Below are positions 1-64,000 of a stretch of 64,000 nt of DNA, piece by piece. The position numbers and the translations under genes are program-made. The DNA is from Microthyrium microscopicum. Lineage: Eukaryota. The notes beneath the pieces were generated by a model. It saw only the letters and a list, made by a program, of their open reading frames with translations. It made no database searches and had not been told where the DNA came from. The DNA lies in the NCBI GenBank assembly GCA_010405405.1, contig MU004232.1, positions 2,375,481 through 2,439,480 on the forward strand, written 5' to 3'. How positions within the stretch are numbered: position 1 is the stretch's first letter; each line of letters opens with the position of its first letter.

Positions 1-233
1 GCTTTGGATCGGTTTTTGCATTCGATAGACTGTTGCGTTATGGTTAGACTTTGTACAGCGCTACTGGGCGCTGGGTTACGTACCTTGGGGTCCATGCCTT
101 GGGTGCACATGAAGCCTTCTGCTTGACAGGCAGCGGCGCATGTCATGACAATTGGGTCCATGTTCATTTGTGGTGCTGGGGAAGCTGCGACGAGCGCGGC
201 GAAGGCGATGGTGAGGACGGCGAAGTATTGCAT
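1..233 (-). CDS. Small secreted cysteine-rich protein (5' part; runs off the window start)
   Basis: Not in the ORF track. ATG at 233-231 reads MQYFAVLTIAFAALVAASPAPQMNMDPIVMTCAAACQAEGFMCTQGMDPK. A 54-nt intron follows (83..30, GTACGT...CTAAC...CAG), then SIECKNRSK. Classic signal peptide, with at least 4 Cys in the first 60 aa. Confidence 0.8.
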   Translation of the reverse strand, partial: MQYFAVLTIAFAALVAASPAPQMNMDPIVMTCAAACQAEGFMCTQGMDPKVRNPAPSSAVQSLTITQQSIECKNRSK

Positions 234-1900
234 TTTGATGATGATTGGAAAATGGATTGTGGTGGTAGGAATTATGTTGAGTTTGGTATTGTTTGTGTTT
301 TGGGTATGATGTGAGTGGGTGTATGAGATATATGGTAATATGCAGTACGACAGCGACAGCTTATATACACTTCTGAAGATAGCGAGCTCAGTACCACGAT
401 CTGTTTGTCAGGGGATTACATCGATTCCTTGATACATCCCTTGACATCCCTTAGGTCCTGCTCGCCACCCTGAGGTAGTGGTTGAGTGTAGATTGATTGC
501 ATCTGTGATGAAAATAGCAGGGACAAGGATGGCTCGGTGACTTCAAGGGCTTGTGGCCACACAGCGAGGTAGTACTGGATTGTCTGCTTTTTTCTCTTCA
601 CTGAGATGGAAGGTTGTGAAAATTTGCAAGTGTGATGGAAGTCTCTGTTGACGGTGAGTAGAGAAGCGTAGGGAAGAAAGGGTATTGACATCTAAAGTTA
701 CTAGACTCAGTTCTTGAAGATGAGTTCAGCCTAATGAAAGTTGCAATAGGTCAACTCTAGGTCAATGTATTCTTATCGAATGTTGGTAAATTAGTCCTAT
801 TTTGAGGTCAAATTTGCCCTGGAGATATAGATTGGAGCTTGATATTGGATGTAATTATAGGCGACATGCTTCAGCCCCGGTTTAGCAACCTCAGAATTAG
901 GAACAAGGGAGTTCAAGAAAGCTCTGTTATGGATTCAAGCACAATTGGAGAGCGTTATCGTAATGGGACTCAACCTGGATTCCTGGGGATCTTCCGTCAA
1001 GCTAAATTTTCTCCTTTCACTATTTATATCCATATCTCTCGCCGCCCTTGAGAAGGACGGTTCCATACGGAAGCTCTCAGAGAATGTCCCCGTCGGGCTC
1101 AAAATAACCAAAAAGTCAATTCGTGTCATTACAGACTTTGCTCAGCCGTTGCAGCTCCATTAGGAAAGCAACAGGACTGCTGCTGTTCGATAGCTGTCAT
1201 ATTCAGGTAATTTTGCTTGGTACTGGGCTTATCTTCCTTCAGATGTACCTGTAAATAGCGGGCATCTTTACAGGAAATTGGTATCAGATATTCGAACACA
1301 GTCACAATGGCAAGTTCGCCAAATTCGACAAGCCCATTTTTGTCCAATTCTACTCTACCGCCTTTCACTGACGAGTCTTTGTATGTTAGCTTTCGAAATA
1401 CGCTCTTTTTTGGGTTCAGTGTCTTTCTGAAGGCTTTTGATACAGGCCAATCGGGCTACATGTCGGCTTAAAGTAACATGTACTGGTGTACGATGTGGGG
1501 TGGTGAAAGAGCAGAAATGCAAACAGAATGCTGCTGCCAACGCGCCGCTAAGGCGAGATAACTAAAAGGGCGACAACGGTATTGAGACGGCCAATAACAA
1601 ATGGCAGATCCTTCCGTCTTAGGACTGCATATGTACTCGAAATGCGGGTGTATCAATCGGACGTTGAGATGTCCTTTTTGCTCAGCCTGATGTTTGAGCT
1701 GCGTGAAAGCTCGCCCACTCCTGACTTTTCCACGACGGTTGTGATTCTGGTGCTGCTGGAGAGTGCTCCTTGGCTGCCAGATGTTTGTCAGGATTCCTTT
1801 TCTGACACAACTTACTCTCAAGCCCTATTATTTATCTTTTAAAACTGTTACAACTCTCTACAGCCTACAATCAGAACAATATTGCTTCACTCATTACAGG

Positions 1901-2973
1901 ATGCCAGGAGCCTCAAGAGGGCGATTACTACGCATCTTCTGCCAATTGCTCATCTTACCTCTTCTACTCGGAACATGTACTGCCGATGGCATCGCCGTCG
2001 ACTGGCATTATTATCCTTCAGCCTCTCAACCATGCCTAGAATCTGCTGTGCAAGTTGCCAATTGTGACGAAAGCGTCGTTCAAAGTCTCAATGCTTGTAT
2101 ATGTGCTAATGGAGGAAACTTTCTTGCCAACGCCTACAAGTGCATATATTCAAACGATCCTGGCGATATCCAAACTGTATACAACACTATGGTTAGCAAT
2201 TGTGCATATTCAAATACTCCCCTTCCATATACATTGAATCAGATTTTGGCTTTAGCTGGTTCTAATCTGGTTACGACGTCTGCACTGACGTTAACCATAC
2301 AAGCTGTAACTACCATAATGCTGTCTGGATCAGCGCAGACAACGATACTAGCCTCGTCAGCTCTACCACCTGAGGTCACGACCCTCACTTTGCACCTAGT
2401 AAACAGTGCGGGAACCTCTCTGAGTACAGCGACTTTCACACTTGCTTCGTTGGTCAATACTGCTTCTGCCTCAAACCCCACAACCTCAAGCTCAGCCACA
2501 TCAGCTTCGAAGCGTCAAATTCGAGTTCTTCAGCTTCTGCCTCTGCCAGCAGCGGTGACGGAAATCACGGTCTCTCAACTGGAGCTGTCGTCGGAATTGG
2601 TGTAGGCGTAGGACTCCCAATTGCCGCAGGTCTATTCGCCTTGTTCGGCGCCATGATATGGCGAGGAAGGAAAGAGGACAAGAGAGCATCAATGAACAGA
2701 ACATCAGGCGGATTATCGGCTATGGAGCACCAACAAAGATTACCTTCACAAGTGCACTACAAGCATGCAAGTGACCAGTTTACGAGTACACCGCACAACG
2801 CAGGGCAGAACATGCCTTATGGCTACTCAATGGAAGGAGGATATGGCGTGCCTTCGTCAGCTCATGGCACGGCTGAGGCTCCAGGAACGGAAGCACGTTC
2901 TCCGCAAGAGCTACCTGCGCAGCTCTATTCGGAAGAGCAAGGTGGAGGGGAGATACAGACCCATTTAGAATGA
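1901..2973 (+). CDS. CFEM-like Cys domain / Ser-Thr-rich / single-TM cell-surface protein, with an apparent frameshift at ~2510
   Basis: Signal peptide (LLILPLLLGTCTA), then a 6-Cys CFEM-like segment (PCLESA..NCD..NACICANGGNF..KC..SNC) and an S/T-rich stalk. The TM segment GLSTGAVVGIGVGVGLPIAAGLFALFGAMIW-RGRK and the tail lie in a different frame, which begins at ~2512. Confidence 0.7.
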
Positions 2974-3033
2974 TTTAGCATGAGAATTTCTATACTGAGT
3001 TCATGAAGGGCATCAAAGACTGCCTGGCATCTG

Positions 3034-4068
3034 TTATATAGTCTGGTCCAGTGTCTCTGAGTTGGTGGGATTGAGCCGAGATTTCGAATAGCACAAGTTG
3101 AACAGCTCTGTGAAACCATCAGATTTGAGAATTTGTAGCAAGGTCTTGTCTCCATAGACGACATCGACATTGGCTCCAAACTCTAGCAACACTCGAGCAC
3201 CTTCAATATTGGCCGGGCTGTTACCCCTGCGTAAAGGTGGCTTGGTCGCAGCAATGATAAGTCCAGTCACATCTTCGCTTGTTGAAGCATTTACGTCCGC
3301 GCCATTCTGAAGTAGTATTCGTAAGCCATCTACACTTTCCTTGTATCTTGATGCCACGTGAAGTGGGCGTATCATCTGAGACTGCGAGTCAACAAATCCA
3401 TTTGGATTTGCACCAGCGTTGAGTAAAAGCTGGATAGACTCGACCTGATGTGCCCGATCTTCAGGCTCATAAGTAACTTCCTCTCCATACCAAAGGACCA
3501 GCTTCTTCTCTAGCACTCGCAAGAGTGCCCAGCCCAGATGTTTCTGGTCATAGCTTCTTGCTTGAAGCAGTACCTTGATAATGTCGTCTTTCCAACGACT
3601 AGCTGCGCGATGTAAAGCCTGGTCCATCTGTGACTCGCCCCAACTATTGGACCAAGAGAGCAGATCCTGGACCATCTCGCCATTGGAATAGCTACATGCG
3701 ACACCAAAGACGGTCATTTTATAGGACTCCGGTGATGATAAAACTTGGCCTGGATTGCGATCCCATAGAACTTTCATCATCCTTCGTCGACCCATTATTG
3801 CTGTGAGCATCAGAGCAGTGAAGCCACCTTGGCCGTCTGGCCCTGGAGCGTGTGATTCGGTGTCCGCGCCCTTCGACAATAGGTACTCGAAGGCTTTAAA
3901 CTTGTTTTTGCGAATGGCTGCATGGAGTGGTGTGCCCAATTCGTGATCATACTCTTCTAGATCACGTTGCTCCTCGTCAAGCAAAGCTATAAGTCGAGAA
4001 ACGTCATTGACGTAGGCAGATTATACCACAGGGAAATGTTTTTGAAGATCTGCAATTCTGTATGACAT
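3034..4068 (-). pseudogene. Ankyrin-repeat protein with an in-frame TAA at codon 16 (pseudogene, or uses a downstream start)
   Basis: Ankyrin motifs GTPLHAAIRKN, FTALMLTAIMG, RPLHVASR, LLQNGADVNA and LLEFGANVD. An in-frame ATG at 4068 gives MSYRIADLQKHFPVV*SAYVNDVSRLIALLDE, with TAA at 4023-4021. Confidence 0.65.
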
Positions 4069-4872
4069 GACTATTGAGGTTGATAGCTTGTGTCGAAGTG
4101 ATGAGTTAGATTTCGGAAATGCGTGGAATGCGACCGAGTGGGTAGATCAGAGTCCAGAACGAGAAGAGTTTGTTCATAGAATGACTATTGGTATATGAAA
4201 ACTTACTTTGACTCCGAGGATGTCCTTTGCAGTGGTTTGCACATAGTCTCAGGAAAGCTCGAAAGCCTGAGTAATATAATGAGAAGTTTAAGTGAGCATA
4301 GTTGTTCTGTATGTATCATGTGATATCATTGCCTAGAAGGATTCACATGATGAAAATGCCCCTCTAGTATTACAAGGAATCAATAGGATCAGTAGAATTC
4401 GTAGAACCATAGACAGCTTCAACGTGCCCTATGATAACAGCGTTCTGTTCGGTTGCCTTTTCCTTCTTTCTCTTCTTCCAAGCCTTGAGCAAGGTGACCT
4501 ACTCAGGCAATGCGCGAGTGGATATTCCCAGGGAAGATTCTGCGCATTCCTAGGAACATCGATCTTCCTCAACTGGCAAAGAGGTCATTGGCTACCCCGG
4601 CCAAAAAGACTTTTCCTGGTGAACAGATCGAGCGATAGATAGTCAAGGTCCATAGCCCATTAAGAGTGCAGATGCTATCTGTTGGTATCGTCAAGTCCTT
4701 GACTGAAATTACCATGCCGACCGTGTAGGTGAAGTATGAAACCAATGCTGGTAGTCACGAAATGGAAGCCATTGTCCCGTTCAAGGGCTTCCCGTTCCTA
4801 CATACACTTTAATAGCTCCAGGACCTGGCGGGTGTGGATCTGGTTTCCGTATTATTCGCGGTAATTCACCTA

Positions 4873-5184
4873 TTACCCAGTCAGACTCAAAGAAGATCCT
4901 TGATTATCCTTTGATGGCTTCGTCATACCACAAACAGCATCCAACCGATCTCCAACAACCTTCTGCCTAAGCTCAGATGTCCGATATATCAAGTCCATCT
5001 CGTACGTTCGATGAAGTTCGGCAACGTTACGACATAGGGAGTGTAGAGCGTCATGTACTCGTGGGTAATGGGAATTCGGATCGGTAAACACAGAGAGGGA
5101 GTCGGCGGCTATCCTGGGCGGTATAGGGAGCGCGGAAGCTAGCGGGATGATTAAAAATGCCCATCGTAGTAATGTGAGGGCCAT
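4873..5184 (-). CDS. Putative small secreted protein or gene relic
   Basis: ATG at 5184 gives MALTLLRWAFLIIPLASALPIPP, a signal-peptide-like start with an ALP cleavage motif. No family recognised. Confidence 0.3.
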   Translation of the reverse strand: MALTLLRWAFLIIPLASALPIPPRIAADSLSVFTDPNSHYPRVHDALHSLCRNVAELHRTYEMDLIYRTSELRQKVVGDRLDAVCGMTKPSKDNQGSSLSLTG

Positions 5185-6247
5185 TAGAGCTATTGCACAA
5201 AGTATGCAGTCGAATGGAGCATGTGGAGAGTTGAGCAGTGGTTGAAGGAGAGATTGAAGGGTACATGAAGCTTTGGTGTAGGTTAGGCAAAAGCCGAAGT
5301 CGCAAGATTTGGACGTGACGCCACGCGACTGCCATGTGCTAGCCAAGGGCCAACTTCAACTACTCCATACCAACCTCATCATTTCCATCCATACTTGATT
5401 TTTGCTCTGCTTATCTCCACCTTTTGCCTCGGAGATGGCATCTTCGCGTTCTGTAACTATGGACCTACCCACGGAACAGATGTCAACAAGCTTCGTCGGC
5501 GTTTAGCTACACCATCACGCGCAAGAGCATGGGTAGATTTCTGGAGTATGAGATGTGAAACAAGAAAATATGCTAACATCCGTTCTCTTATGTGCCGCTA
5601 TCCGCGATATCTTACTGTTCTCAGGTTCAATGAAGCTCGCTGTATTTCAAAGAACGAGAAAGCGGTCGAAAACTCGGCAACTTCGCGTCTTGGAGACGCC
5701 GAATGATCTAGGGTTTCTTCGAGTCTACAAGCCCAAACTGTTGACTCCACAGCCTGGCCACAGAATTTTGTTGCGGGATTACCCATCCGTGATTCCTGGT
5801 TCTTTGTATCCAAGACGATTTGAAGGCACAAAAAAGCCCATTAGTCGTTTTGGATGTATGATACGGACACAACCAATGACCACAAGCAATCAACTACACG
5901 ACTTCTTCCAACTCTCGCTCCTCTGATATGCATCATTGAAAATCCATCACATTGAGTTGTTGGATTCGCCATAGTGTTGAGTGTAGAGAGAGAGCTTGCC
6001 CCATTTACTGGAATACTAGGAACTCGTTGATGTGGGTTTTTATATTGAGGGTAAACCATGCTAGTTTTCATTTCCCTTGTTTATATTCACATTAGACATT
6101 CGCCTCCACAGGTACCATAAAGGCTCGCGTGCCCAAAATATCTACTCAAGACGCACGTTATATTTCCCGAACTATATCGCGCTCCATTACGAAAAGCTCT
6201 TTGTATCTTTCACTCTTATACTTAATTAGCATGTCAACGGTATCATA

Positions 6248-8176
6248 ATGCGGACTTGCATCATTTCTTTCTTAATTCTTCCCATTGGGAGCACCATTGC
6301 ACAGCTCTTCCAACAAGAGAACACAGTCGATGCTGCTTTGAATGCACATTCGGCAAGAGGGATACCTGCTCATGGCAAAAAGGGTGTCTTTCTTATGAAT
6401 CGAATCGCTCCATCAACATCAGATCTTTATGTGGCAAATGCAGATGGAAGCAACGAACGGAGACTGTTCAATCAATCAACATTCGATTTTCATGCATCTT
6501 TTTCTCCAGATGGAAAATGGATCACCTTCACAACTGAACGGAACGGAGACGGCAATGCGGATCTGTACCGCTGCCGTCCAGACGGCTCTGGAGTAGAGAA
6601 AGTGGTGGCGACTCCATCTGTGGAAGATGGTATTGCTCTCTCGCCAGATGGCACCAAGGCTACTTATATGTCTACTCAAGATGGCTTCAAGGCGAACGTC
6701 TGGGTTATGGATCTGAAAACAGGCGAACGTCGAAGCTTGACTAGCGCTAAAGGCATTGCTGGCAATGCTTCAATGCCGGATGGATATTTCCGACCAAGTT
6801 GGTCACCAGATGGCAAATGGATTGCACTTAGCTCGGATAGAAACACACCCTGGGCAGGCCACAGCAATGGAACGGGTTGGGAGCATGTCCAAGAGCTATC
6901 AGTCTATGTCATACGGCCTGATGGCACTGGATTTCGGAAGTTGGCTACCAAGCCAGGCTATTCCTTAGGGTCACCGCAATGGTCGCCAGACGGCAAGCGT
7001 GTCGCATACTACGAGATGACTACGGAAAGCACTTGGTCAGCACATTGGCCTGGTGGTCCGGCCAAAGTCACCTCTCAAATTATCTCCCTGGATTTCGCCA
7101 CGGGAAAGGATCGTGTTGAGCATACCTCTGGATCAGGGATGAAGATCGCTCCTCAGTGGATCTCACAACAGGACATTGCTTATCTGATCAAAGGCGGGCC
7201 GAACGAAGGGCTCAACTATACTGCCTCTGCTCCAGGCCGGACAGCATTCAAGCGTGCAATTCGATCACCATCATGGTCTTCAGATGGCAAGTTGGTGGTA
7301 TATGAGAAGGTCGGATTTAGCGCTCGTGCCATGGAAAAGCCACTCTGGAGTTGGGATGATGAATGGGACTATCGCTTCACCGATGTCTTCCCAGCGCTCT
7401 CGCGGGACGGGCAATTCGTTATGACACAAAAACAAATTGGCAATCCAGGAAATTCGTCAGTGGTAACACTGAACCCCGATGGGTCGAATAGCAAAGTTAT
7501 ATTCAACCCTAGAGCGGTGCTAGATGGACCAGGTGTACAAAGAGGCACTTCGGGGGCTTTTCAACCCGCATGGTCTCCCGATGGAAAGAAAATTGCTTGG
7601 GGTGTAGGTGCCTGGTTCCAAGCGCGAGAAAACAAGACGGCAAAGATCATGATGGCCAATTCGGATGGTACAAATGTCCAGTCACTCACTAATGGAAGCT
7701 CCAATGCCGGCTTTCCAAGTTTCTCTCCTGACGGTCGCTATCTCGTGTATCGAGTATGGGGTTCTGAACTGGGTCTTCGTGTCATGGACCTCAAGGATAA
7801 CACCGTCAAAGCCCTGAGCCACAAACCTGATAATCTGCCTGGATGGTCCCCAGATGGTGAATTGATATTGTTCACCTGCAGAACCAGTGTATACAACTTC
7901 GACATCTGCACCATGAGACCCGATGGATCGCAACGCAAGGCGCTCACCTCAAGTGGAGCGAACGATGCTCATGCTGTGTGGACACCAGATGGAGAGATAT
8001 TGTATTCAAGTGGCATGTACGGTTTCCGTGACGAAGCTTCAGGATATGACCAGACGTTCCAGCCATATGGACAGATCATGATTATGGAGTCTGATGGTTC
8101 AAATAAACGTATGCTCACCGATAGCATGTGGGAGGATTCGATGCCGCTCTATATACCCAACAAGTTCCTGGACTGA
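6248..8176 (+). CDS. Secreted TolB/PD40 beta-propeller protein, fungal saponin-hydrolase-like
   Basis: Intronless 642-aa ORF with a signal peptide and many W/F-SPDG repeats (FSPDGKW, LSPDGTK, WSPDGKW, WSPDGKR, WSPDGKK, FSPDGRY, WSPDGE, WTPDG). The N-terminal KGVFLMNRIAPS..LYVANADGSNER and C-terminal LTDSMWEDSMP resemble fungal saponin hydrolase precursors (recalled, not searched). Confidence 0.8.
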   Translation: MRTCIISFLILPIGSTIAQLFQQENTVDAALNAHSARGIPAHGKKGVFLMNRIAPSTSDLYVANADGSNERRLFNQSTFDFHASFSPDGKWITFTTERNGDGNADLYRCRPDGSGVEKVVATPSVEDGIALSPDGTKATYMSTQDGFKANVWVMDLKTGERRSLTSAKGIAGNASMPDGYFRPSWSPDGKWIALSSDRNTPWAGHSNGTGWEHVQELSVYVIRPDGTGFRKLATKPGYSLGSPQWSPDGKRVAYYEMTTESTWSAHWPGGPAKVTSQIISLDFATGKDRVEHTSGSGMKIAPQWISQQDIAYLIKGGPNEGLNYTASAPGRTAFKRAIRSPSWSSDGKLVVYEKVGFSARAMEKPLWSWDDEWDYRFTDVFPALSRDGQFVMTQKQIGNPGNSSVVTLNPDGSNSKVIFNPRAVLDGPGVQRGTSGAFQPAWSPDGKKIAWGVGAWFQARENKTAKIMMANSDGTNVQSLTNGSSNAGFPSFSPDGRYLVYRVWGSELGLRVMDLKDNTVKALSHKPDNLPGWSPDGELILFTCRTSVYNFDICTMRPDGSQRKALTSSGANDAHAVWTPDGEILYSSGMYGFRDEASGYDQTFQPYGQIMIMESDGSNKRMLTDSMWEDSMPLYIPNKFLD

Positions 8177-8342
8177 AATTGATTAGCGTATCAGCTGCAA
8201 TGAAGGTAAATTTACTGAATATACCCGTTAAATTAATATGGTATTCATTTCTTGGGCAGGACTCAATGGCTGGCAGGGAAACGGCTACCTGCTGTATATG
8301 TATACAAACATCGCAATATTTCTTTCACTAACAAAGCAGGTT

Positions 8343-8605
8343 CGCCCCATGTAGTCCAGGTTGAGATCCAATTCTTGTGAGCTCCTTTGGCCGCATGGGG
8401 CAAAAATAACAAAAATAACGGAGTAGAAAAAACGTTACCTGGTTACCCACCACACTTAATTGTGGATGACTAACGCAGAAGATTGCTCCTTCCCCCGGAA
8501 AAAGCCGTAAGAGGCTTTTATTACACCCCTCGAGCTCCTTCCCAGTGAGCTCGGGGTGTATTTTTTGTTACCCAAAGGCATCGTGTTCGACTTTGGTATG
8601 GGGCG
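8343..8605. repeat. Cluster of nested and serial inverted repeats (possible MITE relic or structured RNA)
   Basis: Terminal CGCCCCAT (8343) pairs with ATGGGGCG (8598). Internal stems: GCCCCATG/CATGGGGC, CCACA/TGTGG, AAAAGCC/GGCTTTT, TACACCC..CGAGCTC/GAGCTCG-GGGTGTA and CCAAAG/CTTTGG. Confidence 0.5.
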
Positions 8606-8967
8606 CAATTATAGATAGACAAATACACACAATTAATCTTGTCATTTACAATAGCAATTGATTTCCTACATCAGCTTGACTTTCGGTTATAAACTCTAAA
8701 GAATAACGAGCTTCATTTTACAGATATAATGGAAAACAAGATTTGTGATTGAATAATAGGATTGAGGTGTCGTTTATGGCTCACATCGAGCGACCAACCG
8801 CTGCAGAGTGAAGTTAGAGGTACACAAACTCGGGCCGACCCGTCTAGACCCATCCCCACGGTACCATAACATTGTTCTGCTTTTTCCTCTGCACTTCCTC
8901 ACACATCCCCTGCACTTTTTCACACACCAAATCCAGAACAAGCCCAAAGTCCAGAAAGACCATCACA

Positions 8968-9387
8968 ATGCCCTCCCGTCCGAAAAGAACCGTCCTTGCC
9001 GACGCAACCGCCTCCGCCTCCCCACCTACAACTCTCGAACCCAACCATGTCCTCGCGCAAGTCGTCAAAGCCCAAGGAAACAGCCTCTTCACCGTTACAC
9101 TACCTGATGGCGAAATTCTCCTCGTCGAGCTGCCCTCCAAATTACGCAACACCTTCTGGATCAAGCGCCGCGGTTACGTCGTCATCGACACCCAAGAATT
9201 CGCCGAGCGCGATAACAAACTCGGTGGTCTAGTAGTCACCGTCGTAATGGACGAGAAACGTTGGCGCAGAATGGCATACTGGCCCAAGGAATTTGGCAAG
9301 ACAGTATACGAAGCGAGTGACAGCGATGAGGAAGAAGAGGAGAGCAATATGGGCAAGATGCCGCCATCATCAGATGACGAGGAGTGA
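8968..9387 (+). CDS. eIF1A-like S1/OB-fold RNA-binding protein (EIF1AD family)
   Basis: AQVVKAQGNSLFTV..LVELPSKLRNTFWIKRRGYVVID..YWPKEF, with an acidic tail ending MPPSSDDEE. ATG at 8968 in a CACA-ATG context. Confidence 0.85.
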   Translation: MPSRPKRTVLADATASASPPTTLEPNHVLAQVVKAQGNSLFTVTLPDGEILLVELPSKLRNTFWIKRRGYVVIDTQEFAERDNKLGGLVVTVVMDEKRWRRMAYWPKEFGKTVYEASDSDEEEEESNMGKMPPSSDDEE

Positions 9388-9448
9388 AGCATTTTTAAAC
9401 AGCAGATGTGGCTATATACACCGAGAAACGCCTAGCTATGAAAGGCAT

Positions 9449-10862
9449 TTAAATTTCCTTCTTTTTTTCGGCGTCACTTGCGTCACCGCTGGGCACGGGG
9501 TGGTCTTTACGCGTCCCCCACCAGACGCCGAATACTTGGACGGCTAGACAGCCTACTACGGCCATGGAGCTGGCATCTGTACTTGGATATACGTTCCATG
9601 CCCATTCTTGCAGCGCCCATACTCCATACACACCTACGGGTCCTACGCCGGCGCGCCAGAGAAGATAGGGAGTTGCCCACGCGATCCAGGAGTAGAATTG
9701 GTAGTGCAGACTGCGTGCGCAGAGCATACCTATGGCATTGGCGGTTAACAACGTGGTCATGATATAATCCGGGGTGATGCGCATTCCGATCCTATCGGCT
9801 GGTTCTGAGTCAGGGTCAGTAAGGAATAAGCGGATGGTAGCCTTGAGGGAGCGGCGAGATGGGGCTGTCCAACGAGTTGTCGCAAATACTAAAAGGATAG
9901 CGGCATGAAGTCCTAGCAGGGCGGTGGAGAATGGCGTGGAGAGGAAGATGGTCTCAGGGATGAAGCGCCAGTTTACCGTCCAGCGATAGAGGAATTGGCG
10001 GTTGAATTGGAAGGCATGAGAAAGATATGATTGCCAGTTGACCTTGACGAATTCGTAGGCGAATAAACCCTGCAGCGAAATTAGTGAATGCTTGATTTCT
10101 GGTACCAATGTGATATACCTGTGACTGTAGCATTATCAGACCTTGTGTGAACGATCTGTCTACACCGAGGCCCTGTAAGAAGATAAAGGCTAATCCAGGA
10201 ATGATCAATATGATATTCATCTTTACTCCAAGGCCGCAGGTGAAGCAAACAGATCCGAGATTCCAACTCTTCTTTTGATAGAAGTAAATGGCCGAAAACA
10301 TGAAAAGTACGGTAAAGCAGTCGTTAAACATCCGGAGCATAAAAATGCTATGCAGCCGCTTTGACATAACCAACAGCGGGAAGATATATGGCGGAGCCTT
10401 CGATTCCATTAGCAATGGTGACCTCGAAGAGTTGTTGTCAGACTCACCTTTGCGTTCCGATAACAGGACATTACAACACTCAGAGTAGTCAAATACAATC
10501 CCGCGAAAATGATCTGGCCAAGTAGGATATTCTCGCCTTCACCTGTGATGGCATACAAAGCTCGATAGATGTAGACATGAAGCCCAGGATACACCAACGG
10601 TCCAGTCGAGCCGGTGAGGTAGGCATAGTCTTGTTCTCCCTTTACGTATAGCTTAATATGCTGCATATAAGTTGTCCAGTCGATTTCTGTGTCTACGTTG
10701 ATATCTTAGCACGATAGTTTGTTGGCGCTTCGTCGACTTACAAGGGATTTTCCAGATAATTGCAGCGCATAGAAGAGCATCTAGCGCAAGTAATGTTCGA
10801 CCTATCCATCGGGACTGTTTTGGATCCTGAGCGATGCTCAAGACCTGATTTATTTGTTCCAT
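9449..10862 (-). CDS. ALG3: Dol-P-Man:Man5GlcNAc2-PP-Dol alpha-1,3-mannosyltransferase (GT58), 3 introns
   Basis: Spliced exons give [70 protein letters not shown] and a C-terminal KKxx-type tail (EKKKEI). Confidence 0.95.
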
Positions 10863-11315
10863 GATGGGATTTGCTGTATTTGCGATAGAAGTTGTGGTAA
10901 GGGAGAAATGACATCTGGCGTTTCGGGTCGCGCTGGTTTGAGATGTTGGCGCCCCTGAACTTTGAAGTCGTATCAGGCCACTCAACACCAGTGGAACAAG
11001 CGATAATGTGAAACTCCAGAAATCATCTGCAGTTTAAATCTTCTGGAAATTCTAGCTAACAAAAGAAATACATTACATGACGAAGAAGAAAAGCGTACGT
11101 ATCACTGCTGAGAGCGATGTTATTAGTTCATCTTTTTTTTGTATTCAGCAGCACTGGCTTCTTTATTTCAAACATGGGCAATGATCAAGTGTATATACTT
11201 CTTCAAGCTCACTTCTAATTCACAGATTCCTAGCTTGATGGACATCTTGCCACCGCTTAAAAACAGCTCTATGATTACACTGGCGGCACATAGGATGCTC
11301 CCTTCCTTCACCATT

Positions 11316-12233
11316 CTAACCCACAACCAGCTGACCCTCTTCTGGGAAGTCGTACTCGGGTATTTCTAGATTAAGTGGTGCTGGGCCTCTTCGAATACGT
11401 CCGGAAATGTCGTAATGTGATCCGTGGCAGGGACAGAACCATCCACCGTAGTCACCAGCCTCACCTGCGATAGTTAGCAATATGTTTCGGGCACATGATA
11501 TTTCTGGCCTTGAGCTCACCTATCGGTACACAACCAAGATGTGTGCAGACACCTAGATCCATTAGTAATTGCTTCTTCTCAGACGCGAAGTCATCATACC
11601 AAGCATGACAAGCCACTCAGGCTTCTTCACTCGGTCAGAATCTGGTTGAGGGTCACGTAGAGATTCCCATTTTGCGCCCTCGGCTTCCTTAATTTCGTCC
11701 GCAGTTCGGTGGCGTATGAATACAGGCTTGCCTCGCCATTTTACGATAATCTAGCGTGTGTGAGCCTCCCTTGTATCAACCAAGAACTAGTGAATCATAC
11801 ATTTTTGCCTTCTGGAATTGCTGAAAGATCGATTTCGACTTTAGCCATGGCCAAAACGTCGGCAGAGGCAGCCATATTTTGCAAGAAGTCAACAACGGTA
11901 GCCTTGGCTCCCATTGCACTCAACTAGACATCCGTTAGCTACGCCTGGCTGGAACTAATACACCAAGCAAAGTATTCTGCTCAGTTTCGTGGAAACCCAT
12001 ACAGCACCAAAAGAGCCCGCCATCAGGTATTGAAACGTCTTGTTCTCATTCTCGCCGCCTTTGCTCTTGTAAGCATCGAAGCTGGGGATCTTGGTCGTGT
12101 CCCATGTTGGATATGAGGTGGATTGAGCGCGGTTTTGGGAGAGAGCGGCGGTGGCAGGAGCACGGAGGGCCGGTAACCGCTGTCTCGCACATGCGCGGAC
12201 AGCCTGGCTGGCCGTTGAGGTCAGAGGAGGCAT
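11316..12233 (-). CDS. RIP1: Cytochrome bc1 Rieske iron-sulfur subunit, mitochondrial, multi-exon
   Basis: Arg-rich presequence, [75 protein letters not shown]. Confidence 0.97.
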
Positions 12234-12861
12234 GAGGGAGGCGTGAGAGGGCGAGTTGGGGGTAATTGAGGTCGTCGATGGCAAAAGACTTTCTGGAGCT
12301 CTCAAAGTCGATGGCCAAAAGGCGAGTCTTGGCGGGCCAATTGGGATCGGCCCGAAAAATTCCTTGAGATTGGGCGCTAAGGCTGCAAGGCTGCAAGAGA
12401 TCACCAATTGGATAAAATCTAAATCTAACGGCACTTCTCTTGGCTGGAAGACAAGCTGGATTTCACATTGAACTCCCAGACTGAATATCTCCCCGTTGAA
12501 CAAAACATGCTGAAATCCAGTGTACAATATGCTCCCGAGGGGATTTGGGAAGGTGCAACGAACTGGCGCCTGCCGGCAATGGAAGCCTCTTCCACCTCAA
12601 GCTCCACGCGACGACGACGCGTCTAGAAACTAAACGGCCTCCAGTCAGAATTGCAACTTGATATCTCCAACACCCCGCAGGCCTTAATCTATAAATTCAT
12701 CTCAGTCTGCTGCGCCCTTTTCACGAATTTCAGTCAAAAGCTTCAGAGCATCTGTCGTTCCTACAGTCAAGCTGACGCCCCTGCGGTCTCCGCGCTGTAA
12801 CTGAAGTCCCTTTTGGGACACCGAACACCGACAAGAATTGTGACCGAACAACTGGTTCAAA

Positions 12862-13863
12862 ATGGCTCAGGCCGCAAAGAATCCTGCTCTTAAGCAGACT
12901 ACACTGGCCTTCTCTCCACGTCATGAATCTGACAAGAGAACCTATCCTACAACATCAAGTAATCAAGCCGGCGATAAGTCCAACCACAACAAGACCAAGA
13001 TAGCATACATCCTGGATGCTCAAACACAAATACCTGCAAAACGGAAGATAGATGATTCTCTCGATAGAGATTCCACAGGCCACATTTCCGACCAAGCACC
13101 TAGCCAAAAACGGAAAATGAGCGAACCTGTTGATTCTACGTTGGCGGACGAGACGGATAAAGCTGGAGCGAACCAGCAACAACAGATCACTTCCAACGAT
13201 CTTGTCAATCCCACTTCGACAGAACAACCCTCAGGAATAACCAAGGCCAATGGTTATGTCGACTCGACTCTGGTTCAATCGACTCACGGGATCAAAATTA
13301 CTGTCCAGCCGATGGATTTGTTTGCTGCACCAGAGAACTCGATATTAATGCATGCATGCAACTGTCAAGGAGATTGGGGTGGCGGTATTGCGTTGGCCTT
13401 CAAAAAGATATACCCAAACGCTTACCAGTTCCAACGAGATTATTGCTTGCGATTCGTCAGCGCCAAAACCAGTCAACAATTGGTCGGAACTGCGCTACTG
13501 ATACCACCTATGGACTCTGGAAATAAGCACTTCATCGGCTGCCTCTTCACCAGTCATCGATATGGTCGGGCGAAAGACTCTCCCGAAAAGATCCTGGAAT
13601 CTACAAAACCAGCAGTGGAGGCTATGTTTACGGTCATCAACAAGTGGAATGAGCGACATGAACCAGAAGAACAGTGTCAATATATGTACATGTGCAAAAT
13701 CAACTCTGGGCTGTTCAACGTGCCCTGGGAAAGCACCCAGGAGATCATCGAGGAACTGGACATGGAATTGAAAGGCGTCGCACGAGAGATCCTAGTTGCG
13801 GATGATATTCAGAAAGGTAAAAAGAAGAAGAACGTCAAGTTCATTCGGAAGCGGCACGATTAG
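12862..13863 (+). CDS. Macro-domain ADP-ribose-1''-phosphate phosphatase (Poa1p-like) with disordered N-terminal extension
   Basis: DLFAAPENSILMHACNCQGDWGGGIALAFKKIYP, IGCLFTS..YG and MCKINSGLFNVPWE are Poa1-type macro-domain motifs. Confidence 0.85.
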   Translation: MAQAAKNPALKQTTLAFSPRHESDKRTYPTTSSNQAGDKSNHNKTKIAYILDAQTQIPAKRKIDDSLDRDSTGHISDQAPSQKRKMSEPVDSTLADETDKAGANQQQQITSNDLVNPTSTEQPSGITKANGYVDSTLVQSTHGIKITVQPMDLFAAPENSILMHACNCQGDWGGGIALAFKKIYPNAYQFQRDYCLRFVSAKTSQQLVGTALLIPPMDSGNKHFIGCLFTSHRYGRAKDSPEKILESTKPAVEAMFTVINKWNERHEPEEQCQYMYMCKINSGLFNVPWESTQEIIEELDMELKGVAREILVADDIQKGKKKKNVKFIRKRHD

Positions 13864-13939
13864 TCCTTTGCAGCCTACGAATGCCATGGCTCTGTATATA
13901 GGTTTGTTGCTGTTTGGCTACAAATGTACTCTATTGGAT

Positions 13940-15524
13940 CTATGAATCTGTACACTTGTCAAATTTATCCCTGGACTCAAAGTTCACTTCCGCCTTGTTC
14001 TTGTCGCCAATTTTGATCACAGTCGGTTCTACATTAGGTTAGCCTCACTGATTATTGTCTAGAGTTAGCGATAAACTTACTTGAAGGGTCGTACATTGGC
14101 CAACCGAGCTTGTTCAAACCTTCCTTGGGATCCTTCGCAAACTCAGTCCACGCCAGCATCATGAGATTGGCCAGATGTCTCTCTTCTTCTGTGCTCTCTC
14201 GTCGATCGACCTGACCAAACACTAGAGCCAACTCAGAGCCATGACCTGCACCTGGTGTCTGGTCGTTTGGACTCCATTGTCCAGCATACACATAGCGCCA
14301 GGCGTTGACGCCAGCTTTGCGATATGCTTGTGCCTCAGCATCCGTAGGACAACCATCTTTCTCTGGAGGTCGGAACGAATCCGGTAGTGTTTGACCTCTC
14401 GCTTGGGCAAGCTTCAAGTAAAATCCACGCTCATAGTTTGTATTTCCGACAAGCAAAGGCTGACAAATTAGTATATCATCTCTCGTTAGAGTTTAATGAC
14501 TCACCAAATGGGCAAAGTTTCCTTCAGCTCTTCGCTTGTTGTAATCGGGCATAACACTTATACCATCGTAGCTAGGACCGAAGCCTCCAGCACCCAAGTT
14601 AGGTGTGACTCCCCGTCGCTCAATCGAATCAAGAATGTCTTCCCACTTCTTCGTCCTCATGCAAGGCATTGTCTTCTCGCCAGCTTCTTCACCTCCACAG
14701 CCTAGTTTCTGGCTAGCCTGGAACCAGCCGGAGGAAGCATTCACTGTTGGTGTTGCTGGATTGCTAGCCAAACCTGACTCTGCGATGAGTCCGTAAACGA
14801 TGGGATCCTTTGCATATGCAAACGAGTACATATCAACAGACGCGCTTCCAGCAGATTGTCCGAACAGGATCATTCGCTTAGGATCGCCACCAAAAGCCGC
14901 GATGCTACTATTGTCAGCATATAACCATAGTATAATCATTCGAAGAACTAACTTGTCTCTAATCCACTCAATAGCAAGCCGCTGATCGAGCAGCGCAGGA
15001 TTCTTTTCCTTCAACCAAGGAGCGCGTGGGAATCCAAAGATGTTGGTCCGGTAATTCATGCTAACGAGAACAACATCGTTATCATCAGCTAGTCGAGCAC
15101 CATCGTACAAAATGTCGCTGGTCTTTCCCATACCAAAGCCGCCTCCGTAAACCCAGATCATGACTGCCTTGGCCTTCTCGCCAGTTTGGGGCTTGGTCCA
15201 GACGTTGAGTGTGAGACAATCTTCGCCAGCTGTAGCATTTGCGCTTCGATCGGCCGGACCTCCAATGTTCTCAGGGCAGTTCTTTCCATATTTCGTTCCG
15301 TCGATGGGCTTGCTGCCAGTGAATGCCTTGGGTGGTGCAAATCTCAGGTCACCGACTGGTGGTTGGGCAAAGGGGATTCCGAGATACTCTGATACATCTG
15401 GCTTCCAACTTGACGCATGTCCTGTGACTGGACCACTTTTGGTATCGACTTTCTGGCCAATTGACCAAGTTGGCTTGGCGATGGCTAAAGAGCCCAAGCT
15501 CGCAATCAGCACAATGGACTTCAT
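13940..15524 (-). CDS. Secreted type-B carboxylesterase/cholinesterase-like alpha/beta hydrolase, 3 introns
   Basis: Signal peptide, YLGIPFAQPPVGDLRF, EDCLTLNVW, WVYGGGF, GGDPKRMILFGQSAG (nucleophile elbow) and GHGSEL. The last exon ends ...DKFDKCTDS* at 13940. Confidence 0.92.
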
Positions 15525-16066
15525 TATTCCTATTGTATGATTCGACAAAAATTTACATTCTCGGGGGATTACTTCTACATATATGTTGTCTCATAAGTAG
15601 ACACTGAGAGAACTAGTACAGGTACTAGTAAAAAAATACTAGATGAATAATCTATCCAAGGCATTATTGAGATCGATTTCTCCCGGGGTGCCGAAACAGG
15701 TCAACAGCTCGACAGACTTGTCAACGTTGTAGTACTATGCACTGGACTGTAGATTGAAGTTTATAGTGAAATAGACACTGTTATAGCTTCATGGCTATAG
15801 CGTGAAGCGGCCAGGCAATTTACCTCGGTTGGGTTACCTGTTCCGTGCCAATTAGCCATGTCCTGATAAATTCAGGTACCCGCACAGTCCAACACGGTCT
15901 ATTTATTTCAATAGCCAAATGGCCCAAAGAATCATTGTAGTAATACTCGTCGACATAGAATTAAGTTAGCGGTGATTGGTTAGAAATAGAGAAGGCTGAG
16001 AACGCGGGACAAGGCTGAGATGCGGCAAAGGTGAAGCAGGGCCCGGCCACGGCCGCACGCTAATGA

Positions 16067-16076
16067 ATTGCACCAT
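16067..16076. promoter_or_regulatory. Possible CYS3/MetR bZIP sulfur-regulon site upstream of sulfite reductase
   Basis: ATTGCACCAT (reverse complement ATGGTGCAAT) matches 9 of 10 positions of the Neurospora CYS3 consensus ATGRYRYCAT and lies ~160 nt upstream of the start codon. Confidence 0.3.
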
Positions 16077-16234
16077 TCTGTCACACGGAAACTTTTTTGG
16101 TTCTTCGCCATTATTCATGATTCACCAGTTACTCCACTCTTCTTCTTCCTTTTATGTCCCAATGGCTGGGTAGATATCGTCCTCTACACTCCCTCCAGCT
16201 TCTCTCATCTGTTTAACTCTTCATTTTCTTTGTC

Positions 16235-19200
16235 ATGGCAAACGGCGTAGAATCGCAGAATGCCCTCGGCGCAAGAGGTATGCTAGCTACCCCACACAAT
16301 TCATCCCAGCCAGTTCTTGATATTGCTACACAAGCCATGAATATCTTGAAGATTTACTAATTAGAGTATAGTTGCTGAAATAGCATACCAATGCAGTGAT
16401 GTTGTTGTATCAGTACAGCCAACACTTGCTACCGAGTCCGCTTTCTCTACTCAACTCCAAGCTTTAGCTGAAGGACAAGCCGTCAGTCGCGTTTCTCGCA
16501 AACCTGCGGAGGTCTGTTAGAATCATATCTTTGGATAGCAATCAATGTATACTGACAATTGGTTAGGTTATCCACGTTAGAAACAATGCCGATCCGTTGC
16601 TTTCAGTATTTCGACCCATTCGAGAAGGCAAATTGACATCGGTCACTACATCGTCTTCTATTCTCTTACGCGCCATCCCACATTTATACAAGTTGGCCAA
16701 TTACCCTGTTGTCATTCATGTAGCGTTGGAACCATCACAATACCCGGATTACTCGAACATTACCGCTATAAGAAACTGCGGATTCACCTTTTTGCAATCG
16801 TCAACAGCGGAAGATGTTCAAGATATTGGGATCAGTGCTCATGCATTGGCTATAAAGTCCGGCAAAGGAGTGATTCACTTTTTCAATCTCGCAAATGGAC
16901 AGCAGGAAGCCATTGAGCCTCTGGATCCCCAAGCGCTAGAGATTGTGGACCTCGACACTGCACATTTATTCCAATCCAAGAAGTCGAGCGAATCTGCGAT
17001 ATACGTTGACGAGGGAAGACAAGCCAATCTCACCATAATCGGCGGACCAGATCGGGATACTCCAGCAATTACTCAGCCAGCGACCAACGGGACTAATGGA
17101 ACCAACGGAACCAATGGCCACAAAGCACCTCAGTCTAAAGCGCCAGGAATTTCACACGAATCTTCTGTAGCATCATCAAATCGCGCAAGCAGCGTAAGCA
17201 CAGATCAAGATGCGACTTCAGAAGCTACTTCTGTCGAACCAATAACTATTCGACCAGTCACATCGGAGGACATCTACCAAATTCTCACTACTACCTGGTC
17301 TCGGCTGAGTGCCATCACAGGTAGAAGCTACGCACCCTTCGAATATCATGGCCCAGGCGATGCAGAAGTTGTAATCTTGGTTTTCGGTGGCGATGAGGCC
17401 GAGTTTAGTTCCGCAATCAAGAGCTCTTCATTGGGCAAGGTTGGTATCCTTACCATTCGACTTTATCGACCATGGCTAGGAGCAAAATTGGCCGCAGTCC
17501 TGCCAAAGACGGCCAAGAAGGTTGCTGTGCTCGAACAAATTAGGCGAAAGACTACCAAATGGGGTCCTCTATTCTTAGACACTTTACAGTCTGTACGCTC
17601 GGCAGGTGGTTCGCCTCTGGAGATTGTGGGCTACCAGCTAGGCCACGTCCACCAAGCCTCCATACCGCAAGCCCTCAAGATTGTAACTGATAACATTCAA
17701 CAAGAAAAGCCTGCACAAAATGTGGTAATTGGTAGCGTGGACGGTCCACAGGAAACCTCTACAGCAGTCGCTCAGCCCCAAGTCGAGAATGCCTACATGA
17801 AAGTTCTCAGTCAACTATTTGGTCACCGATTATACATTGCCAACCAACTCGGAGCAGAGAGTACTGGCGTTTCGACAGAGGTCACAGCAACTCCAGAATA
17901 CGGCTTTGGTGCTTTGACTGCACGCATCGAGCGCCGACAGCGTCTTGTGAAGCAAGTGGAAGGTGCTCTCGCGGAGAACAAATTTTCCTCAAAAAAGCCC
18001 GTTGACGTGCTATCGAAGTGGCTCGTAAACTCTGAGAACTCTGACCAGTCGAATGAGCTGGCATCGGAGGTTATTTCCAGCCTAACTGCCGATAAATCTC
18101 CAGTCGCGTCACAACTTCTTGGCGAAAAATCACATTTTTATAAAGAGTCACAATGGCTTATTGGATCCGATGCCTGGTCATACGATTTGGGTAACTCTGG
18201 TGTTCACCATGTCATTGCCTCTGGGGCAAACGTAAACATGCTCATTATCGACTCGACCCCATACTCCAAACGTGCAGCTATCAATGCTGAGCAACGCAAG
18301 AAAGATATCGGTCTTTATGCCATGAACTTTGGCAATGCCTACGTTGCTTCAGTTGCTGTCTACAGCTCCTACACGCAGGTGCTAGAAGCTATGATCGAAG
18401 CTGACCAATTCAAGGGTCCTTCGATCGTTCTAGCCTATCTGCCATATAACAAGGAGGATGAGAGTCCCCTGACGATACTGCAAGAGACCAAGAACGCTGT
18501 GGATATTGGATATTGGCCGCTGTACCGCTGGAATCCACATCCAGAAAAGCCAGAGGACCGCTTCCATCTCGATTCAGAGCGACTAAAGAAGGAGGTTGAG
18601 GACTTTTTGCGGAGAGATAATTATCTCACTCAGGTTATGCGACGTCATCCAGAGTTTGCAAACAATCTTTCTGGGTCATACGGCTCCGAAGTACGAAGCT
18701 TGCAGAAGCGGAGGGCTAAGGATGCCTATGAACAACTTCTCGAAGGGCTAGCCGGCGCCCCAATGACGGTACTTTTCGCTTCAGACAACGGCAATGCTGA
18801 AAACTTGGCCAAGAGGTTAGGCAATCGAGGCAAAGCGAGAGGACTCAAGACTATTGTCATGGCCATGGACGATTACCCAATGGAAGATTTATATTCCGAG
18901 GAGAACGTTGTCATGCTTTCAAGTACAGCTGGTCAGGGTGAATTCCCACAAAATGGTCGCAGTTTCTGGGAGGCTGTTAAAAACTCGACAGATCTTGACC
19001 TGGCTACCGTCAACTTTGCAGTATTTGCGCTTGGTGATAGCCATTATTGGCCACGGAAGGAAGACAAGATCTATTACAACAAGCCAGGAAAAGATCTACA
19101 CAACCGTCTCGTAACTCTAGGCGGCTCGCCGTTGACTGACTGCGGTCTCGGCGATGATCAAGATCCAGATGGCTTCCAAACTGGTTATGCAGATTGGGAG

Positions 19201-21037
19201 GCACTTTTGTGGAAAGCGCTGGGTGTTGATAAAGTTGAAGGCTTACCAGATGAGCCTCCACCAATTACCAACGAAGATATCAAGATTGAATCCAACTTCC
19301 TCCGAGGCACAATCAAAGAAGGCCTTGAAGACACTACAACTGGTGCAATCTCCGCCAGCGATCAGCAACTTACAAAGTTCCACGGCACTTATATGCAGGA
19401 CGATCGAGATCTTCGCGACGAACGCAAAGAACAAGGCTTGGAGCCAGCATATTCGTTCATGATCCGGTGTCGACTTGCTGGAGGTATTTCAACTCCTCAG
19501 CAATGGATCCAGATGGATGATATCAGCACTGAGCTAGGCAACCAAACCATGAAGCTCACCACTCGACAAACCTTCCAGTTCCATGGCGTAGTCAAGGGCA
19601 AGCTACGACCTGCCATGCAAGCTATCAACCGAGCTCTAATGACGACTATCGCCGCCTGTGGTGATGTCAACCGAAATGTCATGTGTAGCAGTCTCCCACA
19701 AGCATCCAAATATCACTCAGAAGTATGGGCAGTATCACAGAAAATATCCGATCATCTCCTACCATCCACAACGGCTTATCACGAAATATGGCTACAAGAA
19801 GAGAACGGCTCAAAGACTCAAGTTGCCGGCAATGCCATTGTAGACCATGAGCCAATGTATGGCCCAACCTACCTCCCTCGAAAGTTCAAAATCACCATCG
19901 CCATCCCTCCTCACAACGACACCGATGTGTACGCCCACGACATCGGTCTAATTGCCATCAAAGGCTCTGATGGCCATCTCAAAGGCTTCAACCTTCTCGC
20001 CGGCGGCGGCATGGGCGTAACGCACAACAATAAGAAGACCTATCCGCAAGTAGGCCGCATGTTCGGCTACGTGCCCAAAGATGTCGTACATCTAGCCTGC
20101 GAAAAGATCATGCTCGTCCAGCGCGACAACGGCGACCGCAAAAACCGCAAACACGCCCGTCTAAAGTACACCATCGACGATATGGGACTGGACGTTTTCA
20201 TCAGCGCCGTCGAAGCCCTTCTGCCCTTCAAGTTCGAGCCACCCAAACCCTTCAAGTTCGCCAGCAACATTGACACGTTCGGCTGGCAAAAGGACGAAAA
20301 TGGGTTGAACCACTTCACCTTCTTCATCGAGAACGGCCGTATCGAGGACACGCCTGACTTTGCCATGAAAACCGGCCTTCGCGAAATCGCCAAAGTCCTC
20401 AAAGGCGAGTTCCGTCTAACAGGAAACCAGCATCTCATCGTGTCCAACGTGGCTGATGCAGGTCTCCCCGCCATTAAAAAGCTTATGAAGAAATATAAGC
20501 TCGACAACACCAATTTCTCCGGCCTCCGCCTCTCATCGTCCGCTTGCGTAGCCTTCCCAACCTGTGGTCTCGCCATGGCCGAATCAGAGCGCTATCTCCC
20601 CGAACTCATCACAAAACTGGAGTCTACTCTCGAGGAAGCTGGTCTCCGTCAAGACAGCATTGTAATGCGCATGACAGGTTGTCCAAACGGATGTGCAAGA
20701 CCGTGGCTGGCAGAAGTCGCATTCGTGGGCAAAGCGTTTGGCGCGTACAACATGTACCTTGGCGGTGGATATCATGGACAGCGGCTGAATAAGCTGTATC
20801 GTTCAAGTATCAAGGAAGATGAGATCTTGGAGATTATGAAGCCGCTGATTGGACGGTATGCGAAGGAGCGGGAGGAGGGTGAGCGATTCGGAGATTTCTG
20901 TATTCGCATTGGAATGATTGTGGCTACCAAGGAGGGCCGGGATTTCCATGATAATGCAAGTTGTGACACTATCCTAATCTAGAACGCTTTGCTAACCTTT
21001 ATTTCAGACTGCGGAAGTTGAAGAGGACGATGAGTAA
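16235..21037 (+). CDS. MET5: Assimilatory sulfite reductase [NADPH] beta (hemoprotein) subunit
   Basis: PFOR-like N-terminus (WLIGSDAWSYDLGNSGVHH), flavodoxin (FASDNGNAE, STAGQGEFP, LGDSHY) and siroheme/4Fe-4S motifs (ACGDVNRN, CVAFPTCGLA, MTGCPNGC). Two short 5' exons, and a terminal exon after a GC-AG intron (20956-21007). An alternative start at 16260 is possible. Confidence 0.95.
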
Positions 21038-21365
21038 AGCAGAGTGGTGTTGCTGGAATTATGATAGTACGACTATGACGGGTATGATAATGGTATAAGC
21101 CGCATTTGAGTTGATTTAAGTATATAGATTATTTGTTGTAGGTAGGCGAACTGAAAAGGCGTAGCGGTAGAATTGATAGGAGTCGTTTCTTGTCTTCTCT
21201 CTCATATACTTTTGGATATATTACAAGCTGCATCATGCCTTTATCTGCGGCTTCAGCTCCAATAGTTTCAATGTCCAATGCATCGTTGCTGTATGATACA
21301 CCACATTTTAACGCCTCATTCAATCAAAAGTGCTCGCTAACCAATCGACAACGCTTCTGTGGTAT

Positions 21366-22271
21366 TTATTGCGGGTGTTTCTTGTTATGAGCACGCTCAA
21401 CCGCCTCCTGAGCCGTCGCCATCTCCTTTTTATGTCTCAACTGGCGTTCCTTTTCCCTCTTCTCCTCAGCAGCAATAACCTCTGTCAAACAGATTAGTCC
21501 CCGTCCTCTTAAAAACCACACATCAAACTTACCCATCCACTGATCCTCCCCCTCATACCGCTCATGATGCACCTTCTTCTCAATCATCCTCTGATGCATC
21601 GGATCCTCCGGATCCAACACCTTCACCGTCTCCCACCGACCCTTACTCTGCGCCACATCTCTCGCCTCGAGTCCAAAACTCGCCAACAGTACCGCCAACG
21701 TCAACCCCTGCGCATACACTCTGCTCTGCACCAACTTTTGCCCCGTAGATAAGTATGGGTTTCTCCGCACGAGCGCGAGCGCGACGCCCATGGAGGCGAG
21801 CCAGCCGGCGCACACGATGGAGTAGCGGTTATCGCCGGCCCAGTCTTTGGCGCGTGTGGCGAAGGGTTTGGTGGCTTCGAGACGGTCGGCTTCGGAGACG
21901 TGTTGGCTGTAGGCGAGGCGTTGGGCGTTGCGGTGGAGTTCGTAGTTGCGGGAGGCGCGGTCGGCGCCGATTATTACTGCGAGGGGTTGTTAGAGTGTGA
22001 AAGGGGAAGGGGAGAGGGGGAATAGGTACGTGTGAATGTTGCGGAGGATGTTGCGAGGAAGGCTTTTAGTTGGGGGGTTAGACTGCGGAAGGCAGGGAAA
22101 CGTCGGTTCGCGAGGAGGATTCCTGCTGAGCCTATTCCAAGACCAAGGGCGCCGCCGATGGCACCGCCTTTGAGAGTTGCACTGGAGAGGGTTAGTTGGT
22201 GGTGTGTATGAGATGGGTGGTGGTGTTTACTTGTAGTGGGCGGCCTCTTCTTCTTTGGTGAGGATTTTCAT
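21366..22271 (-). CDS. RCF2: HIG1-domain respiratory supercomplex factor 2, 3 introns
   Basis: MKILTKEEEAAHY, GDNRYSIVCAGWLASM, LSTGQKLVQSRVYAQGLTLAVL and HHERYEGEDQW. Confidence 0.9.
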
Positions 22272-23334
22272 GGTTTGATAAGGAAGATATAGATGTGAGA
22301 GATGTAAGAGTATGTGATTGATGCTGAATTGAAGATTCTCAAGTGGCGAGCTTCACGGTGGGACTATATAAGGAGAGAGCTCAGTAAAGCTTGCTAAGCT
22401 TGATGCCGTGGTGTGATATATTGCGGCGGGCGAGAAAGATTTGCAAGGAGTGGTGGCAGTGGCATGACTGAAGCAAGCCCGCTCCAAAACGATACATGAC
22501 GTCGGAGACTTCAACGGCCTACACTCGGGATGCCGGCGATTGGACAATGGCTTTGCTGACTTACTGAGGCTCTTTGTGCCTCGTCCGAGTTTGTTTCTGT
22601 CTTCATTGATTTTGCTTGCGGCATTTGGTCGCCGCTGCGGCATGTCGCACGAGAGAACCAAAATTTCGCGTCTTTTTCAAGGGGCAGATAATAACGAGGT
22701 GCTCTAGCTCTGTACTCACATGATGTAGATATATTTTGGTTTGATACAATTATTTACTGAATATTTTTGATGGGAGGAGATGTGGAAGGATTTCATATTC
22801 TTTCGTCATTCGTGTCAGGACTCAGGAAGAGCAGCTACTAAGTTAATACTTCATTGGTACCATATCTCGCTCGCGCTCAATTGACCAGTATCAAGGCAAT
22901 CGCTACTCCATTCATTTTACTTCTTTGTTAGTGAAAAAAATTACAGCGAGAAAGAGAATCATCAACTTCCAACCAGGAGATCGATATCTGTAAACAGACG
23001 CGTTTATGGCGGCTATTGATCTAGATTGCCGCGCTAAGCCACGTGTGAGACTTTCCAACTCTTTCAAGTCCACGTTCTCAACGAGATCATCCCCCCTCTA
23101 ACCTCATCTCAATCATTGCTTCTCATCTAGAGACCATACATGTTAAGCTTCACAGGAAACAACCGGGCACACATTGTGTAGATATCATAATCTATTCATT
23201 TCTAATCAAAAGAATCCTGCTGATCATCCCTAACATAAGGAAGGATAAACCAGTCTTTATACCCAATCCAAATCCCAAAACTCCTGTACGATGCGTGAAA
23301 AGACTGGAAAGAGCGAGGACAATGACCTCCAGAT

Positions 23335-24918
23335 TTAGGCCTCCACAGTTCCAGGACGCCGACGAATACGAAGAGTCGAAAATACTGGGGGCCCAATAGT
23401 ATTGTTGAGCCATGGGTTTTCCGGCCGAGCAGCCACCGGCTCAATATCATATTTTGTGACAATTGCAGCGAGCAGCAACTTGAGTTGATTTGCGGCAAAG
23501 AAGCGACCTGGGCACGCGTGACGACCATGAGAAAATCCCATGAATTCATCAGCAGATGTCACCATTGGCTGGGCCTTGGCGCCTGGTCCACTACCTTGTT
23601 GCTTGGGCAAGAAGCGGTATGGCTTGAAGGTGAAGGCATCGGTATATGCGTCCTCGTCGTGGTGAATCGCGTAGGAAGTGACGCCGACTTTGGCGCCGAC
23701 GTCGAGATGGTGGCCGTCTGGAAGGGTGATGCCTTCGGGGGCGACGACGAGCTTCATGACACCGCGGCTGAGAAAACCCCATAGTCGCATACTTTCTTTG
23801 AGAGCGCTGTCGAGGCGCAGCATTTGCAATAGGCCGGCGCGGGTCCAGGCTTTGGAGCCGTATTGGGAGGTTACTTGGCGGACTTCATCGCGGAGACCAG
23901 CTTGATACTCGATGCTTTGGGAGGAGGCGGCGAGATCAAAGACGATGTTGCTGATTGTGATGACGGATGACTGAATTGCGGCGAAGCTCAAGACAGTTAG
24001 ACGTTTGGTGATCATCTCTGGGGTGTATTCGAGAGGATCATTGTGACTATAGGCGTCATGCATGGCCCACTGGACGTAGTCGTTGTTTTCTGAATAGTCC
24101 GGGCGGCGGTAGTCCATGCCAGGCTTGAATTGGTGGGCGCGTTCCTTGATGAGTGGAACAACGAACTTGGTGATCTGTCGGTAGTGGTACATATCATAGG
24201 CCATGATGATGGGGGAGAAAATTGGTCGAAGATACTCCGGAAGCAAGTTAAGCATACCGGCAGTAAGGACGACTGCACGAGAATACGTGCTGGAGCTGCG
24301 AAGATACTCTTCATTACGGCAGAGTTCTTTGCCAACAAGAACACGATTGGAGATGCGGGAAATTACGTCGAGCAATGTGTCGTAGACACGGACTTCTCTC
24401 CATTCAGTGGTATCAGTGCCCCAGTTTCTGGCTAGCGCAAACTCGATTTCTTCAACGATGTTGTCGGAATAAGTGTCCAATTCCTTGGTCATTTCTCGAC
24501 GGATAACTCGGCCATGGACCATATCACGAATAATATTCGAGTGGAGCATAGTTCGGTCAGCGTGGAGGAATTCTCTGTTGACTTCGTTCTGGTTGAGAAC
24601 GTTGTCTGGTTGATCCAAGAGCCACTTCATTTGGGACATTGGCAGAATAACTTCCGGACCGGTAACGACGTTAGGAAGCAAGAACACCTTTTCATCCTTG
24701 GAGAACTTGTAGTAACCGTTTTGGATTATAGGTTTTAGCCCGAAGAAGGTCCTTACGTGTAGTTTGGCGACACTCCATGGAGAAGTGGAACCATCAGCCC
24801 AAGGAAGGTCTTTTGGCAGCCCGCGCCTGGAGAAGAAACGCTGGTAGATCCAAGCGGCCCAAAAGACAGTACCAATGACAATGGTATAGCCAACGAGGCG
24901 TAAGAGCTCAGCGAACAT
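23335..24918 (-). CDS. Cytochrome P450 (fungal ent-kaurene-oxidase/secondary-metabolism-like clan), intronless
   Basis: N-terminal TM anchor from MFAELL (ATG 24918), I-helix FAAIQSS, K-helix KESMR, FKPYRF and heme motif FSHGRHACPGR. Confidence 0.93.
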   Translation of the reverse strand: MFAELLRLVGYTIVIGTVFWAAWIYQRFFSRRGLPKDLPWADGSTSPWSVAKLHVRTFFGLKPIIQNGYYKFSKDEKVFLLPNVVTGPEVILPMSQMKWLLDQPDNVLNQNEVNREFLHADRTMLHSNIIRDMVHGRVIRREMTKELDTYSDNIVEEIEFALARNWGTDTTEWREVRVYDTLLDVISRISNRVLVGKELCRNEEYLRSSSTYSRAVVLTAGMLNLLPEYLRPIFSPIIMAYDMYHYRQITKFVVPLIKERAHQFKPGMDYRRPDYSENNDYVQWAMHDAYSHNDPLEYTPEMITKRLTVLSFAAIQSSVITISNIVFDLAASSQSIEYQAGLRDEVRQVTSQYGSKAWTRAGLLQMLRLDSALKESMRLWGFLSRGVMKLVVAPEGITLPDGHHLDVGAKVGVTSYAIHHDEDAYTDAFTFKPYRFLPKQQGSGPGAKAQPMVTSADEFMGFSHGRHACPGRFFAANQLKLLLAAIVTKYDIEPVAARPENPWLNNTIGPPVFSTLRIRRRPGTVEA

Positions 24919-26691
24919 TGTAGATTTGGGGTGCACCAGTGCACTAAGATTCGTCATGAGAAAGTTACTCAAACCAGATATCCGATGGGTCTTCGGAAGT
25001 ATGCTTATGGTAAGAGCTGTGGCGTTTTGCATAGTGAAAGAGTGGTTGATGAGGCCCGACATGGTGAGTTATATCTAGGAAAGCCAGAATTGAAAGGTGG
25101 GTGGAATAAAGAGGTGATCAATGGCATTGATCTGGAAGTTACTCTTTGTTGCTCGTGCAACGATAAGCGGTGCTAAGTCTCGAGGTGGAACAAAGTCTTG
25201 TTGTCTACATCAAAGAGCCCGTTCTCTGACAAAGGTCTTATTAGCGAAACGACATACTTTACACCACCCGCATGGCATTTGCATTGGACAAGTACATAGA
25301 TTGGGCCAATGGTGACATCAGGAGCAGTCTTCGATCACGGTATCTGATTGTGTGCTCGGACTCCCAACGACTCTAGATTCCCAGCAACAATACAGCAGAT
25401 TACCACCGAGTTAGGCATGTCCGGCCCACTTGGACCCGGGCAAACAGTTGCCTCTGAGCAAAGCATGGCACTTAGGAGGACCTGATTGAGCGCTATCTCA
25501 CCCATTCTGGCCGGGGAGACTGGCTAGAATGCTAGAAACTACATATGCAAGTCAAGCCTGTGTATACGAATCGAGACGTCTGGGTGAGCATGGCCGGTAA
25601 GGCTTGCCGTTTTGTCATCGCGTATACTGTCCATGCTTGTATCTTTCTGCTAGGTCGACTAATGATTTTTACATTATCTAGTATGGCGGCTAATCTTTGC
25701 TTCCTAGTTGCTATTTTGCGGGTCGGCAAGCAAAATGGCATGCTAGCTGCGTTGGGGCCGCAAGGTTTCTGACACTGCTGCAGATGTTGCAGAAGTAGTG
25801 CCGGTGTATTCTCCAGAGTGGTATACAACCTAGATATCTCTATGCCCAATACTTACTAGACTAGTTCCCAACAGTTTGGAGAAGGAGTGGGGTATCTATC
25901 TTTGATCGTATAAGTGCCAATATCTTTGTTCTGGAACAATGGAGTCGAACAATGAGATACTTCAAAAAGGCGATAGACTATTCAAGCTGTATTTGATATT
26001 CTATCATACGAGGCAACACCGAAGGCAAAAGCAATTGTGCTGATGCACAAAACTCTTGGCTGAAATACGAGGTTGCTGAAAACAACAACTATTCTCGAAC
26101 GACGGGGACTCCCGTAAGGATGGGAAGTTAGAGCTGTAAAGTCCCTCGAGCTTGGAGTGAAAATTGGCAAGTGCCCATGCCATTGGGGACTGGTGTCATT
26201 CCACGCTACCGGGCGTGCATATTGCCCTGTCCCCTTTAGCTGCAGATACGAGAAATGCTTGTGTATCCTCCATTCAGAGACGGGCTACAACAAGTAGCAC
26301 GTGGAATTCAAGAACGACTTGAAGAGTCGTTTCCGATTGGATCTAAAGAAGCGGACCAACGGCTAACAAAGCTGATCAAAAATTGCCAGAACAAGGATAT
26401 GCAAAAGACGTGGGGTTTATTATCACGTTTTTGAGAGCCATTGTCGGAAAACAAGTCGTTATTTCTTTATCAAATCTACAACGTAGCTTTCGTGAACCTG
26501 ACTATACTGATGTACCCGGAGAGGCAAGTTTCGGAACTTTCGGAGCACGATTTGCTGGTATGGCGGAGGATGTGCTTCAGGGATACATGGTATCCTGCTC
26601 GAGCATAAGGAAAGGTCACAGCTAAAAGTTCCAATGTATCAATCCAACATTGTTCTAAATAGCTTTCTCAATGAGCCCGAGTACTTTGAAA

Positions 26692-27184
26692 TCAGTCACC
26701 ACTCCCAACTCCCATAATATTGAGCAGTGACGAGTTTGAGATTGGTGGTTTCTGACACTGAAGGGCCAAGAAAGCTGGCAGCTATCATAAGGTTAGTCAG
26801 GGCCGAATCAAGTTTCATTACAGATAACTGACCGTTGCAGTGCGAATCTGACAGCACATATTGATACCTGGACAGTCCTTTGACGCATCTCCTAAAACTT
26901 GAGCTATCGGTTAGCTGTTGACTACGAGTCGTAGGACCCGAGAACTCACCTCCAATACAGTTTACGGTTTGATCAGTTGGATGGAACTCTGTAAAGCCTT
27001 GCAGTTTCATCATCAGCTCCAAGTTGCCCACGTACACTCCTCGACAACAAACTCCCCGTCCCTCATTGTGGTCAATACAGATTCTTGGATCCCAGAACGG
27101 AAGTGGATTTGGGGGCGGTGTATTGGCGACCGCGGTTAAAGCGGTAGATAGGAATAGACAGCAGAAGTATAGCCAGTGCTGCAT
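26692..27184 (-). CDS. Hydrophobin (class I-like 8-Cys pattern), 3 exons, ~131 aa
   Basis: Exons 27184-26950, 26903-26833 and 26781-26692. Introns GTGAGT..CTAAC..TAG and GTCAGT..CTAAC..TAG. The spliced protein has a signal peptide and C-X9-CC-X28-C-X12-C-X5-CC-X14-C. Confidence 0.8.
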
Positions 27185-28795
27185 ATTGCCTTTGTTCTTT
27201 GAAGCAAATCGGCTTTTTTTCCGAAGTTCAGCAAGTACGGAGGGTTTGGAAGGATATTGGTCACTGACTAGTTCTAGCGTAGAGACATGCAGCAGTGTTG
27301 CAGGAGCAAGTCGAAATTCAAGGAAGCGAGATTTTAAAGTCTTAAAGCTAGTCTGGTGGGTTTACAATTCCTGGGTCGGAATATCTTAGTCTTTTTAGAC
27401 AACCAGATGTTGAGATGGAGTTACACACGATGCGGCTCAAACTTTCCCAAATCCATGGTTCATGTAGGAACATTATTGTATAACCGCACTTTCTACGCCT
27501 TGCATTTTGACAGCTAGAATGGTGTGTAACAGAAGCTTATGTCCAATTGAAAAGGATGAAAGGATGCCATGTACAACGCTGTTCCTGGTGTTTTATCCCG
27601 ATACTGCGGACTTTGGCTGAAGAGGCAAACTGTAGTTGGCTCCCTGCGCCTTTATCTCGAAGGATTTACCATGTTGCAGAATCCAATAATATATCTCAGA
27701 AACTTTGAGGCCTGAAAGGAGGCCACCAGAAGAAGTTCTACTTGCCTTCTTGTTATAAATTCGTATTATCAACCGTCAGCATACCCAAGACTACTAGCGC
27801 TTTCAACCCATGGCCCTTGATCTGCCCATAAAATTCCAGTGGCAAGAAGACCCGACTTCGCAATATTACTACTGCATGCCCTCCCGTCAAACAAACAGGC
27901 CATACATGCGACCCCAAGCGGCCCTTCTCTCAGTCAGCCTGGCGGTCACGCTCAACGTTCGTACATTATTCTGACCGATTCCGCGGCCACCAGTCAAACA
28001 GGCAGGAGAAGAACGAACGGTGCAAAGCAGGAACTGAGAGATATGCACATTAATATGCACCTCTATTAACCACGTCAGCAATTGGTCAGAGCTCGCGTAC
28101 ATACAACTAGCAGCCCGTCCATACGGTGACGGACAAAACCCACACATTATTGACCGCGCTTACCGCTCAGCGGATGTTAAAGGAAGCAAGAGTTCGCGAA
28201 AGCTGGAATCCTTTTGAGCTTTAGTTGCAGATTACTAGGCATGGGAAGTTGATGCGTTGGCAACATTATCCATGCATGTGCATTGGAACCGTGGGCATGT
28301 TGACTCCCATGATACCAGGGACTTTTTTGCGTATGACAGTGCCTGTAATTCACGCTCAGATGATCACTATTGGAAAACAGCATTGTTGAGTAATGGAAGT
28401 ATCGAAGATGCCGGGTGGAAATAAATAGCAAGTTTGTGTGCGATCGAACATGGTGTTGAGGAGGACCCGACTATATCAAAACCATCTGCCCCACTCAACT
28501 CCGATGCCGTTCAGCTTTCTTTTGTCCCAATTCTGAATGAAAGCCGGGCCAGTCTAGGGTACTGTCATTGGTACATGTAATGCATCGCTTGGTACGTATG
28601 TTTGATACGAAAAATGGATGCTTCTATCATTGGTTCTATGTACAGTTTCTATGCGCGTTTGGCTCCTTACCAGCTGAGGATAACCACCGCCTTCAAGCTG
28701 GACGAATTCGCTCCTTTTCTAAACAGAAGTATTGATACTGATATATATGACAAATCCAAATCCCACTTGGCTACTTGGATATGCAGCAAAACTGG

Positions 28796-30172
28796 CTATT
28801 GTTCGTCTTCAAGCCTCAGTTGTTCCATGAGAATGGCATTGACCTGCGCATCAAAGTTCGGCGCTCGATCTGGCACACGTCTTCGGACCAAAGTTTTGCG
28901 TTCAATCAAGTCTTCTTCTACCCAAAGCTGTTGGTAACACTGAGTCCCAAGAGTGTTGAAATGAGGGTAGGGATTTCCAGGTTCCAACCAAGTACCACAA
29001 ATATAGCAAAAATGCGTCCGACAGTTAAAGCAGACCATATGGTTGCAACCAGAGGATTTCGTTATGGCTGAACCACAACTGGGGCACTCGCAACTGTGCT
29101 GCTGAATAAACTCCATGCTGGCGAGATCCGCTGCTGCCTCCTCTGAAGTGCCACAAAAGGCAAAATCACCATGCCATGTCTTCTTGCATCGACGGCAAAA
29201 GGTTAATTCGCATTTATCACAGATCGCAATCTTGGAGTTGAGTGCCTCGTCAGAACTGGTGCTCTCCGTGGTCGTGGTCTCGTCCAGCTCTCGCATTTCG
29301 GCAATGTCCTTCATGGGCGGGTATTTCTTTGATCTAGAAGATCCATCACACCAGGTTCGCGGACAGCGGACTATTGAGCGATCAGAGTCAATCGCCTTTT
29401 TCCGTTTCATATAGGCATATCGTTGGACTGTCTCTGGTTCCATACCCATGTCCAAAAGCTCTGCAGGAGGAATGCTAGGCTGCACCTTTCCTCCAGACGC
29501 AGAGAGAATGTGGCAGTCAGGCGACGGACAGGTAACTGATTGTACAGATCCTTCTTGTATCATTGCGGTATAGAAGTCGTGTAGACATCCTTTGCAAAAC
29601 ACATGTCCACAGCGAGCTAACTTGTAGCATTCCGCGCCTGATTTGCGCTCTAGGCAGACGGTGCATGCTATTGTCGAGGCATCAAAAGCTGCTTTTATTA
29701 CTGAAGCTTGGAACTCGAGAAGCGATAGCCGAAGTTCAGAGCCAATTTTTATGCCGGATGTGTAGCCAAAGTGATCTTGCGGCTGCTCAAATATCCTCTC
29801 AATATAGCAGTACAAGATATCGCTTGTACCCGTTTTCCATAGTGAAAATGCCAAATCCTCGAGCTCTTGCAGCTTCTCCCGCGGAAGCCAAGATGGAGTG
29901 GTACTGATGGAAACCTGGGGAGGCGCTGTCTCAGGGTAGCCAGATGGCAATGCGATAGCAACTTGCAATGGTGGAAGATATTTGACCTTTTCTGAAACAT
30001 AGTTCACGTTGCCTTCTCCATGCACGGTTTCCGGCTCTTTGAAAAGGAGCTCTAGCGGATCGTTGAGTTCAACATCCACGACCAGATTCAAAAGATATGG
30101 ATCCTCCTGGCCTTGCGTCAACTCAGGCCATATCGCTTGACAGACTTCAATTTCTGCATCACGCTCATCCAT
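28796..30172 (-). CDS. RWD-domain RBR (RING-IBR-RING) E3 ubiquitin ligase, Itt1/RNF14-like
   Basis: RWD (YLPPLQV..LPSGYPETAPP), RING1 (CTVCLE..CGHVFCKGCL..CPSPDC), IBR (CPRTWC..CDKCELTFCRRCKKTWHG) and RING2 (CPSC..GCNHMVCFNCRTHFCYIC). ATG at 30172. Confidence 0.92.
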   Translation of the reverse strand: MDERDAEIEVCQAIWPELTQGQEDPYLLNLVVDVELNDPLELLFKEPETVHGEGNVNYVSEKVKYLPPLQVAIALPSGYPETAPPQVSISTTPSWLPREKLQELEDLAFSLWKTGTSDILYCYIERIFEQPQDHFGYTSGIKIGSELRLSLLEFQASVIKAAFDASTIACTVCLERKSGAECYKLARCGHVFCKGCLHDFYTAMIQEGSVQSVTCPSPDCHILSASGGKVQPSIPPAELLDMGMEPETVQRYAYMKRKKAIDSDRSIVRCPRTWCDGSSRSKKYPPMKDIAEMRELDETTTTESTSSDEALNSKIAICDKCELTFCRRCKKTWHGDFAFCGTSEEAAADLASMEFIQQHSCECPSCGSAITKSSGCNHMVCFNCRTHFCYICGTWLEPGNPYPHFNTLGTQCYQQLWVEEDLIERKTLVRRRVPDRAPNFDAQVNAILMEQLRLEDEQ

Positions 30173-30740
30173 AACTGAAAGGTTCGGTAGTGGAGGTAAA
30201 ACTAGCCAACAAGCCCGGAGTAAGAGTTCGCGAGGAGGCAATGTAGGGTATAGATCGCAGCAATTGCAATGTCCTTGAACAGGTGCAACCTGTATAGTGA
30301 AAGTCGACAGCCGTCTGAGTGACTGCAGCTCCAGTTGTTGAGGTAGAACAAAGGAATCACGAGTCGCGACCCTTCAGGGATGAGATAGAATAATCTTTCT
30401 CATATTTCCAACTGCTGATGGCCTAGACAAAGACCAAATGTCACCTCGAAGACTCCAGAATTCGTCGGTGAGGTGGCGGTGGCGGCGAAGTATTGGGACA
30501 CAATGAATTCAGACACCGATTCAAAAAGTAGATTGATAATGTGCACTAGTCCGAATAAGGCAGGGCGTCATGTCCGAGCGTCTGACGTCCTGTCTTGTTA
30601 CACCAAGCTTTCTATCACCAACTTTTGACATCCTCGACATCTAGATCAACTCCTGACACCACCCGAATTCTGCCATGATACTCCCTTAGAAGAACTGTTC
30701 ATCTCCCACCAAGTTCTCTCCTCCACCACAAACCACCAAA

Positions 30741-31464
30741 ATGGAGGATACCACCCCCCTAGCCTCCCTCTCCCTAACCCACGTCTCCTACGTACCTTCT
30801 CCCATCCCCATCCCCTCCACAACATCACTAACCTTCCCAGGACCCAACATCCCTCCTCTCCCACCTATGCGCCTACCTAGCCCTCGTCCCCCAAGCCCTA
30901 ATAATCTCCTACCTAACCCTCCTCTACGCAACCCGCGAACTAGAAATCCTCCTCATGTTCGCCGGCCAACTAGCCTGCGAAGCCGCCAACTTCATCCTCA
31001 AGCGGTATATCCGCGAAGAACGGCCCACACGTTTACGCGGCCGCGGATACGGGATGCCGAGCAGTCATGCGCAATACGTCGCGTACTTTGGCGTCTATCT
31101 GGCGCTCTTTTTGCTCATACGGCACGAACCGACGGTGACGCCGTGGAGTAAGGTGCATCGGGTGGGTGTGGCGGGGTTGGGGTTGGTGGGCGCGGGATGT
31201 GTGGCGGTGAGTAGGATTTATTTGGGATATCATACGCCGAGGCAGGTGTTGGTTGGTGTGGTGGCGGGGGTGGTTTGTGCGGTGGGGTGGTTTGTTGTTA
31301 CGGGGTGGGTGAGGGAGTTGGGGGTGGTGGAGTGGGTGGTGGAAACGAAGGTGGCGAAGGCGTTGAGGGTGAGAGATTTGTTGATGGAGGAGGATTTACA
31401 AGATGCTGGATGGGCGAGGTGGCAGGAACAGCGGCGGCGAAAGAGAAGTGTCAAGGCTGAATAA
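30741..31464 (+). CDS. CAX4: Dolichyldiphosphatase (PAP2 family), 1 intron
   Basis: PLASLSLTHVSY, an intron at ~30792-30840, then GQLACEAANFILKRYIREERP, GYGMPSSHAQ and SRIYLGYHT. Confidence 0.92.
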
Positions 31465-31636
31465 GGGAGTCACGGTAGAGACAAAGGGAGATCTTGAAAG
31501 AAGATATGCAAATATTGAATTTTCTCAATGGGGGAATATGGTTTTGTCTATATATGGGAAAAAGACCAATTGGCAGGAAAATGCTGGCTCCATGGGTGTC
31601 CATTAACCAAAAACGCCATGCGAATTTAGAGAAATC

Positions 31637-33723
31637 CTACAACATCAACGACATTATCACTACCAACGCTACAGTCATCATCATTACTTTCGTCTGGTAT
31701 TCCAATCGCGTAGCTCCAGCTCGTTGTGGTTGATCGACCCCCAGTCTGTTGCAGGCCAGCAAACTCTGAGCACTAGGATCATCCAACGACCCGTAACTTC
31801 GGGCCCGCAGAGCATCCTGAGATGGACAAGAAAACTGCATACTAGCCGGACAACTCTTGACGAGCTCATAGCACAGCTCTATACACGGCAACAGCTCGCG
31901 ATATGGACCAGGTTTGATGACATGGTCAATTGGTGGATATCTGCTCGTTGCAAACCATGGAGATGTCATGTTGTTTTCTTGGAGGTTGACCTTGGAAAGA
32001 TCGGGAGAGGTTCCATTGGGATAGTTTTGGCCAATGTTGCGTGGAAGGAGGAATGGCGATTCTGGTGGTGCCATTTGAAAATCGGCACAGCGGGGAATGG
32101 TGACTGCACATAACCAAGTACGATAGTCTGAATCGCAATCTGTACAGTTGCGCGAAAGGCTGTACATGGCGGAAGAGGTGGTATTACAAGCCACTTGTTG
32201 GAGTGAATAGGAGAAGTTTTGATACAGATTTTTAGCGTTGTCGTCGTAGAAAGACACCAGATCTTGTAGAGAGGAGCTGGCGCCAGATGGAACTGCATAT
32301 GCAACATTTGAGCAAAATGGGAGGTCGTGTATGATTTTGCAATTGCCGTCTGAATTCACTGTCAATATTTGTGATTATTGTAGTTGTCAAAAGACATACC
32401 TGACTTGGTCTTAAAGCTGAATGGCTGCCAAACTATACCTCCTCCATTCACAGCACCGGATACTACGTTTGCCGATCCATTAGCAGCACTATAAGACATA
32501 AATGCCCAATACTGTGTGCCCAGACTGAGTCCCTCAACCATGAACTGTTGTTTTGGTACATTGCCTTGGTTCCGAGTGATGATGGAATTGTTAACGCTGA
32601 TGCCAGCAGAATTGGCGGCGAGATTTGAAAGTCCACAGAACGAGTTTCGCACGCCATCCAGACCAGATGTATTCGCGGGAACGATAAACATCTTGAACGG
32701 TGGGGGCGTCGATTCCCATTGCTGGCGCAAGCCAGAGTTATTGGCAAGGGCGTCGGAATCAGTAAGATTGTCGGAAACTATCAGTGTAGATGTAGAATCC
32801 GTATCGACCAGAAATGCGCCCGTCGCCTCGTTAACAGCGCGAAAGAAATTATTATCTATCGACGTCGATATTTGAAAGTTCCATTCGCCAGTTGCTCCAG
32901 TGATATTTGGCGCAGATACACCAATGTACAGATTGCCGTTGCCACTCGCTTCCTGAGTAGTGGTAGCATATCCCTCGTTGAAAGCTATAGGCGGCAGTGT
33001 ATCAGACGCTCCAGGTCCAGGTTTCTGATTCACACTTGATAGATACAGCGCCAATTGAGGTGCCGCGCTCGAAGAGCTCCCGTTCATACTCGGCTGGAGA
33101 CAAGTGTTGGCAGTAATGTATACGTTCGCAGTCTTCGTCGCATTCTGACGTTTGTCCAACACCGGAAATTGCGACCCGGTCTGATCTGCTGGCGATTCCT
33201 CCAGTCTGTCCAAATCATCCAGATCAAGGCTTCTCTTCGCCACGTTCCTCCGCTGCAAACTGCCAAACTTAGGCGGTAAAGAGCCCAAAATCCCACTTCC
33301 AGAGTTCCCACTCGGTCCAAAAATCTCAGAATTTTCAAAAACATAATAAACCGTCTGCCCCGGCTGCAAATTCAACGACACCGGCACATTATTCTTCAAC
33401 GGCGTAATATCCTCCGCCGCTCTTCCAATAAGTTCTCGTCCCAACGCTCCTACTCCAAACTCTGGCTCATATAATCCCTTCAGCGCCTCCTCTTGCAACA
33501 CCTTCTCTTGCTCCCTTTCAATCTCATCACCCCAATCCACATCGCCAGCCAACCCCAGATCTATCCGCGGATGATTATGATCTCTTTGTAACGTAGCATC
33601 CAATTCCGCCGCATACGCAAACTGGCCAGGCGAGAGTGTAGAGTAGACGATAAGGAGAAGGAGGGAAGTGCCAATGCAAGCGGCCAGGCGCGATTGCAGA
33701 GGTGTCAGCTTCGGCCACTGCAT
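31637..33723 (-). CDS. MID1: Stretch-activated Ca2+ channel component Mid1, 1 intron
   Basis: N-terminus KLTPLQSRLAA, ITANTCLQP, and a C-terminal Cys-rich domain (NCKIIHDLPFCSNVAYAVP, YSLSRNCTDC, WLCAVTIPRC, ELLPCIELCYELVKSCP). Confidence 0.93.
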
Positions 33724-34412
33724 TGCTGTGATATTCTATGTGTGATCCAAAGCCTTGGAGGACTATATGGAGAAACGCGGCTCCAGTAGAATCATGGTCG
33801 TAAGCAGAGCAAGCAAAGTCAGGAGGGGATTCGAAGGCGGCGCAGTCGGATCGACGGAGATGGCGGCAGCACGGGATGAACGAGTGGAGGTGCTGGTGTT
33901 GAATAGTGGGTTTGGAAGACTCGGAGTTTCAGTGTAAGGTGAAAGGGAGAGGTATTAGTATTTGCTGACTTGGTGGAGAGTTGGAATGGTCGTTCATTTA
34001 GGAGGGTGAGATTTGGTCTGAAGGAGCAATGGGATGTCTTGGCGCGGCTCCTGCACAATTGGAGGGAGATCCCTGCATGCGGTCACAGACTGGAGAGTGC
34101 AAAGGGCAAGATCGCTGCAAATTAAGGTATATTTATGTCAGCAAGATAATATGTGACTAAAAAAGGGGTAGACCTAGATATTCAAGAAATAATTGTGTAT
34201 TCATAAAAGTTTTGGTGTATTTACTTGGTATGCTCAAGTGTGTATCATCTGCCATGCAATGTCCAAATGAACCATCTTACATAGCGAGTCCAAACATCGT
34301 TTCAATCCATACAGGCGGCTTTATAGCTCGCCCAAGCCCAAACATCCAAGAAAAATAAAACTCCATCGCTGATGCAGAAAACAAAAATGTACGCTAAAGG
34401 AAGGTATGCCGC

Positions 34413-35938
34413 TTATAACATGACCGCAAAGCCAAAGGCGATAGCTGCCGCTACCAGTGAGCAGCACGTCGCCACCTGCTTGAAAGGTGGTGGTGTGTTT
34501 ACATTGCCGCCACTGGGTATCGTTGAGACTGATGGACCGCGAGCTCCACCGGTTGCCACTGATAGTGTGGTGACCGCATTGGCTACGAGTGAGGCACCTG
34601 GCACACCACTCGTGCCCGAGGCGATTTCTTCGACGTTGCTCTTAGTAGCATTGAAATTTGTGGGCGCCAGAGAGATCTGGTTGTTTGATAAGTCGTACAC
34701 CACGTAAGCACTGCGAAGAAAAGTATCGCCTAGAACGGCAGTAGAATCTCCAGCGTCACTGATGCCTAGAAATTTTGTTAGTTCTTGGACGTTTCAACCA
34801 AGATTTTGTTTCACATACCTAAAATGCAGACCTGGCGGCCATTGCGAGTTCCGTCTACGATAACCAGCTCGTTCATTGGCACACTAATGGTAACTCCAGA
34901 AAATGAGAAATCCACAGTTGCTGTATTGCTCATGAGATTGCAATTAACAGTAGCAGCACCAGATTGACTGCTATATGTCGCGCTGAAGATGGTGAATAGT
35001 GATTGAGCGTATGTTGTTGGAAGATAAGACAAGCTGCTTCCAGAGTCGAGGAGGACTGGAACTGGCGAGCTACTGCTCAAAACAGTCTGGCCACCAGCGG
35101 TCACTCCAGTAAGTGCAATAATGAATTCTCTGTACACGCCATCCTCCTTAATAATTGGCAATGTTGCCAAAGAGCCTGTAAACTTCTCGGTATCAACGCC
35201 TCCAAACAGGATTGATCCAGTATTCGCGTCCAGATCATTGAGCCACAAGCTGTACGAAGGAGTATTTGTGACTTTGTTCTGAGCCAGAATCTGTGGCAAA
35301 TTTTGATATGTTTTTCCCGTTGTGCTCACAGATGCTTCATTGGTGGGATATCCAACTCCTAGAATGCCTTGAGCTGAAGTTGATTTGTATCCAATTCCAA
35401 ATGGTACACTTGTTATGCTAGTCTGGCCCATGGTAACAGTATCAGCTGCATAATCGCCCTGTGCGTACGAACTGTCTGCATATTTGATGTAGAAATCGCT
35501 ATTGAGATATTGGTAGGTACTGGAGGAATTGGCGTTGTATACTCCGGACGCGGAGCATTGTTGTGCGTATTGTTGACATAATGTTGACACGGCTGAATTT
35601 GCCCACAGATCACTGCTACCCGTGTCGATGTCTAGGCGTAGACTTTGGCCTGGCGTTCCAAGGCTAACATTTGCAAAATATAGTGTTTGCTCGTTGTCTA
35701 GGGTAAGCTGGAGCGAGCTTCTCTTCTTTATTCGCGCGCGATCCCTTGCGACAGGGCTGAGATTGGTAGTCTTTCTTGAAAGGTCTAGTGAAAGCACGGA
35801 TGGCTATGGAATGGTTAGTTGGCCGCCAAAAAGGCTGAATGGATGTTTGTAACTTACATTACTTCTAGATATTAATTGTATTGCAGAAACAAGTGTTGAT
35901 GTGGTACTGGCAAAAGCCCAGCATGTTGTAGTCTTCAT
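34413..35938 (-). CDS. GPI-anchored aspartic endopeptidase (yapsin/OpsB-like, family A1), 2 introns
   Basis: Catalytic DTGS and DSGS motifs, LGDTFLRSAYVVYDLSNNQISLA, a hydrophobic C-terminal GPI signal and a signal-peptide exon from ATG 35938. Confidence 0.92.
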
Positions 35939-37793
35939 GTTTAATATATGAGGACAAGGATAGCTGCGGGTAGGGGAATCTTCAAGTTACTCTCTCGATA
36001 TGAACTGGTGGGAGACTTGGCGAGGTGGGGTGTAGATATTAAGAATTCATGTGGTGAGTATGGAGGAGGAGTAGAGAAGAAATTAAAGGGAAAATTAGCA
36101 GTCAAGCGAAAACGCAACCGGATGGAAGATGGAAAAGCGCGGCGCAGACGAAGCAGAGGATGCGCACGCCTTTTGGGGAGAAGGAGCTAAAGGTAGGTGG
36201 AGCAGTTGCGCAGAGCGAATTGGATGAGATGCACAAGGGTCAAGCTGACGCGGCTGGGCGGTTGATGACGCACCTCTCTCACTGGTTAACTGATGCTGGC
36301 AGCAGTCTGGATCTTGATGTGAAGTTGAACGAGTGGATGTCTTCTGGCCACCTTGCTTTGCGCAGCAACTTGGCCGCTAAAAGAAGTCCTCTACAGTCCT
36401 TGGCCGGGCTGTGTTTGGAGCAGGTGGGTAATGCACAAGGGCGAGAGATGTGAATCAGATACTGGTACTTCGCGATACACGGTTGGCGGCTGTATTATCC
36501 AGGATCCCCAGGTCACTTACGGGGGTCTTGAATCTTTAGAGGTTCTCCAACTGCCTCTCTGTATGTCGCAGAACGACATCTGTCAGTAGCCTAGTTATAC
36601 AAAGAGACGCTTAAAGGTATGTCCAGTGCTTTGTCCTACAAGTTCGCCTATTTTTCTTTCTGCGCACTTGCCAAACATGGTCAAGCCTGGATTTGCCAAA
36701 GCTGAGCACCAATAGATCCGGATATTCATGGAGATGCCAACGAGGCTGCGTTTGTATCCTGCAAGACACAACCGTCACTGGTGGCAGTGCCATACCTGAC
36801 CGCTGTATGACCACTGAAATCTTACACACAGCAGCGATAGTCTGGCCATTACTGTGCGGCGGCTGTACCATCTTTATTCAAAAGAGAAGAAACATTTCTC
36901 TTAATTGGAAAAGTTGCGACAAATGTTTCCCATTTTCTGGACGTCTAAAGAGGGCAGTTGGGAATACCCTAGGCGCCCTACCGGATGTCAGTCAAGAGCG
37001 ACGCCGATCTGCTGGAAACAGGGGCATGCTGTAACATTTGGCTCTAAGCACTGGTTTCGGGAGGAGGTTGGCCAACACCCAGTAAATTTTTGCGATCAAG
37101 GGACGACCTGAATAATAAACCGCCTCATCCGTTGACACCCGCGGAACCATCTTCAAAGTGTCTGGACTTGAAAAAGCCTCCAACAACACCAGCCTCAAGA
37201 AAGGGTCCAGTATCGATATCTTGGAAATCGATAGATCTACGCAGGGGATGTTCTATATCCAGCCCTCGTATAACCTCAAGATGGCCATAACGGGCCAACA
37301 TATGGCAAACCAGAGTCATGATGCTGAAAGATGATTCCAGTACTGAGAGAATCCACCTTTGTGGGGTAAACTAGTTCTGTAGAGACTCGTCATCAGAGCA
37401 TCATGCATTCCAGACTTCCAGTTCAGGATTATTCGTGGAGCTTGATCTTGTGAGTGTCTTGAAAATTCCAATGCGGCAAAGAAAAGGTCCACAGAGGCAA
37501 GACATCTTGTTGAAAAAGTCTTGCTTTTTGATAGGATGTGATAGGTTCCGAAATTAGAAACGTAGGAGGCGCGGTTGTCAACGTGTGAGGCTCAAGGGAT
37601 TCGGCATCCCCACAAACCGGGCGAAAAGATCTGAGAGACGAACCAATCGGCTCGGGATGTATGTTGGTGGAGGTTGGCGGATAATTCCGTCGTTGAGAAG
37701 ACAAAGAGATGAGCCGAGAAAGAAATAATTCGCAAATCTTCAAATTTCGTGGTATTGTCACGTGATAGCGTGACAGCAAAACGCCAAGTCTTG

Positions 37794-37808
37794 CGCGTGT
37801 TGTCGCGT
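37794..37808. promoter_or_regulatory. Tandem MCB-like (ACGCG) cell-cycle boxes upstream of RFC4
   Basis: CGCGT at 37794 and 37804, ~100 nt upstream of the ATG of a DNA replication gene. A TCACGTGA E-box lies at ~37758. Confidence 0.35.
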
Positions 37809-37910
37809 CTGTCCAACTTCACTCGACCCATTGACATTTCCAACCCACCAAACAATCATACACAATACCGCAAAAATCCCACAACCTACTCTACCAGCCA
37901 AACAATCACC

Positions 37911-39023
37911 ATGACCAAAGCCGAGTCCTCCACCGCCGCCAGCAATGCCCTCAAAGCCAACACCACCAACGCCCCCGCCGGCTACGAACTCCCCTGGGTC
38001 GAAAAATACCGGCCCATCCTCCTCTCAGACATCGTCGGCAACACCGAAACAATCGAGCGTCTAAAAATCATCGCAAAAGACGGCAACATGCCGCACGTAA
38101 TAATCTCCGGAATGCCCGGCATCGGCAAAACCACCTCCGTTCTCTGTCTCGCGCGCGCCCTCCTCGGCGACGCCTACAAAGAAGCCGTCCTCGAACTCAA
38201 CGCCTCTGACGAGCGCGGCATCGACGTCGTCCGCAACCGCATCAAAGGCTTTGCGCAAAAGAAAGTCACACTACCGGAGGGTAGACAGAAATTGGTGATT
38301 TTGGATGAGGCGGATAGTATGACGAGTGGTGCGCAGCAGGCGTTGAGGCGGACGATGGAGATTTATAGTAATACGACGAGGTTTGCGTTTGCGTGTAATC
38401 AGAGTAACAAGATTATCGAGCCGTTGCAATCAAGGTGCGCGATATTGCGGTATAGTCGGTTGACGGACGCGCAGGTGTTGAAGAGACTGTTGCAGATTTG
38501 CGAGGCGGAGAATGTGCAGTATAGCGATGATGGGTTGGCGGGGTTGATCTTTTGTGCGGAGGGGGATATGAGGCAGGCGATCAATAATTTGCAGAGCACG
38601 TTTAGTGGGTTTGGGTTTGTTAATGGGGATAATGTGTTCAAGGTTGCGGATTCGCCGCATCCGATTAAGGTGCAGGCTATGCTCAAGTGCTGCTATGATG
38701 GGAAGATTGACGAGGGGCTTGATAATTTGCAGGAGTTATGGTATGATCATATCAGAGTGAGATGCGATTCGTATACTGACATTGACAGGGATTTGGGTTA
38801 CTCTTGTCATGATATTATCAGCACCATGTTCCGAGTCACGAAGACGATGCCATCGTTATCAGAGCACGCGAAGCTCGAATACATCCGCGAGATTGGATTC
38901 ACTCACATGAGAATCCTTGAAGGAGTTCAAACTCTCTTGCAATTATCAGGCTGTTTGGCGCGTCTGTCGAAGATCAACATGAAGCCAGGCCAGTTTACTC
39001 TACCATCACATGATCTAGTATGA
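37911..39023 (+). CDS. RFC4: Replication factor C small subunit (yeast Rfc4 / human RFC2 type), 1 intron
   Basis: [10 protein letters not shown], Walker [35 protein letters not shown] motif and [11 protein letters not shown]. The in-frame intron (~38741-38788) is included in the ORF track. Confidence 0.96.
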
Positions 39024-39413
39024 GTTCAATCACACTAAAGCATAATCCGGGACGAATAGCTACCCTCATCAGCTGTGCTTGATCGACAAAAGATTCAGCA
39101 GTCACAAACCAACGATTATGACTACGTGAGTCAGTACGTCGCTCTGAGTTGAGGCCAACAATGGGTGAAGAGTTAGACATTCGTATATGTACAGGCTTTT
39201 CAAAAATGCTTTATGAACATAACTCTAGGAGGCTACAAATTACCTGCGCCATGCTATGCCGCTTTGCTTTGTATCCGAGCATAACGCCATTGAGGCAAAA
39301 CAGCCAATGGGCTATGCATGAAGGAAAGATATAACGAGTCCAACCCAATTCAATGAATAAATCCCCTCATCTTTCATTTCTAGTGTCGTGTTCAATTCTG
39401 AGTAGAATCATCT

Positions 39414-41127
39414 CTACATCATCATTCGCTGCATGCTGTTCGAGGCATATTTCTAGCATGGGTTAGCACGAGTCTCAATTCAATATTTAAAAACCTACCA
39501 TTGGTGGAATGTCCGGATGTGGAACTGCATCGAATTTGTGGAATTCCAGCTTGTACTCAGGTCCAATGTTGATGTATGCGCCCTTGTTTTCTGTGGAATC
39601 GCAATATCTTGGTGCAGAGAAGACTGTTTATGGTCAGAAGGTTAACTTTGACATCTCCAAAGAGAAACTTACCAGTAATGCAGCGTCCATCATGCTCAGC
39701 CTCATATCCCTCCATACGCACTTCGTGACTCCGAATAATCGCCTCGAGTCCATTCTTCTCGCAGAATCGCTTCGTGACATCCGGCCCGAACTGTAGACCC
39801 ACACCACGCTTACTTGGTCCTCGACCTGGCATTGTCTGTGGATCGGTCCACAACATCTCCATCATCAGACCACTCTGGCCTGGCTGGCGCTGTCCATGAC
39901 GATTTAGCTTGCGAATATCGTCTAGAGTGATGGAATCGTCGCTGAACAGTCCTCCATGTAACGTTAGAAACTTGGAGCCGATGAGAGTTGCGAGGGGAAG
40001 TGCGCTGAAAGATTCGCTGAAAAGTTTGTAGACACGCTCGTTGTATTTGGCCCGGCATTCGCCCTCGAAACCGTACATGCGGTTCATGTCATCTGTCTCG
40101 TGATTGCCGCGGTTGAGGAAGAAGGTAGTAGGATACATCCACTTGTAAGCATATAGTAGGAGGGCTACCTCGGTGGACCAGGAGCCGCGATCTACGAAAT
40201 CGCCGTTGAAGAGATAGCCGTGAGTCTTGCTAGGATGGCCGTTGAGGCGGAAGATTTCGAGTAGATCGAAGTATTGACCTAATTATATCAGAATCTGTTC
40301 ATCGAGTCTACTGTGGAAGCTTACCGTGAGTATCACCGCACACCGTGAGTTGGCAATCCTTTTCAACCTGCATCTCCACCATTGTAGGTTCGTTGTATAC
40401 CAAATCCTTGACTGCCAATATTATCTGGAAAACATATTTGCGATGTAGTTTCTTTCCATCCTTGAATCGTTGTATCATGTCGTCAATGAACTCTTGTGTC
40501 ATCTCCTTTCCTAATTCTACACCGTCGTAATCATCCTCTATCGACATGGATTCAAGATGCAAGCCATCGGCAGCTGAAGGTGGGTCTGCAATCTCAATAG
40601 CCTTGAGAAATGCATCGCGCTTGACTATCTTTTGACATTCGTCGTAACGTGCTCTCGCTATCGCATCTTTGGGGTTCTTTTGCATGACAATCTTCCAGTC
40701 TCGTAAGGCATCCTTGTGATGAAGGATCGCGGTGTTCGATACGGCTCGTCGGTAATATGCCTGGTTCGTCAGATGTATTCGAATAGAGCCGATACAAGAG
40801 GGCTCGTAATAGGCATTCATACCTTTGCGTTGTTAGGATCGATCTCAATAGCTTTTGTCGCATCAGCGATGGCGAATCCATATGCTTCTACACGGATGTT
40901 TGCCTATAAGTAATGCCGCGTGGTTAGCCAGCTCTTCATGGTCGCGTGCGTGGTGCTCATCGCGAAATAGGAAAAGTGAGTACCTGGGCACGATTTGTGT
41001 AAAATGAAGGCTCCTTATCGTATATTTCTATGGCTTTCGTGTAATATTCGAGAGCTTCAGGCCAATTATGCTCTTTGAATGCCGCATTGCCCTTCTCTTT
41101 CAGGGCGATTGCCTCTTCTTTCGACAT
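39414..41127 (-). CDS. PPT1: Ser/Thr protein phosphatase 5 (TPR + PPP catalytic domain), multi-exon
   Basis: TPR start ([10 protein letters not shown]), [37 protein letters not shown]-type motif, IIRSHEV and FSAPRYCD. Ends ...MQRMMM*. Confidence 0.95.
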
Positions 41128-41370
41128 GTTTGGGTGAGGTCTGAAGGCTTGATTGTGGGGGTTCGTATATGATATGAGCGGCGAGAGTAGCCAAAAATGT
41201 AGAATACGCTACAGTGTCAAGTAGCAAATCGACCAAAGGTTCGTGATCGAAGGCAGAAAGGTCAATGGGATGGAAAGTGATGGACAAAGAATTAATCTTT
41301 GGCTTGGTGATGCGCTGAAGTGCAGGGGTCTGGAGGGGCATCCTAGCCTAGCAACGGCTCGACTAAATAG

Positions 41371-41786
41371 ATGGCAAACTCCCATCAATGATCAAGTGCT
41401 ATGGCTCCCACCGCTGCTGCTAACCAAAGGGGTGCTACAATTTTCCATCGTACTCGATCAAGAATTGGGATTTGGGTAGGTCTCTCAGGACATAAAATGC
41501 TCGATGATAGAACCAGCGGCGAGCGCGACGGACCAGTGAAAGGGATGGCATACTCCCATCCAGTGCTGTGGCTCCCACCAATGCTACTGAGCAAAAGATG
41601 CTATATTTCCAATCGTATTCGATAAATGAATTTGATTTTGAACATCCCCTCCAGGACATGAAATCCTCGATCATAACCTAGCGTAACGGAATAGCAAAAC
41701 AAACAGCACACTCCCATCAGGGGTTATGGCTCCCATCAACACCACTAAGCAAAAGATGCCATCATTCCCATCCTATTCGATAAGCC
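41371..41786. repeat. Degenerate tandem repeat, ~3 copies of ~160-175 bp
   Basis: ACTCCCATC..TGGCTCCCA..CAAA(A/G)G..TGC..CCATC/CAATC..TA(C/T)TCGAT recurs at 41378, 41552 and 41710. Confidence 0.8.
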
Positions 41787-42054
41787 TATAAGAAATGGCC
41801 GCCTGATTCGGGAAGTAAAATACTTGAAGGCAGAACGTAGCATGTGGGAGCCAGTGAAGCTGATGGGGCAGCGTCATTTACATAGTTAGTCCGTTGAGCT
41901 ACATGGAATCAACTATATCACGGATGCCGTTTCGGTTCTTGTCAATGGAAACATCTGTATGTCCACATATCGCGGCTAGTACTTGGGTCTCTATCGAGCT
42001 AATCAACACCGTCATATCACTTGGCCTTACACTGACTGATTTAGCTCTGAGAAG

Positions 42055-45000
42055 CTAGGAGGCCAGCAGTGCTCCTTTCTCCTTGACGCGAGCGTCGACA
42101 TAGTCCTGGACGTCTTCCTCTGGTCTCATACGCAAGATCTTGAGTACCGTGTCGTCCCTTGGTTGCACGAAAACTTCCTCGTCTTCCTCTGTTTGGGGAG
42201 TGTTTATATTTCCTAACATTGGTCTAAAGCGCTGCTGCCATGCCTCTTCTTGTCGAACACAAGTTGCGACAGGATTGGCTTTACATAATGCCATCAAGGA
42301 CCTGGAACCCTCGAAGTAGAATGCATGCAGGCTTTTCAAATCGTACTACTGATAGCATTTGAGGATCTTGCGAGTAAAGCTATCTTGCATGCCCATGTTT
42401 TTGCCAATGGTTTGGAAGTATTCGAATAGCAGCTTTCGTAGTTAGCTTGGAGCAGAGTGCCAAAAGAGAATCAAAAAGTACTTACCTGGAGACACTAGAA
42501 AACGACATCTACTTGTTCCTGCTCTAGTGGTTGTTGTTGGGTTGTCCTGCGATAGAGAGTGGGAAGAAGAAGAGATTCAATCATCATTAGTATGTCCTTC
42601 CAAACATCTTTCAGTACTGATAACAATCCAGGCTCAGTTAAAATCGCTTCCAGGGTACCCAAATGCTTGCTGAACTTTTGGAATAGAGGATCGAGAGCGA
42701 TTGCAACCTTTTCCGGGTCTGGTATAGCGGAACCAATTAGGTAGTACCTACGTGCTGGATGCGTCCGATAGAGGTCTACAGTTCTTAATAGTGCAGTGCC
42801 ATGACAGGTATTGCTTTGAACAAAACAAGAACTACAAAATTTAGCTCAACCTTAGCGAAAGATCAAAGATACTATACGTTATTAGCAATGCCATAAATCA
42901 TATTTTTCTTCGTTCTTTCAAGGGACCTGAAGGTGTCACTCGTGTACAATTGAATACCTTCTCGCACTTCTTCTGCGCTGATATTCAGAAGAAGCTGACC
43001 TTGTGGCTTCATGTCGAGCCATAGCTGTCTAGGATCGCGTCTTGTAAAATCTGACGCCTCGATAGTCAAATATGCCACATAGGGCAGATCATCAGCTGGG
43101 CTCCAATTCCAGATAGTAGCCTGAATTTTCTCGGGCCCATTTGTGTTATAATCCATTTCACTGTTCCAATGAGGATCTAGACTGTCAAGGGCGATGCGAG
43201 ATTTGGCCAATATGTTCTGTTGCTCATCCGACAATAAGACATAAGGACACATTGAGCCGCTGCGGAGTTCTAGTAAACCTTCAGCTTTGACGATGTGTAT
43301 GGCAACTTTGTGAAGCGCCTTAGTCTTTGCATTTTCCTGCAGGATCTGTGCCCACGCATCGACCTGCATCTTGGTCTTAAGTGTTACGCAACGAGAGATA
43401 GCGTTTTCGAGGTCGTTAAGCATGGCAAGCGGCGTGTATGCTGCGATCTGGGAAGTGTCTCCTTGCTTCTCTGCCGTTGCATCAAAATCCACCTCAATCA
43501 GCGAATCGCCCATTGCTGCGGTGAACATTTGCCAAAGAACCTGAGCATATTTGGTGACGCACCTGTTAATACCTTTGGACATGATGGTCATAAATTCAGC
43601 GTATTGCAGTTTGTTCTTCCAGCGCAGCTCGACAAGCCGATCGACACATTTGCGCAAAGCGTCGAACATTTCGATGATAGACATGCTTTGGCGTCTGTAA
43701 CTTAACTCGGTTCCCACTATTGTGAAGTCGTCCTTGCTAATACTACTGGCAATGTTGAAGAGTGCCTCGCTCGCTTCTTCCAGCCAGTGTAAAACAAACT
43801 TCTCGAGCAAAGTTTCGGCCGGGAGTTCCAATATCGGACCATCATCTCCAGCTTGAGGCCCAACTTCGTCATACACTCGGCGCATCTCTACTAGTGTTCT
43901 GCAAAGGTCGAATATTACACCATTGTCAATAGCATACTCCTGGGCTTGACTCATCTTTCCAACCTCAGAGATTAGTCTTTTGACATCTCTTGCGTAGGAA
44001 GGGAACACATCCTCGATGAAAATGGCTGAGACGTTCACATCCATGACTACCAAAACTTCTGTGTACAGCGACTGGGTGTTCTCGACAATCGCGAGGATAC
44101 TATCCCCTAGCTGAGCCACCTTGTGAAGCTGCGACTCATCATTGCCCGGCCGGGATATGATATCAGTATACATTAATCGGTATGCATCTATAGCTTTTCG
44201 ACGCAAAATGTATCGCATTTCTGCAGTCCCTCGTCTCCGGTATGTGGCAGTTTCGAGCAAGTCATCATCAGTATAAATATGCTCCCTGAGTGTATATAGT
44301 ATCCTACTGATGGGGAGCGGGCCCGCCGTATAACAGGTCGTCATTCCATGAAATAGTAGCATCATAAGCTTGTCATGCACATCCTCAAGGACTTCTCGGT
44401 AGAGCTCCAGATCAATAATAGGCCACTGTGCGATGACAGAATTATGATAGGTGGATTTGTCGGTTTCTTGAGACCCTAGTTCTGGAAAACAGGACTCTTT
44501 GAAGAATTCGAAAGCTGCTTCTAGGATATCTTGATCTATACCATTGTGTATTTGTCGTATGACGTTGAGAAATAGAATGCAACGCGAAGCATGAGGTATA
44601 TGCCATCGAGTGCCTAATTCTTTGAGCAATTGAGATGAGGCCTTAGATAGGAGTGGGTTGCCTGTAAACTCGGTTCTAGGCTTATGCGATAGCCTGCTCT
44701 GATCATATGGATATGTTTTGATGTCATATGTTTTGATATCATGCCAGAGTGCCTGTTCCATGACAATACGATACTGTTCTCGAGGGTATACGGGGATGAA
44801 GACATAAGGCCTATCATTTTCTTGGCGAGTGTCCTCTCCTTGATCGTCGAACCAGGACTTGCTAGCGTATTCTCGTTTCTTGTCTGGGAGGAGAAGAGAG
44901 ACGACCAGCCGTGCGGGATCTGCAGATTCTCTAATGCTCCAAGCCTTATACGCCTCCTCTGTGCTAAAATCAGAGCGGTGCAAGCATGTCGAGTGTTCTT

Positions 45001-45781
45001 GGTCCAGCCTTCTGTGGTAAGTCTTGGGGTCTTGCAGCGCAGCATCCTGGGTCCAGATAGTCCAATTTCGAACAATATCTTCCTTTAATGTAATGGAAGG
45101 AATATCGAATAAATGCAAGACTGCGAAGAATAGGTTCGTTTTCTCATATTCATGTGTCCATGGTGACCTGGCTACCTGCAACTGACCATTAGCATCAATG
45201 CCATGGGCATCGCTCCTCGCGGCGACAAAGGAGATGAGACCGTTTTCCAGTTTGCGAGAATGCGCAAGCAATGTCAGACGGCTTGTTTCCCACGATGTAT
45301 CCACGAAAGCATGCAAAACTTGTTCGAACAGGCGACTGAAAACAATCAAGTGACGAAGCACTGTCAGAGTCCAAAAATTGGCGTCCGCTAACAGCAGCAC
45401 ATTCTTCGGCTCGCTTTTCATAGCGGAAGCTAAGACGAGCAGTATATCCCGTACTCGTAGTATGCGCAGTGCTGGATTTTGGTGATAGAAAATTTTAAGG
45501 ATATTTGAGAGAGTAGCGAAGTTGGCATATAGCAAAGGAGCAGTGTACTCAAGCACTTCTTTGCGTTCCACAAAGCTTTTGATTTCGTGGCTCAGTGTCA
45601 CTACTGAACCAGGCGGCAGATAGTCTACCTGCACGGGCTCCCAGAGTTGAGCATACTCCTCAAAGGCCTCAGGTAATCTCTGCACAGTTTCGGCCAGCCT
45701 TTGAGGCCATTGCGCGCTGAAAACGTAGGTAGTGTTGAGAAAATCGAGATATGCCACGCGAAGAGCATAGGTAGTTATATG
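42055..45781 (-). pseudogene. Divergent Munc13-homology (MHD1-C2-MHD2) fungal protein, Git1/YOR296W-like, with premature stops
   Basis: YALRVAYLDFL, YVFIPVYPREQYR, a C2 domain (IHIVKAEGL..PYVLLSDE..LAKSR..LDPHW), WKDILMMIESLLLP and DDTVLKILRMRP. In-frame TAG stops at 42497-42495 and 42348-42346. No ATG precedes the YALRVAY motif. Confidence 0.75.
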
Positions 45782-45799
45782 TTAGTTTGTCGGATTCGA

Positions 45800-48227
45800 T
45801 CATTGCAAGCTCTGGAGCCTCCTGGATTTTGTTGAGTCTGCAACTAGCAATGGGTATTCCGTAGCAGCAATAGGAGCTAGATCAGAGTGTCCATGGCGAG
45901 CTTTAAAGAACTTTCCTGTTGCGAAGTCCCAGACCATGTCCAAAGTGGCAGGGACCTTTGCTTGATCTACCTGGTCCTCCGAATAATTCTCAGGGTCATC
46001 CTTTGAGGTTCTATCCTCGTCTTCAAAGTCGTTGGAAGATGTGCTAGAATCTTCTGAGAAGGTCTCTTTGGCGTCCTGAGATCTTGAACCTTGGGCATTG
46101 TCTTGAGGCAAGTTTGAATCGTTATCTAATTTCTCGTCACCGGCCGAATAGTCGGCTCGCGGAATTGCGAACAGGGAGAGTTGTTGAAGATGTCGAGATA
46201 TATGAGTCTTCATGTTCTTGGTTCTCTGGTAGCACAGGTTGCATATGCCACCAGGACATTGTGAAGGCCGCCGAAATATTTGTAAAAGCTCTGGCGAGGA
46301 CTGGAGATCTATGCAATGATCATCCTTCAGATGTATCTCGAAGCTCGTCTGTTCCATATGTACTTGATGACCGGCAGTGTTACAGAAAAACTCAACTCGG
46401 TGGTATTGGAGTTCATGGCTGTACCACTTATCCTGATCTTCGAAAATGTGATCAGGAAGGTTGCAATCGGGGTATGTACAAACATAAGGTTGTATATCAT
46501 TGAGGACGTGCTTTCTGGACGACGATTGAAAGTTAGCAAAGGTGTAAAGTGTGACCTAATTATGGAGACCGGCACATTTGTGGAAATTGGAAAGCAGGAA
46601 CTTACTTCCAGGAGCGATCGGACCGAATATAGGGAGTGAGAGAACAGTAAGCGCATTCGAATCTTGTCAAATGGACTCCGTTTTGGCTACTCGTTGGCCT
46701 TGGAGGTACCTCAATTCCGATTTCTCGAGTCCTTTCGCTACCTGCGAGTGAGGTCCTCGACTGAGTCGACTCTGATTCAGCTATGGATGGAGCGAATAAA
46801 GGTGTAGTGTCTAATAAGGTCGAACCTTCCATTCGTAATTTACTGGCTCTAGTCGGAAAGGTCCACCAACTACTTTCTGGTCTATTGTGAGTCTCGTGAG
46901 CTATTTGAGTGTCTAGTTCGCCGAATACTTTGGAGTCGTTCCCAATGCTCGCTGTATCTTGTAGCTTGAAAGTCGAAGCTACGACATGGGACTTGGATCT
47001 TATGTTAGTTCGGAGGCCAGCTTTATGTTTCTGCCGGTAAATCAGTAGTTGTCGGCGTCTAGTGATCATCTTCCCCAAGCGCAGTTTTACTATTGGGCTA
47101 AGTCGCTCATCGGGAAACTTGTCCAGAACATATGCCACGTCGAAATGCTGAAAATGCGATACTTCCTCTGCTGATTTGTCATTCAGACGGTCGACTGGTG
47201 CTGGTCTACGAAGTGGAAGCTTGTAAAGACAAGTCACGAGGAGTCTGATGGAATCGACGAGTTGTTGTAATTCGGTCCTTCCGCGAGCCTGTACGGGCGG
47301 TTGCTCTGGTGGTCTCATTGTAGCTGTCTTCTCTGATGCAGGTGCCGTATGTTTCTTGTCCGATGACTGCGCAATCGCATCGGCCTCTGTTTCAGAGTCT
47401 GAAGATACTTCCCATGGGGAGTCTTCTTCTTTTTCAGTAGTTTGTGCTTCCAGCCCATGCTCGGAGAGACCTCCATCATTGGAGTCAGAGTCTGACGAAA
47501 GCGCATCAAACGGTATGCGGTCTCCTTTCAAGATTTGGATCGCTTTTGTGGTTTGACGCCTCAAAGTATCCATGAGTTTCAAGACCTGTCATGGTACAGT
47601 TAGTTTGCTGTACAACGAGTTTATCGGCATAATTTTGGATATAGTGATAGAATCGAGCACTCAAAACAAGAATCGATTGCGTCTTCAAGAAGAGGTCAAT
47701 AAGAAGAAGAAACAGCACAGTACCTGATCTCGATAGAAAGAAGCTTCTCTCAGCCTGTAGTCCAAAGACAGTCGATACGTCTTTCCACAATGCGCAGCTC
47801 CGACATTTCCTGCCCAGAGACAATACTTGTCAAACTCCTCCGTTAAATGCTGATGATAATTTCCGGACGTCATTGCAATCTTGCAGAGCTCACCCAAGGA
47901 GGCGTAGCAATCTTCATGTCGTTCAGAGATGGTCATCGCCGCTTCGCTCGGGGTTCCGCTGGCTGCATATAGGTTCGTCGGCTTGTTGGAGTCGCTGGTT
48001 GATCCCAGTGATAAGTCTCCCGGTGTATACTTCCGCTGTTCTGTTCTCACCTCAGTCAGCCATGAGCCTCTCCGCACTGCTCGCTGCGGAGGCAGACTCT
48101 CGCTCGGGTGCAGTGGGATAGACATCTTTGAATTGTTATCATCTTCATCCTCATCAGCAGAGGATAGCAGAGCCTCTGTATCAGGTGAAGCACGCGCCAC
48201 AGCCTGATGGCCCTTTTTGGCCGACAT
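45800..48227 (-). CDS. Fungal 'WAGNVGA..SLDYRLR' N-terminal-domain protein with C2H2-type zinc fingers, 3 exons
   Basis: Exons 48227-47724, 47585-46606 and 46514-45800. Motifs LWAGNVGAAH..SLDYRLREAS, RLGKMITRRRQLLIYR..H, FECAYC..WKKHVLNDIQPYVCTYPDC..WYSHE..H and CNLC..KTHISRHLQQLSLFAIP. Confidence 0.8.
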
Positions 48228-48588
48228 GACAATTGATGATAGCGATATTGGTGACCTTTACCTAGGAGTGCATATCCTACAGCGTGAAGACTTAACCGAA
48301 TCTACCTAAACAGGCACTGCGACTGCGATAAACACACCCATCGGAACGGCAGAAAATATAAAGGCTTCTTCATTGGGGCTGAAGATGCGGGGCTAACCAC
48401 ATATTGTACGTGTATGGCAGGTGCTGACCAGTCTTGTATCACGATTTAGGCGCCGTGCAGATGACTGCATGGCCGGGCGACGACCCGAAACTTCCAAAGT
48501 GAGCTTTCCAGCTTTGCCTTTTAACCCCAATATTCTTTCGATCGGTCATAACTGCCGATATAGGTGGTTTGACTCTGTTGATGCCAGC

Positions 48589-50470
48589 ATGTCTGGATTC
48601 GAAGTCGTAGGGGTCGTTCTCGGGGGTATTCCTCTGATCATCAGCGCTTTAGAACACTACGCCGATGGGGTAAGGCTGGAAATCCTTTCTCAGGAGCTCG
48701 AACTGATATGCTATGCTCTAGGTCACCACAATCAAGCATATGATAGAGTTTGAGAACACATTTCTAGACTCTCAGTCGCGACTCCTGCTCAGTCTAGCTA
48801 TATTTCAACAATCATGCAGAGAGCTCGTTCAAGATCTTCCGGACAGCCAGGTTCGAGATCTGATGGATCTGAGAAACGGATGGGATGATCCAGAGCTGAA
48901 GATAATCCTAGCACGAAAGTTGGGAAAAGACTTTGAGGTGTATAGAATGTCGGTGAAGCTGCTTAACAAAAGAATTGGTCTTCTGCGAAAAAAGTTAAAG
49001 CTACGGGAAGACTTGACAGTATGATACTTACGCGTAAACATAAAGATTGACCCTAACTCTCATAGGCTCCGTTTATAGTCGGTGGTGTTGTGGATGAAAA
49101 ACTTCGCAAAGACTTCTTTAAGAGCTCCTGGTCTCGAATACGCGGTGGGTTCCAGGCTGAAAAGCACAAACAGCTAGTAAATGAAATCCGTGATGACGTT
49201 GATCAGTTGTGCACCTTCACGAAAGGAGCGATGGATATCGAGGATCTAAGCCATGAGAGATCGGCTTCTGCAATATCAAGCTATTGGCTTGGTATGAGGA
49301 GTCATACACATGGCCTATACAACGCGTTGCGCTCTATATGGTCACATAACTGTTCTTCGCATACACACCTTGCAAGGCTTGCACTCGATCTACCGAATGA
49401 TCTTGAAGATGAGCGCGACACACCTCGGTTCAGTCTGTATTTCTCGTTGGCGGAGAAGACGTCCACTCAAACATCTTTGCCAGGCGGATCTCGTAACTTT
49501 ACCGTACTCTCGTTCCAGTCACCAGTTCCATCGTAAGCTCTGCCTTTCTCTTAGTCTTCCATGACCCTGTTCAGGTTTAGTTCGCTGACACCGAATGATA
49601 GAACATCTCCAAATGTTGTGTCCAAATCGCCGAATGCAAAGAAGAAGACCCAGTTCAATCTGCCCACTAGTCCTACCCATGGAAGGCGGAAAACAAAGAT
49701 GGCATGCACCTCCCAGATCAAAATCGAGAATCTATGCACCACAATCGGCAAAATCTGCCAACCAGGATCGTGTTGTGGCTTTCTGAGTGGCCAGGATTGG
49801 CATTATCATATCCATGATGCAGTGGACCAGAAAGTGAAGGGATTGACGCCACTGCCACATATACTCCACTGCCAAGATAGTACAAGGACCACTACAAGAC
49901 AAAAGTGAGTGAAGAATACTTCAAAAAAGTCCAGTGTCTAACGATCAACGGTTGAGTAGAAGAACACTTGCTCTTGCACTCGCGTCTGGAGTCTTGCAAC
50001 TATACAATACGCCATGGCTGCGTGATCGATGGACAGCTGACGATATATACGTGGATACTACTGCACATCAGCTTTACGTTGTCAAGACTTTTGATCCCAC
50101 GGCGGTCGATCAGCAGCATATATCGACGAGCGACGATGAGCTTCTAGTGAAAAATCGAACTCTGTTCGCTCTCGGTGTAGCTCTGCTGGAGCTTACATAT
50201 GGAGCACCTCTGTCGACTCTGCAGACTCCTGAGGATCTCAATGATGCATTCACGCAATATCGAGCTGCTACTCGACTGACGAAGAAGATGCAGGCCGACG
50301 AGCTTCCGAGGTTTGCATCCGCAGTGGGAAAGTGCATATATCCGACGGCCGAGGGGTGTGACTTTAGCTTTGGGAATGAGGCCTTTCGTCGTCGGTTCTT
50401 CGAAGAGGTCGTGCTGCCACTGAAGGAAGATTATGAAGAGCTGTTCCCAAAATCAAGTAGAACTAATTAG
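48589..50470 (+). CDS. Fungal protein with 'MSGFEVVGVVLG' hydrophobic/HeLo-like N-terminus and degenerate kinase-like (DUF7580-type) C-terminal domain, 4 introns
   Basis: MSGFEVVGVVLGGIPLIISALEHYADG, WDDPEL..L..KLG, C..H.H.ARL.L, IENLC, LALALASGVLQLYNTPWL..W...DI, NRTLFALGVALLEL and FRRRFFEEVVLPL. Domain names come from recall of the family, not from a search. Confidence 0.8.
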
Positions 50471-50914
50471 GCCACCGTGCCTCAAAGGCCTCAAACTCTC
50501 TCTTGAATATCTTACTTTGAGAATTCCACATCCGTCGAAGTGTCTTGCTTCGTTGTCCAGCATCGCAGTATAGTACCAGTAGCTGCCTTTTGAGGTGAGT
50601 ATCGAGCTCGTCCCTGCATTGAGATGCTGTAGTCAACGCGTGAGAGTGTGAAGCTGTAAACATCAGTGAATAAATTTCAACAAGATGAAAGTTTGAAGAC
50701 TAATGGACGCGTCAACTGATAGATGCAAATGGAGGAGGCTCTCCAAAAGCCGCTAACCTAAAACTGACTAGCTCCATCGAGTCTCCAAACCTCCAGCTTT
50801 AAACATTCAAGATAGGCCTTGATACCAAGCACTTCATTCCACCAACCAACTCCTCTATCGCTCACACATATATACCCACAACTAAACCCACAAGAACTCC
50901 CATCTGCTCTCACA

Positions 50915-51353
50915 ATGTCAATCGCCCAACAATACGGTTTCACAACCCCCCACCAAGCCCGCTCCCTCCGCGCCTGCATGGTCTGCTCCATAATCCAAGT
51001 CTCCTCCGTTCGCTCCTCCCTATCCTCCCCTCACCACCACATAAACCACTAACACGTCCTAGAAATTCGTATCCGAAGGCTGTCCCAACTGCGAAGGCGT
51101 CCTCGGCATGAAAGACAGCCAAGAAGCCGTCCAAGAATGCACCTCCGCCAACTGGAACGGCATGATCGCCGTAGCCGACCCCTCCAAGTCCTGGGTCGCC
51201 CGATGGCAGCGCGTAGAAACATATGTACCCGGCATGTACGCAGTCCAAGTGATTGGGAAATTACCGCAGGATGTGCTGGAGCGCATGGAGGATAATGGGA
51301 TGCGGTATGTGCCAAGAGATGGGGTGGAGGATGTTGGTGTTGAGGAGGAGTAG
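50915..51353 (+). CDS. SPT4: Transcription elongation factor Spt4, 1 intron
   Basis: LRACMVCS..GCPNC..ECTSANWNG..SWVARWQR..VPGMYAVQVIGKLP..YVPRDG. Confidence 0.95.
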
Positions 51354-51707
51354 AAACCAGCTCCAGATGAGGAAAGACGAGGGAAGGTGGTTTGAAGAAT
51401 GGCATTTGAAGGCGTTATGTTGGGATTTTTGTTATGACACGAAGAAAAAAGGCATATACCCCAGCGGGATTTCGACTTACGAGCGAGCAGGTTATTTTTG
51501 AGTAATGTTGACAATTGAAATTTTTGCTCCATACAATACAGAACCTGAGCAGGTGCTTCTAATACATGTAGAGATATACTCGGACAAACTCCCGCATACT
51601 ATGAACAGCCGAATTCTGCTTTTCTCTATCACCAGCCATGCCAATTCCAGCTTTTCTCTATCACCACGCATAATATTCCATGGACCTTTCGATGCTGTCC
51701 TGATATT

Positions 51708-54032
51708 CTACAACAGTGCTCGGATTGGTTTCTCGTTGGCGGCAACTGCTTCGTACAAGGCGTCGAGGTTCGACCGGTAGTGCTTGGCAACAAATGATCG
51801 CTTGAGTTTCATCCTAGCAAGTGTTAGTCATTCCATTCAGCAAAAGAATATGGCTCGGACTTACGTTGGTGTCATCAAGTTCTTCTCCTCGGTGAATGGC
51901 GTGAGGAACAGGTGGTGGGCTCGGCACCACTCATAACGATTGAACTTGTTCTCTTTCGAGATGCGATCCAACTGCTTCTGCGCCGCCTTGAGCACACGCT
52001 CGTCCTTGCACGCCGCCTCGATCTCGCTGATATCGTCTTTGGTGAAGCGCTTGCCCATAGCGCGGCCAGCAAACTCGGCAAATGCTTCAGGCTCAACACC
52101 AAATAGACCCACCAAGCTCGTCTTATCAGAGTCACCGTGGATATAGGCCGTTTGTAGAAAGCTCAAGTTTGCGAGGTAGACGTTCTCGATACGCTCAGGG
52201 CTGACGTACTCGCCCTGGGACAGCTTGAGCAAGTTCTTGACACGATCGATGATGGAGAAACGACCCATGTCGTCAACTTGGCAGATATCTCCTGTGGCGA
52301 ACCAACCGTCGTTGTCGAGTGCTTTGGCGGTCTCGGCGGCGTTCTTGTGATATTCGCGGAAGATGGTGTTGCCGCGGATGAGCAATTCGCCACGAGGAAA
52401 TGGCTTGTCGGTGGACAGGTACTCCATGTCGGGCACATCACGGAGGCAGATCTCGCCTGATGGACCAACACCACCACAGTTTCCGGTCGTCATGTCGCCG
52501 TCGACTTGGCATAAAGCCATAGCATACGTTTCAGTGAGACCATAACCTTGCGAGAAGTTGTTGGCGAAGCAGACACGGAGGAACTGGTGTAGAGATGGGT
52601 CTAGCGGAGCGGAGCCGGAGATGATGGTGTGGCATCGTTGGAGGCCGACATTGGCGGCGACCTTCTTGGCCCAGACTTTATCCCAGAGCCAATGTCTGTT
52701 GGTGGCGATCTTTGGGTCGGGGTTGTTGGCCTTTTCGAGCTTCAAGTTGATAACGTACTTGCTAAGAGCGCCGCGGATTGGGTTTGCTGGCTTCTCGATG
52801 GTCGCAAGACGAATGCCGGCACCGATACGGTTGAAAAGACGTGGCACACCAGAGAAGCCAGTGGGTCGGAGAAGTTTGAGATCTTCCACAACTTCATTGA
52901 CATCTCCGTGATAGAAACCAATACCAGCGCCACCCCAGAGAGCGAGATGCTCAGCCAATCGCTCGTAAATGTGAGCCAACGGCAAGAATGAACAAGAGAC
53001 GTCCTCATCTGTCTGATCCATAAGACACAGGGTTGAGCTAGTGGCAGCTACGGTGTTCTTGTGGGTGAGGACCACACCCTTGGGGTCACCAGTGGTACCG
53101 GATGTATAGTTGATGGTGACAATGTCTTCAGGCGTAGGAGGATTGATAGGTCGTGGACTTGCGGCTCCCAGCTTCTCCACCTCTGTGAATTCAAGAATCT
53201 GCACACCTGCCTCCTTCGCGAACTGGTTCAACAGTTCTCTTTTCGACTCGCCTTTGACTTCTCCTGCGGACAACGGATCCATACATATGATGATCTTCAA
53301 GCTTGGGCATCTAGGAGCGATCTTCAGAAGGGTTGGAATATGCGATAAAGACGTAGCAACGCAAGAGAGCTCGGCATGATTGATGATGTACTCGGTCGTT
53401 TGTGGCCCAAGGGTATCGTACAGTGAGACGGTGAACAGCGATTGGGAGTGAGCTGCTAGATCTGCGGAGTTGATTAGATGGGATCAAGCCAGCTCTTTCA
53501 AATATCTTACCAGTAATCTGGAATTCAGGTCGGTTGTTGCACCATAATCCGACACCATATTTTCCAGTAACTCCAATGTTTTCATGGATGATGCGCAAAC
53601 CAGAACCAAGATTCTTTCTACGTGTTGCAATGGTCTCGTAGTCTTCCCAAACGTATGCTCCCCATGTCTTAGTTAGTGGATCCCAGGGACGATGGCCGAG
53701 ACATTTGTTCTTAGGGACGTTGGCGACTATGTGAGGATTAGCCAATGAGAAAGCTGAGTATTCACGATTTTAACATACCAGCTTCCTCGAAAAAGTCGTG
53801 AGCCGTTCGGATCTAAGCAAAGTTAACTCCTGGTCAATCTAAGTTGAAGACAAAGAGCTACCTTTGGGTCCATAGTCTCGAGCAGCGCATCTGTGAATCG
53901 CCAATGTCGATACACTGCTGATCGACCCGGTACTTGTGATCCTGGAACCGGAAGACTGTATGGCTTGCCTGGCTCCGGTGGCACTCGGAGCCCCTTGGCC
54001 CTTTCGATGGAGTAGGTATTGAGTTTCCCCAT
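51708..54032 (-). CDS. Long-chain fatty acyl-CoA synthetase (Faa2-like), 4 introns
   Basis: AMP-binding YTSGTTGDPKGV, FLPLAHIYER, QGYGLTET, GWFATGD, IIDRVKNLLKLSQGEYVSPERIEN and TPT-MKLKR. Ends IRALL*. Confidence 0.93.
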
Positions 54033-55245
54033 TGTGTCTTTCCTGATGACCACAGTGTAGAAGACTCCAAAGAAAAAGTGTGAAGCTCAAGGACGAATGG
54101 TGACAAGAGACGTGGAGGAACCAGGATAGCAGAGATCTATAAGCTACTAACGATGCTTGTTAACATATATTCTAGAAGAATAGTTGGTAATATAGGACAG
54201 ATCTGGCAAGGGCGCGGGATGTATGTATTAACGACCGAGGCTTGTAGACTTTTGGTACATCCCGACCAGGTATACCAGATCTCGACCAGAGGGCCGGTGA
54301 TCCCGAAGTATTATATTGAGACATATAGAAACTTACATAAAGGTTCAATGACTCCAGTCTAGAAAATGTTCACCGAATCGCAAAAGAAAGATGAAGAAAG
54401 GGTAAGAAGAGTTGAGATTGTAGGCGATTGAGGCTAGTAGGCTACGGAGGAGTACCTGAAGTAGCTGTGCACATGCGTATGGCTGGCAGGTCTGCTTTGT
54501 CCACTCCAAAGTGTGAAAGAACACGCGCAGAATATTCGCGGAAGCGTCCAGAGTAACAGGGCTAGTCAGCCTCGGTCTGATCGGAAAGAGAGAGCAAATG
54601 GATAATCAGTCCTTAGGACCTAGATCAATATGTAACTGGTTCGGCTCAATGTCTGTATGAGGAACATCCGGCCGATGATGCAGAAATAGAGTTTTTAAAC
54701 AGACTGGAGGAATGCTCTTTCGATACTGAGCAAGAGAACTTGTTATTCGGCAGTGCCACAAACCCTCTGGGTACATATATGAATATATCGTGAAAAAAGC
54801 TCGTTGTTGATGCAAGGTGAAGTTGTTCTGATGACCAGCTTCACGAAGCTACCTGGCAAGTTTCTTGTCAGCTGTCAGCTTGACTGCAGAAGCGTCTGCC
54901 AAGATTTGCATGTGAATCTCCAGTTGAGCTCCGAAGCATAACGCCACAGACATAATTTTATGCTGCATTTTGATCCCTTATTGCAATAAATTTGGTTGAA
55001 ATAGAACCGTCATTTTGAGCAAAAGTTGTCTCAACAGGCGTGTTGGACCACGTCTGGATCCTTAGGTTTTGGGAGAGCCCGGAACACGGAGATATGTTAC
55101 TTTTCTTGGGAGCCATGCCATAGTAAATTTCAATTGGACGTGATTAAACCGGGAGAGCTTCCGCAGGGCAAGTTATCAAGTCCTTGTGATCGACGGTACT
55201 ATCCGCATTCCGCGAGGATATATCCAAAAGTTCCATGTACAACCT

Positions 55246-55656
55246 TCAAAACATATCTTGCCCATTGGAGTCTGACAGCTTAACAAGCCAGTCATCTTTA
55301 GCTTTGACGAGATATTTCATGTCACCTTGGCCAATCCAGGCCGAGACAGCTTCGTGAAATGCGCCGCCACTTTCGCGTGGCACGCGAACCCAAAGGTCAA
55401 GGTTGTCAAGCTTGAGAATGTCGATTGAAATGGAGGACCCAATAATCCCGAGATATCTCATCATGGCCGTGTTCAGATTTTTGCGTGCTGTAACGGCATC
55501 ATGTGCAGGACTTTCTGTAGATAAAGTGAATAGTCTCAAGTGAAAATACGTCCACTGTGGAAGGCGAAGCGTGCTTGAGTGGAGGATGGATGCTGCTTGC
55601 GGTCGTTGTGCCTTTGAAAGAGCCGGGGCATGAGTGTCAACTGCTTCTTCAGACAT
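55246..55656 (-). CDS. POP8: RNase P/MRP subunit Pop8-like
   Basis: TLRLPQWTYFHLRL, YLGIIGSSISIDILK and LWVRVPRE are typical of filamentous-fungal Pop8. Confidence 0.75.
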   Translation of the reverse strand: MSEEAVDTHAPALSKAQRPQAASILHSSTLRLPQWTYFHLRLFTLSTESPAHDAVTARKNLNTAMMRYLGIIGSSISIDILKLDNLDLWVRVPRESGGAFHEAVSAWIGQGDMKYLVKAKDDWLVKLSDSNGQDMF

Positions 55657-55923
55657 GATAAACTCTCGACAGGTTACAAAAGTAGAAATGAATGATATGA
55701 TGAGTAGTAAACAAGTATAACCTCAAGTTGTCACTGAAGCTTGTCTTGACTCTTGAGATTCCAAAAATACAAATCTGACGCTACTGTGGCCAGCCCCAGT
55801 ATAGCACAATGCTGGCCCCCTTTGCCAGGCTACCTCTACATCACTGGGCCACAAAGACAAATCCGCCAATATCTATTCTACTGACAGCACTCCAATACCG
55901 CCAATGAAGCTTACAGCCTCACC

Positions 55924-57288
55924 ATGGCGTTGCCCAACAAATCCACCGCTCTCATCAAAAAGCGCAAAAATGAGCTCGCCCACATGCCCCCTCCCCCTCC
56001 ACCCAAAAAGATCAAACGACCCGCTACAGTCCTAGACGAAGATACATATCTCGATGGTCTCTCCCACATCATCGCCAGAGACTACTTCCCCGGCCTAGCC
56101 GCCGTCGATGCTCAACGCGACTTCCTTGCCGCTCTCGAATCCAAAGATGATTCCTGGATCCGCGAAACGGGCTCCAAGCTCTCCAACATCATGGACGGAA
56201 CATACACTCCTGGGCGACGTGGTGTAGCATTCCCAGGCATGACGCCCATGAACTACGCAGGAGATACACCCAGCGCGCGATCAGTTCGTCAAGAGCTGGA
56301 GAAGCCAAAGGTCAACTTGAATCTTGGGCTAGGCGCATACCAGGCTAAATATACGTCTGAAGACAATGAGTCCTTCAACGCGCTTGTTGATAAGCAGAAT
56401 GAGAAGAATCGCAAAACTCATGCATACTTATGGAGTGGAAATAAAATTCCTTCTGGACGCCAGATTGCCTGGCGAGACAGGGAAGCTAGACGGTTGGAGG
56501 CGAGCAAATCTAGTATGGATCTTGCGGTATATCGAGATACACGGCCGGCGATGCCCAACTTCAAGAAGTCGGAGCCTCGCAATACATTCATGTTTGGACC
56601 CGAATCGATAGAGGAGAATTTGGAGACTATAGTGCAAGCGTCGGAGAGGAAATCGAATGCCCCGCCCAAAGCTATTCTTCACAACAATACTCGACTGGAG
56701 GATCCGTCAGACAGTAGAGCCTCGAGGGTCCCAGCCTCACCATCTCTATCGGCAATCAATGATGCGCTTGCGGGCAGACCGCGCTTAAACGAATCCGAAG
56801 CTGGATGGGAAACCCCTAGAGTAGGCGGCTACGCATTCGTCGACGCCGAGCCAACCGCTGCCGAACTACGTGCTTTCTCTGACCCAGCTCCCGAGCCAGC
56901 GGACGTGCTATCACGACTGACCAAGGCATCTGCAGGTGGACCAAATCCATTTTCCATCAAAGAGGCGGAGTCTCGAGAGAAGCTCCATCATAGACTTGTC
57001 GACAAGACCAAGGAGAGCAAGCAAGCGCCATACAAACGACTCAATGAGCTTATGGGTGGTGGGACTCCTGGTAAAACTGCGACTCCAAAATTCGCTTCCG
57101 CGCCAAAGAAGCAGTCTGGAAATCTTACACCGGCGGGTAAGCTTCTGTATTCGAAGGTTAGACAGAGGCAAGGACAAGATGGTGGGAGCACTCCTATTTT
57201 GGACTTTGATATGACACCATCAAAGGGAAACGGAAGATCTTTACTGCCTGGCTTGACTCCCAAAAGTACGCGGCGGGCATTGGATTAG
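55924..57288 (+). CDS. Splicing factor ESS2/DGCR14 (Es2, S. pombe Bis1)-like nuclear protein
   Basis: VLDEDTYLDGLSHIIARDYFPGL, YQAKYTSEDNESF, ETPRVGGYAFVD and LTPAGKLL. Confidence 0.9.
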   Translation: MALPNKSTALIKKRKNELAHMPPPPPPKKIKRPATVLDEDTYLDGLSHIIARDYFPGLAAVDAQRDFLAALESKDDSWIRETGSKLSNIMDGTYTPGRRGVAFPGMTPMNYAGDTPSARSVRQELEKPKVNLNLGLGAYQAKYTSEDNESFNALVDKQNEKNRKTHAYLWSGNKIPSGRQIAWRDREARRLEASKSSMDLAVYRDTRPAMPNFKKSEPRNTFMFGPESIEENLETIVQASERKSNAPPKAILHNNTRLEDPSDSRASRVPASPSLSAINDALAGRPRLNESEAGWETPRVGGYAFVDAEPTAAELRAFSDPAPEPADVLSRLTKASAGGPNPFSIKEAESREKLHHRLVDKTKESKQAPYKRLNELMGGGTPGKTATPKFASAPKKQSGNLTPAGKLLYSKVRQRQGQDGGSTPILDFDMTPSKGNGRSLLPGLTPKSTRRALD

Positions 57289-57552
57289 ATGATCATTTGG
57301 AGGATATAGCACACAACATATACTAGGACATTGTTGGCTCCTTTACGACTTTTTGATTACGATACCCAGCATAGCAAGGCGTTATACCATAGATATTAGA
57401 CAAGAATGCATCTCATTCAAGCCTCCCTATAGAGGGATTAACGCTTTTAGTCTGCATCTAGCACAGGGCCATTTCAGCATTGATACAACATAGGCAAACT
57501 CATGCCCATTCTTGTCTTCTCAGTCCAACATCGTGATCGTAATCCACAGCAC

Positions 57553-58480
57553 TTAGTAGAAACTCTCCACCATAGCCTCCTTATACTCCCCACCAATCTT
57601 CCCGGGCCCACTCCCCTCGCCCAGTCTAAACACACTCTCCACAACACTCAACTCCGTCGCCGTAGTATCCAGCCCCGTAACCGCCATCCAATCATTCACC
57701 ACCATACCCGCGCCCACCACCGGACTACCTCTATTCACACTGCCCGCCACCAACGGCACCGCCAACAACGAGCTAAGTTCATCCTGGTCCTGCACGCTAG
57801 TCTTTGGATGCACCAAACCTCCCGCATTTGACAGTGACATGTAGGATCCCGTAAGGACGTTATCGGCGATGGTTTGTCTGAAGACTTCAACGCCGAGAAC
57901 GTCGGCGATGATTTCTTCGGTTTCGCGCTCGAGGTCGGGGTGGACTAGGGCGACGTGGTCGTTGGTGCAGATTACATTTCCGAGGGCGGAGAGACGTTCT
58001 TCGATTCGTTGGATTCGCACGGCGTCGGGAAGGGAGTTGCGGAGATGTTGGAGTTCTTGGTCGGTTGTTGAGGTGGGGACTAGGAGACCTTTGCGGTTAC
58101 TATCAATGAATCGTTAGTATTGGCAAAGGGTATAGCAGGGGGAGGAGGGTTACCCGGCGGTTAGACGGCCGACTATGCGGGTGCCGGCGATGGTGGCGTG
58201 GCAGATTGGGATTACATCTTGGAGTTCGGCTTCGAAGATGCTGTGGTGGTGGTTAGTTGAGTATGAGGGAGGGATGGTGGTGGATGTGAGGCGTTACCTG
58301 TAGAAGTTTTCTGATGCGCCGACTGCTACTAAGGCGTAAGAATTTGTGAGGGTTGCGAAGACTCCGACTCTATCGCGAGGTTAGTTTTTGATATCGCGGT
58401 GGGGCAGTTTGGAGTAGCGGGGTTGTGATTGCTAGAAGAACGTACTCGTTAGAATTCTCGAATGACGCGCGAACCGCCAT
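57553..58480 (-). CDS. TIF6: Eukaryotic translation initiation factor 6, 3 introns
   Basis: [51 protein letters not shown] and [11 protein letters not shown]. Confidence 0.97.
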
Positions 58481-59565
58481 GATGTTGTCTGAGAAGATGA
58501 GTGTCTTGAGAAGATGAGATTTACGGTAAGGAAGAAGACGAAGTTAGTGGTAGATGTAGAGGTAGAGGGAAGAAGTTGTGAGCTGTTGGTGTTGAGGTTG
58601 TGGTAGTATGAAGTTTGTGCGAGAAAGTAGAGCGTTGGTGAAGACTTTTATTTTAGCCACCAATTCTTAATTTGTAACTTTTAGTACTAGTATCTTAAAA
58701 GCTACCGAGCTCTGTAATCCCATAGGCAAATAGTTCCTCCGTCTATCTAGCCGTTTTGAAGCTTCCGTCACGAGTTGATTGATAGAGTCATCACCGCCGC
58801 ATAGCCACCTTCACAGTCACTCTTTGCATGAAGGAGTCAGGACCCCAGTAAAAGTTTCTGTTTTCACTCTTTGTTCCTTGCGCTAGTACCCGTTAGCTTA
58901 ATCTGTCTCTATTTTGCCACTAGCTGTCCCGAATGTATGGGGTCGAGTATCAAAAGCTGGCTGGTCATAAAAGGTAGGAAAACCAATGGCCTATTCACTA
59001 TGAACTCATTTCTAGTGTCACCAAGTGTCAATGCAGATTGCCACTATAACGAATGTCGAAATATACAAATAACATTTTGTTTCATTAGTGGCGGGCTACT
59101 AGTATTACAACAAGTCCCATGCAATAGATTATGATAATACAATGCTCGCTGATGCCCATATGTTCCAGCCAAACTTTTCAGTGGCTACTAATTCATAACA
59201 TGAGAGAAAGAAATAACTCCTGGTCCTATGACGAGAATTTCAATGCGCATGCTGTACATCCAGTTCCCAATGTGGTTGAGAAACCAACACTATCAGAAGC
59301 GAGAGAAGCGCGAAGCACCTGCGATGTCATTCGAAAGTCGAACCAGGAATGATAAAAGGGTATTGGAATGGCTCATGCCATAAGGTGATGAAGCTGTGTG
59401 AATGTATCAAACAAGACCGGCGCAATATACAATCATGCGTCCCATTTATATTGCTGGATGGGTAGACACGGGAGGAAAGATGATAGTTGCATTTTGGTTG
59501 GATGCGAAGAAGGTTGATCACTGTAGAGTCATAAGACTGCCATGTATTCATGAATGGCGCCAATT

Positions 59566-64000: not shown

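Follow-up and report, generated by a model that had tools for sequence, protein, structure and literature searches.

Conserved head-to-head pairing of an AcuF-type zinc-finger gene with a DUF7580 pseudokinase gene, a probable sensor and executioner, in filamentous ascomycetes

Organization of the locus

The window, a 64,000-nucleotide stretch of contig MU004232.1 from Microthyrium microscopicum, contains two divergent genes and a third coding region, flanked by core genes identified as a PP5/PPT1-type phosphatase and Spt4. The DUF7580 gene lies on the plus strand (48589..50470) and consists of five exons (48589-48669, 48722-49018, 49066-49532, 49602-49904 and 49960-50470, the last including the stop), whose four GT..AG joints are present in an RNA-like contig (X1); the first intron also allows a boundary one base further left. 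Its intact spliced ORF of 552 aa runs from the start MSGFEVVGVVLGGIPLIISALEHY at 48589 to the stop at 50470, and is identical to the 552-aa public protein P0003, with the last exon compared at 100%.

The zinc-finger gene occupies 45800..48227 of the minus strand and encodes 732 aa in three exons (48227-47724, 47585-46606 and 46514-45800, with the TGA at 45802-45800), as indicated by the ORF and by two CT..AC joints in X1. Its module of about 600 aa is composed of a helical WAGNVGA/SLDYRLR part, an RRPAPxDR part and AcuF-type C2H2 fingers. The AcuF assignment follows a precomputed PF26082 match on P0001 and the nearest Atlas clusters, which are zf-C2H2_AcuF. The N-termini of the relatives begin at the position of Met97. 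The two start codons are separated by a shared region of 361 bp (48228..48588), also spanned by X1.

Most elements that the initial annotation had described were recovered, namely the divergent intergenic region of about 360 bp, the core-gene flanks, the hydrophobic N-terminal helix and degenerate kinase-like C-terminus of the plus gene, and the WAGNVGA/SLDYRLR region with C2H2 fingers in the minus gene (from the ORF and the alignment with relatives). It had counted two genes; since two in-frame stops separate the zinc-finger ORF from a Munc13-like ORF downstream, the locus has three coding units.

Structure of the DUF7580 protein

The DUF7580 protein was modelled with AlphaFold at a pLDDT of 87.3 and a pTM of 0.80 for the whole chain, and at a pLDDT of 93.3 for residues 1–220 alone. 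By these models and by column conservation, residues 1–218 (48589..49341) form an N-terminal helical domain. Its first helix carries the conserved, hydrophobic and glycine-rich motif MSGxExxGxxLGxxPLxIxALExY, in which Gly3, Gly8 and Pro15 are kept in 47/47, 49/50 and 50/50 sequences, respectively, and is followed by three more long helices and a long connecting helix (residues 147–218). Residues ~219–552 (49342..50467) adopt a kinase fold without catalytic residues. The Pfam DUF7580 match covers residues 203–542 (E 4.9e-25), and kinases account for the best 50 of 50 rows in VIA-align (Z 8.0–9.9; 9.8–10.7 in a second comparison). The HRD-aligned columns are variable among DUF7580 relatives, and column conservation revealed no conserved Lys or Asp at their catalytic positions. 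As modelled, the layout of helical bundle, connecting helix and TKL-type pseudokinase is MLKL-like.

The N-terminal bundle had been proposed to be HeLo-like. Pfam HMM, hhalign and fold searches gave no significant match to HeLo-type families and leave this proposal unsupported; a language-model feature search was the sole search pointing towards HeLo, so that HeLo homology would at present be a conjecture.

Conserved linkage of the two gene families

The new evidence on the pairing comes from metagenome contigs, in which gene structures were taken from ORFs and profile matches. A scan of these yielded 46 loci with DUF7580 relatives, 14 of which were evaluable (a full-length DUF7580 match with at least 2.3 kb upstream), or 10 after merging near-identical contigs. 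An opposite-strand zinc-finger homologue lies directly upstream of the DUF7580 gene in all 14 evaluable and all 10 distinct loci, and one additional linked locus (L011) has a truncated DUF7580. These homologues are 31–40% identical to the zinc-finger protein over residues ~95–690, and the ATG-to-ATG gap is 197–405 bp in eight of the nine related loci measured. Conversely, 47 of the 48 zinc-finger-profile ORFs in the 437 kb of these loci are within 3 kb of a DUF7580 match, the remaining one being 3031 bp away and part of the same gene. Beyond the pair, the flanks of the related loci have almost nothing in common. The distant DUF7580 lineages L031, L034-36 and L037 have no zinc-finger neighbour within 3.3–3.9 kb upstream.

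Pairwise identities of the DUF7580 and zinc-finger proteins over 12 pairs are correlated with r = 0.88 (reached in none of 5000 permutations), which could largely reflect species relatedness. The recurrent linkage expected from the window is found in other genomes: the two genes are a conserved, co-inherited head-to-head pair of filamentous ascomycetes, beyond what chance would give.

Variable domains behind the zinc-finger module

In the relatives, variable domains are placed exactly after the last motif of the module, VPxxxxWDxxT. According to Pfam, the module, HET and NACHT share a single ORF of 1529 aa, with WD40 in the following ORF (L004); NACHT in the module's own ORF is followed by ankyrin repeats in L005; NACHT_N and NACHT stand behind the module in L001, and NB-ARC and TPR in L003, the latter two domains being found also in L022. 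A kinase shares one ORF with the module in L011, while a kinase followed by HET (L013), HeLo followed by TPR (L020/L023) or EVH1_PP4R3 (L041) occur at others. L040 has Myb, then PHD, KilA-N and UBA, together with further C2H2 domains. The fusion lies within the same ORF in five loci (NACHT, HET, NACHT_N, kinase or hydrolase), and several fusions (L001, L003, L020) require a short intron between ORFs. Variable C-terminal domains on the zinc-finger partner, including NLR modules, HET and HeLo, are therefore as had been anticipated.

Predicted complex between the zinc-finger module and the pseudokinase

The complex of the zinc-finger module with the pseudokinase was predicted with ipSAE values of 0.72, 0.72 and 0.69, against 0.00 for the best of three controls; this score is a model confidence from an alignment-free run, and the chains include disordered segments (zinc-finger chain pLDDT 58–59). 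At least 49% of the contacts agree between runs, and the partner has a pLDDT of 68 or more. Among solved complexes 51 of 78 reach the mark set for the score, compared with 2 of 108 mismatched pairs. For eukaryotes the figures are 39 of 65 for solved pairs to which older structures offer no similar complex, and 2 of 126 for unrelated pairs; 7 of 44 neighbouring genes drawn blind reached the mark as well. The predicted interface includes the most conserved motif of the module, EFDKYxIWAGNV, of which Trp138, Ala139 and Val142 are kept in 9/9 sequences; the WAGNVGA motif is thereby predicted to dock on the C-lobe of the pseudokinase.

These features bear on the view that the minus gene encodes an ordinary DNA-binding transcription factor and has a bidirectional promoter in common with either a target or a regulator of that factor, the pair having no cell-death or non-self role. 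DNA binding is the classical role of C2H2 fingers, gaps of 200–400 bp between head-to-head genes suit a shared promoter, and the Myb, PHD, KilA-N and additional C2H2 domains of L040 would fit such a protein. However, the same-ORF fusions in five loci, and the HeLo or NB-ARC-TPR segments after the module elsewhere, make an atypical layout for a transcription factor. The predicted interface, moreover, employs the module's most conserved motifs, and the partner has an MLKL-like layout. We regard a plain transcription factor as unlikely.

The Munc13-like region and the public fusion model

The initial annotation had the minus gene running in frame into a Munc13-type protein. The frame is indeed common to both ORFs, but a TGA (45802-45800), five codons and a TAA (45784-45782) intervene at the minus-strand junction (45782..45802). 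The Munc13-like ORF (42872..45781, minus strand) has 969 open codons with MUN (E 9.2e-7) and C2 (E 4.2e-7) domains, above the Pfam cut-offs. Its homology to the N-terminus of fungal Munc13 starts at codon 4, and its first in-frame ATG is codon 121 (45421). It is 25% identical to the fungal Munc13-type protein P0002, with which it shares the N-terminal stretch YALRVAYL; in a near-length search a relative of this type was found once among 8000 candidates scored of a larger pool. In the 3′ remainder (42055..42871, minus strand) X1 has introns at 42832-42877 and 42433-42485, and applying these splice sites shifts the frame and stops the ORF at 42751. The downstream ORFs 42845-42495 and 42345-42055 are read in the public model alone, via the donors GTATTC and GTAGAT.

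Could the public 1812-aa zinc-finger–Munc13 fusion nevertheless be real, made by minor splicing, readthrough or reinitiation, and serve as an integrated bait for attackers of vesicle priming? The shared frame, the onset of Munc13 homology four codons past the second stop, a frame that stays open for 120 codons although it has no ATG, and the intact central 969 codons all speak for it. So does the habit of the relatives to put variable domains, including cellular-protein pieces such as EVH1_PP4R3, right after VPxxxxWDxxT, and a fungal NLR monitoring an exocytosis component has been described for PLP-1/SEC-9 in the relevant part of PMC12881547. Against this, X1 is unbroken over 42878-46514, which shows the junction unspliced, and lacks the intron 45911-45717 needed by the public model. 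The donor of that intron, GTTCTT, has T at +3, unlike the other eight introns, all of which are removed in X1 and have A or G at this position; the two further donors needed are likewise non-consensus and unused in X1. The required intron would also delete the conserved YALRVAYL stretch, the X1 splice sites leave the part after C2 out of frame, and among 4726 longer-protein candidates the sole fused form is the window's own model. Contigs lose rare variants, so X1 leaves room for a minor spliced form. A genuine fusion is improbable to us: the two stops, the unspliced junction and the out-of-frame 3′ end render the public model doubtful, and it is most likely a modelling product, or a minor form at most.

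A less likely explanation still is that the Munc13-like ORF is an independent downstream gene with its own start, for instance Met121, and unrelated to the pair. The stops divide it from the zinc-finger ORF, no Munc13-like sequence occurs in any of the 46 related metagenome loci, and X1 indicates a spliced minus-strand transcript for this region. This explanation has to cope with the lack of intergenic space, because the ORF opens right after the second stop; with a conserved stretch of 120 codons left unused; with a sequence far from typical fungal Munc13 and nearly devoid of relatives among the candidates scored; and with a 3′ end that is broken under the X1 splice sites.

Given the stops and the broken 3′ end, the window copy most likely yields a 732-aa zinc-finger protein and its 552-aa partner. 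The absence from all 46 related loci places Munc13 outside the conserved module, and the Munc13-like tail of the window copy looks cut off. An open frame of 969 codons is hard to square with an old pseudogene, and the Munc13-like part may thus still be produced in some way; a decoy role for it would be speculative.

Proposed mechanism and comparison with known systems

We propose that the head-to-head pair probably functions as a sensor-and-executioner switch, an assignment that is well supported at the level of architecture. Of the module suggested at the outset, the linkage, the variable domains, the pseudokinase and the complex prediction hold up, and the HeLo bundle and the fusion are unsupported. 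Taken as a whole, with the Munc13-like part separated in the window copy, this is our best explanation, and we lean towards it by a little over even chances. The zinc-finger module would dock on the pseudokinase of its neighbour, at the C-lobe, and the variable C-terminal part would sense a ligand or a disturbance. Clustering would then release the partner's N-terminal bundle onto membranes, in parallel with NLR/HET-S and RIPK3/MLKL; both cell death and membrane action are suggested by the layout of the plus-gene protein. In relatives the putative sensing part would be NACHT or NB-ARC with WD40, ankyrin or TPR, or else HET, HeLo, a kinase, a hydrolase or fragments of cellular proteins; in the window it would be the very divergent Munc13-like domain, now cut off by the two stops. 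Mere chance adjacency is scarcely credible: the two families have many members in ascomycetes (2436 DUF7580 representatives at E ≤ 0.001), but they stand head-to-head in 10/10 distinct evaluable loci, divergence of one protein goes along with that of the other, and synteny does not extend to the flanks.

In animal and plant MLKL, as here, a bundle is followed by a connecting helix and a TKL-type pseudokinase, and a partner protein regulates MLKL via the pseudokinase. For the whole plus-gene model, Foldseek places AtMLKL3 (6ka4_A) at rank 50, with an alignment of 615 columns (E 1.1e-2, TM 0.22). The likeness is one of layout: neither by sequence nor by fold does the bundle significantly match the four-helix bundle of MLKL, a zinc-finger module takes the place of a RIP kinase as partner, and the genes are head-to-head. 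Plant head-to-head NLR pairs also consist of divergent genes, with integrated decoy domains in the sensor, and are similar to the present pair in that unusual cellular-protein domains are integrated there; the helper here is not an NLR. The integrated-decoy hypothesis is cited in PMC12258605, a study that makes no mention of a neighbouring pseudokinase (the word does not occur in it), and a wheat NLR pair with a helper MLKL figures in 10.64898/2026.08.07.743466, as far as its summary account goes.

The Ync13/Munc13 family, with which PMC6249806 deals, acts in vesicle priming, and in cytokinesis in fission yeast. The window ORF has its MUN and C2 domains and the YALRVAYL stretch, and differs from it in the low identity, the missing start before codon 121 and the 3′ part out of frame in X1. 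As portrayed in the portion of PMC12881547 concerned, a Neurospora NLR, PLP-1, watches the exocytosis protein SEC-9; an exocytosis-type (Munc13-like) domain is likewise joined to a sensor-type module in the window. SEC-9 is a genuine essential gene beside plp-1, whereas the window holds a Munc13 copy of putative use that has diverged far and looks truncated.

Adjacent NLR/executioner gene pairs with sensor domains shuffled between pairs, namely nwd2/het-S of Podospora and PNT1/HELLP, are outlined in the same portion of PMC12881547. By that outline one product bears NACHT or NB-ARC with repeats, and the other is a small protein whose N-terminus forms a helical killing domain and whose C-terminus acts as receiver, a pair layout like the one here. 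In the known clusters, coupling relies on a short amyloid motif found both at the N-terminus of the NLR and at the C-terminus of the effector. The present pair has a 330-aa pseudokinase as its receiver and, on the sensor side, a zinc-finger module of 600 aa for which docking on it is predicted, and the N-terminal bundle is not recognisable as HeLo or HELL. Among N. crassa strains, zf-C2H2_AcuF is listed, with HET and ankyrin, among the most copy-number-variable families in the relevant section of PMC13412767.

Genomic organization of the gene pair

The gene on the plus strand (48589–50470) was assembled as an open reading frame (ORF) of 552 aa after four GT..AG joints, and its last exon is 100% identical to the public protein P0003, which likewise has 552 aa. 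The divergent gene on the minus strand encodes a 732-aa zinc-finger protein, read from 48227 through two CT..AC joints to a TGA at 45802–45800. The products of the window are 99–100% identical to the public Microthyrium microscopicum proteins P0003 and P0001, the latter being an 1812-aa model that adds a Munc13-like part to the zinc-finger protein. No repeat common to both proteins of the pair was obvious by eye. The flanking genes encode a PP5/PPT1-type phosphatase (TPR, PPP5 and Metallophos domains) on one side and Spt4, then an AMP-binding enzyme, on the other.

Splice sites were examined in X1, a public sequencing run whose kind is RNA by guess only and in which 91% of the region's sampled words are present. 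On 41500–51500, X1 yielded a single contig of 8678 bases, which spans the entire locus but lacks eight pieces. The missing pieces are bounded by CT..AC in four cases and by GT..AG in the other four, the pattern expected for spliced transcripts of one minus-strand gene and one plus-strand gene. Since the contig is without eight introns having GT..AG ends, X1 was treated as RNA-like; it is evidence on splice sites only and is not informative on levels, transcript ends or rare forms.

The two families are inherited together

A metagenome-contig scan with seven close DUF7580 sequences gave 46 loci (L001–L046), which were then queried with the zinc-finger portion of P0001 and with profiles derived from the matches. 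The same kind of scan with P0003 alone gave 56 pattern matches and no relative. Wherever the DUF7580 match is full-length and the contig extends at least 2.3 kb upstream of it, a zinc-finger homologue is located directly upstream on the opposite strand (L001, L002, L003, L004, L005, L009, L012, L013, L016, L017, L018, L020, L023 and L026). With contigs that are 98.6–100% identical merged, the head-to-head pairing is present in 10 of 10 distinct evaluable loci, and the recurrent linkage in other genomes proposed as a check by the initial annotation is thus borne out. L011, with a truncated DUF7580 gene, is an eleventh paired locus. Left out of the pairing count were L006–8, 10, 14, 15, 19, 21, 25, 27, 29, 30, 32, 38 and 42–46, because the DUF7580 gene lies at the contig end or has less than 0.8 kb of upstream DNA.

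In eight of the nine measured loci the start-to-start gap is 197–405 bp; in L005 it is 1152 bp. Among the more distant DUF7580 loci, the zinc-finger relative is divergent at 1.4–1.9 kb in L028, L039/40 and L041, and is downstream on the same strand in L022, L024, L030 and L033; no zinc-finger relative was found within the 3.3–3.9 kb upstream in L031, L034–36 and L037. Of the 48 ORFs in 437 kb that match the zinc-finger profile, 47 are no more than 3 kb from a DUF7580 match. The loci share almost nothing outside the pair. Over 12 pairs, pairwise identity in one protein correlates with that in the other at r = 0.88, a value reached by none of 5000 permutations and one that may be explained in part by the relatedness of the source organisms. 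The two genes form a conserved, co-inherited head-to-head pair.

In L011, the DUF7580 partner (2720–3544, +) stands beside a zinc-finger-kinase fusion and consists of the C-terminal lobe only (profile positions 327–569), the remnant beginning about 100 bases from the zinc-finger start. In L022 (2760–5534, +), a zinc-finger region (profile 401–542) and a DUF7580 part devoid of the N-terminal bundle (174–566) occupy abutting ORFs on the same strand, 20 bases apart, and may constitute one fused gene. Such a fusion, if true, would be independent support for an interaction of the two families. L022 also has another zinc-finger gene 1.1 kb downstream, which carries NB-ARC and TPR.

The DUF7580 domain adopts a kinase fold

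DUF7580 is the sole Pfam family in the plus protein (residues 203–542, E 4.9e-25). The family is large: 2436 representatives match at E ≤ 0.001 and 761 reach E ≤ 1e-10, many of them in full-length alignments, and all 53 full-length or near-full-length members have DUF7580 without a second Pfam family. Relatives are spread across many classes of Pezizomycotina, including Diplodia, Aplosporella, Periconia, Geopyxis, Trichoderma, Phyllosticta, Cladorrhinum, Arthrobotrys, Chaenotheca, Cladosporium, Talaromyces, Aspergillus and Bathelium.

The AlphaFold model of the plus protein, built from a 53-sequence alignment (pLDDT 87.3, pTM 0.80), consists of long helices at residues 3–35, 37–62 and 84–118 and a very long helix at 147–218, followed by a strand-rich lobe and a helical lobe. 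As modelled, the C-terminal 330 residues are a bilobal kinase fold. A VIA-align search of 48,161 chains returned kinases or pseudokinases in all 50 top rows (Z 8.0–9.9, model range about 205–548), including Btk, CRAF, TNNI3K, BIK1, BIR2, RIPK1/2/3 and IRAK; a second VIA-align search gave Z 9.8–10.7, chiefly for B-Raf, with Z ≥ 8 in 571 of 1000 chains. The best Foldseek rows for the whole model are also kinases (E 2e-3 and upward), and the family profile A2 against PDB sequences has named kinases in 59 of the 60 best rows listed (E 0.023–0.65).

The catalytic residues are lost. The columns aligned with HRD (404–406) are variable, the Asp column being occupied by T (9), R (7), A (6), Q (5) and D (4) among 53 sequences, and column conservation in the DUF7580 alignment reveals no conserved catalytic Lys (β3) or Asp (HRD, DFG) at the expected sites. 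The polar residues conserved in the domain are instead C222, H227, C327, C339, D411, N448, E460 and C508. The DUF7580 domain is therefore a pseudokinase, in agreement with the degenerate kinase-like C-terminal domain described from the sequence in the initial annotation. Several Cys and His residues are kept in the family (C222 in 47/53, H227 in 53/53, C327 in 52/52, C339 in 32/52, C508 in 52/53, and a family Cys at 511); this set, encoded at about 49351–50340, may be a metal site.

The N-terminal bundle and comparison with MLKL

Residues 1–27 (MSGxExxGxxLGxxPLxIxALExYxxG) are the best-conserved stretch of the plus protein and are near-identical in all related loci. When residues 1–220 were modelled separately, the pLDDT was 93.3. 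In a language-model feature search of the Atlas with these residues (named clusters, PF24476 clusters excluded), HeLo clusters came first with scores of 0.94 (178 of 256 features common) and 0.91, and the HeLo family or clan appears in nine of the ten best clusters. Profile comparison gave no such match: no HeLo-type Pfam family (PF14479, PF17111, SesA, Goodbye) is among the best 25 of 43 families (57 members, E ≤ 10), and hhalign of the family profile A3 against the HeLo domain of L020 gave a probability of 1.5%. Of the HeLo-like N-terminus claimed earlier, what stands is a strongly conserved N-terminal helix on a helical bundle, which may be homologous to HeLo.

Fold searches with residues 1–220 returned generic helical bundles in VIA-align (best Z 8.4, for a designed 3-helix bundle; neither HeLo nor MLKL is among the 50 best rows), a best E of 0.25 in Foldseek, and unrelated helical proteins at TM ≤ 0.40 by query in the Atlas structure search. 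MLKL is likewise absent among the 50 best VIA-align rows for the whole model in both searches. None of these null results shows that the folds differ from those of HeLo or MLKL. The modelled plus protein has the same order of elements as MLKL, with helices at 3–35, 37–62, 84–118 and 147–218 and then the kinase fold, although no bundle-specific match to MLKL was obtained in the fold searches. Plant AtMLKL3 is aligned by Foldseek with the whole model over 615 columns, though weakly (rank 50, E 1.1e-2, TM 0.22). On the model, the layout of bundle, long helix and dead kinase is MLKL-like.

Twenty-two longer or partly matching DUF7580 members were scanned for extra N-terminal domains, and only P0023 gave a match, a weak one to alpha/beta-hydrolase. 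P0023 and two proteins of Talaromyces and Aspergillus (P0004, P0005) have about 280–370 extra N-terminal residues with weak alpha/beta-hydrolase (lipase-like) matches below the Pfam cut-offs. In P0004 and P0005 the first helix does not have the otherwise conserved G3, E5 and G8.

The zinc-finger module bears variable C-terminal domains

The zinc fingers of the minus gene are assigned to zf-C2H2_AcuF by the precomputed PF26082 match on P0001. With the finger region as query, the three best Atlas clusters (score 0.90) have PF26082 in 36–64% of their members, and the zf-C2H2_AcuF family set makes up 23 of 30 matches, the representatives of the nearest clusters being 447–667 aa long. A Pfam scan of the zinc-finger exons and of P0001 residues 1–730 gave no match. 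The CxxC...H motifs are conserved in the alignment of the module (A5), and conservation ends at the motif VPxxxxWDxxT, of which the window version is VPATLDMVWDFATG.

About 96 extra N-terminal residues of the window zinc-finger ORF (47940–48227, −) are found in no relative. As judged by alignment, the true start may be at 47939, since the relatives begin at the position of Met97 (MTISERH...); the gap between the two genes would then be about 650 bp.

Behind the VPxxxxWDxxT motif, Pfam identified a different set of domains from locus to locus. In L004, a single 1529-aa ORF comprises the module, HET (E 8e-12) and NACHT (E 1e-13), with a WD40 ORF next. In L005, NACHT (NPHP3_N, E 3e-38) lies in the finger ORF and is followed by ankyrin repeats, and in L001, NACHT_N runs from the finger ORF into the following one, where NACHT is also found. 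L003 has NB-ARC, DUF7779 and TPR, and L022 has NB-ARC and TPR, so that NACHT or NB-ARC is present in five relatives (L001, L003, L004, L005 and L022); neither gave a Pfam match in the exons of the window or in P0001. A protein kinase is found within the same 878-aa ORF in L011, a kinase ORF and then a HET ORF in L013, a weakly matching alpha/beta-hydrolase in the same ORF in L016, and a HeLo ORF (E 9e-12 and 1e-12) followed by TPR in L020/L023. L041 (3–824, −) bears a PP4R3-type EVH1 domain (PP4R3, protein phosphatase 4 regulatory subunit 3), and L040 (2756–6871, −) bears Myb and then PHD, KilA-N, UBA and C2H2. No recognizable domain follows the module in L009, L012 and L026. Different tails are carried by modules that are 57–69% identical, and many of the tail domains are usual components of NLR and incompatibility proteins in fungi. 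The variable C-terminal domains that the initial annotation had asked about are thus present. One gene of the pair encodes an MLKL-like layout with a dead kinase, and the other a zinc-finger module with shuffled receptor and effector domains.

The Munc13-like part and the public fused model

In the window, the zinc-finger TGA is followed by five codons and a TAA, and an ORF of 969 codons opens next in the same frame. It matches MUN with 28.7 bits (cut-off 24.2) and C2 with 30.6 bits (cut-off 22), and is 25% identical to P0002, a fungal Munc13-type protein, over 824 columns (E 1e-60). The alignment starts at codon 4 (TYALRVAYL, against P0002 residue 24), and the first in-frame ATG is codon 121. 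The public 1812-aa model bridges the two ORFs by an intron at 45911–45717 (donor GTTCTT) and has two more introns with the donors GTATTC and GTAGAT. None of the three is used in the X1 contig, in which the junction is unbroken and donor position +3 is A or G in 8 of 8 introns; the contig instead removes 42832–42877 (46 nt) and 42433–42485. A search for longer proteins found the window's own fused model as the sole match. Because X1 uses none of its introns, stops stand at the junction and no other fused protein was found, the 1812-aa fusion as annotated is unsupported; for genome annotation, the public model rests on three non-consensus introns unused by the RNA-like contig. The earlier proposal that the zinc-finger frame runs into a Munc13/C2 protein thus stands for the common frame and the MUN and C2 domains, and fails at the two stops and the junction, unspliced in X1.

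With the splice sites of X1, the Munc13-like frame shifts and the ORF ends at 42751. The first ATG of the Munc13-like ORF comes only at codon 121, two stops immediately precede the ORF, and its frame breaks after the 46-nt intron, so that it does not look like a complete, translatable gene; both of its ends seem to be missing. The long stretch that is still open between them suggests that the truncation is recent, or that some way of reading this part persists. A near-length search with the Munc13-like part returned P0002 only (8000 candidates scored, of a larger pool), and none of the 46 related loci has a Munc13 match. The Munc13-like part could be thought of as a plain neighbouring gene that was mis-merged by the gene model, an explanation made less likely by the variable C-terminal domains of the relatives, whose position is the one that the Munc13-like domain occupies in the window. 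An ancestral fusion of zinc-finger module and Munc13-like part is more likely, given those tails. The EVH1 (PP4R3) domain of L041 and the Myb/PHD/KilA-N/UBA pieces of L040 could, by analogy, be baits like the Munc13-like part.

Predicted complex of the two products

A complex of zinc-finger residues 100–690 and P0003 residues 147–552, predicted without alignments, gave ipSAE values of 0.72, 0.72 and 0.69, the best of three controls being 0.00. In benchmarks, the ipSAE mark is attained by 51 of 78 among solved complexes and by 2 of 108 among mismatched pairs; for eukaryotes the figures are 39 of 65 for solved pairs without a similar complex among older structures and 2 of 126 for unrelated pairs. 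Of 44 neighbouring genes drawn blind, 7 also attain it. Contact agreement across the runs is at least 49%, and the partner pLDDT is at least 68. The zinc-finger module is predicted to dock on the pseudokinase through residues 130–142 (EFDKYCLWAGNV), 289–294 (in CLYKLPLRRPAP) and parts of fingers 2–3. These regions are the most conserved motifs of the module, with W138, A139 and V142 conserved in 9/9 sequences and C539, N540 and F575 in 12/12. On the pseudokinase side the predicted contacts are in the C-lobe (379–384, 445–447, 476–487, 498–518 and 539–544). The prediction supports a direct pairing of the two products and is not proof of it. A coupling of the two through this interface lends itself to direct testing, as the motif involved is short and conserved.

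A putative sensor/executioner pair

The known fungal sensor/executioner clusters include nwd2/het-S and PNT1/HELLP, and the two-gene clusters covered by the same review are coupled via amyloid motifs (NLR with HeLo/HELL) or proteolysis (protease with gasdermin) (PMC12881547). By analogy, we infer that the present pair is probably a switch of this kind, in which the pseudokinase would act as the receiver, compare RIPK3/MLKL. The window copy would formerly have borne a Munc13-like bait that is now detached, an idea comparable to PLP-1/SEC-9 surveillance as presented in PMC12881547.

A broader proposal, to which we give somewhat less than an even chance, is that of a so far undescribed class of fungal death/immune switch in which a zinc-finger adaptor, N-terminal on many sensors, recruits a paired MLKL-like pseudokinase by C-lobe docking and not by amyloid templating or phosphorylation. 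The sensors would be NACHT/NB-ARC receptors, HET and kinases, together with copies of cellular proteins such as Munc13 or PP4R3 serving as baits. If true, a pseudokinase together with a zinc-finger module on variable sensors would be a third coupling principle, two large families, DUF7580 with its 2436 representatives and the AcuF-type zinc fingers, would acquire a function, and the full MLKL layout of bundle and pseudokinase would enter fungal biology.

Among open-access papers and bioRxiv, no paper names DUF7580, and PF26082 is named only by a pangenome paper (PMC13412767). According to that paper, AcuF-type fingers, HET and ankyrin are among the families most variable in copy number across N. 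crassa strains, which is circumstantial support for our reading. The available part of a Sordariales NLR study (PMC12258605) reports zinc fingers on 57 NLRs and notes no pseudokinase neighbour, and the word zinc is absent from the text of a study of NLR N-termini; the supplementary domain tables of these NLR studies may list AcuF-type fingers on NLRs. We place the pair among the fungal two-gene sensor/executioner clusters as a putative member, with a predicted coupling by zinc-finger module and pseudokinase that is new to the literature covered.

Additional features of the X1 contig

The X1 contig is unbroken across 48228–48588, between the two start codons, and reaches about 640 bases past the last Munc13-like ORF (41410–42055) on the side of the phosphatase gene. 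Overlapping divergent 5′ ends, long UTRs or some DNA in the run are possible causes of both features.
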